Assembly (NCBI GenBank): GCA_951406725.2
Contig: OX597828.1
Span: 76,880,001 to 76,944,000, forward strand
Source: Octopus vulgaris
Taxonomy: Eukaryota
DNA length: 64,000 nt
Reading direction: 5' to 3'
Part shown: in pieces, positions 1 to 64,000 of the stretch
Layout of the letters: every line of letters starts with the position of its first letter
Position numbering within the stretch: position 1 is the first letter of the stretch
Position numbers and translations under genes: made by a program
The notes under the pieces: model-generated
The model's database searches: none
Seen by the model: the letters and a program-made list of their open reading frames with translations, nothing else
What the model was told of the DNA's origin: nothing

Positions 1-297
1 CGTGTCTGTTGAGATACTCTGTAGGCGCTAGAAGACTGCACTTGGAGACCACATGGTCAATGGTTTCATTTTGTTGCTGGCATACACGACACGTTGGCCT
101 GGTAGTTTCTTGTTGGTAGGCATTGATCTTGAGCTGCTATGATAAACCCTTCTGTTTCAGATTTTAAGCCAGAGGCCATTAGCCATTGATGGGTCAGGGC
201 TTTGTCAACATCTGCATTATTTGCTCTCTTTGGGTATTTGCCATAGAGAGGTTTTTCTTGCCATTTATCATTCAGAATATCTAAGGCCGCAGATTTA

Positions 298-300
<3 letters not shown>
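1..300 (-). mobile_element. R4/Dong-type non-LTR retrotransposon, 5'-truncated copy A (runs off the window start)
   Basis: Near-identical to 1218-1543 of copy B apart from a 26-nt deletion between two GTTGG microhomologies near 90-96; ends at a (CAT)n/(TAT)n tract. Confidence 0.88.
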
Positions 301-524
<224 letters not shown>

Positions 525-525
<1 letters not shown>

Positions 526-2822
526 TATGTTTGACTTTTGCTTTATATTTGTACAAGTTGGCTCCAAGTCTCACCCAGAGACCTCAAGAGACAACAGGGT
601 TGGAAGTTCATGTTGTTGTCATGCCTAGTGTGCCATATATTTGGGGGGTGGGGATGTTGTACTAATGAATGTCTAAAAAAAAAAGTTTTTTTTTTTTTTT
701 TTTTTTTAAACCGAAAATTATGTTTGTTTTAAACCTTGAGGTTACATAGAGAGTATTTTGCGTAGGATATGAGCAGTTCCCATGAGCACTATCTTTTGAA
801 CTTCTGCCATTTTGGGGTTTCCTGGTATCTTAGTTAGGTAGCTATCAGCCCCTTTTGCTATCATTCCCAGGGCACCTATGACAACAGGTATTGTTTTAGT
901 CTTCAGCTTCCACATTTTGCTGATTTCTATTTCAAGATCTTTATATTTGCTCAGTTTTTGGTAGGTCCTGACAGATACGTTTATATCGATTGGGACAGTC
1001 ATATCAATGAGGAGGCATGTTCTTTGTTTGAAGTCTTTCAATATGATGTCTGGCCTATTTGCATCTATCTTCCTGTCAGTTTGAATGGTGAAGTTCCAGA
1101 GGAGTGAGATGTGGTCATTTTCAAGCACTGGGGGTGGTTTGTGTTCCCACCAGTTTTTTTCATGGGGCAAATCCAGGTTTTTACAGATTACCCAGTGAAT
1201 ATATTGTGCAGCTCTATCGTGCCTGTTGAGATACTCTGTAGGCGCTAGAAGACTGCACTTGGAGACCACATGGTCAATGGTTTCATTTTGTTGCTTGCAT
1301 ACACGACACGTTGGACTGCTTCTGATCTTTAATATGTTGGCCTGGTAGTTTCTTGTTGGTAGGCATTGATCTTGAGCTGCTATGATAAACCCCTCTGTTT
1401 CAGATTTTAAGCCAGAGGCCATTAGCCAGTGATGGGTCAGGGCTTTGTCGATATCTGCATTATTCGCTCTCTTTGGGTATTTGCCATAGAGAGGTTTTTC
1501 TTGCCATTTATTATTCAGAATATCTAAGGCCGCAGTTTTGGCACAGGTTTTCATGCGCCTAGCTTTTTCTGTGCTTGTTTCTTGTATGTCTATCTCTAAT
1601 TCCGAAATTGGTTGTATTCGGAATTCACTTAGATATTCCTTTGCCTGTTTTGTGACTGAGTATGATGCTTTCTTGTTTTCATGTTTTGAGACAAGTTTTA
1701 ACATCCAGTCCTCAGAGTTTTTCAGGTAGGTGTCTAGGCCAATTGTAGCAATCTTCATTGTTATTGCCAGTTGCAAAAGACCACGGCCTCCTCTTTTCTT
1801 GGCAGATAGAGTCGTTCTGTATCTGCCTTAGGGTGGTGCATTCTATGCATTGTCAACAGTTTCCTTATTTTTCTGTCGAGCTGACATATTTCAGTAATTG
1901 ACCAGTTAACAATATTGAAACTGTAAGTCACGACTGGTATAGCTAATGCATTGATTGCTTCGATCCTGTTTCTTGCATTCAGCTCTGTCTTGAGTATTGC
2001 TCTCACTCTTCGATAGCATTCTCTCCTGATCCTTTCCTTCATCTCTGAATGCCTTATTCCGTTCCCTTCAATTACCCCTAGGTACTTGTAGCTCTCCGCT
2101 GGGTCTAGTTCTTTTATGACATTCTGTTGGTCAAGGTTAACGTTAGATGTTTCTGTCATTTTTCCTTTGATAAAGGTAGCCTTTGCACATTTATCGAGGC
2201 CGAATTGCATTCTGATGTCGTCACTGAATTGTTTGACTATCGCTAGTAAGCCCTTGAGTTGTTGATCATTTTTTGCAAAAAGCTTTAAATCATCCATGTA
2301 AACGAGATGATTTATATTTTTATCAAACATTTTATACCCGTACTGCGCGTCATTGAGCAGCTTTGAGAGAGGTATTAAGGATAAACAAAAGAGGAGTGGT
2401 GACAGTGAGTCACCCTGGAAAATGCCACACGAAATTTTTACATCACCAGCATTTAGGGATTCACTGTCACTGTTCAGAGTTAGTGTGGTTCTCCATGATC
2501 TCATACTTACAGTCAAGAAGTTTCGCAGAGTTGGTGCTATCTTATACATTTCAAGGCATTTCCTAATCCAGCTATGTGGTAGGCTATCAAAAGCCTTTTT
2601 ATAGTCTATCCAGGCTATTGATAAGTTTTTGTGTCGTTTGTGACAATCTTCTAAGATCATCTTATTGATGAGTAGTTGGTCTTTACAGCCGTAGGATCCA
2701 CGTTTACATCCTTTCTGTTCATTAGGGAATATGCTGCTGTCTGTTAAAAAACTATAGGTATATTCCGTCAGGACAGATGTTAGTGTTTTGTACATAGTTG
2801 TTAAGCAGGTTATGGGTCTATA

Positions 2823-2825
<3 letters not shown>
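525..2825 (-). mobile_element. R4/Dong-type non-LTR retrotransposon (RT + restriction-like endonuclease), 5'-truncated copy B
   Basis: RT motifs NYRPITCL, WIDYKKAFDS, GIFQGDSLSP, YMDD, YKYLG; CCHC knuckle CRVC..ETIDHVVSKC; RHD and PD..D..K..KY REL motifs; ~215-nt 3' UTR; (TAA)n on both sides. Confidence 0.93.
742..2825 (-). pseudogene. RT-REL ORF of copy B, broken by a single 1-nt frameshift
   Basis: ORFs 1761..3110 and 742..1776 join into RLYLPRKE-GGRGLLQL if one G is restored near 1789-1792. The poly-Asn N-terminus of the first ORF is only the flanking microsatellite. Confidence 0.88.
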
Positions 2826-2861
<36 letters not shown>

Positions 2862-2890
2862 GTTGTTGTTGTTGTTGTTGTTGCTGCTGC

Positions 2891-2983
<93 letters not shown>
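2824..2983. repeat. (TTA)n/(TTG)n microsatellite at the 5' truncation point of copy B
   Basis: Seen directly. Confidence 0.97.
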
Positions 2984-2984
<1 letters not shown>

Positions 2985-3642
2985 TCTATTCAGATTTGTA
3001 AGGTCTCCAACACTAATTATATTAACACCAACTGAAATATACGCCATATAATATTTCTTTTTATTAAGAATCAGGGAAAACTTATATACCAGGTGATTAT
3101 AGCCTCTCAAGAAACCGTTTCGATCCTAATTATAAATTTACGGCAGGGTTTTAGAATTAAACTTTATATCATTTCCAGCTCTGTGTCTTGTAAATGAAGA
3201 TTTTGTACTGGAAATATTGCGTTGGCCAAAAAGATCGCTTTTTTTCCTTTGCGCATGCGATCTCGTTAAATGCCTGACACCGTTCGCCTTTTTCCTTTGC
3301 GCGTGAGTACAGATGCAGGTCAGAATGGGCCTGCCCACAAAATGGCAGGCAAGACTGAAACTGAACGGCAAAAATATCATTGTTTGAATTTTTGCCCAAC
3401 TTAATATAGAAACATATTTTGACCCGTGGAAACAGAAGAGAGTAAATGCCTGACGTCATTTAATCGTCATTGTGTTCAGCAGAAAATCGCTAGCTTCAGC
3501 ATTCGATCCCGATAAGCGAGGTTGATAAACAAGGCAAAATCACAATCTTCAATTGGGGTCTTCATTCCTGTCCTCTACTATGGTCATGGGTGTTGATTAA
3601 TGATTGATAAAGCACAATTGCAAATACAAGAAGCCAAAGAAT

Positions 3643-3785
3643 CTCCGAAATTACGTCACCCGGCAGGGCACGTAGCTCCGAAATTACGTCACCCGGCAGG
3701 GCACGTAGCTCCGAAATAACGTCAACCGGCAGGGCATGTAGCTCTGAAATACCGTCACCCGGCAGGGCACGTAGCTCTGAAATTA
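3643..3785 (+). repeat. 33-bp GC-rich minisatellite, about 4.3 copies
   Basis: Unit CTCCGAAATTACGTCACCCGGCAGGGCACGTAG starting at 3643, 3676, 3709, 3742, partial at 3775. Confidence 0.93.
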
Positions 3786-3841
3786 GGGAGTCTCTCAAAG
3801 TTGAGCTGCTATTTCTCCGAACTTTGAGATCACGGCTCCGG

Positions 3842-4012
3842 TTCGTCTGCCTTTTCGTTCTGAGTTCAAATTACGCCGAGTCCGACTTTCTCTTTCATCC
3901 TTTCGGGATCGATAAAATAAGTACTAGTCATGTACTGAGGTGGGTGTGTGTGGCGGGCGGCGGTTTTAACACTACCCTCGAAATTTCTGGGGTTCTGCCA
4001 AAATGTGAAACC
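3842..4012 (+). mobile_element. tRNA-derived SINE family A, 5'-truncated
   Basis: Shares GTTCTGAGTTCAAATT..GCCGAG..CGACTTT..CTTTCATCCTTTCGGG with copies at 12.0-12.5 kb and 38.4 kb. Confidence 0.75.
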
Positions 4013-4149
4013 AGAATTTTTAGTCTCAGTTGATCATATTTGGGAATCCAGCCGAAAACTCAAATGAAGATTACTTCTGATTAGACCATAGAGAAGAGGT
4101 GCATGAGGACTTTACCCGCACTACCTTCACAGGAAGAGTGAGTGGAGAC

Positions 4150-4169
4150 GATGGATGGATGGACGGATA

Positions 4170-4202
<33 letters not shown>

Positions 4203-4265
4203 ATGGATGGATGGATGGACGGATTGATGGATGGATGGATGGATGGATGGATGGACGATGGATGG

Positions 4266-4300
<35 letters not shown>

Positions 4301-4405
4301 CATGGATGCATGGATGGATGGACGGATTGATGGATGGATGGATGGATGGATGAATGGATGGATGGACGGACGGACGGATGGATGGATGGATGGATGGATG
4401 GACAG

Positions 4406-4441
<36 letters not shown>

Positions 4442-4688
4442 ATGGATGGATGGATGGACAGATGGATGGATGGATGGATGGATGGATGGATAGATGGATG
4501 GATGGATGGATGGATGGATGGATGGATGGATGGATGGATGGATAGATGGATGGATGTATGTATGGATGGATGGATGGATGGATGGATGGATGGATGGATG
4601 GATGGATGGACGGATGGATGGATGGGTGGACGGATTGACGGATGGATAGATGGATGGATGGGTGGACGGATTGATGGATGGATGGATT
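4150..4688. repeat. (GGAT)n tetranucleotide microsatellite
   Basis: Seen directly; explains the MDGW/IHPS ORFs. Confidence 0.98.
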
Positions 4689-5114
4689 GCTTCAAATTAA
4701 AAAAAAAGCAGAAAATTCTGGCCGAACGTCAACCGAGGTTATTCTTTATAATTTGGAAAACTCGCAGCAAGATATTTTACATTCGTAGCTCGTCTATGTT
4801 TCCATAGTTGACGAAGAAAGCAATCTTCTCTTCTTGGCACATAGATCTGTCCCAACTCATGAACTTCACTGAACAATCATTACCAACACTGCCGCTCACC
4901 ATTTGCACCGGTCTTTGCTCTGTGATTTCACACCAACCAGTGTACAATCTTGTATGGTTAGTTACGTATACTTCCATCACTATTTCGCCAATTTCGATTA
5001 TGTCTATGCTGTGATAATGAGGTCATAATACGAATGAAACCTGCTTAGAATTATCTCCCGTATCACTGTCAATACAACGAAATTTATTGTGAGTTATTTT
5101 GTTTTTCCATACCA

Positions 5115-5445
5115 TGTACTAGCACTCCGTCACTTACGACGAGGAGTGTTTTGGTGATCTGATCAACGGAGCCGCCTGCTGAGAGAATTTAACGTGCAAG
5201 AGGATGAGAAATCCTCAAATACACGGAACCTCAACGTAGTTCTCAGGGAGGTTCAGCGTGACACGCAGTGTGACACGATTGGCCCTTTAGAATTAAACAC
5301 ACAACTAATTTTTGCCAGCTGAGTGAAATGGAACAAATTGAAATAAAGTGTCTTGCTCAAGGACATAACGCGTCCCCAGGAATCGAACTCACGACTATAT
5401 GATCGTGAGACGAATACCCTAACCTCTAAACCACGCGCCTTCCAT
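5115..5445 (-). mobile_element. tRNA-derived SINE family C with CORE-like segment
   Basis: Minus strand: GGCGCGTGG head, B-box GAGTTCGATTCC, then GTCCTTGAGCAAGACACTT; related copies near 31700-31990, 32455-32740 and 51075-51370. Confidence 0.75.
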
Positions 5446-6570
5446 ACCATGTATTTTCTAAAAATGTTTTCTCAATAAATGTCAACTTAGTTATATGCGG
5501 TAATTATTTCTTTTGGCGAAAACCATCGAGTTTAATAGCAACGGCTCAGAGCCAAATGAGGAAAAATGCGACGAATATTACTGCTACTGATATTTCTAAT
5601 TTACTTGTAATGGAAGGTTTGAAGGGCCAATGATTAAGGTAATATTTAATGCAGTATTTTCGCTTTAATCAGGCTTAATGTTAGACTATTTTCTTTGATA
5701 ACTCTCCTCCATTCCAGTGTATTATTAATTCTGAATATGTATGGAAACATGTGTTGGAATGTGCGTTATTATTCCAGAAAAGTTAATTTGTTTACAACTC
5801 ATGAGCTACACGACTAATCGCTTGCCAGTTTACTGCACTGACAAATTCGCTTAATTGTCGTCCGTAAAATTCTTTCATAATTTCTATAATGAGAACCCAT
5901 TTGAATTTTGCAGTAGACTGCTCGTCTAGATGTGTCCATTGCCTAGTGTGTGTGGACGGGTGTGTGGACGGGTGTATTCCTTAATGTGCTTGTGTGTATT
6001 CTAGAATGACTATGTGTCTTTGTCTGTGTTTGTGTGTTTATTTTCTGTGTTTATTATTTATTATTTGCGCATGTTTCTTTTTTTGCGTGCCTACCTTTGT
6101 GTCTGAGACTGAGAGCAGCGTTTCAGATTGAAGAAATATTGTCATAATTTTTTTAATTTAATTTTAAATTTGCTTCAGGACATTATTTATGCTTAGCTGC
6201 GTTGAAGTCTTTGTATTATAAAAGTGGATGTGACGGTTCGTCGCTCCACAAGTTACCTGTGATTATATAACAAAGGTTAATGCTTGTCTGCGATGCTTTG
6301 CTTGTGGTTTATCAACTTGTAGTCAACTTCCAAGGTGCGTCTTTTATGAGTGAATATAATGAAGTGCTTTAAAACTTTCACGACGAAAGACATGCCTCTT
6401 ACTACTTTCGTTGCAAACGCATGCAATCTTCAAAATTGTGAATGCATTTTCAATCGCCGATTACGGCATGTGTTCGGCTTAGAAAGCTTTTATAATGGCT
6501 GAATCAATCAGAGAAGGGAAATAAGACAAACATGACGATTATGATGGTTACGAGACTACTGGAGAAAATA

Positions 6571-7132
6571 TTGGGTTGTCCGGAAAGTTCGTGCCGATTT
6601 TTAAAGGAAAGAAAAAGGTCAATAAATACTTGCCATTACATTTTTAATCAACCAAATATGAACCATTTTGTTGCACAATGCGTTTCCATCTTTCCTTTAA
6701 CTTGAAAATACCCTCTTCCCAGAATTGAGGTAGTTTCATGGCAAAGAATTCACCAAGGTATCTTTTTACGTCATCCAAGGAATTGAAATTTTTACCATTA
6801 AGACTATTCTGCAGATACCTGAATAAGTGGAAATCCGACGGAGCAATATCTGGTGAATATGGAGGGTGGGGTAACACAACCCAGCCGAACCGCAATTTAT
6901 GTCTGGTTCCCAAAGCATCAAATGCCGAAAATGAACTTTCACGTCTTCCATTTTAAAGGGTTACAGAATTAACACAGGTTATAAGAACATAAACCTTCTT
7001 CCACGAAAATATAGCTTAAACTGCGCTCTAAATGGAGGCGTAGCAAATCCTATTTTATGGACTCAACCATGTTCTAAAATAAGTCGAAAGGTAAGCTCCT
7101 ATAAATCAGCACGAACTTTCTGGACAACCCAA
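6571..7132 (-). mobile_element. Non-autonomous mariner (internal-deletion derivative)
   Basis: 30-bp TIRs TTGGGTTGTCCGGAAAGTTCGTGCCGATTT (6571-6600) and its near reverse complement (7103-7132); TA on both sides (6569-70, 7133-34); transposase N-terminus MEDVKVHFRHLML fused near 6907 to the C-terminal HPPYSPDIAPSDFHLF region. Confidence 0.95.
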
Positions 7133-7518
7133 TAGTTGAAGAACAACAGTATAGCTATTTTCACTTCGACCCATGTACATAAACCATATGGAAATCACCA
7201 GCCAGTTAGGGTGTATGGGTGTGTGTGGAGGGGTATTTTTGTACATATGACATATATAAATAAACACGTATACGCATGAATGTATTTGTTTCTTAACAGC
7301 AAACATGGGTAATTTGATGAAGACGTAGTGGACATTCCTAGCAAATCACTTGATATCGTAGAATTTACTTGATTGGCTCTTGTTCTTTAATCCGAAGACA
7401 ACACTCATGTCTACGACCATGTGTGTATCAATCGTTATCATGCCAATATTTTCTGGCATAGTATAGCTAGAACTACATTGCACAATGTACTTTTCCTTTG
7501 TCAGTATATATATATCAG

Positions 7519-7650
7519 TGGGTGACAAGCTAGTAGAAACTTTAGCACGCCGGGCAAACTGCTAAGCGGTATTTCGTCTCTCCTCATGTTCTGAGTTCAA
7601 ATTCCGCCGAAATCGAAATTGTGGGACTTGTGCCAAAATTTGAAAGCAAT
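7519..7650 (+). mobile_element. SINE family A fragment
   Basis: TTAGCACGCCGGGC...GTTCTGAGTTCAAATTCCGCCGA. Confidence 0.7.
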
Positions 7651-8534
7651 ATAAACCAGTATGTCATTTGAGAGACATTTGGCTACTATTTTCAGCAGAG
7701 CAAACGACTCAGTAGACGTTCACTCAGTTGTTCACTGAGATTGCCGTTTGAAGGAGATGATGTATCTATTTCTAGCAAGTCAAGAAAAATGTAAAAAGAA
7801 TCTGATTGGTCATTGGATATCGATCGTTTGTTTCTGAGAGTCCGGTTGCTATATTGACAGCAGTGTTGAAGGACGTGGCATCGTTAGAAAATTGGAAAAT
7901 AATTGATATGTAATTGTCCAATTGTGGTGAAATAATTATGCCTTATGGAAGAATTTTTGGAAGATTTCTACGAATTTAATCTTGTGCTTCTGATTAATTG
8001 TCGCATAGGTGCTGTTTTATTATTACGTCTACCTGTCTGGTGTTCAGGTATGTCATTTTCCTCAAATTTTCAATTATTGATGAGATGATGGACGTTAGAG
8101 AATTAACAGTAGGCGTGTGGTTAAGAAGCTCATTTCGCAGTCACTGTGTTTGGGTTTACATTCTGCAACGAGGCGTCTCGACTTTTACAGAAACGTTTGG
8201 GGTACTTACTGTTCTGTGACTGATTTCAAAAACATCTTGATACAAACTGATCTAAGCATTATGACGTCTCTCTGTGGGATTACTGACTAACCTGGGATGA
8301 TCCAGCCCCATTAAGCAAGAGCATTAATCAAGCATGCAGAGCAAGTATGTGTGTGTGGGGAGGGTCATATGTGTGTGTGTGTACATGTATGCGTAATATA
8401 TATCATATATATGTATGTATATAAATATTTGTTGTAAGTTGAGTTATAATCAAAGCAATTTTACAATTGAACAAACTGAAGTAGGACTCAATTGTAGACA
8501 TACATTTTACTTTTACAAGAGTGGTGACAGTGGC

Positions 8535-8568
8535 GTCGACGTTTCAGCCCTGTAGCCTTCATCAGACT
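8535..8568 (-). ncRNA. Minimal hammerhead-like motif (degenerate)
   Basis: Minus strand GT-CTGATGA-AGGCTACAGGGCT-GAAA-CG-TC-GAC; core intact, stems I and II weak. Confidence 0.5.
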
Positions 8569-8728
8569 GTTCAAGAAAGATATATAGACGTACATACATG
8601 CTGTGCACGTATGAGATGGGGAGGCTGCGGGTTGACGTGTGCACGAAGGCATCTCTTTGTTGGAGACGTGATGGTACCAGCTGATGTTTGCGATGGTTAT
8701 ATTCATATACGTATATGTATATATATAT

Positions 8729-8950
8729 TCTTTTATTCTTTTATTTATTTCAGTCATTTGACTGCGGCCATGCTGGAGCATCGATTTTAGTCGAGCAAAT
8801 CGACTTGAGGACTTATTTTTTATAAGCTTGGTACTTATTCTATCGGTATCTTTTGCCGAATCACTAAGTTACGGGGATGTAAATACACCGGCATCGGTTG
8901 TCAAGCGATATTGGTGGGGGGGGGGCAAACACCGACATGCAAACATATAC

Positions 8951-9026
<76 letters not shown>

Positions 9027-9218
9027 GCATGTGTGTGTGTGTGCGTGTATATATATATACGGTCTTTCAGTTTCCGTCTACCAAATCCACTCACAAGGCT
9101 TTAATCGTCCCGAGGCTATAGTAGAAGACACTTGCCTAAGGTGCCACGCAGTGGAACTGAACCCGAAACGATGTGGTTGGTAAGCAAGCTACTTACCACC
9201 CAGTCACTCCTGTGCCTA
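8729..9218 (-). mobile_element. SINE family B, full length (tRNA/CORE-like head, (TA)n linker, LINE-like tail)
   Basis: Head 9058-9218 matches 25717-25885; tail 8729-8940 ends GCTCCAGCATGGCCGCAGTCAAATGACTGAAA. Confidence 0.85.
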
Positions 9219-10465
9219 TACATATTTACGCGCATATTCACACGGACGCGTACATATGCACACAAGTCTATATCGCCGACAATGTGATTTTGTTGGTAAG
9301 CAGCAACAGGATGCCTACCACTGAGGAAGAGCAGTACGCTGAAATCACATGATCTGTCATTTCCCGGTACCATGGCAGATAGGTTTCGTGGGGTACGTTA
9401 TACGTGTTCTATTAGCTCTGTACGTCTATATGAGAGGATCTTTTAAGGCAAATGACACAGTATTCGGTGTCGTAATAATAAGTCCACGTTAATTTGGACG
9501 TTAAGATTCTCATTTGGTATTAATACAGTTTCCGTCGCTAATATACAATTTTTAATCGCCCACGCACGCGCACACACACGCACACACACATACATACACA
9601 CACACACACCACACACTCACATATGTATGCACACTGTAAAATAAGTGACCTCAACATTTTATGACCGGTTGGCCATTCTATGAATTTTACATATGCAAGA
9701 GCTGAATTTTTATGAAGTATCACCGTTTTTAGCTCTGAATGGATTGCAGTGTCTGTCAGAGGTCAAAATATTTCATTTATTAAAATATCTGAACGCTTTG
9801 CTTTGATCTGTTCGTCAATTTGACCAGACATGTCTCAGAACAAAGGAGACGTGTTATTGTCACATAGCCAATGTTGTGTTTTAATATCATTTGTTTATTT
9901 TTATCTCTACGTTTCGCATAAGCATATTGCAAACATAATACGATATATTCTTTGCGAGTATAAAGCAGCTGCAAATGACGGGCTTGAATATACCTAAAAG
10001 CTGATTAAATCTTGGATATTTTGCCTTCAACGTTTTACCTCTTGGTTCTGCTGATTTCATATTTTGTGATGTATCGAAGTAGCAGTCTTCATCTGTCGCT
10101 CGATTTAACATAACATTTGCTGTCGAGTACATTTATTAGACTTCCGTCTGGTATAAGCATTCAGCCATCTTTCATGTTTGAGGAGAACTGCCATAGCTCC
10201 AACCTAACTAGTTTCTAAAATACGGAAACGCTTTATAGCTTCTCACATTTCTTAAATTATTTTATTCTTTTTTGGTTTTATTTGTTACAGTCATTTGACT
10301 GCGGCCATGTTGGAGCACTGCCTTTAGTCGAGCAAATCGACCCCAGGACTTATTCTTTGTAAGCCTAGTACTTATTCTATCGGGCTCTCTTGCCGAACCG
10401 CTAAGTGACGGAGACGTAAACAAACCAGCATCGTTTGTCAAGTAATGTTGGGGGGACAAACACAG

Positions 10466-10546
<81 letters not shown>

Positions 10547-10785
10547 ATAAATAAGGATAAGATCGTTAATTTAAAAATAAAACAATGATTTTTTCAAGTG
10601 GTCAGCATGGAAAAATAAACTTCAAAGGTAATAATTATTAAAATTATAAATTAGGGTATCTACGAGATACCACCATGCTGAAAATAGCAGCCATGATCTG
10701 ACTCTAAAACCACCTTAATTGTCCATATATCAACACGGATAGAAAACAAAGAGACAAGATGAAACTAGTAAAAAATTACTGGATA

Positions 10786-10844
10786 ATTCTAGATCCTGGA
10801 TTTCTGACTTTGTATTTAGAAACGCTTTGCCTCGTCAGTAGAAT
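10786..10844 (-). ncRNA. Type I hammerhead ribozyme
   Basis: ATTCTA-CTGACGA-GGC..GTC-A-GAAA-TCCAGGA-TC-TAGAAT; 6-bp stem I. Confidence 0.75.
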
Positions 10845-11307
10845 ACACACAGAGGAGACACATAAATACATATATATATATATAAATAAAACATACGAAT
10901 ACTCACATATGCGAACGTATACCTACATATATATGCACGTATGCATCATGGCCAGTTCAAAAGGCCTGCTATTTTCAGCATGGTGGTATCTCGTAGATAC
11001 CCTAATTTATTATTTTAATAATTATTTCCTTTGAAGGTTATTTTTTTCCATGCTGACCACTTGATAAAATCGTTGTTTTGTTCTTAAATTAACGATCTTA
11101 TCCTTATTTATATAAATTTAAATATATTTCGTCACTGTATTTACTGCGGCGATATTTTGACCATATCTCACATGGAATTAAACGGCGGACATTTTGAACT
11201 GGCCCTGATGCATACGTGCATATATATGTAGGTATACGTTCGCATATGTGAGTATTCGTATGTTTTATTTATATATATATATGTATTTATGTGTCTCCTC
11301 TGTGTGT

Positions 11308-11366
11308 ATTCTACTGACGAGGCAAAGCGTTTCTAAATGCAAAGTCAGAAATACTGGATCTAGAAT
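11308..11366 (+). ncRNA. Type I hammerhead ribozyme
   Basis: ATTCTA-CTGACGA-GGC AAA GCGTTT CT AAATGC AAA GTC-A-GAAA-TACTGGA-TC-TAGAAT. Confidence 0.72.
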
Positions 11367-11979
11367 TATCCAGTAATTTTTTACTAGTTTCATCTTGTCT
11401 CTTTGTTTTCTTTCCGTGTTGATATATGGACAATTATGGTGGTTTTAGAGTCAGATCATGGCTACTATTTTCAACATGGTGGTATCTCGTAGATACCCTA
11501 ATTTATAATTTTAATAATTATATGTATATATATATATACGACAAGCTTCTTTCAGTTTCCGTCTACCAAATCCACTCACAAGGCTTTGGTCGGCCCGGGG
11601 CTATAGTAGAAGACACTTGCCCAAGGTGCCACGCATTGGGACTGAAACCGAAACCATGTGGTTGGTAAGTAAGCTAATTACCACAAAGCCACTCCTGCGC
11701 CTAATATACATTTGCAAAACATATTTCAATTTTGACAAGTTGCATCAGGCTAACGTTATCAAACAATAGAGAGGAATTTTAAATTGTTTACAAAAGTGTG
11801 CGTTTTCTAAAAACAAGAGTAGAATCACCTGTTAACAAAGATTTAGGGCTTTTTACAAATGAATTTTTTGGAAGGACCTGAAGCGGTAGACAAAACGAAG
11901 TATTCGAAAATTGTTTGACACTCACACCTCACACCATGATTGCCCCTAGTATTGTAGTGTCAGAAATGTTTTAAGTTGA

Positions 11980-12548
11980 AGGCGGCGAGCTGACAGAACG
12001 TTTACGTTCTGAGTTCAAATTCCGCTGAGGTCGACTTTGCCTTTTATCATTTCACGGTCAATAAATTAAGTACCAGTTGCGTACTGGGGTCGATCTAATT
12101 GAGTGGCTCCCTGCCCAAACATTATAAAAGAATATCTTATGATATGCCAAGGCGGCGAGCTGGCAGAATCGTTAGCACGCCGGGCGAAATGCATACCGGT
12201 ATTTCATCTGCCGTTACGTTCTGAGTTCAAATTCCGCTGAGCTCGACTTTGCCTTTCATCTTTTCGGGGTCGATTAAATAAGTACCAGTTACGCACTGGG
12301 GTCGATATAATCGACTTAATCCGTTTGTCTGTCCTTGTTTGTCCCTTCTGTGTTTAGCCCCTTGTGGGTAGTAAAGAAATAGATATTTCGTCTGTCTTTA
12401 CGTTCTGAGTTCAAATTCCGCCGAAGTTGAGTTTGCCTTTCATCCATTCATGGTCGATAAATTAAGTACCAGTTGCGTACTGGGATCCATCTAATTGACT
12501 GGCCCCCTCTCCAAAACCTTTGGGCTTTGTACCGAGAGTAGAAAAGAA
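11980..12548 (+). mobile_element. Cluster of three SINE family A copies
   Basis: GGCGGCGAGCTG heads near 11981 and 12151, third partial copy from ~12383; B-box GAGTTCAAATTCC in each. Confidence 0.85.
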
Positions 12549-14309
12549 ATGTTTCAAGTTGTTTGTGATGGAGACTTCCAGAAGAAAATACCGAACTGCA
12601 TCCAAAACAAACTGTTCCGGGAATTCCTGCAACCAAGTTTCTGATGACAGATGTAAAAATGATTTATTGAGGCCTACATCAATTCATAGAATTTCAAATG
12701 CGATGTGCAAATGAGAAAATTGTGAATGAAGTGGTCAAGATGAATATACAATCAATATTTAATAAGGTTTATGAAATAAGTAAATTTCAATAAACCCTAA
12801 TGGCTAAATTAAATATTTATTTGAAGCATGTAATTCTGTCGGTAAATTTTACGATGTGAATTTTTATATAACAATGGATGTTAACAAGTTGTATTCTTAG
12901 ATCTTTCACGAGATTCATAACGTGTTCACCTGCAACATAAAAGTTTAGATATCGTACATCGACTGTGCATAATTAATTCAGGTGTAGCATTAGAGTAATG
13001 TATTGCAGTTCTTATTCTTCTTTATACTGGTCGGCAAAGCGATAACAGCGTCGGCAAGTGAGCAACCGAAGCGCGTGCGAGAAAGTGCCGGTAAGCAAGC
13101 TACTTACCACACAGCCACTCCTTTGCCAATAAATACTGCGCCTATAGTCACTCCTGCACCTATTATAATATTATTACAAATATTAAATTTTCTTTGTGAT
13201 GCGAAAATAAGTTCCAGAGTCAGCAGATTTTTTTTTCAGTATTTACTTATTTGTTTTATTTTTAAAAAAAAGATAAAACGATTAGAGTTTAAGAATTTGC
13301 TGTTCCTTTCTATTGTTTTTTTTACACGAGTGTTTACAAATATAAGGAAATGGTAATATCTTATTTGTATAAAGACATTAAGTTTGCATTTCAAATGCAT
13401 AAATCAATTTTGCATGCCTTTCTAATTACATTTCCATTTTTAATAGAAGGAATCAACAGCATTTTATATTCTCAGAATGTGAAACAGTGCAAGAAATGCT
13501 TCCAATATTACGTAGGCATCACTTTTACTCTTAAGAAAACATGCATTTATTAAAAGACAGTCGTATTCTCTATTCTTTATCATTAATATAGAAATGAAAT
13601 TAAGAAGCCTTGGTTTGAGATTATATAGTCTTTGCCTTTCCTTGCTTTTATGGTACAAACTGCTTTTATAACATTTCATATTGCAAAAGTAGGGATGTAT
13701 ACAAACATTTCAATGGATACATATTCATTTATGAACGTATATATATATAATCAAATTAAGCAACAAGGATATCCAAGGTAGAGTAGTACAATTGTTTCAT
13801 GCTACTTCCTTTTATTAAACACTGTAAGTATTACATCAGTTTTAAAATGTCGAGCAATCTTCAATCACATATAGAATTTTCCAATGAAACGGACAATGCA
13901 CATTCTTATCCTTATTTCATTTCCAACATTACAAAGAGGGTATATGGATAATACCATACAAGTTCCTTTGAGTATATATATATATATATATATATAGTCA
14001 AAGGAACTTAAGCGAGATCGTGAGCCGGCGTAAGCAGGTTTCCGTTTGTAAGTGTGGGCGATTGCCTCTGTGGCTAAACTGGAATGTTGATGGCACAGGG
14101 AGGCATCGGGCTGATGGGGCGTGCGTACGTGTTTCCTAGGGTGCAGGAGCATATGGGTATGAGTGCTTGTCAGCTCTGAGTTTCTTTTTTCAATGAATAT
14201 CAACGGTGTATAACAATCACATGTGCTTTGGATGTGAGCACACCAGTGCGGAGGAATGCATGTGATTGAAATGCATGTATAGGTGTGTGTGTGTATGTGT
14301 GTGTGTATG

Positions 14310-14394
<85 letters not shown>

Positions 14395-14551
14395 GAAACT
14401 TGGTTTGTGAAAGCACGTGGTTGAATATATAGAAGATAGTAAAAAGTGAAAAAACTACAGAAGGCTTGTTTTAAAAGGTTAAAGAATATATATTTTTAAG
14501 TCAATATGTCTGAAGAATATTATAAATTTTTTTCTTACAATGACAGTTTAG

Positions 14552-14590
14552 AAGAAAGACCGGTTTCGCGTTTAGCTTTTCAAATTTCTT
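14552..14590 (-). ncRNA. Hammerhead variant with UUGAAAA (U3-A8) core
   Basis: Minus strand AAGAAAT-TTGAAAA-GC TAAAC GC-GAAA-CCGG-TC-TTTCTT. Confidence 0.62.
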
Positions 14591-14659
14591 ACGTCGTTAT
14601 GTTTATGTTGAGAAGAGTTATCGTTATGTTTATGTTGAAAAGAGTTCTAAATAAGACTA

Positions 14660-14850
14660 ACACTCAGACATAGATGCACATTGCATCGACAACAGATTAC
14701 ATTCCCAGAATTCAGAATGATACCTTTTAGTGAGCACATTGAGAAATGCGCAAAGCAACTACTACCACAATTTTTAATCTTTCCATTTTACCAATGTGCT
14801 ATCGGATCATCAACACAAACTAGACTAAACAAGGACGCAGTTAATAATAT
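14660..14850 (+). mobile_element. PLE GIY-YIG 3' fragment
   Basis: LHRQQITFPEFRMIPFSEHIEKCAKQ..FLIFPFYQ is homologous to LHRSQIKIPQNRKIAFSQHIDTCANK..FRIFPLYQ of ORF 59863..62016. Confidence 0.85.
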
Positions 14851-15039
14851 TCTTCATGAAAGATGGAGGGATGAAAGATATTCATATAAGAGTGATATAA
14901 ATGTGAATTCCCGGAATAAATTCTTATTTTATTTCTGTCGGAAAATAAAACGTTTATGATTTATTTGGTATTATCAAATACATTTGCATATACATATACA
15001 TACATATATAAAAGCATCCACACACGCGTACACACATAC

Positions 15040-15103
<64 letters not shown>

Positions 15104-15293
15104 ATATATATATATGTATATATATGTATATATATAATACAAATATATATATATATATATGGTGGGTACTTGCTTGTTTCCTGTGTCTCTATGTTTGCCT
15201 GGTTACAGTGCATTTGGTTTGCAGATAGCAGTGGCATATGTCAATAAGTATATAATTGTATATATTTATGTGGATGTACGCATATATACATAC

Positions 15294-15339
<46 letters not shown>

Positions 15340-15416
15340 TACAATGTATGAGCTTATCTGAATAAATATGCTAATTTAAGGTTTATCAAACTGAATGCAT
15401 GCTTACGTAAGCACAA

Positions 15417-15472
<56 letters not shown>

Positions 15473-15877
15473 GTATATGCGTATTTGCATAATATATAAA
15501 TACACAGCGCACTCTCACACAGACTAAGACACAGAAGCTCGGACGCACCTAAGCACACGAGTTTGTGTGTACGTGTGCGTGCGTGCAAGGGAACCTGTAC
15601 GCACGCATGCGCAAGATCGTCCGGGTACATGCTGCACGTTGACATTAATGCATGCAGCACTTATCTATTTATCTACCCCGGCTGCACCAGTTGCACATGC
15701 AATATATATGGAAAGTGGATTCTGCAACGATGTGCCAGTGACAATCTGATAATGGAGCCTGTGTTTCAGGGCGATGTATCGGAAAGAAGGAGAAAGGAAG
15801 ACATTTCATTTCAATTTCAACTTATGATTTACCTCTCTCTTTACACCGCCTAATATAGAACTGTGCATGTGTATATC

Positions 15878-15918
<41 letters not shown>

Positions 15919-16066
15919 TATATTATATTATATATATATATATATGTATGTAATTATGTATGTATAAGTTTATACACACACGTATATATATATTTATATA
16001 TACATTATATTATATTATATATATATGTATATAATTATGTATGTATAAGCTTATACACACACACAC

Positions 16067-16120
<54 letters not shown>

Positions 16121-16168
16121 ATACATATTATTATAAAGAATATATATATTTTACTGTATATGTGTGTG

Positions 16169-16231
<63 letters not shown>

Positions 16232-16558
16232 AACTTGCAAATCAAAAACGTTGTGGAGTGTCTTATCTTTGCAGGATTTCCTTTAATGGCGTACAGCCTT
16301 TTTTTGTTCTTTGTTTGTTTTAAATATTTTTATTCCTTTGTTACTTTCTCCTTTTTATTATAAGAAGGAAATTCTTAAGGACGAATATTCACTGATATCA
16401 ACTCTTCATGTGATAAATAGTTTCAATTGCTTGAAATTATCACTTGATGAACTCCATATCTCATTGCTGTTCCTTATATCTGTCTCACTAGCTCTATGTC
16501 ACATTCATGCATATATATGAATGCATACGAATATAGATACATACATACATATATATAC

Positions 16559-16600
<42 letters not shown>

Positions 16601-16984
16601 ATCTATATCTGTGTGTGGGCATGATTGTGTGTAATAATGAGAATTCTTGGATGGGATTTATAAACATTTAATGCATCGCTACGCGCGTTTTCACAAATTG
16701 TATGTCTCTTAAGATCACAGGCCTTATTCCCTGGGTGATTACAGTGTAGTCCATAGTATCCGTGGGCGTCGGGTAGATCCACTACATGTATTCATTTCTT
16801 CAGGCGATATAACATAAATGTATGTTTATCCCTTTTCCCCAGTGTGAAGGTTGACTGAGTTACACACACACATGTATGTGAGTATGTATGTATAAATATA
16901 TATGTATGTTTGTATGTATGTATACATATATATATATGTATGTATGTATTATGTATACATATATATATCTAAATAATTATGTAT

Positions 16985-17024
<40 letters not shown>

Positions 17025-17026
<2 letters not shown>

Positions 17027-17425
17027 TTTTATATTTTCTCTATTTGCTTCAGTTTGTGGACTGCGGCCATACTGGAGCCGAGCATTCAGATGTAAAATCG
17101 AACTAGTCCCTAGTGCAAAAATGTTTTATATTTGTTACTAATTTTGTAGTTCTGAGTTCCCAACCGTTAAGTTACGAGGACATAAACAAACACCTATCGG
17201 TCGCTACCATATGGTAGGTTTCAAGTACAAATCTATTGAACACACGCATAAACACATCCATCATAATCTCGCACCCAAATATACAGAGAACGAGCTTCAA
17301 ATCAGTCTCCGTCTATAGATTCCCTATCAATGCATTCATCAGCCCAGGTTTGTAGAAGACACATCTAAAAGGCGCCGCAAGTGGAACTGAACTCGAAACA
17401 TCGTGGTTTGAATGCGAGCTTACAC
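17025..17425 (-). mobile_element. Degenerate SINE family B
   Basis: Diverged matches to tail (GACTGCGGCCAT.CTGGAGC) and head (GTAGAAGACAC..GTGGAACTGAAC). Confidence 0.6.
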
Positions 17426-18764
17426 ACATATAATAAAAATATAATATCTTATTTGTATATTTGGTGAAATAAATAATTCAGACAAGTTTCTGGTCTTTTT
17501 AGCTGTTTATCAGAGAAAGAATGACATAGTTTCTCGCCAGGCCGGCATTGTAAGTTTATCATTTAATGTACATTGTACGTTTAAATGTAGGCATATGCGT
17601 GTAGTTTGTGAATTCTCTTATTCTTTCTTTTCATTCTTTTTCTTTCTTTCTTTCTTTCAGCCCCTTCACACTTCGTTCTTTCCACTCTTCTTTCTTTCGC
17701 TGCCCTTTTCTCACATTTCCTAGCCTTCCTTTCATTCTCACCTTCCCCTCTTTCACTCTGTCCCTTTTCTTTTTTCTCGAGCCTCCCTAATTCTTCTATC
17801 GCTCTGCCTCTACCCCTCTACCTTCCACGTGACTAGCGTTCGGCTAAGCCTGACCTTTCTTTCATGGTTCCACTACCATCCGTGAAAAATATATATTCCT
17901 TCCCATGCCTGGCATCTGTTATGTCCCTGCAGTAAGGCTTCACTTCCAGACACGCCAGCTTAATTTGATTCGTCCTTAATCGACAGACACCTGTTGTTAA
18001 TGTCCTGTTGTCTGCATTTGTATTTGTGTACCATTTCTCCGTTTTTTTCCGTCCTTGTTTTTTTCCTCTCTAGTTTCAGCTCAGAGCTGCGGTCAAGTTG
18101 ATGCACCACCGTTTTCGTAAACATTCGCTGCTTTCTTCCAGGGAAGCTAGTGCTCTGAGCTTAGATTTTCCTTGAGGCTGGCCAGATTGGAGCAGCTTCG
18201 TGTATAAACAGCCGAAAGTGCAAAGATAATCTGGAACTCGACTGATGACAGAAAAGTCCGAAAGACCCGTCCTTGTTTTTTCTTGTCCCTTTTTGTATCA
18301 TCGAACTGTCTGGATGTTTCGTTGTCAGCTGTTGCGTTGTTGTCCCATATTTTGTATTCTTTTTTTATAAAACATGTAGCGGAGTACGTACACTTTGGTC
18401 TCTTACATGTAAGTACATGGGTAGGTGAGTGTGTGCTGTGAGCTGGCAGAACTGTTACCAAGCTGGACAAATTGCTTAACCGTATTTCTACTGAGTCATT
18501 GAGTCGGAAGTTCAGATTGCACCGGGATCAACTTTACACTTCATCCTTCCATGGTCCATGAAAGTGCTAGGATCGATAGCAGCAACTAATCCTTCGCCTT
18601 CTGCTAAAATTAGAAAGAATTAGAATCATTATTAAGAGGGAGGTGTTGAAATGCGACTCAAGTGGAGGGGAATTCGTGGCACTCATCAAACTTTCAGGAG
18701 TGTTATGCATCAAACACTCAGTCCTTGACTCACATTACAACTTGTAATGACTAAATACAACAAG

Positions 18765-18951
<187 letters not shown>

Positions 18952-20399
18952 TATATATAAACCTTTTGTGCGTGTTAAGTTTCGATGTACATTTACTTGT
19001 ATGTCCAAGATGTTCGTACACGTGTGTGTGTGCGTGCGAGCCTGTGAATATGGGTAGGTATGTTTATACACTCACAATGCCTGTGGAATTAAAGCAATGA
19101 CAATTAACATTCTTTTCCCAGATTACAGAAATAAATTACAAAAGCTCGCCTTTCAAATCTGCCATCATGCTTAAGGACGAAATTCAATAAATGAATGCAT
19201 ACATAAATACATACATACATACATACATACATACATACATACATACATACATAGATGCATACATACATAAATACATACATAACCACGCGCAACTCACACA
19301 TAATATAAGAACACAACTATATACATATATACTTAGATATGTACACACATGTACACACACAGCAAAACTAATGTAAGGTGTTTATGTGTGTTCAAGCTAA
19401 TTCCTTTCGGAATTTTCCTTCCTCCCTAAGACACTATTCTCATTAATAAAACACTTGCTAATTACTCCAATGACATCATCCCTTACGGCTCTCTGTTTCT
19501 CCTCGCTTTTCTTGGCATTTATTTAGTTTATTTTGTTCTTTGGTATATTATCTTTTCACTCGTTTTTTTTCCATTAGTTTTGTTCCTTTTTAATTTGTTA
19601 TTTCTTATCGCCCATCACTATTTGTCCAAAGCTCTGTCACTCTGGCTCACTCACACAATCACTCACTCTCTCACTGACTGACACACTCACTCACTCTATG
19701 TGCGTATGTGCGCGCATATATATATAGATGCATGAATAAATAAATATATACTTGTAGGTAGAGAAGGAGACACAGGGACAAAGATAGATATTTATTTGGA
19801 TGTACGTATATATATGCACATGCAAATGTGTGTATATGTACATACATACATACATACATATATACACTTGAATCAGTAGCCTTGTTTTTATTCTTACATT
19901 TGCTCATACACTTACAGGCAGACAAACCTACATAGGACAAAATGCCTACGGACCAAGGATACAGAACCTCAAACTCACTGACATACACACAGACACACAC
20001 ACACACCAAACACATATATACAGAGTTACACAATTTCATATACGCAGATACGAACAGACAGGCAATCACAGTCACCTACATACACACAGATACAAACACC
20101 TACATACACACACACACACACATGCGCTCACACAGTCCTTGGTGAGCTTTGCTCCACCTAATCTCATCGCGTCGCTTTCTTTGCTCTTTGCGGTGTGACG
20201 TTAATAAAATACCGGATCGGGGATAAAGATTACAAGAGAATCTACAGGGAAAAAAAGAATAGAAAAATAGGAAAGCAACCTGGAAAAGGAAAAGGAAAAG
20301 GAAATACAAGGAACAGAGCGAAAACTTGAAAACCGTATTATATAAAAGGCCTGGAACCAGATTGCTTATTTGGTTTCAGGAAATTTCATGGTGCCGTTG

Positions 20400-20745
20400 G
20401 TGGCGGCGGAGTGGTGGTGGTAGTGGCAGTGGTGCTGGTGGTGTTGTTGGTGGTGATGCTAATGGCGGTTGTCCGGATGGTAATGATGGTGGTAGTTATT
20501 GTCGTGATGGTGGTGATGGTAGTGGTGGTCGTGGCGGCGGTGGTGGTGGTTGCGGTGGTGATGCTGCTGGAGATGACGTTGGTGGTGATAATGGTGAGTG
20601 TGGTAGTGATGGTGGTGGGGATGATGGTGGTGGTGGTGGTGGTGGTGATGGTGGTAGTGGTGATGGTGGTTGTGGTATTGATGGTGGGTGTGATGATGGC
20701 GGTGGCGGGGTTGTAGCGGTGGTGGTAGTAGTGGTGGTGGTGGTT
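20400..20745. repeat. Degenerate (GGT)n low-complexity tract
   Basis: Seen directly; a complementary-type (CAC/CAG/CAT)n tract lies at ~21090-21340. Confidence 0.9.
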
Positions 20746-21583
20746 GTCCAGAAGTTGGCTTTTTGGTACCGATCTTTCTACTGGTAAGTTTGATAGTTGT
20801 ACTCTTGTATTGTTACCTTTGTAATAATAGTTTTTGTTGGGGGGGGGGGGGTCTAGTCTAAATATTGGTTTTTCTTTCGGGTATCTTTGCCCTATATATA
20901 TATATATATATATATAAATATATATATATGTATGTATGTATGTATGTATTTTCTTTGTTTTTTGTTTCATTTTCCTTCCGTTTCCACAAATGCAAATATC
21001 TGTCTTAAGCATTCTACCCTTTGGGTATATTTGACAGGTAATCTACCGAATGGTCAATCAAGCCACCCAACAATGAATCACAAACACTTCCACACCAACA
21101 ACAACAACATCATCGTCGTCGTTGTCGTCACTATCCTACTTATCATTATAACCAACGTCATCACCACCATCAGCAGTATCGTCGTCGTCATCATCATTTT
21201 CATCATCAGCAGCAGCAGCAGTAGCAGCAGCAGCAACAACAGCAGTAGCAGCCGCAGCAGTAGCAGCAGCAGCATCACCACCACCACCACCAGCAAAAAC
21301 ATCCCCACCTCTACCCCAACCACCTAACACCACCATTAACAAAAGCTATTCATTTATCCAACTACATAACCTCAAAACGCGCATAGTTGTTTGCTAACGT
21401 TTCATCTTCCTCCCTCTCTCACTCTCTCTCTCTCTCTCTCAATCTCATCGTATGTGTGTGAGTGTATGTATACATGTATACGCACAAGTATATACCTATA
21501 TACATACGCGCTTGTGTATGTTGTGTGTATGCCTGTTTATGCGTGTAATGCATATAAATAACAGACAATAATTCGTTACATCT

Positions 21584-21621
<38 letters not shown>

Positions 21622-21626
<5 letters not shown>

Positions 21627-22046
21627 TAAAACTTAGATATGTTTCGACCAAAGATTGGTCCACGCCATGTCTAACTTAATAGCACCACCTGATAGGATTA
21701 TCTGAATCCTGTTTAAGTCAAGTTTTGTTTATGGTCCATTCAAGTAGTGAGTTTTTGTTGGGTGAGTTGTATCCAATTATGGGTGGCTTATCTGGTATTC
21801 CTTGAAGGAATCTATCCAGACCCCGTTTAAAGTTGATGGGATCCTTTTCCTCTTTGATCTCTTTCGGGACAATGTTAAATAGGACATGTTGAAGAAAAGA
21901 AATTGTGTTACAGTGTACATGTACGCTGTGATCTTGAATTGGGCAGGGGACGTATGGCCCGTGGTCCCAGTCTTGGATGAACCTGGAAGCTTATGTTCAT
22001 GTCATTTGGGCAAAGTTGGCGGTATATTCTCCACATCGTACAAATG
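21622..22046 (-). mobile_element. CR1-like LINE 3' fragment (second family)
   Basis: Minus strand translates LFNIVPKEIKEEKDPINFKRGLDRFLQGIPDKP, homologous to LFNILP..FKMELDLFLSGVPDEP of ORF 63225..63923; 3' end GGTGGTGC..CATGGC-hairpin-GAAAC. Confidence 0.8.
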
Positions 22047-22250
22047 GTCGAATTTGTAATTTTTAATTATTTGTAATTTTTAATTATACTGCAGTAAATC
22101 TTTTATGCAGTACTTGTTTCCGGAAGTATTATCGCACTTTTAGCGAGGGAATTTGAAATCATAACTGCTAGTACAATCGACTAAACCACACGTGTGTTTG
22201 ACGTTATGTTAAAATTTAGCGTACGATTTAATAAATTGTATTTTAGACAA

Positions 22251-22325
22251 ATTCTGCTGATGACCTATAGATGTTGAGTAAGTAAAATTGCATATTACAT
22301 TAATAGCGAAACAATTGTCCAGAGT
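22251..22325 (+). ncRNA. Type I hammerhead ribozyme
   Basis: ATTCTG-CTGATGA-CCTAT..ATAGC-GAAA-CAATTG-TC-CAGAGT; palindromic stem III, GUC site; C-C mismatch at the base of stem II. Confidence 0.78.
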
Positions 22326-22850
22326 TAATCTATATTTTTGTTATTTTTCACTTGCCCTGTTCGTTTACGTTAAATGTTGTGTTAATTCTCCTTGGAAACA
22401 ATTTTTAGTGGCTAATACCACAGCGGATCTATTTTTAGCGCTAGAATCGACCACATAGTGGTCACTTTCTTATATTTATGTATAAATGTTTTTATTGTAT
22501 CCCTGTTTTTTTATGCGCTAAGCCACTTGGTGTTAAATTGATGGTATTATTAAATTAATATCTAATTTTTCACCCTTATTTGTAATATATATATATAAAA
22601 TTACACTGTGAGATATGTAGATATGTGTATGTATGTATATTCTAGTATATTGATTTGACTAACTGTAACCTTATGTGTATGTATATACTTATATATATGT
22701 ATATGCAGGTGTATATGCACTTACATGTATATGTATACATGTATATATACTTATTCCTGTATATGTGTACCTTCTCTAATATTCATATTTGCACTTTAAA
22801 TCTTCATTTTATACCTCTATAATTTTATACCTCTATAATTGTACTTTATA

Positions 22851-22976
22851 ATCTCTGACGAGGCCTTGAGACATATATATAAGTAACTCATTTATAACCG
22901 CATATTACCTTAATACATCTGACTAATATGAGCATAATGACTTACTCTTATCTACAGGCTGAAACAGCTGTAAGAT
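22851..22976 (+). ncRNA. Type I hammerhead ribozyme with long stem II insertion
   Basis: ATCT-CTGACGA-GGCCT..(~90 nt)..AGGCT-GAAA-CAGCTG-TA-AGAT. Confidence 0.75.
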
Positions 22977-23157
22977 CCATTTTATATTTATATGTATTGT
23001 TCTTATGGTATTATCTTACTCATTGATGTGTACTGTTTTATTCTGTATTATTCTGTTTGATCTGGATGTTCCTGAATAATTAGTTAATAAATTATATGAA
23101 TTGGTATTATCTAGTAGTTGATGATTGGTAGAAATCTATTCCTCCCTTTTCTTATTT

Positions 23158-23203
<46 letters not shown>

Positions 23204-23619
23204 TATATGTATGTATGTATGCATGTATGTATGCATGTATGTATGTATGTATGTATGTATGTATGTATGTATGTATGTATGTATGTATGTATGTATGTAT
23301 GTATGTATAATGAAGTAAGCGAACCGAAGTGCACCTAGGATGGCGGATATCATCGGTCTTCAACTTTCGTTTTTGAATTATTCTGCTCACTGAATGTATA
23401 ATAAGCAGACGATAACGCCACTCCAAAGGAACCGATTTATGTCGGGCATTTTAGTGAAGTAGCTAAGAAGCTGTTATCCTGTCTCCAATATGAAGACAGG
23501 TTATCCAAATTCTTAAGGAGAATACTTCATACTTGAGAACTTTTCCATGAAACCATTCGTAACAATGCTAATCCGCAAATAAATTATATATATATATATA
23601 TGTATGTATGTATGTATGT

Positions 23620-23755
23620 AGCTAGCTTACCAATCACATGGTTCCGGGTACAATCCCACTGCCTGGCACTTTGGGTAAGTGTCTTCTACTATAGCCTCGA
23701 ACCGACCATATCTTTGTGCGTGGATTTGGTAGACGGAAACTAAAAGAAGTTCATC

Positions 23756-23797
<42 letters not shown>

Positions 23798-24005
23798 ATG
23801 TGTGTGTATGTGTGTGTGTTTGTGTCTGTGTGTGTCTGTGTGTCTGCGTTTGTCTCCCACCATCGCTTCACCACCGATGTTGGTGTGTTAACGTCCTTGA
23901 AACCTAGCAGTTCGACAAAAGGGATTAAGTCCTGCCTTCGATCTGTTCGACTTTAGGCCGTCCTCCAGCATGGCAGCAGTCAAATGACTGAAACAATAAA
24001 AGAAT
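23620..24005 (+). mobile_element. SINE family B; an extra tail fragment at 24312-24390
   Basis: GGTTCCGGGT.CA.TCCCACTGC..GGCACTTTGGG.AAGTGTCTTCT head and CCAGCATGGC.GCAGTCAAATGACTGAAAC tail. Confidence 0.82.
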
Positions 24006-24046
24006 ATACATATACATATATATATATATGTATATGTATATATATC

Positions 24047-24238
<192 letters not shown>

Positions 24239-25716
24239 AGAGAGAGAGAGAGAGAGAGACATGCATGCATACGTATATACATGCACACACGCATACACAT
24301 GCATGCATAGATAGGGTCAATTTGTTCGAATGAAGGTGGTGCTCCAGCATGGCCGCAGTCAAATGACTGAAACAAATAAAAGAACAAAAGAATACAATCA
24401 GATAACTGAGAAATTCTTCGCTGATACGTTTCGGGAGATAATGACTCCTTAATTAGAGAAAATAACTTTAAACTGGGGATAATTGTATAAGTCCTATCCT
24501 GATACGCCCTTCTTAATGCAAGGATGCATATTACAGCTCCCTGGGGAACAACAATGGCAGACCTTCGCTGATGAAGGAACAATCGGATCCACTGAAAAGA
24601 TCTTTAATTGATTTCTAGTTTGTTTTCCTATAGAAATCTTTCCTGTATTCGTTGTTTATATTTAAGCGTGAGGCTACAATTTTTATCTGTACACAATACT
24701 AGAAATAATGCAATAGGTATAAATAGACTGTCATATAAGTTATATGTTAAAGTTGCAACAGAAATAAATTAGAAGTGAAGTAAGATCAGAAAAATACCTA
24801 GGAATAGAGATTAGTGTAATCAGGTGTCACGAGGAAATAAATTTGTCTACAAATCTGTAAACTAACTACACTGAAGTAAAAATGAAATAGGAAAGAGCAG
24901 TAGAGAAATAGCTTGAAAAAAGTCAGAAGACAAATCAAACGAAATTTCAAGGAAAGCTACTGGTTGGTTAATTATGTGCGAGGCTGGAGCGCGAAGTATT
25001 TCTTGGTTTCGAAAAAAGGCAGAACAACATCCGATGTTTGTTGTAGAGAGAGAGCTATTGACACCCCTGGCGGTCTGGAAGAATGGAATAGCCGAACTCT
25101 TATAAAGAGTAATGGTCGGTAGTAGTATGAACAAATTATAAATTAACAACAAATATATGTCTCTTATACTCAACAATTACCACGACACGAACCTCGTGTT
25201 TCTCGAATCCTCTGTACATCAGCTGAGTAGATTTCCGAATCTTTTATAAATATCTAACAGAACAATTTATCCCATCTTTCTTCAGTATCAAGAATTATTG
25301 ATCTCTACCCCGCCTCTTAGCAATGTGAATGAGTTATATTGGAATTTATAGTAAATATTTATAATTGCGGAACCCCTTAGCAGACTGTTAATACGTTAGA
25401 TAATCATTTCTTCAAAATATTTGGCAGGATTAGGTGATTGAATTTGAAATTAAGGACTTACAAGAGTTCGGCGAGTCTATTATTCAAATCCGCCAGGGGC
25501 GTCTATGACTCTCGCCACAACAGTTGTAAAAGATCAACATCCGGATATATTACAAACACACGAGATGTTAAAACGAGAGTTTAATACTAAATGCAGGTTA
25601 GGGAACAGGGACAGGAATAGAATTCAACGTAATTATTTATCAAGTCTGAGTATATTCACAGTTTTAAATGAGCCAGTTGCTATGACAATTAAGCGATTTG
25701 CCGGCCGTTACCTATA

Positions 25717-25885
25717 GGCGTAGGAGAGGCTGTATGGTAAGTAGCTTGCTTACCAACCACATGGTTCCGGGTTCAGTCCCACTGCGAGGCACTTTGGGCA
25801 AGCGTCTTCTACTATAGCTTCGGGCTGACCAAAACCTTGTGAGTGGATTTGGTAGACGGAAACTGAAAGAAACCCGTCGTATATA
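25717..25885 (+). mobile_element. SINE family B head
   Basis: A-box-like GGC TGTATGGTAAG, B-box-like GGTTCAGTCCC, CORE-like GCACTTTGGGCAAG.GTCTT. Confidence 0.85.
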
Positions 25886-26199
25886 TGTATACGCGGTGCG
25901 TGGTTTTCTTGAGGAAAAAAATTATCTCACGTTGCTCTCCAATCACTTCGACATCCGACGCGTGGCGTAGCACACAGGTACACCTGTACAGGTAATGTCG
26001 GTTTGTTGGAAGGATTGAGATTAATGCAAAGCACAGACATTTGATCGCAACAGACAAATCATTTTGCGCAGGTCGTTCGGCCAGAAATTGCAGAAACCTC
26101 GTCTGTCGTTTACGACAGGTGAGTCCACCACGACCACGACCACCACCACATACATCTTGCTCGCTTCACCATTTTCACTAAACACATTCCATACCAGTA

Positions 26200-27030
<831 letters not shown>

Positions 27031-27053
27031 CATGAATGATCTCATAGATTACT

Positions 27054-27275
27054 TCATTCAGAGATTTTTTTAGGGGAGGTCGGGGAGGATGCCAGTGGAT
27101 TAAATTGATCACCATTGTACATGCCCTGGTAATCGTTTTCATCGATCTCGTCTCGAACGAATGAACGCTTAAGTCGACAGCGCTGGTGGGATTTGAAACG
27201 AGGCCACGGGTATGGAGGCGGTGGAGGATAACCATCAAATACTTGTAAATCATTCAGATCCGTTCGATTCATTGC
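27054..27275 (-). CDS. Candidate terminal coding exon of an unknown host gene
   Basis: Unique-sequence ORF (A)MNRTDLNDLQVFDGYPPPPPYPWPRFK..KKISE*, directly after a possible acceptor TTGCAGTCATAG; contains a PPxY motif. No homologue recognised. Confidence 0.3.
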   Translation of the reverse strand, partial: AMNRTDLNDLQVFDGYPPPPPYPWPRFKSHQRCRLKRSFVRDEIDENDYQGMYNGDQFNPLASSPTSPKKISE

Positions 27276-27375
27276 CTATGACTGCAAGTATTTTATCGAT
27301 ACCTGCTGTAATGTAAATCTCTCTTTCTTTCTCTCTCTCATTTTCCACCTCTCTCTCTCTCCATCTCTCTCTCTC

Positions 27376-27423
<48 letters not shown>

Positions 27424-28599
27424 TCTATCTTTCTGACCGCATCACAGATGCCCCAACTGGGAGATGCTGACATTTAAAAACAAGATGCTGAGAAATGTAA
27501 TTGAATACTCAAAGACAGATCCAGTGGAACTGTGTCGCAAATGCACGACGAAATTTATCCACACTTCATAGAATACAGCACTATTAACATATACATCAAA
27601 GTAAAGGTAATAATATGTTATTAACCACCAAAAATAATTATTCCAGGACGCAACAGCTTCGAATTCAAACAGACACCGTCTCAAATTCAGATTATCTCCC
27701 TTCCCTAGCTACTACTCCTCCATTATCACTAAGCAATTTCAGCCATTTATTCTTACGTCATACTGCTTCACGCAACTCACTCTACCTTTACACCCCATCA
27801 AGTTTCTCCTTCTATTGTTCTCCCAACAGCATATAGAATGATTCTCTAAAACACTGCAGTATAAAGCTCAATTTGCATATTAATCTTGAATGATAGTTTT
27901 TCTATAATGTAATAATAGCCCGTTTTGTTATAATGAATGAATCGTCATATAACATCGACAGTATAATAATGATAAATTTAGTCATTAGAAGAAAAAGAAC
28001 TCTATTCAAGAATACGAGGTAGTACCATAAAATGACAGAATTAATTTATTCTCCGTTTTGGGTTCAATAATCCCTATTTCTGACAAAAAGAAATTTTCTC
28101 CATGAATTAAATAAATATTTAAAAAATATTGTATTATTTATTCAGCAAAGTTATGACCTTCATAATTTCTTAAAGATGTATTTGGTAAAGAATGCGTGAA
28201 CAAAACTTCAAAAGTTTTATTTTAATTATTATAATATAATGTTGAGATAGCTGTCTTAAATCTTAAAGCAGCAGCATTTGGATTGGGTTAGAAGAATTTT
28301 TAGAATATCGGATGAAATTCATTGCGGTACTTCTTTCTGCTTGTTAAATTGTCAGGTCACTTCCTGTTAACGTCCGTTCTTTACTTTCATCCTTCAACCA
28401 GCTCATGCTGGTATGTCCAGCTGCATCAAACCCAGTAAATTCCGAAACAAATCTGCTTATTGCTATATTAATAGAGCGATGAGTGTGCAAACCTTAAGAC
28501 CAACGGTATTCACATTCTATCTTCACAACAGTTCCAGTGTATTACGCACCACCTCTCCTTGTTTTCAAAGCAGTCAGCAATTTCAGAAACCGCCAAGTA

Positions 28600-28980
28600 A
28601 GAAGTTCCATAAAACACAGTCCAATAAAACCAAGCGCTTTTAAATGCGCACGCCAACGATGTAACAACGGCTCGACAATTAACGACACTACAAGCATTAC
28701 TGGGTCAACGGACCAATACGACATTACCCAGAACTTGTGTGGCGCATCATCCAACCTTATATATTGTATCTTATGGAAACGTGCGGCGCTTTGCGCGTTG
28801 AGGATACAGTCTGGCGCTTCATATTTAAAGCACATTTCACTGAATCCCACGCCAGTCTGTCACCACCCATTTCAACACTACACACCATTCCATCACCCAC
28901 CTATCTTGAAGAAACGAAAGGAATATTGTTCCGTAATGCAACTTGGATCCATGTCACGGATACGTTTAAACGTCTGTTTC
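28600..28980 (+). mobile_element. Old degenerate PLE fragment (Cys linker and GIY-YIG start)
   Basis: FKCARQRCNN..I..TTSITG...YDITQN...SSNLIYCI resembles the Neptune-type linker and NLIY motif. Confidence 0.6.
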
Positions 28981-30776
28981 TTCTTCTACCCCAAATTACA
29001 CTGAATTACATCTGGTTTAGTTCAGTACTCGCTTTCTTATCCTTATACTTTCTTCCAACCTTTTCTTTTCACTTCACTTCACTCACACCTCCACTCACTT
29101 CTCCTCCTCATTCCATTCTGCTTACCTTCTACCACTTTCATCCAATTTCTCTATCGTACCACTTCCTGGTCATGTGTGAAACTCCCATGCCCTGTGTTCC
29201 TCATCAGTTGCGGCCAGAAGGAGAGAGAGAAAAGGGGAGAGAGAAGAAGAGAGAAAAGGAGAGAGAGAACGAAAGAAGAATCGTGACCGGCGGTGTAAAG
29301 AAAAATGACACCCCTTCGGTCATGAATGACCATGGCATGCCCCAAGAAATTCCCCTCCGAAGTATAAATCCGGGCAAGGTTGTTTATGGAAGACCAGCAG
29401 TTGCCCATGCATACCAGCGATGTTATTCAAGAGAAAAGCAAAGGCCACTAGAGCTTGGAACTAGTGACCTTGCGACTCATTACCACAGAAGGTCAATCTG
29501 TTGTTACTCATTAATATCTCTCCTCTCAGCTCCATCCGAAGCTTTGGATTATCCACTCCCGACGGCAAGTTTTCTTTATGTTTTTCGTCAATTCTACTAA
29601 ATATTGTGGAAAACTCTATGTAGCATATTTTACAATCATTTCTTAGAAGAGATGACTATTGTAGAACAAAGAGAAATAGTTTTCAAAGGCATTCCCTTCT
29701 AATATTGCATATTCAGGACACAACCGACGGAGTTTAGGTGCCGCTGCCTCAAAGACACACTCTTTAATCATTTCTTTACATTTTTCTAAAGATCCCAAAA
29801 TGTTGTCCCCTGTTTTCTTACAAGTAAATGTTCACTTTCTCTGTTGGTTATTGTCACTGTCTCGGAGGAAAATATAATCATCAAGAACATGGAGTGCAAC
29901 AACTTTCTAGAGGTGAGTGTATATGTTACTTAGCCCTACATCAGTCCTCATTGATCAAAATAATTCGAATATGACCATCCCGTCTTGTTGTCAAGAATAG
30001 TGTAAGTTGGATTACGTTATCCTTCTTTAAGATATGTAGGGAATGGTTCGTAAACTGAGTGCCTCCTACGCAGAATACCAACCACAGTGGGAGCCTCTAC
30101 GTAACCGAACTACAAGCTAGATGTAGCAGCAATAAAATCTCCCGCAAATCATATCTTCATCTTGTTAAAAGGTTATGATTATTTTGGATAATGTCCCTAA
30201 TATGCTCCCCGACGAAATAACAGGGGTTAGCCATGGCTGGAATACTTTGCTCAAATTTAGTGTAGTGAGAGCTGACATGACTGTAAGCAACAACTCCATA
30301 TGCATGTGCGCTGTTGTTGTGTCCCGTCTTTTCCCTATTCCAGTAGGTCTATGACCAAGACGATCCATCCGTGGCCAAACCCATCATTTCCAGTCAGATT
30401 ACTGTTGTTATCTAATATGTCTCCGTTCAGAAACCCCTTATACTGCAACATAAGAGTGATTTGACTGCTACTTCTAACAGATTGCGTGATCCTATTAAAG
30501 CATCGCCTAGCAGCACTAAATTCAACTCTAAGAGGAAAACTTCATAATTGCTTCCGAATCAGATTCTTATTAAGTTGTCATACCTTAGAAACGGATTCCA
30601 CTTCAATCACGCAAGAATTACCTTTCTTTTTTTTTTAATTCTTAATTAGCTATTAAAACATTAAAGTTAAGTGAAACACAATGTTATCTAAAATGTAGTT
30701 CGTTTTAGAAAAATGAATTATTAAAAATTGTATAGAGGAAGAGATTTTCACCATAGATTGCAATAACAAATAACTG

Positions 30777-30820
<44 letters not shown>

Positions 30821-31602
30821 TACACAAACACACGCACACACACGCTCACGCACACACACACACATATATATACATATAATGGTGTGTGTGTGTGGGGGGT
30901 TCTTTTTGTGTATGTATACGAATGTATGTATATAAATGTATATATGTTTGTATATTGCTGTGTATAAACATATAAGGCTGAGGTATCAGGTGACGCTTTA
31001 TATAATGCCAATGATAATGCTCTGTATTAAACATGAATATTTTAACTAAACCCTAAACAATTTAATCCTTTATTTATATAATCCAATAAAAATGATATTT
31101 GTATCTCCTTCTTTCATTAATATAATAGCAAAATGATAAGTGGCAATTAATATATATTTTTTTATCTTTTTTAGCTAAATTGCAGTAAAATAGTTGGCGG
31201 TAAATTAAAAGATAATAAATAAAGAATATTCTACGGAAATTATCTCGTTCAATGTTGAGTTTATAAATGAATGTCTTTAGAGTATAGGGGTTTATGGTCC
31301 ACTAGGACAATAGAACGGGATATTTGGTGTGCAAGGAGACGTATGAACAAACAATGCAGAAGGCGATTTTTTGTTGTTTGTCTTGTTTTATTTATTTCTA
31401 TTTTTAAGACCCTTCCTTCCGTTTAGCGCTCCATCTTTGCTCGATGAGTCGTCTCTAACAATTTAACTGAGAGCTTCTCCTAGTTTTAGCAGCGTGGGAG
31501 TCAGTGTGGATGGTCTCTCTTGACAACGCCTCAGCATAGTGTAACTTGTTTTGAGAGGAGGGGGAAACAGGAGAGAGAGTGGGAGATAGAGCAAGAGGGA
31601 AA

Positions 31603-31636
<34 letters not shown>

Positions 31637-31699
31637 GAGAGAAAAGAGAGAGAGGGGAGTAAAGAGTAAAGATCTCGTTTGGTCATAAATCACCATTGG

Positions 31700-31990
31700 A
31701 TTGCACCTAGAAATTTCTCTCCGAGGCACAAGTCCGTGTAAGGTTGTTTATGGAAGACCAACAGTCACTCATGGAACACCAGCCTCCCCTCTGCACTCCA
31801 AGGGAAAGGCAATGCCCTATACAGTTTGGCATCAGTGACGTCGCAACTCATTTCTACAGCTGAGTGAACTTAAGCAACAAGAAATAAAGTGTCTTGCTCA
31901 AGAACACAACACACAGCCCGATGCCGGAATGGAACTCACTACCTCATGATTGTGAGCCCGACGCTCTAACCACTGAGTCATACGCCTTCT
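31700..31990 (-). mobile_element. tRNA-derived SINE with CORE-like segment
   Basis: Minus strand GGCGTATGACTCAGTGGTTAGAGCGTC..GAGTTCCATTCC..TTCTTGAGCAAGACACTT; tail related to ~29335-29490. Confidence 0.75.
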
Positions 31991-32454
31991 TGGCGAAATA
32001 AATGGCGAAATTTAAGTTTTTGTTGATATTGGAAATCAGACAATTAGAAATGCAGTTAGTTCAAGACATTTTGCCAGATGTTTCCCGGACTTCCATCCAA
32101 AAAGTGCCCTTTATTTATAGTCAGACATTTCATTTTAGTTAGGTACTGCATTTAAAACGGAGCTGAGTAAAACAACATGCAATGCCCCATCCGAGAATCG
32201 AACCAGCGATCTTGTGAACAGCACACTAAGTACAAGGCTACATGCCTTCGCTACAACGAAGTGATACTCAGTAGCGATATTTAAGGATTATGTAAAGATG
32301 TCATCTAATCAGGTCGATGGATGAAGTTAACCGATATCTCTTTGTGCACCAGAGTGCAGAGTGAATCTCTGAATTCATTCGTCGAGGTTTCTATTTGGAA
32401 AATCATGTTTTATACTTGAACAAACTGAACAAACTGAAAGCATGGTGCTTTTTC

Positions 32455-32740
32455 GATAGCTGGCACTCCGTCGGTTGCGACGAGTTTTTCCAGTTGATCC
32501 GATTAACGGAACAGCCTGCTTGTGATATTAGCGAGAGTGTGGCCGAGCACTACACAGACAGGCTTGCCCTTTAACAGAGCTCTCACGTGAAACAGAATGT
32601 GACAAGGCTATCCATTTCAATTGCAGGTACAACACAGTCCAGCTGAGTGGACTGGAACAACACAAAATCAAGTGGGTATCGAAATCACTATCTCACAATC
32701 GTGAGCTGGACAACCTCACCACTAAGCCACACATCTTCAC
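32455..32740 (-). mobile_element. SINE family C
   Basis: Colinear with 5115-5445. Confidence 0.7.
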
Positions 32741-33057
32741 GTTTGTTGCCTGGTGACGTATAAAAGAGAGTTTAAACTTTCGCTATACCACATGTTAAAC
32801 TTCTAAATAAGGGACAGTCTACTATAGCAGCTGGCCTTCGCATATCATAATGTACTGAACCATTTCAGCTTGCTGTCCTGGGGCAAAACTCAATTAAATG
32901 TGTTGGCCTGGAAACTTAGCGATATAACCTCACTGGATTTGAACTCTTGATCCGCGATTACGTACTCAAATATCATCGATGTGTTACCTACGTGGGCACT
33001 TCATTTCGTGAATAAATAGCTGCATCAAAAATCAGAGAATATATGTGTCTGTATGTG

Positions 33058-33116
<59 letters not shown>

Positions 33117-33290
33117 GTGTGTATATATACATACATATAAGTGTCTGTGAGTGAGTGTGGAAGTATATCGCTATCAAAATCTATGCTCACGAATATATAT
33201 ACATATTCACATTATATATGTATATATATATATACATATATACATTATATTATTTTTTTAATTTTATATATATGTATGTGTGTGTATGTA

Positions 33291-33324
<34 letters not shown>

Positions 33325-33486
33325 TATATATATATATACATATCTGAGAAAGAGAATATTTATAATGTAAATTGATATACCCACCTCTCAAGGGGGAGCG
33401 GTGTAATACGGCGCTTGAATATGCGGTAAGTGTCGACAGATTTGAAAACAAAAGTGGCACTGCATTCATAAGTAGTAGTAGTTGTT

Positions 33487-33537
<51 letters not shown>

Positions 33538-34632
33538 ATATTAGCAGCAACAGCAGTAGTATTAGTAGTACTAACAGAGAGTCGAACTATGGATACAATA
33601 TACATTTTAAGAAACTTGAGTGTATCCTTTGATTGGCATCTCTGATTTTTTGGAAGATCTTTGTTTTGCTCTGGAATGTAATTCTAGCCGCCAAGTTAAC
33701 ACGGAAAACCTCAACGAATTTACATTTCTTTCAAGTCTGTTAAAGTTCATGATGTTTGTGCTCCATCATTTTCGGTTGAAGACAATATTCAGAACTTGAT
33801 ACCTCGCTCACCATATCCATGGAAGCTTTCCTAAGTTTCCAGTAAAGAACGTCTTTCCAGTTTTCCATTTCAAACAAACAACCAGAAGAAGAAGAAGAAA
33901 AAAAATGAAAGAATGAAAGCATCAGCACCACCATTCTTCTACCTTATTTGTACAACAATATATATATAAATATATGTGTGTGTGTGCTTATATGCATGTA
34001 TTCACATATATAAATATATATGTATATATGCATATATATATATACATAAATACATATATATATAAGCATATATATATATACATATATATATGCATTTATG
34101 CATATATGCATGTATACATATATATGTAAATACATATATATATATATACTTACATATATACATATGTATATGTGCATACACATATATGTATATAGAAAGA
34201 GAGATATAATATATATATATATGAATAATAAATATACACATATATATATGCTTATTTACATATATACATATATATATATATACATGTATACGTATATATG
34301 TATGTATATATGTATGATGTATGTATATATGTATATATATATATATATACATACATATATGTGAAAACATGTATAATCATACATTTATTTATGTTTTTAT
34401 ATGCATGTATGCAAATATGGATTTATGCATTATATGTATAATTGCACTTAACCACTATTTCAGATACGAATATAAATGGGTTTACTATGCAAATCAAACA
34501 AATATACGCGTACATATGTCTGTATGTGTCTGTACATGTATCTGCATGCGACCGTGTGTGTGTGTGAGTGTGATTATATCTACGTATGAATGAGCTGTAA
34601 CACACACATATAGATATATATATGTATCTATG

Positions 34633-34677
<45 letters not shown>

Positions 34678-36640
34678 ATTTATATATATATATAAATTAA
34701 ATGAACAACAAAGGGCTCACTACATATGTAACAGTTAGATATAGTTCTAAAATACCTTTTAGTGTCTTTAAAGGTTCATTAAATCAGATTTTCAAACTGT
34801 TAGAATATAAAGCAGTTACAAATAAATGCATTAAATATTATTAATATATTATTATATTATGATAGATAAGTTATTTACAAATTAATACATTAGACGAATT
34901 GAAGACAGGGAGCTTCACAGAATGCGAAACGAAAGTTAGGCAACCTTTATACATCTTAGACAGAAAGGTCCATCGTCAGGCATGAACAGTTTAGAAATAT
35001 GAGTCAAAAAGTCATTACGTTTCTTATTTGGTCACTCCTGAAGATAGTCCTTTCTGTCTGAAATATAAAAACATATAAATCTTATTGTCTCCTTTCGAAG
35101 CTCTCCCTTTTCGTTGTTTGTTCTTCTTTATTTCTATATCACAACACTTTAAGGAAATTACAACATTCTTATGAGTATATCATATTATATAATGATATAA
35201 GTTCGTTAGAAATAAATATATTAGTGTATTTAAAGACTTCGAGAAATAGCTGTGTTGGGTTGAATTGAAGTAATGAAGGTAAAATCATGTGACGGAATTG
35301 TGTAGTTTTCAATATATAGCAAAAGAGACAAGATACTAAATATTGGGTGAATAATTGTGTGTATATAGGTTTTATTTAGTGCATCCATGTGTATATTGGT
35401 GCTTAAAGTACCCATGGGTGTATATGGATGATGGTTATCATTCATGAATCTATATGAGTGAAACTTAATATACATGTGTGTATATGGGTGATTGGTTAAT
35501 GTACATATCTTTGTGAGTTTGTAGTTGATATTTAATATACATGTGTATGTATATGTGTGAGGTTAAGTATAAATGCTTGTATGTGCATTTATACTAAGGA
35601 AGGGCTTTAAAAATGTTAATATCGGTGTGTATGTGTTTGGAGTTTAAGATACACGTATATATAAAGAGGAGGTTTAATATGCTTGCGTAAAATTATGAAA
35701 CAAAGACCTGAGAAAAAAAAAACTAACTGTAATTTGTTAGTAACGAATATTATCTGAGAGAACTAGAAAAAAATGGCATTTCAAATATAACGGTGAGCAA
35801 TTTTCACATATCTACAAAAAGTTTTCATTTTACAATGAATTAATTTCAGCCATAAAAACATATAAATTCAGATTATAATTTGTGCTTAAATTCTGTTGTT
35901 GTTTTTTACAATTTAAAATAAGATGTCTATAAAATATGAATTCTAATAAATATGTAAAATATATTTACTTTACGCCATTTCTACGTAATGGAAATTTATG
36001 CCTGTATTTATGGTATATTCAATATTTTTAGATGATATCATAAAATGGTTAATTATCAATAGAAGTAAAATAAAGTAACTTTCAATTGGCGAGGTCGATC
36101 CAATCGACGGTTCTCCACATCCTCTCTCCCTTCACACTAGTCTTCCATTTTATGAACTGGTTTTCTTCCTTTAATTTATACGAGTTGCTTACGAAATACT
36201 TTGTGAAAAATAAAATAAGCTGTAGGATCAATACGTTTGACATAATACAGAACATAGCAAAAACGTTCTTGGTTGCTACAATAAACGATTGTTTTTTAAG
36301 TTCAACTATGCTATACAGAGGCATGTGTATCTGAGTGTGTGTCAGAGTGTGCATGTGTGTGTGTGTGTGTGTGTGCATGTGTGTGTGTGTGAATTTTTTT
36401 TTATTATCTTTTATCTTTTACTTGTTTCAGTAATTTCATTTCAGTCATGCTGTAGGCCGCCTTGAAGGGTTTAAAGCCAGAAAAGATCAACGACAATACA
36501 ACTTTTTTTAAAGTCTGGCACTTACTCTATCAATTCTTTTGCCGAACCGCTATTGTATGGGGACGGAAAACAAAACGACAATGGTTGTCAGGTGGTGGGT
36601 GGGGGACAAAACAGATACAAAGTCACATGTATACATATAA

Positions 36641-36685
<45 letters not shown>

Positions 36686-37108
36686 TATATGGGTACAAAA
36701 CTTCACCAACGGTGTAAATAACATGAAATACGTAGACATCGAGAAAGAAATGGAAAATAGGACAAGTAAACAGAGAGAAAGGATCCTTCATCAGTTGTCG
36801 GCTGTCTATCATTTCGAGGACTATAAATGTGTGTCTTTTTCCTTGTACTTTTTCTGTACTAGTATCAGTAACAAGACTTCGACCATACTGGGGCACCACC
36901 AAGAAGAATTTTTAGTCAAATAACTCGACCCCCAACACCTTTTTTAAAAAAAAACCAGTATTGTTTTGTATAGGTCCCTTTTTACCGAACCAATAAGTCA
37001 CGGGGACGTTAGCACACCAACACCGGTTGTCAAGTTATGGGGTTTGGCACGAACACAGTCACAAAAAGACACACACACCCACCTATACACTTCCACACCC
37101 ACATATAC

Positions 37109-37141
<33 letters not shown>

Positions 37142-37308
37142 AACAAATCAAATTGCGATAAAATAAAAATAATTATAATCGCTGGTATTACTAACACAAG
37201 CCATATATTTTTCATATATCAGTACATTAAGGCGAAATATGTGCTAGGAATACAGAAGCTTGATAAATTAAGTGAAATGAAGATAAAAACATTTACTAAA
37301 CCGGTAAT

Positions 37309-37380
37309 TCTCAGACTGCAGTTTCTTTCTTTTCAGCAATAAAGATAATTTATTTGCTCAGGGAGAATTCCTCAGTGAGA
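37309..37380 (-). ncRNA. Type I hammerhead ribozyme, copy 1
   Basis: TCTCA-CTGAGGA-ATTCT..AGCAAATAAA/TTTATTGCT..AGAAA-GAAA-CTGCAG-TC-TGAGA. Confidence 0.8.
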
Positions 37381-37704
37381 CCCTGTTTTTCTGGGATCCT
37401 AACTCACTAGAAGCATGTGCGTCTAATGATTTACTCTCCCTAACTAATCATATCACTGCGCAGACTCCGAACGTCCCGACAACACTAGGGAATTCTGGTA
37501 TATCGCCTGGCGCTCATAATTTATCGAGAAATATGTAAACAAATCAAATTGCGATAAAATAAAAATAATTATAATCGCTGGTATTACTAACACAAGCCAT
37601 ATATTTTTCATATATCAGTACATTAAGGCGAAATATGTGCTAGGAATACAGAAGCTTGATAAATTAAGTGAAATGAAGATAAAAACATTTACTAAACCGG
37701 TAAT

Positions 37705-37776
37705 TCTCAGACTGCAGTTTCTTTCTTTTCAGCAATAAAGATAATTTATTTGCTCAGGGAGAATTCCTCAGTGAGA
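37705..37776 (-). ncRNA. Type I hammerhead ribozyme, copy 2
   Basis: Same as 37309-37380, 396 nt away. Confidence 0.8.
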
Positions 37777-37865
37777 CCCTGTTTTTCTGGGATCCTAACT
37801 CACTAGAAGCATGTGCGTCTAATGATTTACTCTCCCTAACTAATCATATCACTGCGCAGACTCCG

Positions 37866-37909
<44 letters not shown>

Positions 37910-38441
37910 GTAATGAGGGGTTTAGTTCACTTGTGATCTAAACGTCTAGGTACGCTGGGTAAGCGGTATCGTTGATAGTCCATTAGGTTCCAAGTTCCCA
38001 GCTGAGGCTGGATCTAAGGATCTGTATTAGGGTTCCGTTATAGCAGGTATATATCATGTTAAAGGAAAAAGCAAAATCAAGACAGAACGAGCATCTCAAG
38101 TCATTTAGAATAATTTAATTAGGGTAAGGTGAATTTGAAGTCTTACCGCCGTTTCTGGGGTAACCCAAATGGTAGGTTAAGCAGCTCCATGCACTGGGTA
38201 TGAATATTTCAGGCGGGTAAAATTTACAGCTTACAAGGAATAAAATATATTCACAGCTTATAAGGAATAAAATAGAAGTATAAAGGAGTAAATTGAAGAA
38301 TAAAGAGTAAAGGTAGAATACCGGCGGGAGAATTAGGATCACCAGCATCCATACCTTCTGGAAAACGATGAGTTGTGAACATTATTCTCCCGCCAGTATT
38401 CTACCGTTACCCGTGATATAATATAATATACTCTGATATAA

Positions 38442-38775
38442 AGGCGGCGAGCTGGCAGAAACGTTAGCACGCCGGGCGAAATGTTTAGCGGTATTTCATT
38501 TGTCTTTACGTTCTGAGTTCAAATTTCGCCGAGGTCGTCTTTGCTTTTCATCCTTTCGGGGTCGAAAAATTAAGTACCGGTTGCGTACTGGGGTCGATCT
38601 AATTGATTGACCCCTCCCCAAACATTTCAGGCCTTGTGACAAGAGTAGGGAAAATATTTTTATATCGTAAGGCGGAGAGCTGGCAGAAACGTTAACACGT
38701 CGGGCTAAATGCTCAGCGACATTTCATCCAGCTCCTCCAAAATTTCGGGCCCTGTGCCTAGAGTAGGAAAGAAAA
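38442..38775 (+). mobile_element. Two SINE family A copies
   Basis: GGCGGCGAGCTGGCAGAAACGTTAGCACGCCGGGCGAAATG heads near 38443 and 38671. Confidence 0.85.
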
Positions 38776-39644
38776 GAATATACTTTAATATAATATATAT
38801 ACACGAAAGACGTCTTTCGGTTTCCGACCACGCAAAACACTGAAAAGGCTTTGGTCGGGTCGTCCCTCTAGTAGAAGACACTTACCAAATGTGCCATGCA
38901 GTGAGACCGAACTCGGGGCCAAGTGGTTGTGAAGCAAGCTTCCTAACCCACAGCTACTTACTTCCAACGAAATATTTGTAATAAAAACCTTATAGATATC
39001 CTTATATCTAAAGTAGAGTTTCCAAACTAATTATCCAGTGGAATGTTCTATAATTTAATTGAATCAATTTCATTTAGTCTTTTCTTGAAATATAGACGGG
39101 AGACCCAGACGTAGACCAACGACATATTTGAATAATATCCATAGTTTCAGATGATCACACTTGAGTATCCAGCAGGAAAACCTAATGAAGGTTGCTTCTG
39201 ACAGACCCCCATGGGGGAGGGGCCTCAGGACTCTACTTCCGTGACCCTTCCAGGAATAGTGGTCGGAGAGATTGATGTATAGATTTATTTAGTCATAAAG
39301 TGGTTGAAGTTTAATTTTGTAATAGTTCAGTGATGTTACTCAATCAATCCTGTCATTATTAACGAAGGAAGTGATTTATTTTGAAAGCTTTCGGGGTCAT
39401 TTAACCACATGTATGTTTAGCATTTAACTATATCTACACGCAATATTTGAGCTAAATTTCATTGCACATATGTCCTGATCTCATTATTTATTATACCATT
39501 TTAGATTATATCACAACACACCTGCACATATACCCACACGTGATTCTCCTCATCTAACATACATATATATGTATGCGTGTGTATGTGTGTGTGTGACAGA
39601 GAGAGAAAGACAGAGTGAGACTGCGTGTGTGTGTGTGTATGTGT

Positions 39645-39688
<44 letters not shown>

Positions 39689-39759
39689 TAAATATACATA
39701 TATATATATGCAAGTACATAAACACTTGTATAAATTTATGCTTAAAGTTACCTACACAT

Positions 39760-39795
<36 letters not shown>

Positions 39796-40059
39796 CTATT
39801 AATGCATCTTTCGGCTTCACACACACATTGCAAAACTTACAGCTACTTATGCAGTAATTTGTACCAACCTATCGTGTGTAGAGTTAGGACGCGTATAACT
39901 ACCTCGAATGAAGTACTTCTTGCGTTTTCCTATTCGTTGTTCGAGAAGTATTCACTAATGATTCCATGTACTATACTTACCCAATGATATGTGAACGAAA
40001 ACAAGGAACCACACGAATTTTCCTCTGACTCATCAACAATATTACTGTGTAAATTTCTT

Positions 40060-41230
40060 GGATTTGCACTTGTGCCGCATGAGGAATCATCATGAAATTT
40101 TACCCTCCGGGTTTTCGATTCATTTTGTTAAAATTATATTTTTGCACTCTCTTCGTTTAGACTTTCTATAAATTAAAATACATGTAGGATGTTATATTTG
40201 CAGTTCCATTATCCAAGGAAATTACTGTGTAGAAGTGGTAGAAATGCTTCTTGTCCATAGTATGTAAATTCCGGTAGGAGTTCATATTTTGTCACTACAA
40301 ATGCAAAGTGTGCAAATATAGATGCCATGTGCTGTTTATTCAAATGAGACTTTTCATTCAAACACACTGAAATGTTCCTATTGAATCTGTTTTGATTGTG
40401 TTTTGATTCTGATGGTTGGCATGCCGTTGTGATATGATTTGAGACATATGTTGGTTGAGCCTTGTATTAGGGATGAATTTTATTTGTTGGGAGAAACCGC
40501 TGGCTGCGAGCATTTGGTTGTAATATGGGGCGTGGTTATTGAATATTTCTTCAGTGGATGAGAGGTCAGATATACGAATCGAGATAACTTTATTATCAAA
40601 GGTGGTTTGTGGTGATTGGAATTAATGCTCAAGTACTTAAGGTCTTGGTTAGGTTTGCGATATGGAAAGTATTGGGAGGTTTCTAAATTTAAATCTACGT
40701 GTAAAAGATTAGTGGTTTTGTGGAAATTTTCAAAAGTAATAGACAGGTTGAGGTTAGAGAAAAACTTGTGTAGATCATTCCTAACTCGATCTAAACAGGA
40801 TTTGTTAACGCCCTTGGTGACTAGCAAAGCGTCATCTCTGTAGAGGCTTCCCTTGATCTTAGGGAAATGTATTCGGAACTGGTGGAATATGTATAGTCCA
40901 ACGAGGTTGTGACTTGCGCGGAGTCGGATGATCCCATAGAAATGTCAAATAATTTGCTATGGCTATTGTTATTCTTATAGAAAGAGGGGTTTTAAGGGCA
41001 TTAAGGATTATGTTACTTTCTAGTGGGGTTAAGTTAGTTAGATTCCTAGATAGGAGAGCTAGATTAAGACGTTTGGGAGATACAGAAGAGTAGTACTTAT
41101 TTATATAGAATTGCAGGAAAGAAGAAGAGCCTTTGTTGTTTAAGAGATGGAACCATGTTATGACTTCACCAGTACCGGACCATAAGTTGACTTCAATTAC
41201 TCCTTGACGATTGGTATTATTTTATCCAGA

Positions 41231-41232
<2 letters not shown>
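40060..41232 (-). mobile_element. Decayed PLE of a second lineage (RT pseudogene)
   Basis: Minus strand FLQFYINKYYSSVS, FDISMGSSDSAQV, LVGLYI, SLYRDD, YFPYRKPN..YLSINSNH, with frameshifts. Confidence 0.8.
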
Positions 41233-41261
<29 letters not shown>

Positions 41262-41293
41262 CTTTATTTAAAAGCAGCAGAAATTTAACAAAA

Positions 41294-41332
41294 GCTGTCA
41301 CCCGGAGTTTCACGTTCCCGTTGTCGGACAGT
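41294..41332 (-). ncRNA. Degenerate hammerhead-like motif
   Basis: CTGT-CCGACA-ACG GGAA CGT-GAAA-CTCCGGG-TG-ACAG; stems intact, core damaged. Confidence 0.4.
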
Positions 41333-41443
41333 TTTGTTAAAATAGAACCGAGATAACGATTTGATTACAACTAGCTAAACGATACACCTTTAAAAATGGA
41401 TTAGTTTCATTGGCCCTTTCAAATAACGGTCATATGCTGGCGG

Positions 41444-41505
41444 ACTTCGGCTGATGAGAAATCTCGCGTCTAGGTGGCGCTAAATTTCGAAACCGGTACC
41501 GAGTT
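41444..41505 (+). ncRNA. Type I hammerhead ribozyme (canonical)
   Basis: TCGG-CTGATGA-GAAAT..GCGTC/GGCGC..ATTTC-GAAA-CCGG-TA-CCGA. Confidence 0.85.
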
Positions 41506-41700
41506 GACCAGCATTTACTTGTTCTGACGCATTTGAGGTGAGACATTATTATTGTTCACTGATAATTTTTCCCATCTTGTCTGTAATGGATTTGTGACTT
41601 TTCTGGTGGTACAGAAGTATATTTTGACTTCTATCATGAGCGATATAGGTACTCATTTAGTACCCTTATGTATATATGTACATATCTAATATTGTATGTA

Positions 41701-41752
<52 letters not shown>

Positions 41753-41896
41753 GCATATATATAAACATATATACATACATACGTATATAAATATTATATA
41801 TGTGTGTGTGTCTGTGTGTGTGTGTGTGTGACCGCGTGTGAATCGTTGGCGATTTCCTTTCTCCATCTTCCCTTCCTTGGACCTTTCCTTTTTCTG

Positions 41897-41932
41897 TGTT
41901 TCTGACGAAGGGCGCCGCTCGAAACGTTAAAT
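41897..41932 (+). ncRNA. Minimal hammerhead motif
   Basis: TTT-CTGACGA-A-GGGC GCC GCTC-GAAA-CG-TT-AAA; a more decayed relative lies at ~45080-45116. Confidence 0.6.
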
Positions 41933-42005
41933 CCTCCTTCTTTCTTTCCTTTCCTGAGCGTCCAATAGCGCTATACTTGTTCCACGTCCTCCAGTTGACC
42001 TATAT

Positions 42006-42138
42006 ACGCGCAAGCGTGGCTGCGGGGTTAGACGCTTGCTTCTCAACCACATGGTTCTCCCATAGATTCTGTCCCACCACGAGGCGCATTGGGCAAGTGT
42101 TTTCTGCTATAACCTCACGCCTACCAAAGCCTGCCAAA

Positions 42139-42184
<46 letters not shown>

Positions 42185-42410
42185 GTGTGTGCGTGTGTGT
42201 CTGTGTGTATGGTTTTGCCCCCAAGTCATCGCCGCTTGGTAACCAGTGGGTTTACGTCAGTTAACTTAGCGCTTCGGCAACAGAGGCTGATAGAATAAGT
42301 ACCAGGCTTAAAAAATAAACCTTGGTTTTGATATTTTCGTCTAAAAACCCTTCAAGGCTGTGCTCCAGCATGGTTGCTGCCAAGTGAATGAAAGAAGTAA
42401 AAGAATAAGT
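42006..42410 (+). mobile_element. SINE family B
   Basis: Head, (TA)n linker and GTGCTCCAGCATGG tail. Confidence 0.75.
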
Positions 42411-42449
42411 GTGTGTGTATATACATATACATACATACACACACACACG

Positions 42450-42493
<44 letters not shown>

Positions 42494-43309
42494 GAGAGAG
42501 AGAGAGAGAGATAAGTTTCCATATTAGCCGTACACACAGGGGACATAATACAATGTAGAGGTTTTCTTTTCGCAAACAGAAAAAAAGATATATATATATA
42601 TATACATACATACACACATACATACATACATACATACACACATACATACACACACACACATACTAAATTCATACATCAGAATGATTGTTTGAGTGTTTCA
42701 ATGTTTAAATTATTTCGAAAATTTTCCGTCTTTGTATATAAATATATAAATATATATTTGCAAAGGATCTTTAATACATTGTAAAAAATACAGGTGTGTA
42801 TAGAACTCCATAGTTTCTGAAGATTTACCCATTAACTGAACTCAAAGTTGATGCATATATGAATTATACATACGCAAACACACATACACATAATTATGCA
42901 TCTATACATCTACGTATACGTGTGCATGTGTGCCGCATGTATATATAAATATATTTCTGTTGGGCAGATGTAGCCACGTTTTCATAACTGTATATTTAAA
43001 TATAAGCAGAACGTATTATCATATATTCATGTGTGACTGCATTCATAAATATTTATGAAAATTGTGTTGATTCATATCAGTGCATTGACACAAGTGCAAT
43101 GTAAATATAAAAGAAATTTCGAAATTACTGAATATTACTATTGTTTTCCCCTCTGGTTGTAGCCTTAAGTACGTAACATCTGACCATTCGGAACGGAGTA
43201 TAATTTCCAGAAGTTCAATCTTAGATATACAGTGAAGGCGCATGGCTCAGTGGTTAGAGCGTCGATCTTACGATCGTGAGGTTATGAGTTGGATTCACCG
43301 TTCAAACCA

Positions 43310-44330
43310 GTTCAATTCATAGAGGATGGAATCAAACGTGCAACACAAATCGACATAGAAACCTGAAGAAAGTTCACACAGCAACACACCTTCTCCGAAA
43401 ATACTGCCGTAGTATCAACATAAAACCCCAGAAACAAGAAAGCCTTCACTATCATCACCCAAAATTTACCAATGCTACACAAGGACCCCAAATTAAAGGA
43501 CATTTTAAACACACATTAAAAGCCACAAACAACCGAAATCACTAAAAAGGATTCTCACAAATGCTAAATTATTTTCTAAAATAACGGACGCAAAAGTGAA
43601 AAAATGTGGTCGACCAAACATTCTAGAAGGATCAGAATTCCTTTCCAAAAGGGACAAAAATTCAAAATCAGATCTGACTTTACATGTGTTTCAGAAAACC
43701 AGATTTATGCTATTAGATTCTTGGGCTGTCACCAAAACTACATAGGGTCCACGGGATTATCGCTCAGACGCAGATGCACTCTACATCGACAGCAGATTGC
43801 ATTCCCAGAATACAGAATGATACCCTCTAGTGAACATATTAACATATGCACAAAGCAACTGATACCACAATTTGTAATCTTTCCATTCAATCAATGTACT
43901 ATTGGAACACCAACAGAAGTTAGATTAGATAACGAAGCCTACTTCCTCGAAATATATAAGCCAAAACTTAACCACTTCTAACATTTTTAAATAAGGAAAC
44001 TTACCTCATTTAAGAAAATATAAAGCAAAACCTAACCTCTCGTAACATTCTATTCCTTCTAAGCCAAATCATGTTAAATTAATAAAAACTAGTCATTCCC
44101 AACATTTTTGATTATCTCCCTTATACCGAAAAAATCTCTGGTTACCTTCCCTTGTCTGGAACTCCATATTTCACAACAAGACATAGAAATTTGAAAAATT
44201 TGAAAAGAAAATACGAAACCGGTTATTTGTCCAAAACAATGTAAGAATACGCAAAATTTTAGAACATTTTCCAACTTAACGATTTAAATATATTCTTTAA
44301 CCGAGTAACACAAGCCTTCTATAGTTTTTT
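43310..44330 (+). mobile_element. PLE 3' portion (thumb, linker, GIY-YIG, 3' UTR) related to the 59-62 kb element
   Basis: KGQKFKIRSDFTCVSENQIYAI...CHQNYIGST..LRRRCTLHRQQI..YKPKLN versus KQGQRFTVKSNFTCASENLIYSL..CQEQYIGQT..LRKRMALHRSQI..YKPLLN. Confidence 0.9.
44196..44228 (+). ncRNA. Hammerhead variant with UUGAAAA (U3-A8) core
   Basis: AAAT-TTGAAAA-G AAAATA C-GAAA-CCGG-TT-ATTT in the PLE 3' UTR. Confidence 0.62.
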
Positions 44331-45198
44331 CACTCTATCCAATCACGTGCTTTCACATACCAACACTCACACACACACACATACACTCCTACTTCCTTTA
44401 TCCTTCCACCCACACCTACTTCCTTCCACCCACCTCTCCTCTCTTGCTCCGACTCCTACTTCTCTTAACTCCTACTCTCCTTCTCTCTTCTCTTTACTCC
44501 TCCCAACCTTCTCCTCCCCACTTCATCGTCACCTCTCTCTTGTAACTCCACCTTACCCCTACACATTTCAAGCCCACCTTCCCTAACCTTCGCATCCCAA
44601 CCCACCCCTTACACCCATTCCACCATCCCAACTCTACCCCCACCTTATGCCTACCCACATACCCCACCACTATCCCAACTCGGCCTAACCCACACCCACC
44701 CTTGCTTTCCCCACTCTTGCCTCCCCCACCTCACAACACCATCACACGACACCACACACCACCATACACCACCATACCACAAAACACATCATATCACATC
44801 ACATGACCACGCACACAGTAGCACTAAGCACTTCCCAGCCCCACATCTTCACACTTACCCATACACACACGCACACGTCATGGTCACCAGCCCTCTTCCA
44901 TACGCACATACATACTCTCTTATAAATATGCACGCGCACCTTCGCTTTGGGATCACTACGACTTTATTATCTCCCCTTCATCCTCGCTCTCCTGTGTAAC
45001 CATAGTCCGGCATTCGCCATGATAGATCGCTAACCACTACACATTCTTTATGTTCTCTCCTTGTTTCTTTCTGTGTTCCTTTCTCTGGAAAGTCCTTGGC
45101 TCGAAACGTTAAAGACGTTTTCACTAATACATCTATTTGTTGTCTACACCACCTGTCTTTGTCATTTGTTTTTTTTTTTGTGAATTCTCCCTATGTAT

Positions 45199-45284
<86 letters not shown>

Positions 45285-45647
45285 GTTGGCACCAGGCCTA
45301 ATCACATTACGTATATTCTTCATGTATTTTCCGATCGGTCGTGAACAGAGCTACGAAAATGCTAAACATCGATGTCCATCACTCCTAAATGAGATTAAGG
45401 GTGAGTTACATCACCTATCCGTGTCTCTGAGATGTTTTGAAAGCCTGTGCGTTGAGAGTGTTTATACTTTACCAGGCTATTGCAGCTACGGGAATATACA
45501 CGAAGCTATAAAGGTTCAGGATATGTGTTAATGATATTAATAACATTCATTATACTGCAGCTGCATCTACATCATAAGTAAATATATATATATACTTATG
45601 TATGCATGTATGTATAGAGTATTTGAAGTGGTGTAGAGATAACGTAT

Positions 45648-45807
45648 ATTGAAAAAATGAAGGCAGTCAGAATTTTGGATAACCCTTTGTTAGCGCTTTC
45701 GTTCGTTTATCGAAATCGATTTTGATTTTGTCTTGGCGAGTTCGAAAAACGAACGGAAGCGCTTATAAAGAATTATCCAAAATTATGACTGCCTCCTTTT
45801 TCTCAAT
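45648..45807. repeat. Imperfect ~160-bp palindrome
   Basis: AGGCAGTCAGAATTTTGGATAA..AGCGCTTTCGTTCGTTT pairs with AAACGAACGGAAGCGCT..TTATCCAAAATTATGACTGCCT. Confidence 0.8.
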
Positions 45808-45813
45808 GCATAA

Positions 45814-45858
<45 letters not shown>

Positions 45859-45947
45859 TAGATGTATGTATATATATGTATGTATATATATGCATACATA
45901 CACATACACACACACATACATATACATATATATATATAATATATATA

Positions 45948-46038
45948 TATTATATTAAATTAGAGACAAAACCACTATTATGCAAATCATTTGTTTGATT
46001 TACATAATAGTGGTTTTGTCTCTAATTTAATATAATAT
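45948..46038. repeat. Near-perfect ~90-bp palindrome
   Basis: ATTAAATTAGAGACAAAACCACTATTATG.AAATCA pairs with TGATTT.CATAATAGTGGTTTTGTCTCTAATTTAAT. Confidence 0.88.
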
Positions 46039-46116
46039 AATATTTTACTATAAAATTGGATTCAATCCTAAATCTGATTTTTCCCTGTAAATTTGGATTT
46101 ATTCCCCAATATTTAT

Positions 46117-46171
<55 letters not shown>

Positions 46172-46172
<1 letters not shown>

Positions 46173-46203
46173 TAGCTTAAGGTGACCCGCTCTACGCGCG
46201 GGT
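46172..46203 (-). mobile_element. Helitron-like 3' terminus
   Basis: Minus strand hairpin ACCCGC-GCGTAGA-GCGGGT, 9 nt, then CTAG followed by T. Candidate 5' ends near 47355 or 48405. Confidence 0.5.
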
Positions 46204-46211
46204 AAGAGTGT

Positions 46212-46552
46212 GGTTGTTACTTTCTGTTGCTTCCTTTCAGCACGTAAAAAGCACCATCCGAACGTGGCCGATTGCAGCGCCGCCTTGACTGGCTTCTGTG
46301 CAGGTGGCACGTAAAAAGCACCAACCGTTCGTGGCCGATGCCAACCCCCTGGCACCTGTTGTGCCCGCGGCACGAAAAAGCACCCACTACACTCACAGAG
46401 TGGTTGGCGTTAGGAAGGGCATCCACCTGTAAAAACACTGCCAGATCAGACTGGAGCCTGGTGCAGTCTCCTGGCTTCCCAGACCCCGGTCAAACTGTCC
46501 AACCCGTGCTAGCACGGAAAACAGACGTTAAACGATGATGATGATGATGATT
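46212..46552 (+). mobile_element. SINE/LINE-tail fragment ending in (GAT)n
   Basis: Three GCACG.AAAA.GCACC subrepeats, GGCGTTAGGAAGGGCATCC, and terminal GACGTTAAACGATGATGATG. Confidence 0.6.
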
Positions 46553-47352
46553 CTCTTTCATTGTTTCTCTCTCCTTTCTCTCTCACTTTCCCACTCTCTT
46601 ACTTTTCTTTTCTCTCGGACTCTCCCTCGCCTTCTCTTACTCTATATCTTTATCTATCTCTCTCCCATTTATAAACAACAAAATATTTTGAGTAAGTTGA
46701 GAAATAAAATATTTAGAAAGATCAATCATAAATATCAGGCAGTGGCAACGGAAAGGTCTGCTTCAAGGGAGACAGCAAAACACTAACATTCAAAAGGGAC
46801 AGACGAACTTACGAGCTGAATAAAAATAATAAAATATTGGAAACGAAAGTTTGAAGGGATAGAATCTGAGGATAGTAGAGTCACCATGGCTGGCATTTCT
46901 TAACGACGTACAGCAACGTATTGACAGTTTAACGGCTGGAGTAAAATTTTGAACTTGATGTAAAAGAAAATTCCTAAACACCAAGTTTTGAAGTGATTCT
47001 TTCTCACGACAGTAGACTCACCATGTCAAGCATTCAAAACTTCTTCATCGTGGACGGCAACACGAGTATAAGGCTGGCGCAAATTTTTTAGCTTGATATA
47101 ACAGAGAATTGCTAAACACCCGCTCCTTTAAATTTTAATCCCGTTCCAGCCCCATTTAGACCCCTTTTCACATTTTGGTTAATATAACCCGATTTCATTC
47201 GGGTCTACTGGGGCCACATTTTATAAGATGAGGAATTTTGTCCTAGAGGTCACGCGTTTCATTCGAGGAAAAAAATAGTTGTCATGCAAACTTGCCAGCA
47301 CTTTTAACATAGGTGTGCATATTTTCAGCTCAACCGACCACATAATGCACAC

Positions 47353-47393
<41 letters not shown>

Positions 47394-47497
47394 AGGCTTT
47401 ATGAAAATAAACAAAAGACGAAGGCAGGTGGAAAACAAACGAACAATTGTATTAGTATGGCGCTCAGGAAATATAAATAAAACAAGTCTTTAACGTT

Positions 47498-47542
<45 letters not shown>

Positions 47543-48019
47543 GTGTGTGCGTGTGTGTGTGTGTGTGTGTGCACGCATTATATATGCAAATGTATACAAA
47601 TTATATATATATATATGTATAAATTAAATTAGCGATAAAACCACTAATAGACAAATCAAACAGTGAAAAACAAAAACAAAAACATAAAAATAAAAATATA
47701 ATATACAAAATATATAAAATATAAAATTGAAAAATTTAAATTATTTAAATTTAAAATAAAAATTATTAATTTATATTTATATTTTTTTTTAAATATATAT
47801 AACTATCAAAAAGTATTAAAACGTTTAATATACATAAATACAGATAGATACACTTTGTATATATACATTATATATACATATCTATATATAGAACACACAC
47901 ACACACACGCATACACACATATATAAATGAACCCAATAAATATCTGATTCATAATATTTGTTCTCATGATTGCGTGGTGGTGGCGGCGATGATAATTCTC
48001 TCTATGAATGCAGTCAGAC

Positions 48020-48055
<36 letters not shown>

Positions 48056-48397
48056 AAAGCGCTGTGGAAGGCGGGGAGGTGGAGGGGGAGATATAGAACG
48101 CCGTTTGACGAAGTTATAAAGAGAAATTGAAGTGGAGTTAGACGCCGTTATGGACGTTATATTTAGAAAGTGATTGGGGGAGGAAATAGAGTGAGTGACG
48201 GAGGAAGTCAGATATATAAAAGAATGAGAGTTGACTTGTCAAAGTGGGTTTTTAAGATAGGGATTTCTAACGTAGCCCACTGGCATCCTAACCTTATTTT
48301 ACATGTCCCTGTAAATTTTGGCGTCAATCCGACGGGATCTAGTGGCCTTTAAACCGTTCCAGACAAACAAACAATCAAACTGTTCGCATTTCAGTTT

Positions 48398-48542
<145 letters not shown>

Positions 48543-49363
48543 GTATATGTATATATAAATCAATATAACAGCTAGGAGCAATATAATATAATAGTGACGA
48601 TAACATTTTTCCTTCACGGTATTATATTGCGTCTAGCTGTTTATATTAATTTTTAATATACGCATTAATATTTCGCTAAATCAGCCAATGTTTTTGTATT
48701 CCAAGTGTAGCGAATGCTGAACTACAATGGACCAACAAGAGGACACCTTATTGCATTATGTTACGCGAAGCAAACAACCGCAATGATGAATCGTACGTAA
48801 GAAAGAAATTATATAAACTTGTATTTATCTTAATTTCTGAGATATTTGTTCTGTATATCATGACTAGATTTGCCAGTAAGCACAAAAGCTTGCATAACAT
48901 AGGAGGGGGAGCAAACTGATTGATGATAATTAACGAAGAGCTCCTTGCTCAAGCTTACACATAAAATTAACTATATATATATATATATATGTGTGTGTGT
49001 GCGCGCACGTGTATGTGAGCGCACGTGTGTGTGTATGTGTGTGTCCTATCCATCAGCAATCCACTTCATTTGTTTGTCTTAATATCTGACGAGATGATGT
49101 ATTCACATACATAATTAATGATGTCAGAGTAATAAAGATTTTAGAAAATTTTAATACCAGTGGCCTAGCGTGTAGAAAAAATAAGTCAATAGACTAAATA
49201 TTATTCATGTAAAATACAGTGTACATTTAAACACAGGAGTCCAGGAAATAGATAGTAAATGTTTTTATTTTTCATTCCCTTCGAAATTTTATCCCTTAAT
49301 TAGAGGTGTGGACTTTAGCTGTTCCTTCCAGCATAATTGAATCCTATGTTTAGATGTACATTG

Positions 49364-49400
<37 letters not shown>

Positions 49401-49850
49401 CATACGCATGTGTGTACGTGTTTGTGTCTGTGCATGTATATTTATCTATGCATGTATGTGTTATATGAGCGTACGTGTGTTTTTGTGTGTATGTGTACAA
49501 AAGTGCGTGGTCTAGTGTTTAGCGGAATTACACGTGCGCTCACGAGATCTTGGTTTCGATTTTCAGACATGCTTCGCATCGTGTCTTTCAGCGCAATCCA
49601 CTTCATTTCATGTAGCTGCAGTCGACTCAGATGTAAATGGGTAAACTCTGCGATGGAATACTCTGCCCATGGGTGGGTGGAGTGGGTGGGATGTTGGTTT
49701 GCTCACTTAGCCAGCAGGGTGTCATCATTCGAACGAATAAATGGGTTAAAGCGCATCGTCACAACCGATTGTCTGGTCAAATTCCGTGATATCGCGACGT
49801 ACTTACACACATACACACACATGTATATATATATGTATGTATATATATAT

Positions 49851-49899
<49 letters not shown>

Positions 49900-51074
49900 C
49901 ATATATATATAAACATATATATGAACTGCTTATGCAATGCCCAAGTTTCAAGAAAGGAAAAGTGAAGCAACTTTCAGCGCTTTGCGTCTCTCTTCTCCTT
50001 TTCGGTGATAAGAACATTTAGACTTCTTTGCTTAACAGTAAGGAAGAAATAACAATGAAATTATTGAAGAAATACCAACAAGAAATTAGTAATATGTAAG
50101 TCTAATACTAACAGACTGCTCTGGGACAAACATGACAACGAAAGCTTACAAATATGGAAACGAATAGAGAATCCGATCAATATTTATTTCCGGAGTGAAT
50201 ATATATTTGCTATTGTAGGAAGGTCAACATTTACAATTCATATTCATAGCCAGGGTAGATAAAGTTGCTCATAAGCCAGGTAACGTCTATACGCGTTGTT
50301 TTCAGACTCAATACACGCAAACAGTTATGCATACATTTGCATAGTGCTTCAGTATTGACTCGTTAAATAAATACGTTTGTGTGTGGCGAGGACGAAAGGT
50401 TTTCAACAAGTAAAAATCTTGGATTTGCTTGTATGATATACGTCACAAGATGTTGCGAGATGCTGCAAGAGGTTACAACAGCATACAAGAGGTTACTCGG
50501 GGTCACACAATGTTTCTGACATAGAAAAATAATACTGTCAGATATTTAATTGGGTGTCCGTTAATATCATGTGAATGCAAATATACATATAAATACATTA
50601 TATAGAAATACATAACACACACACACACACTTATACACTTATGCATGCACACACAGACACAAACACACGCTTACACACCTATATACATATATATTTATCT
50701 TTGTATCTCTTCATATATATATATGTAATATGTATGTATGTAGGTAGGTATATGTATATATGGGGGCATGTTTGTGTGTGTGCGTGTGTGTGTATGTGTG
50801 TGTGTGAATGTTCGACCGTCTCTCGCAATCGCATATATCTTGCTTGGAGATGCATCATTCTTCTGCTTGTCTCTGAAGCACTCATGTCGTTGCGAGCAGA
50901 CCACGGATATGCTTCTGATTCTTGAAAACTTAGTACATAAGAACTTCAAAGATGTTGGAGCTGAAGAGACCAAAGTCTACGACTAATTAACTTGTGTAGA
51001 TTCCTTTCCGTTTTCAAAGATTAGTTATCTCTTTGCACATTGGTATTTTATCGTTGTGAAAGATTGTGTCTGAA

Positions 51075-51370
51075 TGGTTAGGGTACTCGGCTTATCATCG
51101 TGAGGTTGTGAGTTCTATTTCTGTCGGCGTGTTTTGTCTTTGGGCAAGACACTTTATTTCCTGTTGCTCCCGTCCATTCAGCTAACAAGTACCTATATTT
51201 CAAACGGTCAGCCTTGTCACATTCTGTGGGACGTCGAATTGCGCGGAGATCTACATTAAGTATATGCGCGTCCGTGGAGTGCTCAGCCACATGCACTTAA
51301 ATTTCAAAAGCAGGCAGCTCTGATGTTAGGATCAACCGAGGCACTTGTTTGCGTAACCGACAGAGTGTCA
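51075..51370 (+). mobile_element. SINE family C
   Basis: TGGTTAGGGTA..GAGTTCTATT..TTGGGCAAGACACTTTATTTC; colinear with the reverse complement of 5115-5445. Confidence 0.7.
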
Positions 51371-52410
51371 GTTGTGGTGTCAAAGGTCAGCCTAAATTTT
51401 CATCTATCGGAGCCAAAATGAATTGACGCTTTTTGAGTCTGAGATGTCCTGTCCTATCCCCAATGTGTATTTTGGAACTTTAGCCATGGCTGCCCCATTC
51501 CATTTGTAGAGAACCATGTCAACACATATGCTGCATTTAATTTGTATGTCCCAGGACATATCACTACTCTATGCTATTTCTGATGTTTTATTATGAATAA
51601 AAGCGATTTTGACAACTTGCATAACGATCACGCCCAGAATGCTACTGGTACTATATACACAACTTTGCACATACAATTTTGAAAATGTCGCAGCCAGTAA
51701 AATAATCCTTCACACAGAGACAAAGTCCAGTGAACTGGAGGGTGTTTGTCTATGGAGATTTTGTCCTTCAGTATGGAATTTCTACAAGGACTAAGAGTAA
51801 GTTGATTTACATCTATCTTACGAAGAGATGAAGCATTTCTAAGTCCAATAAAGATAAATTGAAGGTGCCCTAGCTGACGTGTGGGATAGTGTCCAGACCA
51901 TCCAGTGGAGCCTGAAGCGATAATAGTGACTAACGGGTCATACCGTTACAGAGAAAGGTACTTAATAGTCAGAAGAAATAGAACAGGGTCAATGATGGAG
52001 AACAAAATATAGAACACAGGGAGATACTCGACTCCAGATGATGACATGAAGTTCGTAGACGTGTAATTAAGCAGTGTATGCTTCAGATAACAATTAGGCT
52101 CCTATGAAACCTATGAAGGTGAAGTGATATTGTGAGGAAGGCATAGAGCGTATATACAGCAAGCCAAGACACAAATGATAATGTACTGGTGAAAAAAACC
52201 AATATTTTGACATACCATCAAATGACGACAGCGAGTAATCAGTGAATCTTTTGTAGCATTACCAATGTTTAAGGGGCACCTCGACTATATCCATTTGCAA
52301 TATGACTCAGGAGAAGCAGCGAACATTGTAGAGTGTCAGGCAAGATTTGTCTGTACATTATTTACATTATTTACATTTGACGATATTTGTCCTCATCTTG
52401 TTTGTTGTTA

Positions 52411-52454
52411 ACACCACGTTTCTGCTGGTATACCCTCCAGCCTTCATCAGGTGT
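52411..52454 (-). ncRNA. Minimal type I hammerhead
   Basis: ACAC-CTGATGA-AGGCTGG AGGGTATA CCAGCA-GAAA-CG-TG-GTGT; G at the cleavage position, so probably inactive. Confidence 0.65.
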
Positions 52455-52502
52455 CTTGGGGAAATTTCGAACCTGGGTTTTCATTCCTAAGGTATTTTGC
52501 GA

Positions 52503-52548
<46 letters not shown>

Positions 52549-52549
<1 letters not shown>

Positions 52550-53032
52550 TATGTTTGACTTTTGCTTTATATTTGTACAAGTTGGCTCCAAGTCTCACCC
52601 AGAGACCTCAAGAGACAACAGGGTTGGAAGTTCATGTTGTTGTTATGCCTAGTGTGCCATATATTTGGGGGGTGGGGATGTTGTACTAATGAATGTCTAA
52701 AAAGAAAAAAAAATTTTTTTTTTTTTTTTTTTTTTTTTAAACCGAAAATTATGTTTGTTTTAAACCTTGAGATTACATAGAGAGTATTTTGCGTAGGATA
52801 TGAGCAGTTCCCATGAGCACTATCTTTTGAACTTCTGCCATTTTTGGGTTTCCTGGTATCTGAGTTAGGTAGCTATCAGCCCCTTTTGCTATCATTCCCA
52901 GGGCACCTATGACAACAGGTATTGTTTTAGTCTTCAGCTTCCACATTTTGCTGATTTCTATTTCAATATCTTTATATTTGCTCAGTTTTTGGTAGGTCTT
53001 GACAGATACGTTTATATCGATTGGGACAGTCA

Positions 53033-53035
<3 letters not shown>
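52549..53035 (-). mobile_element. R4/Dong-type retrotransposon, heavily 5'-truncated copy C
   Basis: Nearly identical to 525-1004 of copy B; (TAA)n on both sides. Confidence 0.93.
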
Positions 53036-53066
<31 letters not shown>

Positions 53067-53070
53067 GTTA

Positions 53071-53158
<88 letters not shown>

Positions 53159-53262
53159 TCAGGTAACTGCCTGGAATCGAACTCGGAATCTTGGGTTTAG
53201 TAGCCCACGCTCTTCACCACTATGCCTTAGAAATCAGAAACCATGTTCGCAATTTCCCCAAG

Positions 53263-53306
53263 ACACCTGATGAAGGTTGGTGGGTATATCAGCCGAAATG
53301 TTGTGT
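53263..53306 (+). ncRNA. Minimal type I hammerhead
   Basis: ACAC-CTGATGA-AGGTTGG TGGGTATA TCAGCC-GAAA-TG-TT-GTGT. Confidence 0.7.
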
Positions 53307-53599
53307 TAACAACAAACAAGATGAGGACAAATATCCGTCAAATGTAAATAATGAAAATAATGTACATAATTCTTCATCTCTTAAATAACAAGATTTGTCT
53401 GGTTTATCAATATTTCAGTGCGGCTGGGACAGTTAGTTTTTTGTTGTTTGTTTAAATTATATCTTGTTTGTATTACAGTTATAATGTATTTTAAATCTTT
53501 ATCATTTTTTAAAAAATTCGTTTAATGTACAACGTCTTCATTCTTCTCCCCGTGTTTAATATAAGTTTTTTTTGTAAACCTTTTGTATTCACGCATTAT

Positions 53600-54075
53600 A
53601 TACAAGCATGGTCCCTTGCAGCGAGCTAGCAGAAAGACATTCGTGATATGTCTTTCTACTCTTTGGCCACTCACAGGTGACCAACTGAGACAGAATATTA
53701 TCCAACCATCTGGCTTGGCTTGAAGACTTCGACTTGCCAGTCTTTCCTGCGACATTGTAATCACGTCCGCATAACGTGAGCTGTGAGCGATTGCTCTGAA
53801 CCCCGAGCAGCGAACCCTAACGAGTAACCGTATTCTAGGGATGTTTTCGAGGAACTCTACGCCCGAAACAGTATTGTTGGGTAATGCTATTTTGGATATT
53901 ACCCAACATTTATGACCATCGGTGGTGATAGGCACGTAAACCGAAGTAAGGAGAGTAAGTTTGCTTTTTTCTTTCACCAAGCGCTCCTCTTCTGAGTACG
54001 GAATGTTAGCATCTAATTCCGCTTTCTGCTTTCTACCATTCGTGAATACGGTCCGCAGATACTTGAACTTCTCCA
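53600..54075 (-). mobile_element. Degenerate RTE-like LINE fragment
   Basis: FKYL..VFT..G....ELD..I followed by KL..L.SVYVP..T.GH.CWV resembles the RTE-type RT thumb region. Confidence 0.5.
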
Positions 54076-55220
54076 GTTCTCGCTACATTTCCTTTTCTGC
54101 TTTCATTGTTCTACACTGAAGTTAAATTTAGTATTATTTCCCAGCTTCCTTTCTCACCAGGTACAGACGATGGCTTTCAAATATATTTAAAATATTGATA
54201 AATGTTCGCAGGTTTAATATTAAATTTTTAATTCAAAAGGATTTCTTGTTAATGTTTTTCTTTTCACTTTTCTTTTCAATATGTTTCCTTTTGATAATTC
54301 TGTTTAAAACGATTCTTTTAATTATTTTTGTTAATATGCTTATCTTGACCAGTTGGTAATTTTTTTTTCTTCTTTTTCTTAGCGAAGAAAAACAGTTTTC
54401 TCATGTGAAAGGAAAAAAACCTCAAACCTAAATGAAATTCAGTCTGCTTAGAAGGAAAAGATAAGAACAAACTGTTAATCCCCAACCAAGCAGTGTTTTC
54501 TTTTCTCTTTTTTTTTCTGTATATACTTTACTGCAGTTTTCTATCGCAAAGCACAGATAGGAATGTTTTAGCTTCGTAGCTCGATAGATAACAGTTTCTC
54601 CTCACGTGTTTATTCAGTCGAAAAGATTAAATGAATAGAGGGAAAAAATCATTAAATTGTTTATTTAAAATTTAATTTGAACTTTAAATCCTAAATAATA
54701 CAGGAATTCGCTAAAACACACACGTAGCAATAGCTGTGTTTCTTTTTCGTTTTATTCTAATTATTCTTTTCGATAAGAAAGGATAACCTTTAATATCTGA
54801 CAATAGTTACTGGCCTGCAGTTAAAATTACTGCGTTGCGATCAGCGTGATTCTGGATTCGATACCTCTGAGCGGCACCTTGAGACACTGACTTATACAAT
54901 AGGTTGGAATAATAAGCTGTGTGTGGGATTGGATATCCAGTCGGAGTGTAAATACTCCTAACAGCGCAGCAAGCATTGGACGCTGCATTTTACTCATCGC
55001 TGTCTCGTCAGACATAGACCTGAATTTAACTCTAATATAGAGCTATAGAAAAATGATATTTAACAACAATAAGAGTCGAGACACTCCTAGGGTCTGTTGA
55101 GTCTCTCTCTCTCTCTCTCTCTAATACACACACGCACACAGACACAGACATATATATATATCCGTGTACATTTACACACACACACACACACACACAGATA
55201 TATATATATATGTGTACATT

Positions 55221-55255
<35 letters not shown>

Positions 55256-55258
<3 letters not shown>

Positions 55259-56489
55259 AGATAAATAAAAATATATGCATACATACAAACATATATGTAC
55301 GTACCTACATCTACATGTATATATACATGCACATATAAATAATTATACGGGAGTACAGGACATCACAATAAGACGTAGAAACGGAAAAAGCCAAAAAACA
55401 AAAAACAAGAAAACGGAAAACGAAAAACAAGAAAACGAAAAACAAATACAGGACGAGCTACACAAGGACAAAACCCCCGTCATCAGCTGTCGCTAGAGGA
55501 GTCAGGCATGTTTCGAAGGCATAGACAGAACACTAATCCAATAGGCCTTCCTGCGAGAGAATTAAAATAAAATTCCAAGCAGCGGGGCAGAATGAATACG
55601 AACACAAACAAGACGTAACAATAAAACTGCAAAATTAAAATACATGTACAGAAACAAACACAAGAGGACGAACGAAAAAGCCTTTTTTCTGGCATAGACA
55701 AACGATAAAACTGCAAAAATAAAAATACATATACAAAAAATACAATTAGTTACAAAACGAGAAAATAAAAAGAATACGATACAGGAAATCAACCACACAG
55801 GGGGACGAACGAAAAAGCCTTTTGCTGGCGAAGACGAAAAGTGTTGTAGCAGCGCGTGGAGGCAGTCTTTTCAATAGTGAGAACCACGTGTAAAGGAATT
55901 TTATTTTATAGGCAAAGAAGAAGGAAGGAGGAGGGGGACACGCGGCGAAGAGAGAGGAGGAGTGGGAGGGAGAGAGATTGAAGAGGTTAAAGCAAAGGGA
56001 GAGAGTTCCGCATCTTAAATATAATAATATAAATATAAAAAAGGAACCAAGAAGTGGACCGAAACGACGAATCGGAACGAACCTGATGCGGGGCGCTGTC
56101 AGACATTAAGGAGATAAATAAAAATATATGCATACATACAAACATATATGTACGTACCTACATCTACATGTATATATACATGCATATATAAATAATTATA
56201 CGGGAGTACAGGACACCACAATAAGACGTAGAAACGGAAAAAACCAAAAAACAAAAAACAAGAAAACGGAAAACGAAAAACAAGAAAACGAAAAACAAAT
56301 ACAGGACGAGCTACACAAGGACAAAACCCCCGTCATCAGCTGTCGCTAGAGGAGTCAGGCATGTTTCGAAGGCATAGACAGAACACTAATCCAATAGGCC
56401 TTCCTGCGAGAGAATTAAAATAAAATTCCAAGCAGCGGGGCAGAATGAGTACGAACATAAACAAGACGTAACAATAAAACTGCAAAATT
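55256..56489 (-). mobile_element. Element with 381-bp direct terminal repeats (period 853), PLE pseudo-LTR-like
   Basis: 55256-55636 repeated at 56109-56489 with few substitutions; starts at a (TA)n tract; no ORF. Confidence 0.75.
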
Positions 56490-56669
56490 TTTACGCGCGC
56501 AGACATACATATGTATGTAAGTATATATATATAAGTTTAGGAGTTATAGATGCACAAACAAACGGAGAGACATACACAGAAGATCACCAAATCATCAGCA
56601 GTAATCGGCCAGAGGCTCAAACGCAATTGAGCGCCTTAACGATAATATTGTATCCCCTCAGGTGGCATC

Positions 56670-56783
<114 letters not shown>

Positions 56784-56874
56784 TTGACATGCATATATAC
56801 ATATATACAATATATAAATATATATACTCATATATATATATATGTATACATATATATATATATATATATATACA

Positions 56875-57206
56875 TTACAGATAAAGGGTGAAATATAATT
56901 AATTTAATAAAATCAACAAATTTCACCTAGTAGCACTTCGATATGGAAAAGGACCATATTCGGTAAAAGTTTATATAATTATAACAATAAGGGTCTTTAC
57001 AACAAGTTGCTTGACCACATACCTAAAATTTTAGAAATAGCAGTCCTTTGGTTGCTATTTCCTTTTACTACAAAAATATGTCTCCACAGACAACAATATT
57101 TGTAACTCACATATGGCAAAAAAATAAGGAAATAGCAGTCCTCTGGCTGCTATTTCTAAAATTTTCGGTATGTGGTCAAGCAACTTGTTGCAAAGACCCT
57201 TATTGT

Positions 57207-57213
<7 letters not shown>
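56875..57213. mobile_element. Small fold-back element between (TA)n tracts
   Basis: Inverted arms 56979-57044 and 57146-57213, plus an inner TTGCTATTTCCTT / AAGGAAATAGCAG pair. Confidence 0.65.
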
Positions 57214-57264
<51 letters not shown>

Positions 57265-57274
57265 ATATACATGG

Positions 57275-57311
<37 letters not shown>

Positions 57312-57360
57312 AAACAAGTAAAAAATAGAAAATGCTAAAATAATTTTATAGTGAACATTT

Positions 57361-57398
57361 CAGTACCGGTTTCGGTCATTTTGAGACCTTTTCAACTG
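57361..57398 (-). ncRNA. Hammerhead (U3-A8 variant), inverted copy
   Basis: Reverse complement of 62755-62792. Confidence 0.78.
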
Positions 57399-59188
57399 TA
57401 ACGATTAAATAATTAAATTTAGAAAAATTAGAAGAAAAGTTTTTTTAAAAGAATATTTCTATAGTAGTGTTCAGATTTAAGTGGCATTCTGCCTTTCTCT
57501 GACTCCCTTGTTTGCACTTGTGTGTTCGAGGTAGTTGTGAGTTCTTGGTAGGGTAGTAGAGGGAAGGCTGGTGAGGAAAGGGGGTGGGAGAATCTGGGAG
57601 TGCCCTGATGGTCGTATTTTGAATGGTCAGTGGCGGCTGGCAGTCTCAGTTCAATTCAGGATTGTTTATAGAATTAGCGTAGGTGTTATACTAAAAAACA
57701 TTAGTGACAAACTTAAGGGGTAGGGGGTGGAGAAGAAGAAGAAGAAGAAGAAGAAGAAGAAGAAGAAGAAGAAGAGAAGGAGAAGATGATGGTGATGGTG
57801 GTGATGATTATGACGACGATGATGATGATAACGATGATGATGAAGAAGAAGAAGAAGAAGAAGAAGAAGAAGAAGAAGAAGAAGAAGAAGAAGAAGAAGA
57901 AGAAGAAGAAGAAGAAGAAGAAGAAGAAGAAGAAGAAGAAGGAGAAGATGGTGGTGATGATGATGACGCCGATGATGATGATAACGATGATGATGAAGAA
58001 GAAGAAGAAGAAAAAAACAGAGAAGGGAGAATATGAATGGGTGTAAATATAGCTATGAAGGGGCTGATTAGTAATGGATTCTATGGAGTGTAGTATTTGT
58101 GTGTGTATATATATTTTTTTCTTTTATTCTAAAGTTGAGGTATATTAATTGTTTGTCGTAGACCCGTTAAGAAGTGGCTTGTATTTTGTAATAAAGAGAT
58201 TTTCTTTACTTATTCTTTGTCTCGAGGTTGTATCGTCCCTAAATTGGTAGAGGGGGAAAATTCTGAAGTTTGGTGTTTTTTTGTTGGCGCAAGTATCTAT
58301 GTGTTGGCTAAAAGCTATTTTTCTGTTTTGGGGAATTTTTATCTGGGATCTGTGCAGGGCCATTCGTTTACGCAAACCATTTTTTGTTTGGCCTATGTAC
58401 TGCTCTTGACACCCGGAGCAGGTTAGTGAGTATATTAGGTTCTCCGAAGCACATGTGAAGTTGCTTTTCACTGTAAACCGTTGTCCCTGTTTGAAGGAGA
58501 ACTCCGAACCCTCGATTAGATAGTCGCATATCCCGCAATTGGGTCTTCCACATTTTTTTACTGTCGGCTTCTGTGTTGAAGAGTGAATTCGGGCTTGTGT
58601 AAGGAGACTTTTCATGGATCTAGGCTGTCTTTTGCTTTTTATGATCGTGTGTGTTTGGAGGATTGTGTTCATTCTGTGGTCTTTTTTTAGGAGGGGTATG
58701 TTGTGGAGGATGGTGTCGAAGGCTTCGTTATTGAGAGGGTTGTGTGTGGAGATGTATGGTAAGGCTTTTGGTTGTAAGTTTTTCTTTGATTTGGGATGTC
58801 TCAGTTCCTTGATGTTAAGTTGAAGGGCACGTTGAATGCACTTGTCAATAAGTGAAGGTGGATAGTTCCTGGTGATTAGGGTATCTTTTAGTTCTTGTAG
58901 TCGTGTGTCTCTGGTGTTTGCGTTAGAGACTATAGTGCATATCCTTTTTGCTAGATTGAAGGGGATATTCATCCTGGTGTGTCTGGGGTGGCATGAATTG
59001 AATGGAAGATATTGCTTAGAGTCTGTAGGCTTATAGTATATGTCTGTTTCTATTATATTATTAGCTTTCTTAATGAGGATATCGAGGAAGGGGAGTTGTT
59101 GTTGGCTATATTCCATCGTGAATTGGATGTTTACGTCCAGTCCGTTTAAAATTTTCTGGAATTCTATGAGTTTTTCTATATTTGGTGT

Positions 59189-59725
59189 TTGGACTATGAA
59201 GCCGTCTTTCAAACAGAGCACGCCTCCAACAACCCTTTCCAGAAAATAAGAAAACCAAAACAACACCCAAACACCGATACACACCCGTCTAAAAATCGGA
59301 ACCTTCACTACTATCAAAAAAAGAATACAGGACCTAACCCCAACTCTGTAAGCAGCCAGCGATACAATATCAGGAATACCCCCACTTCAAGCAGAGAAAG
59401 GATAAATCAACACCCACAGCATAGACACTGCAACCTCATCCCCACCCAAAGGAGTTACCAACGAAATCTTCGTCCCATTAACCGGTTAAACAACCATGCA
59501 CAACAAACCCACACCACTTGCAATGATTACCAACGAAGGCCTCCTAGAACACCACACCCGAATATGGGATATCGGGATGCTCTCCTCAATACTGCTCCAA
59601 GAACACACACCACAAATCACAACAGGAGACCCCTAATCAACAAAGAACAACTATATACTAGCTACCGTCCCAACCACCGCATTCATTTTTTAGACCCAAT
59701 ACGCAAACACAGAGACACAAGATAG
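59189..59725 (+). CDS. Putative upstream ORF1 of the PLE (5'-truncated by the inversion); basic, N/R/P/T/H-rich
   Basis: 178 open codons from the inversion junction, overlapping the RT frame (open from 59662) by 64 nt; in-phase T TTT TTA at 59686-59692. Confidence 0.55.
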   Translation: MDYEAVFQTEHASNNPFQKIRKPKQHPNTDTHPSKNRNLHYYQKKNTGPNPNSVSSQRYNIRNTPTSSRERINQHPQHRHCNLIPTQRSYQRNLRPINRLNNHAQQTHTTCNDYQRRPPRTPHPNMGYRDALLNTAPRTHTTNHNRRPLINKEQLYTSYRPNHRIHFLDPIRKHRDTR

Positions 59726-59862
59726 CACCAAACAAGCAGGAGGAACCAAAAGTAATAAAAATTATTAATCTAACTCACAAGGAACTAACAGCAAACCAAA
59801 TAAACATACTTTCCAAAGGACTCAAGTTTACACCCACCCCACAACACCCCAACTACAATGAA

Positions 59863-62016
59863 ATGAAAGAAGACATCGCAGAATTCTGCAGAAAATTAAG
59901 ACTTACTGAGGAGCTATACGATAAATACAACGAGGACGAATCGTTAGCCAGAAATAGGAGTAACTACACCCCCTCGAAAGGTAAGAATAAAACACTTGAT
60001 GATTTCTGTGACCACATATCAAATTACCCATATCAACACATGCACAAACAAAAACACAAACCAAACTTCAGCAAAAAAGAATGGGCTGAGTTGAACAAAT
60101 TAAAACTAGATAAAACAATAACAATCAAAGAGGCCGATAAAGGGAGTGCTGTTGTCTTAATGGATACGACATTTTACATAACTTTGGTACTTTCTATGCT
60201 GGAAGACACAACATACTATGAAAAGGCACAAAACTACAGTCAACAAAAAATAATGAGGGAACTAAAATCCATATTAAACCCATACAAAGCAGGGCTCACC
60301 GACAAAGAATATGATTATATGACCAATTTCACAAGTAAAACTAGCCAATTCTACGGTATACCTAAGATCCACAAAAGTGAAAAAATAAGCAACGCATGCA
60401 AGATAGCTACAGACAAAATAATTAAAGTCCCTAATCCTAATGACCTCAAATTGAGACCCATAATAGCAGGTCCCGCATGCGAAACCCACCGCCTCAGTAA
60501 CTTTTTAGACACCCTGTTAAAACCACTCCTCAAACATGTCAAAAGCTATATAAGGGACGACTTAGATATGCTCAATCACCTACCGAATACTATAAACAAA
60601 AACACCATACTGGTATCCTTCGATGTAGTCAACCTCTACTCCAATATCCCCCACAACCTAGGACTAGAGGCAATCCAATTCTGGCTAGAGAATCACGCCA
60701 ACGAACTACCACACCGCATCAAAAAAGAATTTGTGATAGAAGGGGTTAAATTCATCCTGGAAAATAACTTCTTCGCCTTCAATGACAACTTCTACCGACA
60801 AAAATCGGGGACTGCGATGGGTACACGAATGGCCCCCTCCTTTGCCAACCTAGTCATAGGATACCTAGAGATCAGTCTGTATCGTAAGGTTCTAGAAAGA
60901 TATGGCAGTCCTTTCTCCATCTACATAGAAAACAACTGGAAGAGATATCTAGATGACTGTTTCATCCTTTGGCATAAAAATATAGAAAAACTCATAGAAT
61001 TCCAGAAAATTTTAAACGGACTGGACGTAAACATCCAATTCACGATGGAATATAGCCAACAACAACTCCCCTTCCTCGATATCCTCATTAAGAAAGCTAA
61101 TAATATAATAGAAACAGACATATACTATAAGCCTACAGACTCTAAGCAATATCTTCCATTCAATTCATGCCACCCCAGACACACCAGGATGAATATCCCC
61201 TTCAATCTAGCAAAAAGGATATGCACTATAGTCTCTAACGCAAACACCAGAGACACACGACTACAAGAACTAAAAGATACCCTAATCACCAGGAACTATC
61301 CACCTTCACTTATTGACAAGTGCATTCAACGTGCCCTTCAACTTAACATCAAGGAACTGAGACATCCCAAATCAAAGAAAAACTTACAACCAAAAGCCTT
61401 ACCATACATCTCCACACACAACCCTCTCAATAACGAAGCCTTCGACACCATCCTCCACAACATACCCCTCCTAAAAAAAGACCACAGAATGAACACAATC
61501 CTCCAAACACACACGATCATAAAAAGCAAAAGACAGCCTAGATCCATGAAAAGTCTCCTTACACAAGCCCGAATTCACTCTTCAACACAGAAGCCGACAG
61601 TAAAAAAATGTGGAAGACCCAATTGCGGGATATGCGACTATCTAATCGAGGGTTCGGAGTTCTCCTTCAAACAGGGACAACGGTTTACAGTGAAAAGCAA
61701 CTTCACATGTGCTTCGGAGAACCTAATATACTCACTAACCTGCTCCGGGTGTCAAGAGCAGTACATAGGCCAAACAAAAAATGGTTTGCGTAAACGAATG
61801 GCCCTGCACAGATCCCAGATAAAAATTCCCCAAAACAGAAAAATAGCTTTTAGCCAACACATAGATACTTGCGCCAACAAAAAAACACCAAACTTCAGAA
61901 TTTTCCCCCTCTACCAATTTAGGGACGATACAACCTCGAGACAAAGAATAAGTAAAGAAAATCTCTTTATTACAAAATACAAGCCACTTCTTAACGGGTC
62001 TACGACAAACAATTAA
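59863..62016 (+). CDS. PLE reverse transcriptase + GIY-YIG endonuclease
   Basis: ADKG, FYGIPKIHK, LRPIIA, SFDVVNLYSNI, GTAMGTRMAPSFANL, RYLDD, FLD, CGRPNCGIC linker, LIY..C..C...YIGQT. The frame is open from 59662 and has IINLT..ILSKGLKFTP upstream of the first ATG. Confidence 0.96.
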   Translation: MKEDIAEFCRKLRLTEELYDKYNEDESLARNRSNYTPSKGKNKTLDDFCDHISNYPYQHMHKQKHKPNFSKKEWAELNKLKLDKTITIKEADKGSAVVLMDTTFYITLVLSMLEDTTYYEKAQNYSQQKIMRELKSILNPYKAGLTDKEYDYMTNFTSKTSQFYGIPKIHKSEKISNACKIATDKIIKVPNPNDLKLRPIIAGPACETHRLSNFLDTLLKPLLKHVKSYIRDDLDMLNHLPNTINKNTILVSFDVVNLYSNIPHNLGLEAIQFWLENHANELPHRIKKEFVIEGVKFILENNFFAFNDNFYRQKSGTAMGTRMAPSFANLVIGYLEISLYRKVLERYGSPFSIYIENNWKRYLDDCFILWHKNIEKLIEFQKILNGLDVNIQFTMEYSQQQLPFLDILIKKANNIIETDIYYKPTDSKQYLPFNSCHPRHTRMNIPFNLAKRICTIVSNANTRDTRLQELKDTLITRNYPPSLIDKCIQRALQLNIKELRHPKSKKNLQPKALPYISTHNPLNNEAFDTILHNIPLLKKDHRMNTILQTHTIIKSKRQPRSMKSLLTQARIHSSTQKPTVKKCGRPNCGICDYLIEGSEFSFKQGQRFTVKSNFTCASENLIYSLTCSGCQEQYIGQTKNGLRKRMALHRSQIKIPQNRKIAFSQHIDTCANKKTPNFRIFPLYQFRDDTTSRQRISKENLFITKYKPLLNGSTTNN

Positions 62017-62754
62017 TATACCTCAACTTTAGAATAAAAGAAAAAAATATATATACACACACAAATACTACACTCCATAGAATCCATTACTAATCAGCCC
62101 CTTCATAGCTATATTTACACCCATTCATATTCTCCCTTCTCTGTTTTTTTCTTCTTCTTCTTCTTCATCATCATCGTTATCATCATCATCGGCGTCATCA
62201 TCATCACCACCATCTTCTCCTTCTCCTTCTTCTTCTTCTTCTTCTTCTTCTTCTTCTTCTTCTTCTTCTTCTTCTTCTTCTTCTTCTTCTTCTTCTTCTT
62301 CTTCTTCTTCATCATCATCGTTATCATCATCATCGTCGTCATAATCATCACCACCATCACCATCATCTTCTCCTTCTCCTTCTTCTTCTTCTTCTTCTTC
62401 TTCTTCTTCTTCTTCTTCTTCTCCACCCCCTACCCCTTAAGTTTGTCACTAATGTTTTTTAGTATAACACCTACGCTAATTCTATAAACAATCCTGAATT
62501 GAACTGAGACTGCCAGCCGCCACTGACCATTCAAAATACGACCATCAGGGCACTCCCAGATTCTCCCACCCCCTTTCCTCACCAGCCTTCCCTCTACTAC
62601 CCTACCAAGAACTCACAACTACCTCGAACACACAAGTGCAAACAAGGGAGTCAGAGAAAGGCAGAATGCCACTTAAATCTGAACACTACTATAGAAATAT
62701 TCTTTTAAAAAAACTTTTCTTCTAATTTTTCTAAATTTAATTATTTAATCGTTA

Positions 62755-62792
62755 CAGTTGAAAAGGTCTCAAAATGACCGAAACCGGTACTG
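62755..62792 (+). ncRNA. Type I hammerhead ribozyme, U3-A8 variant, in the PLE 3' end
   Basis: CAG-TTGAAAA-GGTC TCAAAAT GACC-GAAA-CCGG-TA-CTG. Confidence 0.8.
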
Positions 62793-62899
62793 AAATGTTC
62801 ACTATAAAATTATTTTAGCATTTTCTATTTTTTACTTGTTTTTTCATATATATCAACTCGTGTGTTCCTTTTCACCCTTATACATATATATATATATAT

Positions 62900-62952
62900 A
62901 TACCATGTATATTATGTATATATATATATATATATATACATAATATACATGG

Positions 62953-62992
<40 letters not shown>

Positions 62993-63067
62993 CCATGTAT
63001 ATTATGTATATATATATATATATATATTTTATACCATGTATATTATGTATATACATAATATACATGG

Positions 63068-63110
<43 letters not shown>

Positions 63111-63126
63111 CATGTATATTATGTAT
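62900..63126. repeat. 18-nt motif repeated six times in mixed orientation within (TA)n
   Basis: TACCATGTATATTATGTA or its reverse complement near 62901, 62937, 62991, 63032, 63052 and 63108; one more copy at ~57259 on the left flank. Confidence 0.85.
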
Positions 63127-63149
63127 ATATATATATTATATATATATAT

Positions 63150-64000
63150 GATTGATTGATTCTAGTTTCAGCTTATGAGCTGTGGCCATGCTGGGGCACC
63201 GCCATTTGGTGTTGCTACTTGGTTTCACTTCATGTGAGGCTTTCTAGCAACTGCTATTTGGTGCATGAGAGAGTTCGATGCAGCTGCCCTCATCTGCCCC
63301 TCCTGCCGTGAAGTTGGTTCATCTGGGACACCTGACAGGAAGAGATCCAGCTCCATTTTAAAGACATCTGTATCCACCCCATGCAGGTCTCTCAGGTTCA
63401 TCGGGAGGATATTGAAGAGCTGTGGGCCTCGGAAGCCCAGGCTATCACAGAATCTTGTCCTACATCTTGATGGCAAGTTTGGAGTCCTAGGCACCACGCA
63501 GTGGCGCCCAGTTCTGGCATTTGCGTAACTCTCGATGCCAAAGTTCAGGACACTTCCCTCCAGGATCTTCCAGATGTATATTATGGCATATCTTTCCCGC
63601 CTACGCTCCAGGGAATATAATTTTAATCTCTTGAGTCTTTCCCAGTAGCTTACATTCTGCATAGAGGCTATCTTCTTCGTGTAGCTTCGTTGGATCGCCT
63701 CAAGTTCTGTGATCAACTTGACACTGGATGGTGACCATAGCTGAGAGCAATAGTCAAAGTGACTTAGGACAAGTGTCTTCCAGAGGACCATCATGGTTTC
63801 TTGTTCTCTTGTCCTAAAGGTTCTAAGAATCCATCCAGCCAGCCGTCTGCATTTCATTGTCAGTTTAGCAACATGTACATGAAAGGTCGCGTCATCACTC
63901 ATGTGAATACCCAGGTCACGCACTGATTGTGCCTCTGGGATTGCAATCCCTCCGGGTCCAGTGTATTCCTTGGGTATTGCATTCAGTTTTGCATGCTGAT
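63150..64000 (-). mobile_element. CR1-like LINE, 3' end (continues beyond the window)
   Basis: ORF 63225..63923 with RDLGI, HFDYCSQLWSP, LEAIQR, YSLERRRER; short 3' UTR with hairpin and (AATC)n tail. Confidence 0.9.

Follow-up and report, generated by a model that had tools for sequence, protein, structure and literature searches.

In HIV-1, gag-pol frameshifting takes place on a U UUU UUA heptamer with a stem-loop behind the slip site, and -1 signals in general depend, to our knowledge, on an RNA fold or a bound protein. Among Penelope-like elements (PLEs), the clade meant where a figure legend refers to a frameshift is one that we take to be Athena. In that legend (Fig. 1 of PMC8557442), a frameshift with a pseudoknot is given as a way in which ORF1 may be separated. 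In the literature, endonuclease-bearing (EN+) PLEs are called single-ORF elements (PMC8557442), PLEs are described as having either one ORF with an endonuclease (EN) or two ORFs without it (PMC6431247), and the single-ORF description of canonical EN+ PLEs recurs (PMC6515669); the first-pass annotation of the present DNA named the same convention. The excerpted text of PMC6515669, PMC3846280, and PMC5408684 contains nothing on a Neptune frameshift.

Here we describe a locus in a 64,000-nt stretch of Octopus vulgaris DNA (the window) where a two-gene element of Neptune type very probably programs a -1 frameshift at U UUU UUA, a reading drawn from comparison of sequences across families and organisms. 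Literature searches, whose coverage stopped short of the original Terminon description, returned no frameshifting Neptune ORF1 and no stop-spaced collision stimulator, and a two-ORF, frameshifting Neptune-type PLE with a structure-free, stop-spaced signal was not found described in the literature searched.

The element and its classification

The element in the window is a 5'-truncated copy of a young Neptune-type PLE (Table 1). The plus-strand copy starts at 59192, with the inverted 3' arm upstream of it, and the reading frame at 59150-59725 is not a whole gene: its stop at 59725 stands, but only the tail of ORF1 is present, the truncation having escaped the first-pass annotation. Other particulars of that annotation agree with the sequence and the ORF list, namely the heptamer T TTT TTA in X XXY YYZ phase (CAT at 59684-59686, TTT at 59687-59689, TTA at 59690-59692, then GAC) in an upstream frame ending at 59725, and a -1 frame that is open from 59662, carries the N-terminal IINL...KGLKFTP motif from 59761 (beginning IINLT), and has its first ATG at 59863 (codon 68). 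The Pfam matches of this reverse transcriptase (RT) frame are RVT_1 (E 3.5e-8) and GIY-YIG (E 3.8e-4, just below the cut-off). Elsewhere in the window, positions 63225-63998 on the minus strand hold a C-terminal RT fragment of an unrelated non-LTR retrotransposon (family judged by eye), and a 300-nt direct repeat occupies 55256-55555 and 56109-56408, its two copies being 99% identical and 853 nt apart.

Table 1. Features of the element in the window (positions are those of the window).
Feature	Position	Strand	Basis
Slippery heptamer U UUU UUA (T TTT TTA; Phe-Leu in the ORF1 frame)	59686..59692	+	Sequence, ORF list; in phase at 18/18 junctions
ORF1 stop TAG, 10 codons (30 nt) past the heptamer; candidate roadblock	59723..59725	+	
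30-nt A/C-rich spacer, open in the 0 and -1 frames, no predicted structure	59693..59722	+	
ORF1 3' part, about the last 177 of 411 codons; start lost via 5' truncation	59192..59725	+	
RT–Zn-finger linker–GIY-YIG frame, 784 codons	59662..62016	+	
3' UTR / pseudo-LTR, microsatellite-like tracts, (TA)n run at the end	62017..62880	+	
Hammerhead-like motif within the pseudo-LTR	62744..62808	+	Rfam HH9, 19.7 bits, below gathering score 52
Inverted partial copy: RT-EN 3' half and pseudo-LTR, head-to-head with the + copy	about 57289..59183	-	

Fuller copies were found elsewhere in the same genome (2.8 Gb, 227 contigs). For the 401-nt region around the junction, 40 of 691 candidates were scored, which gives at least 40 copies of about 100% identity, and a tandem array on one contig (C9) consists of 4433-nt head-to-tail units in which a pseudo-LTR, an ATG-started 411-aa ORF1, a 64-nt overlap, the RT-EN frame, and the 3' UTR follow one another. 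The whole 411-aa ORF1 was present in 7 of the 30 near-identical loci examined, and in full copies this helical ORF1 overlaps the RT–GIY-YIG frame, which lies in -1. The feature is a real, conserved part of an active element.

As in EN+ PLEs, a PLE-type RT is combined with a GIY-YIG endonuclease bearing a CCHH motif (Pfam, with the motif read directly and set beside Fig. S2 of PMC8557442 for a comparison by eye), and pseudo-LTRs occur both in tandem (the C9 units) and inverted (the window arm). The EN is C-terminal and the CX2-5CxxC linker is of full length, as in the Neptune rows of the same figure (by eye); the assignment to Neptune, a clade reported as paraphyletic (PMC8557442), rests on EN position and linker, the RT tree having been built without named Neptune reference sequences. 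The linker is shortened in Nematis and absent in Penelope/Poseidon, and the EN is N-terminal in Naiad (PMC8557442). The single ORF of canonical EN+ PLEs is not what was found, both the full copies and their relatives having two overlapping ORFs.

The pseudo-LTR contains, once per unit, an Rfam HH9 match that falls below the gathering score (19.7 bits, E 0.59). In this hammerhead-like motif, the core UUGAAAA replaces CUGAUGA and presumably resembles C3U/G8A variants; a literature search for such a variant found nothing.

Conservation of the slippery heptamer

Searches that used distant ORF1 proteins as queries, together with 20 fetched stretches, gave 110 loci in the octopus genome (duplicates included), among which six had no RT match nearby and five lacked T6A; the rest form eight families in which the junction retains the T-run and the ORF1 core shares 32-100% identity with the query. 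In other collections, nine of 98 loci matched the ORF1 profile, and one more (L156) was added from its tree position and heptamer. The resulting set of 18 junctions, eight octopus families and ten loci from other organisms, includes decayed copies (family F, L154, and L155 have stops in ORF1, and L154 and L155 are near-duplicates). At all 18 the heptamer is in phase, reading U UUU UUA in 14, U UUU UUG in three, and U UUU UUU in one, so that the proposed check on related families extends conservation of heptamer, phase, and -1 overlap far beyond the window copy. The 30-nt flanks of the heptamer in other organisms give only 4-15 gapless matches out of 30. Chance is a poor explanation for the in-phase heptamer, because in these 18 loci only 2 of the 5682 remaining ORF1 codon positions have T TTT TT in phase. 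A heptamer of the X XXY YYZ type, in phase within the overlap and conserved (18/18), is what a classical -1 signal has at its slip site.

The RT frame is laid out to match. It is open from the heptamer to IINL at every junction (18/18; 549 codons without a stop) and closes at a median of 4.5 codons upstream of the heptamer, and 16 of the 18 junctions have no AUG between the heptamer and the IINL motif. A further observation concerns the third frame, where the heptamer and the next base form UAG at 13 of 18 junctions (59691-59693 in the window), stopping +1 or -2 slips at once; this may explain the frequent G after the heptamer.

The signature is also visible in proteins. ORF1 has relatives in 592 clusters at 50% identity (E<=0.001), and FL lies within the last 45 aa in 76 of 96 relatives of at least 290 aa, against 14 of 192 control windows. 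F[LF] is absent from the last 50 aa in 15 of 95 ORF1 proteins, some of which look truncated. Near-invariant F400 and L401 in alignment A2 were not counted as evidence, since that alignment was drawn mostly from FL-bearing proteins.

In a quick RT tree (94 rows), the 14 rows that combine ORF1 with the slip site all fall in a single branch of 20 rows (SH-aLRT 97); the remaining six of the branch have too little upstream DNA, and L153, L154, and family F are outside the tree. Sister lineages with long upstream frames have a Met of their own and no such ORF1. Viral contigs searched with the RT alignment yielded no relatives. Seven entries (L227, P0202, P0247, P0251, P0253, P0255, and P0264) are animal retrotransposon genes found in genome bins of bacteria (one assigned to Bacteroidota; names of bivalve gill symbionts), most likely through host contamination, which hints that bivalves host the clade with ORF1 and slip site.

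Proposed frameshift and the ORF1 protein

Under the proposed frameshift, ribosomes would slip back one base on U UUU UUA near the end of ORF1 and produce an ORF1–RT–endonuclease fusion predicted at about 1175 aa (401 from ORF1 and 774 from the RT frame), whereas most would stop ten codons past the slip site and release ORF1 alone. Since EN+ PLEs are described as single-ORF elements, a widespread two-ORF clade with an unannotated ORF1 would mean that gene models and RT N-termini are commonly miscalled.

ORF1 itself has no Pfam match and no Gag or zinc-knuckle match, none of 77 members among its relatives (0/77) shares a Pfam family, and neither an Atlas cluster nor a solved structure (E<=0.001) was matched. 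Its structure model (pLDDT 70.4) has long helices up to residue 243 followed by a low-confidence tail, so that a long helical protein ending in a basic, disordered tail is predicted for ORF1, and the ORF1 product is probably an RNA-packaging partner made in excess over the enzyme. The suggestion of a gag-pol-like two-ORF strategy is therefore upheld in one half, the conserved heptamer and overlap favoring a two-ORF -1 strategy, and not in the other, the likeness to Gag finding no Pfam match in ORF1.

The ORF1 stop codon as candidate stimulator

A hairpin or pseudoknot 5-9 nt downstream, which classical -1 signals have, was not found. RNA 3' of the window heptamer is less structured than shuffled sequence (z +0.43 and +1.16), and a scan for H-type pseudoknots found none possible in 7 of 18 junctions, the window included, with a single junction (L147, 1/18) beating all 20 shuffles; the scan is a crude pair count, and its positive control, six A AAA AAC loci from another PLE clade, scored 26-35. 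The impression recorded at first sight, that no clear hairpin lies downstream, is confirmed by both measures.

What is conserved downstream is the position of the ORF1 stop, a feature that the first reading had passed over. Counting the Phe as codon 1 in the 80 of 95 ORF1 proteins with F[LF], no stop falls at codons 3-11, one at 12, 27 at 13, and six at 14, after which stops are scattered; the spike at codon 13 has a binomial P of about 1e-19, a value that ignores relatedness and possibly truncated ends. In DNA, the stop is at codon 13 in 8 of 18 junctions and earlier in none, the same frame inside the RT gene having 7.5% stops. The ten residues between FL and the stop share no sequence. When the A site of a trailing ribosome holds UUA and that of a leading one holds the stop, ten codons lie in between, and 10 codons is the smallest gap between colliding ribosomes, with disomes accumulating at stop codons (bioRxiv 10.1101/2023.02.01.526718).

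Because the ORF1 stop is spaced at the minimal gap of collided ribosomes, we tentatively favor a terminating ribosome on that stop as the stimulator of slippage by collision. A ribosome paused there would block the trailing one at the moment when UUU occupies the P site and UUA the A site of the latter, and the blocked ribosome on the slip site would take the place of the usual pseudoknot. Extended with the same reserve to the relatives, the proposal is that a whole animal clade, with hundreds of ORF1 families, may program a structure-free -1 frameshift with the terminating ribosome as roadblock. If true, this would be a natural case of collision-driven recoding in which the ratio of enzyme to ORF1 rises with ribosome load and slow termination; ribosome collisions, usually treated as faults, could then serve recoding through a signal made of a slip site and a precisely spaced stop. 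The cassette of roughly 50 nt, with its natural spacing variants, lends itself to a direct reporter test.

The stop cannot be indispensable in all cases, because codon 13 is not a stop in 10 of 18 DNA junctions and 53 of 80 proteins, among them the active families B (codon 14) and C (codon 23). A plausible though slightly less favored account competes with the collision step only: a bare U UUU UUA could slip without a stimulator, or with the help of slow decoding at UUA or of a trans-acting protein, and the place of the stop would be kept for some other reason, such as clearing the 0-frame ribosome or a minimal ORF1 tail. U6A alone gives measurable slippage, and the heptamer is retained in the ten junctions lacking the codon-13 stop. 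In SARS-CoV-2, moreover, a nearby 0-frame stop helps in another way, via pseudoknot refolding (PMC8168617). Such an account leaves unexplained why stops are absent from codons 3-11 and then peak at 13; the ten residues after FL share no sequence, and no fold is present to refold.

Three further patterns around the stop were examined. Later stops suggested a 10-codon periodicity (23, 33; 15 of 46 at an index of 3 or 4 modulo 10, P 0.03 post hoc), which was left unused because stops near 22-26 can arise from the RT codons for hydrophobic IINL. A protein constraint on the RT-frame residue over codon 13 was considered and rejected, the six junctions without a T-purine-purine codon having P, K, C, C, S, and S. 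The occurrence of UGG at codon 13 (4 of 18 DNA junctions, 4 of 52 proteins) is not significant.

Other conceivable routes into the RT frame

Termination-reinitiation or internal initiation, in which the RT restarts at a -1 codon overlapping the ORF1 stop and the U-run is a positioning signal 30 nt upstream, would dispense with slippage and is improbable overall. Families B and C, where reinitiation is possible, have AUG as the RT-frame codon over codon 13, and the window has AUA in good context; that codon encodes I, L, M, or V at 12 of 18 junctions. The eight junctions with a stop at codon 13, however, have AUA, CUA, or GUA and never AUG, codons of this kind being dictated by a stop in that position. 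In many RT models from databases the first residue is a Met 3-30 aa ahead of IINL, but gene callers write GTG and TTG starts as Met too. Restarting at the stop would need no open RT frame between the U-run and the restart, yet the frame is open there in 18 of 18.

A splice or trans-splice acceptor at TTTTTTAG joining an upstream exon to the RT frame, raised as a caveat in the first-pass annotation, is very unlikely. An AG directly follows the T-run at 13 of 18 junctions, and PLEs can carry introns (PMC8557442), but the other five junctions lack the AG and still keep the slippery heptamer, the residue after FL needs a codon not starting with G in 23 of 75 proteins, and an acceptor needs no phase-locking to ORF1. 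Contigs from all four runs guessed to be RNA (four studies) cross L007:1687-1693 gap-free, with no joint ending there, weak evidence in that they may be DNA; the sole joint that skips the junction site is in one low-depth contig and has GC..CG ends, far from the AG.

The T-run itself has six T in 98 of 100 copies of family A and seven in 2 of 100, among the matches listed (131 junction matches in the octopus genome); the two seven-T copies begin 317 and 88 nt upstream of the site, both without an ORF1 start. Six T are found in all 42 copies of family D and in 55 of 67 of family B, where ten copies have five T, one has three, one has a substitution, and none has seven. The five-T copies of family B (10/67) lie at scattered places and may be a propagated non-autonomous subfamily. 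ORF1 is absent from the 120 best RT relatives (0/120; longest 803 aa), and a weak search among longer proteins found no longer fused ORF1–RT form. Among 152 ORF1 relatives, one (P0130) continues into RT sequence within a single chain; it reads through FL, passes over IINL, and has no RT core, which suggests a stitched gene model or a deleted copy. The notion of one continuous ORF, with a homopolymer indel or assembly error in the window copy, can be set aside almost entirely: seven T would indeed fuse the frames in those 2 of 100 listed copies, but an assembly slip is ruled out because six T stand in the other 98 and the seven-T pair is 5'-truncated without an ORF1 start, six T prevails in three families, on independent contigs, and in other organisms, and none of the 120 best RT relatives is fused.

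Comparison with known systems

The Neptune EN+ PLEs (Arkhipova 2006, as described in PMC8557442) are single-ORF elements, whereas a separate 411-aa ORF1 here precedes RT-EN in another frame. The EN-deficient Athena/Terminon PLEs, if the legend cited above refers to them, are alike in arrangement, an upstream helical ORF1 being joined to the RT by a frameshift; on the same reading their frameshift has a pseudoknot, which is lacking here. They have no fused endonuclease where the present element has a fused GIY-YIG, and their 3' end is a telomeric repeat where the present one runs into (TA)n.

A second, classical -1 signal was noticed in a separate clade of PLE-like RTs among metagenome loci (L181:1193, L193:578, L195:1345, L202:1191, L205:1255, and L210:1297, 0-based positions), which have an in-phase A AAA AAC near the RT start. 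Their RT frame overlaps a long 0-frame ORF by 190-215 codons, and a pseudoknot or hairpin is predicted behind the A AAA AAC. The ORF1 of that clade was not matched by the ORF1 profile of the U UUU UU clade.

HIV-1 gag-pol has the same heptamer and the logic proposed here, an abundant upstream protein and a scarce enzyme fusion, but with a stem-loop, whereas the present element has no fold, no Gag match, no true LTR, and no protease. In bacteria, drug-induced ribosome queues at stop codons have been reported with frameshifted products (PMC7544508). In SARS-CoV-2, the stop, at a distance of five codons, is part of the pseudoknot and has been proposed to allow refolding of the RNA, lower ribosome load having a rescuing effect (PMC8168617); in the octopus element the stop is ten codons off, no fold is present, and lower load is predicted to reduce slippage.
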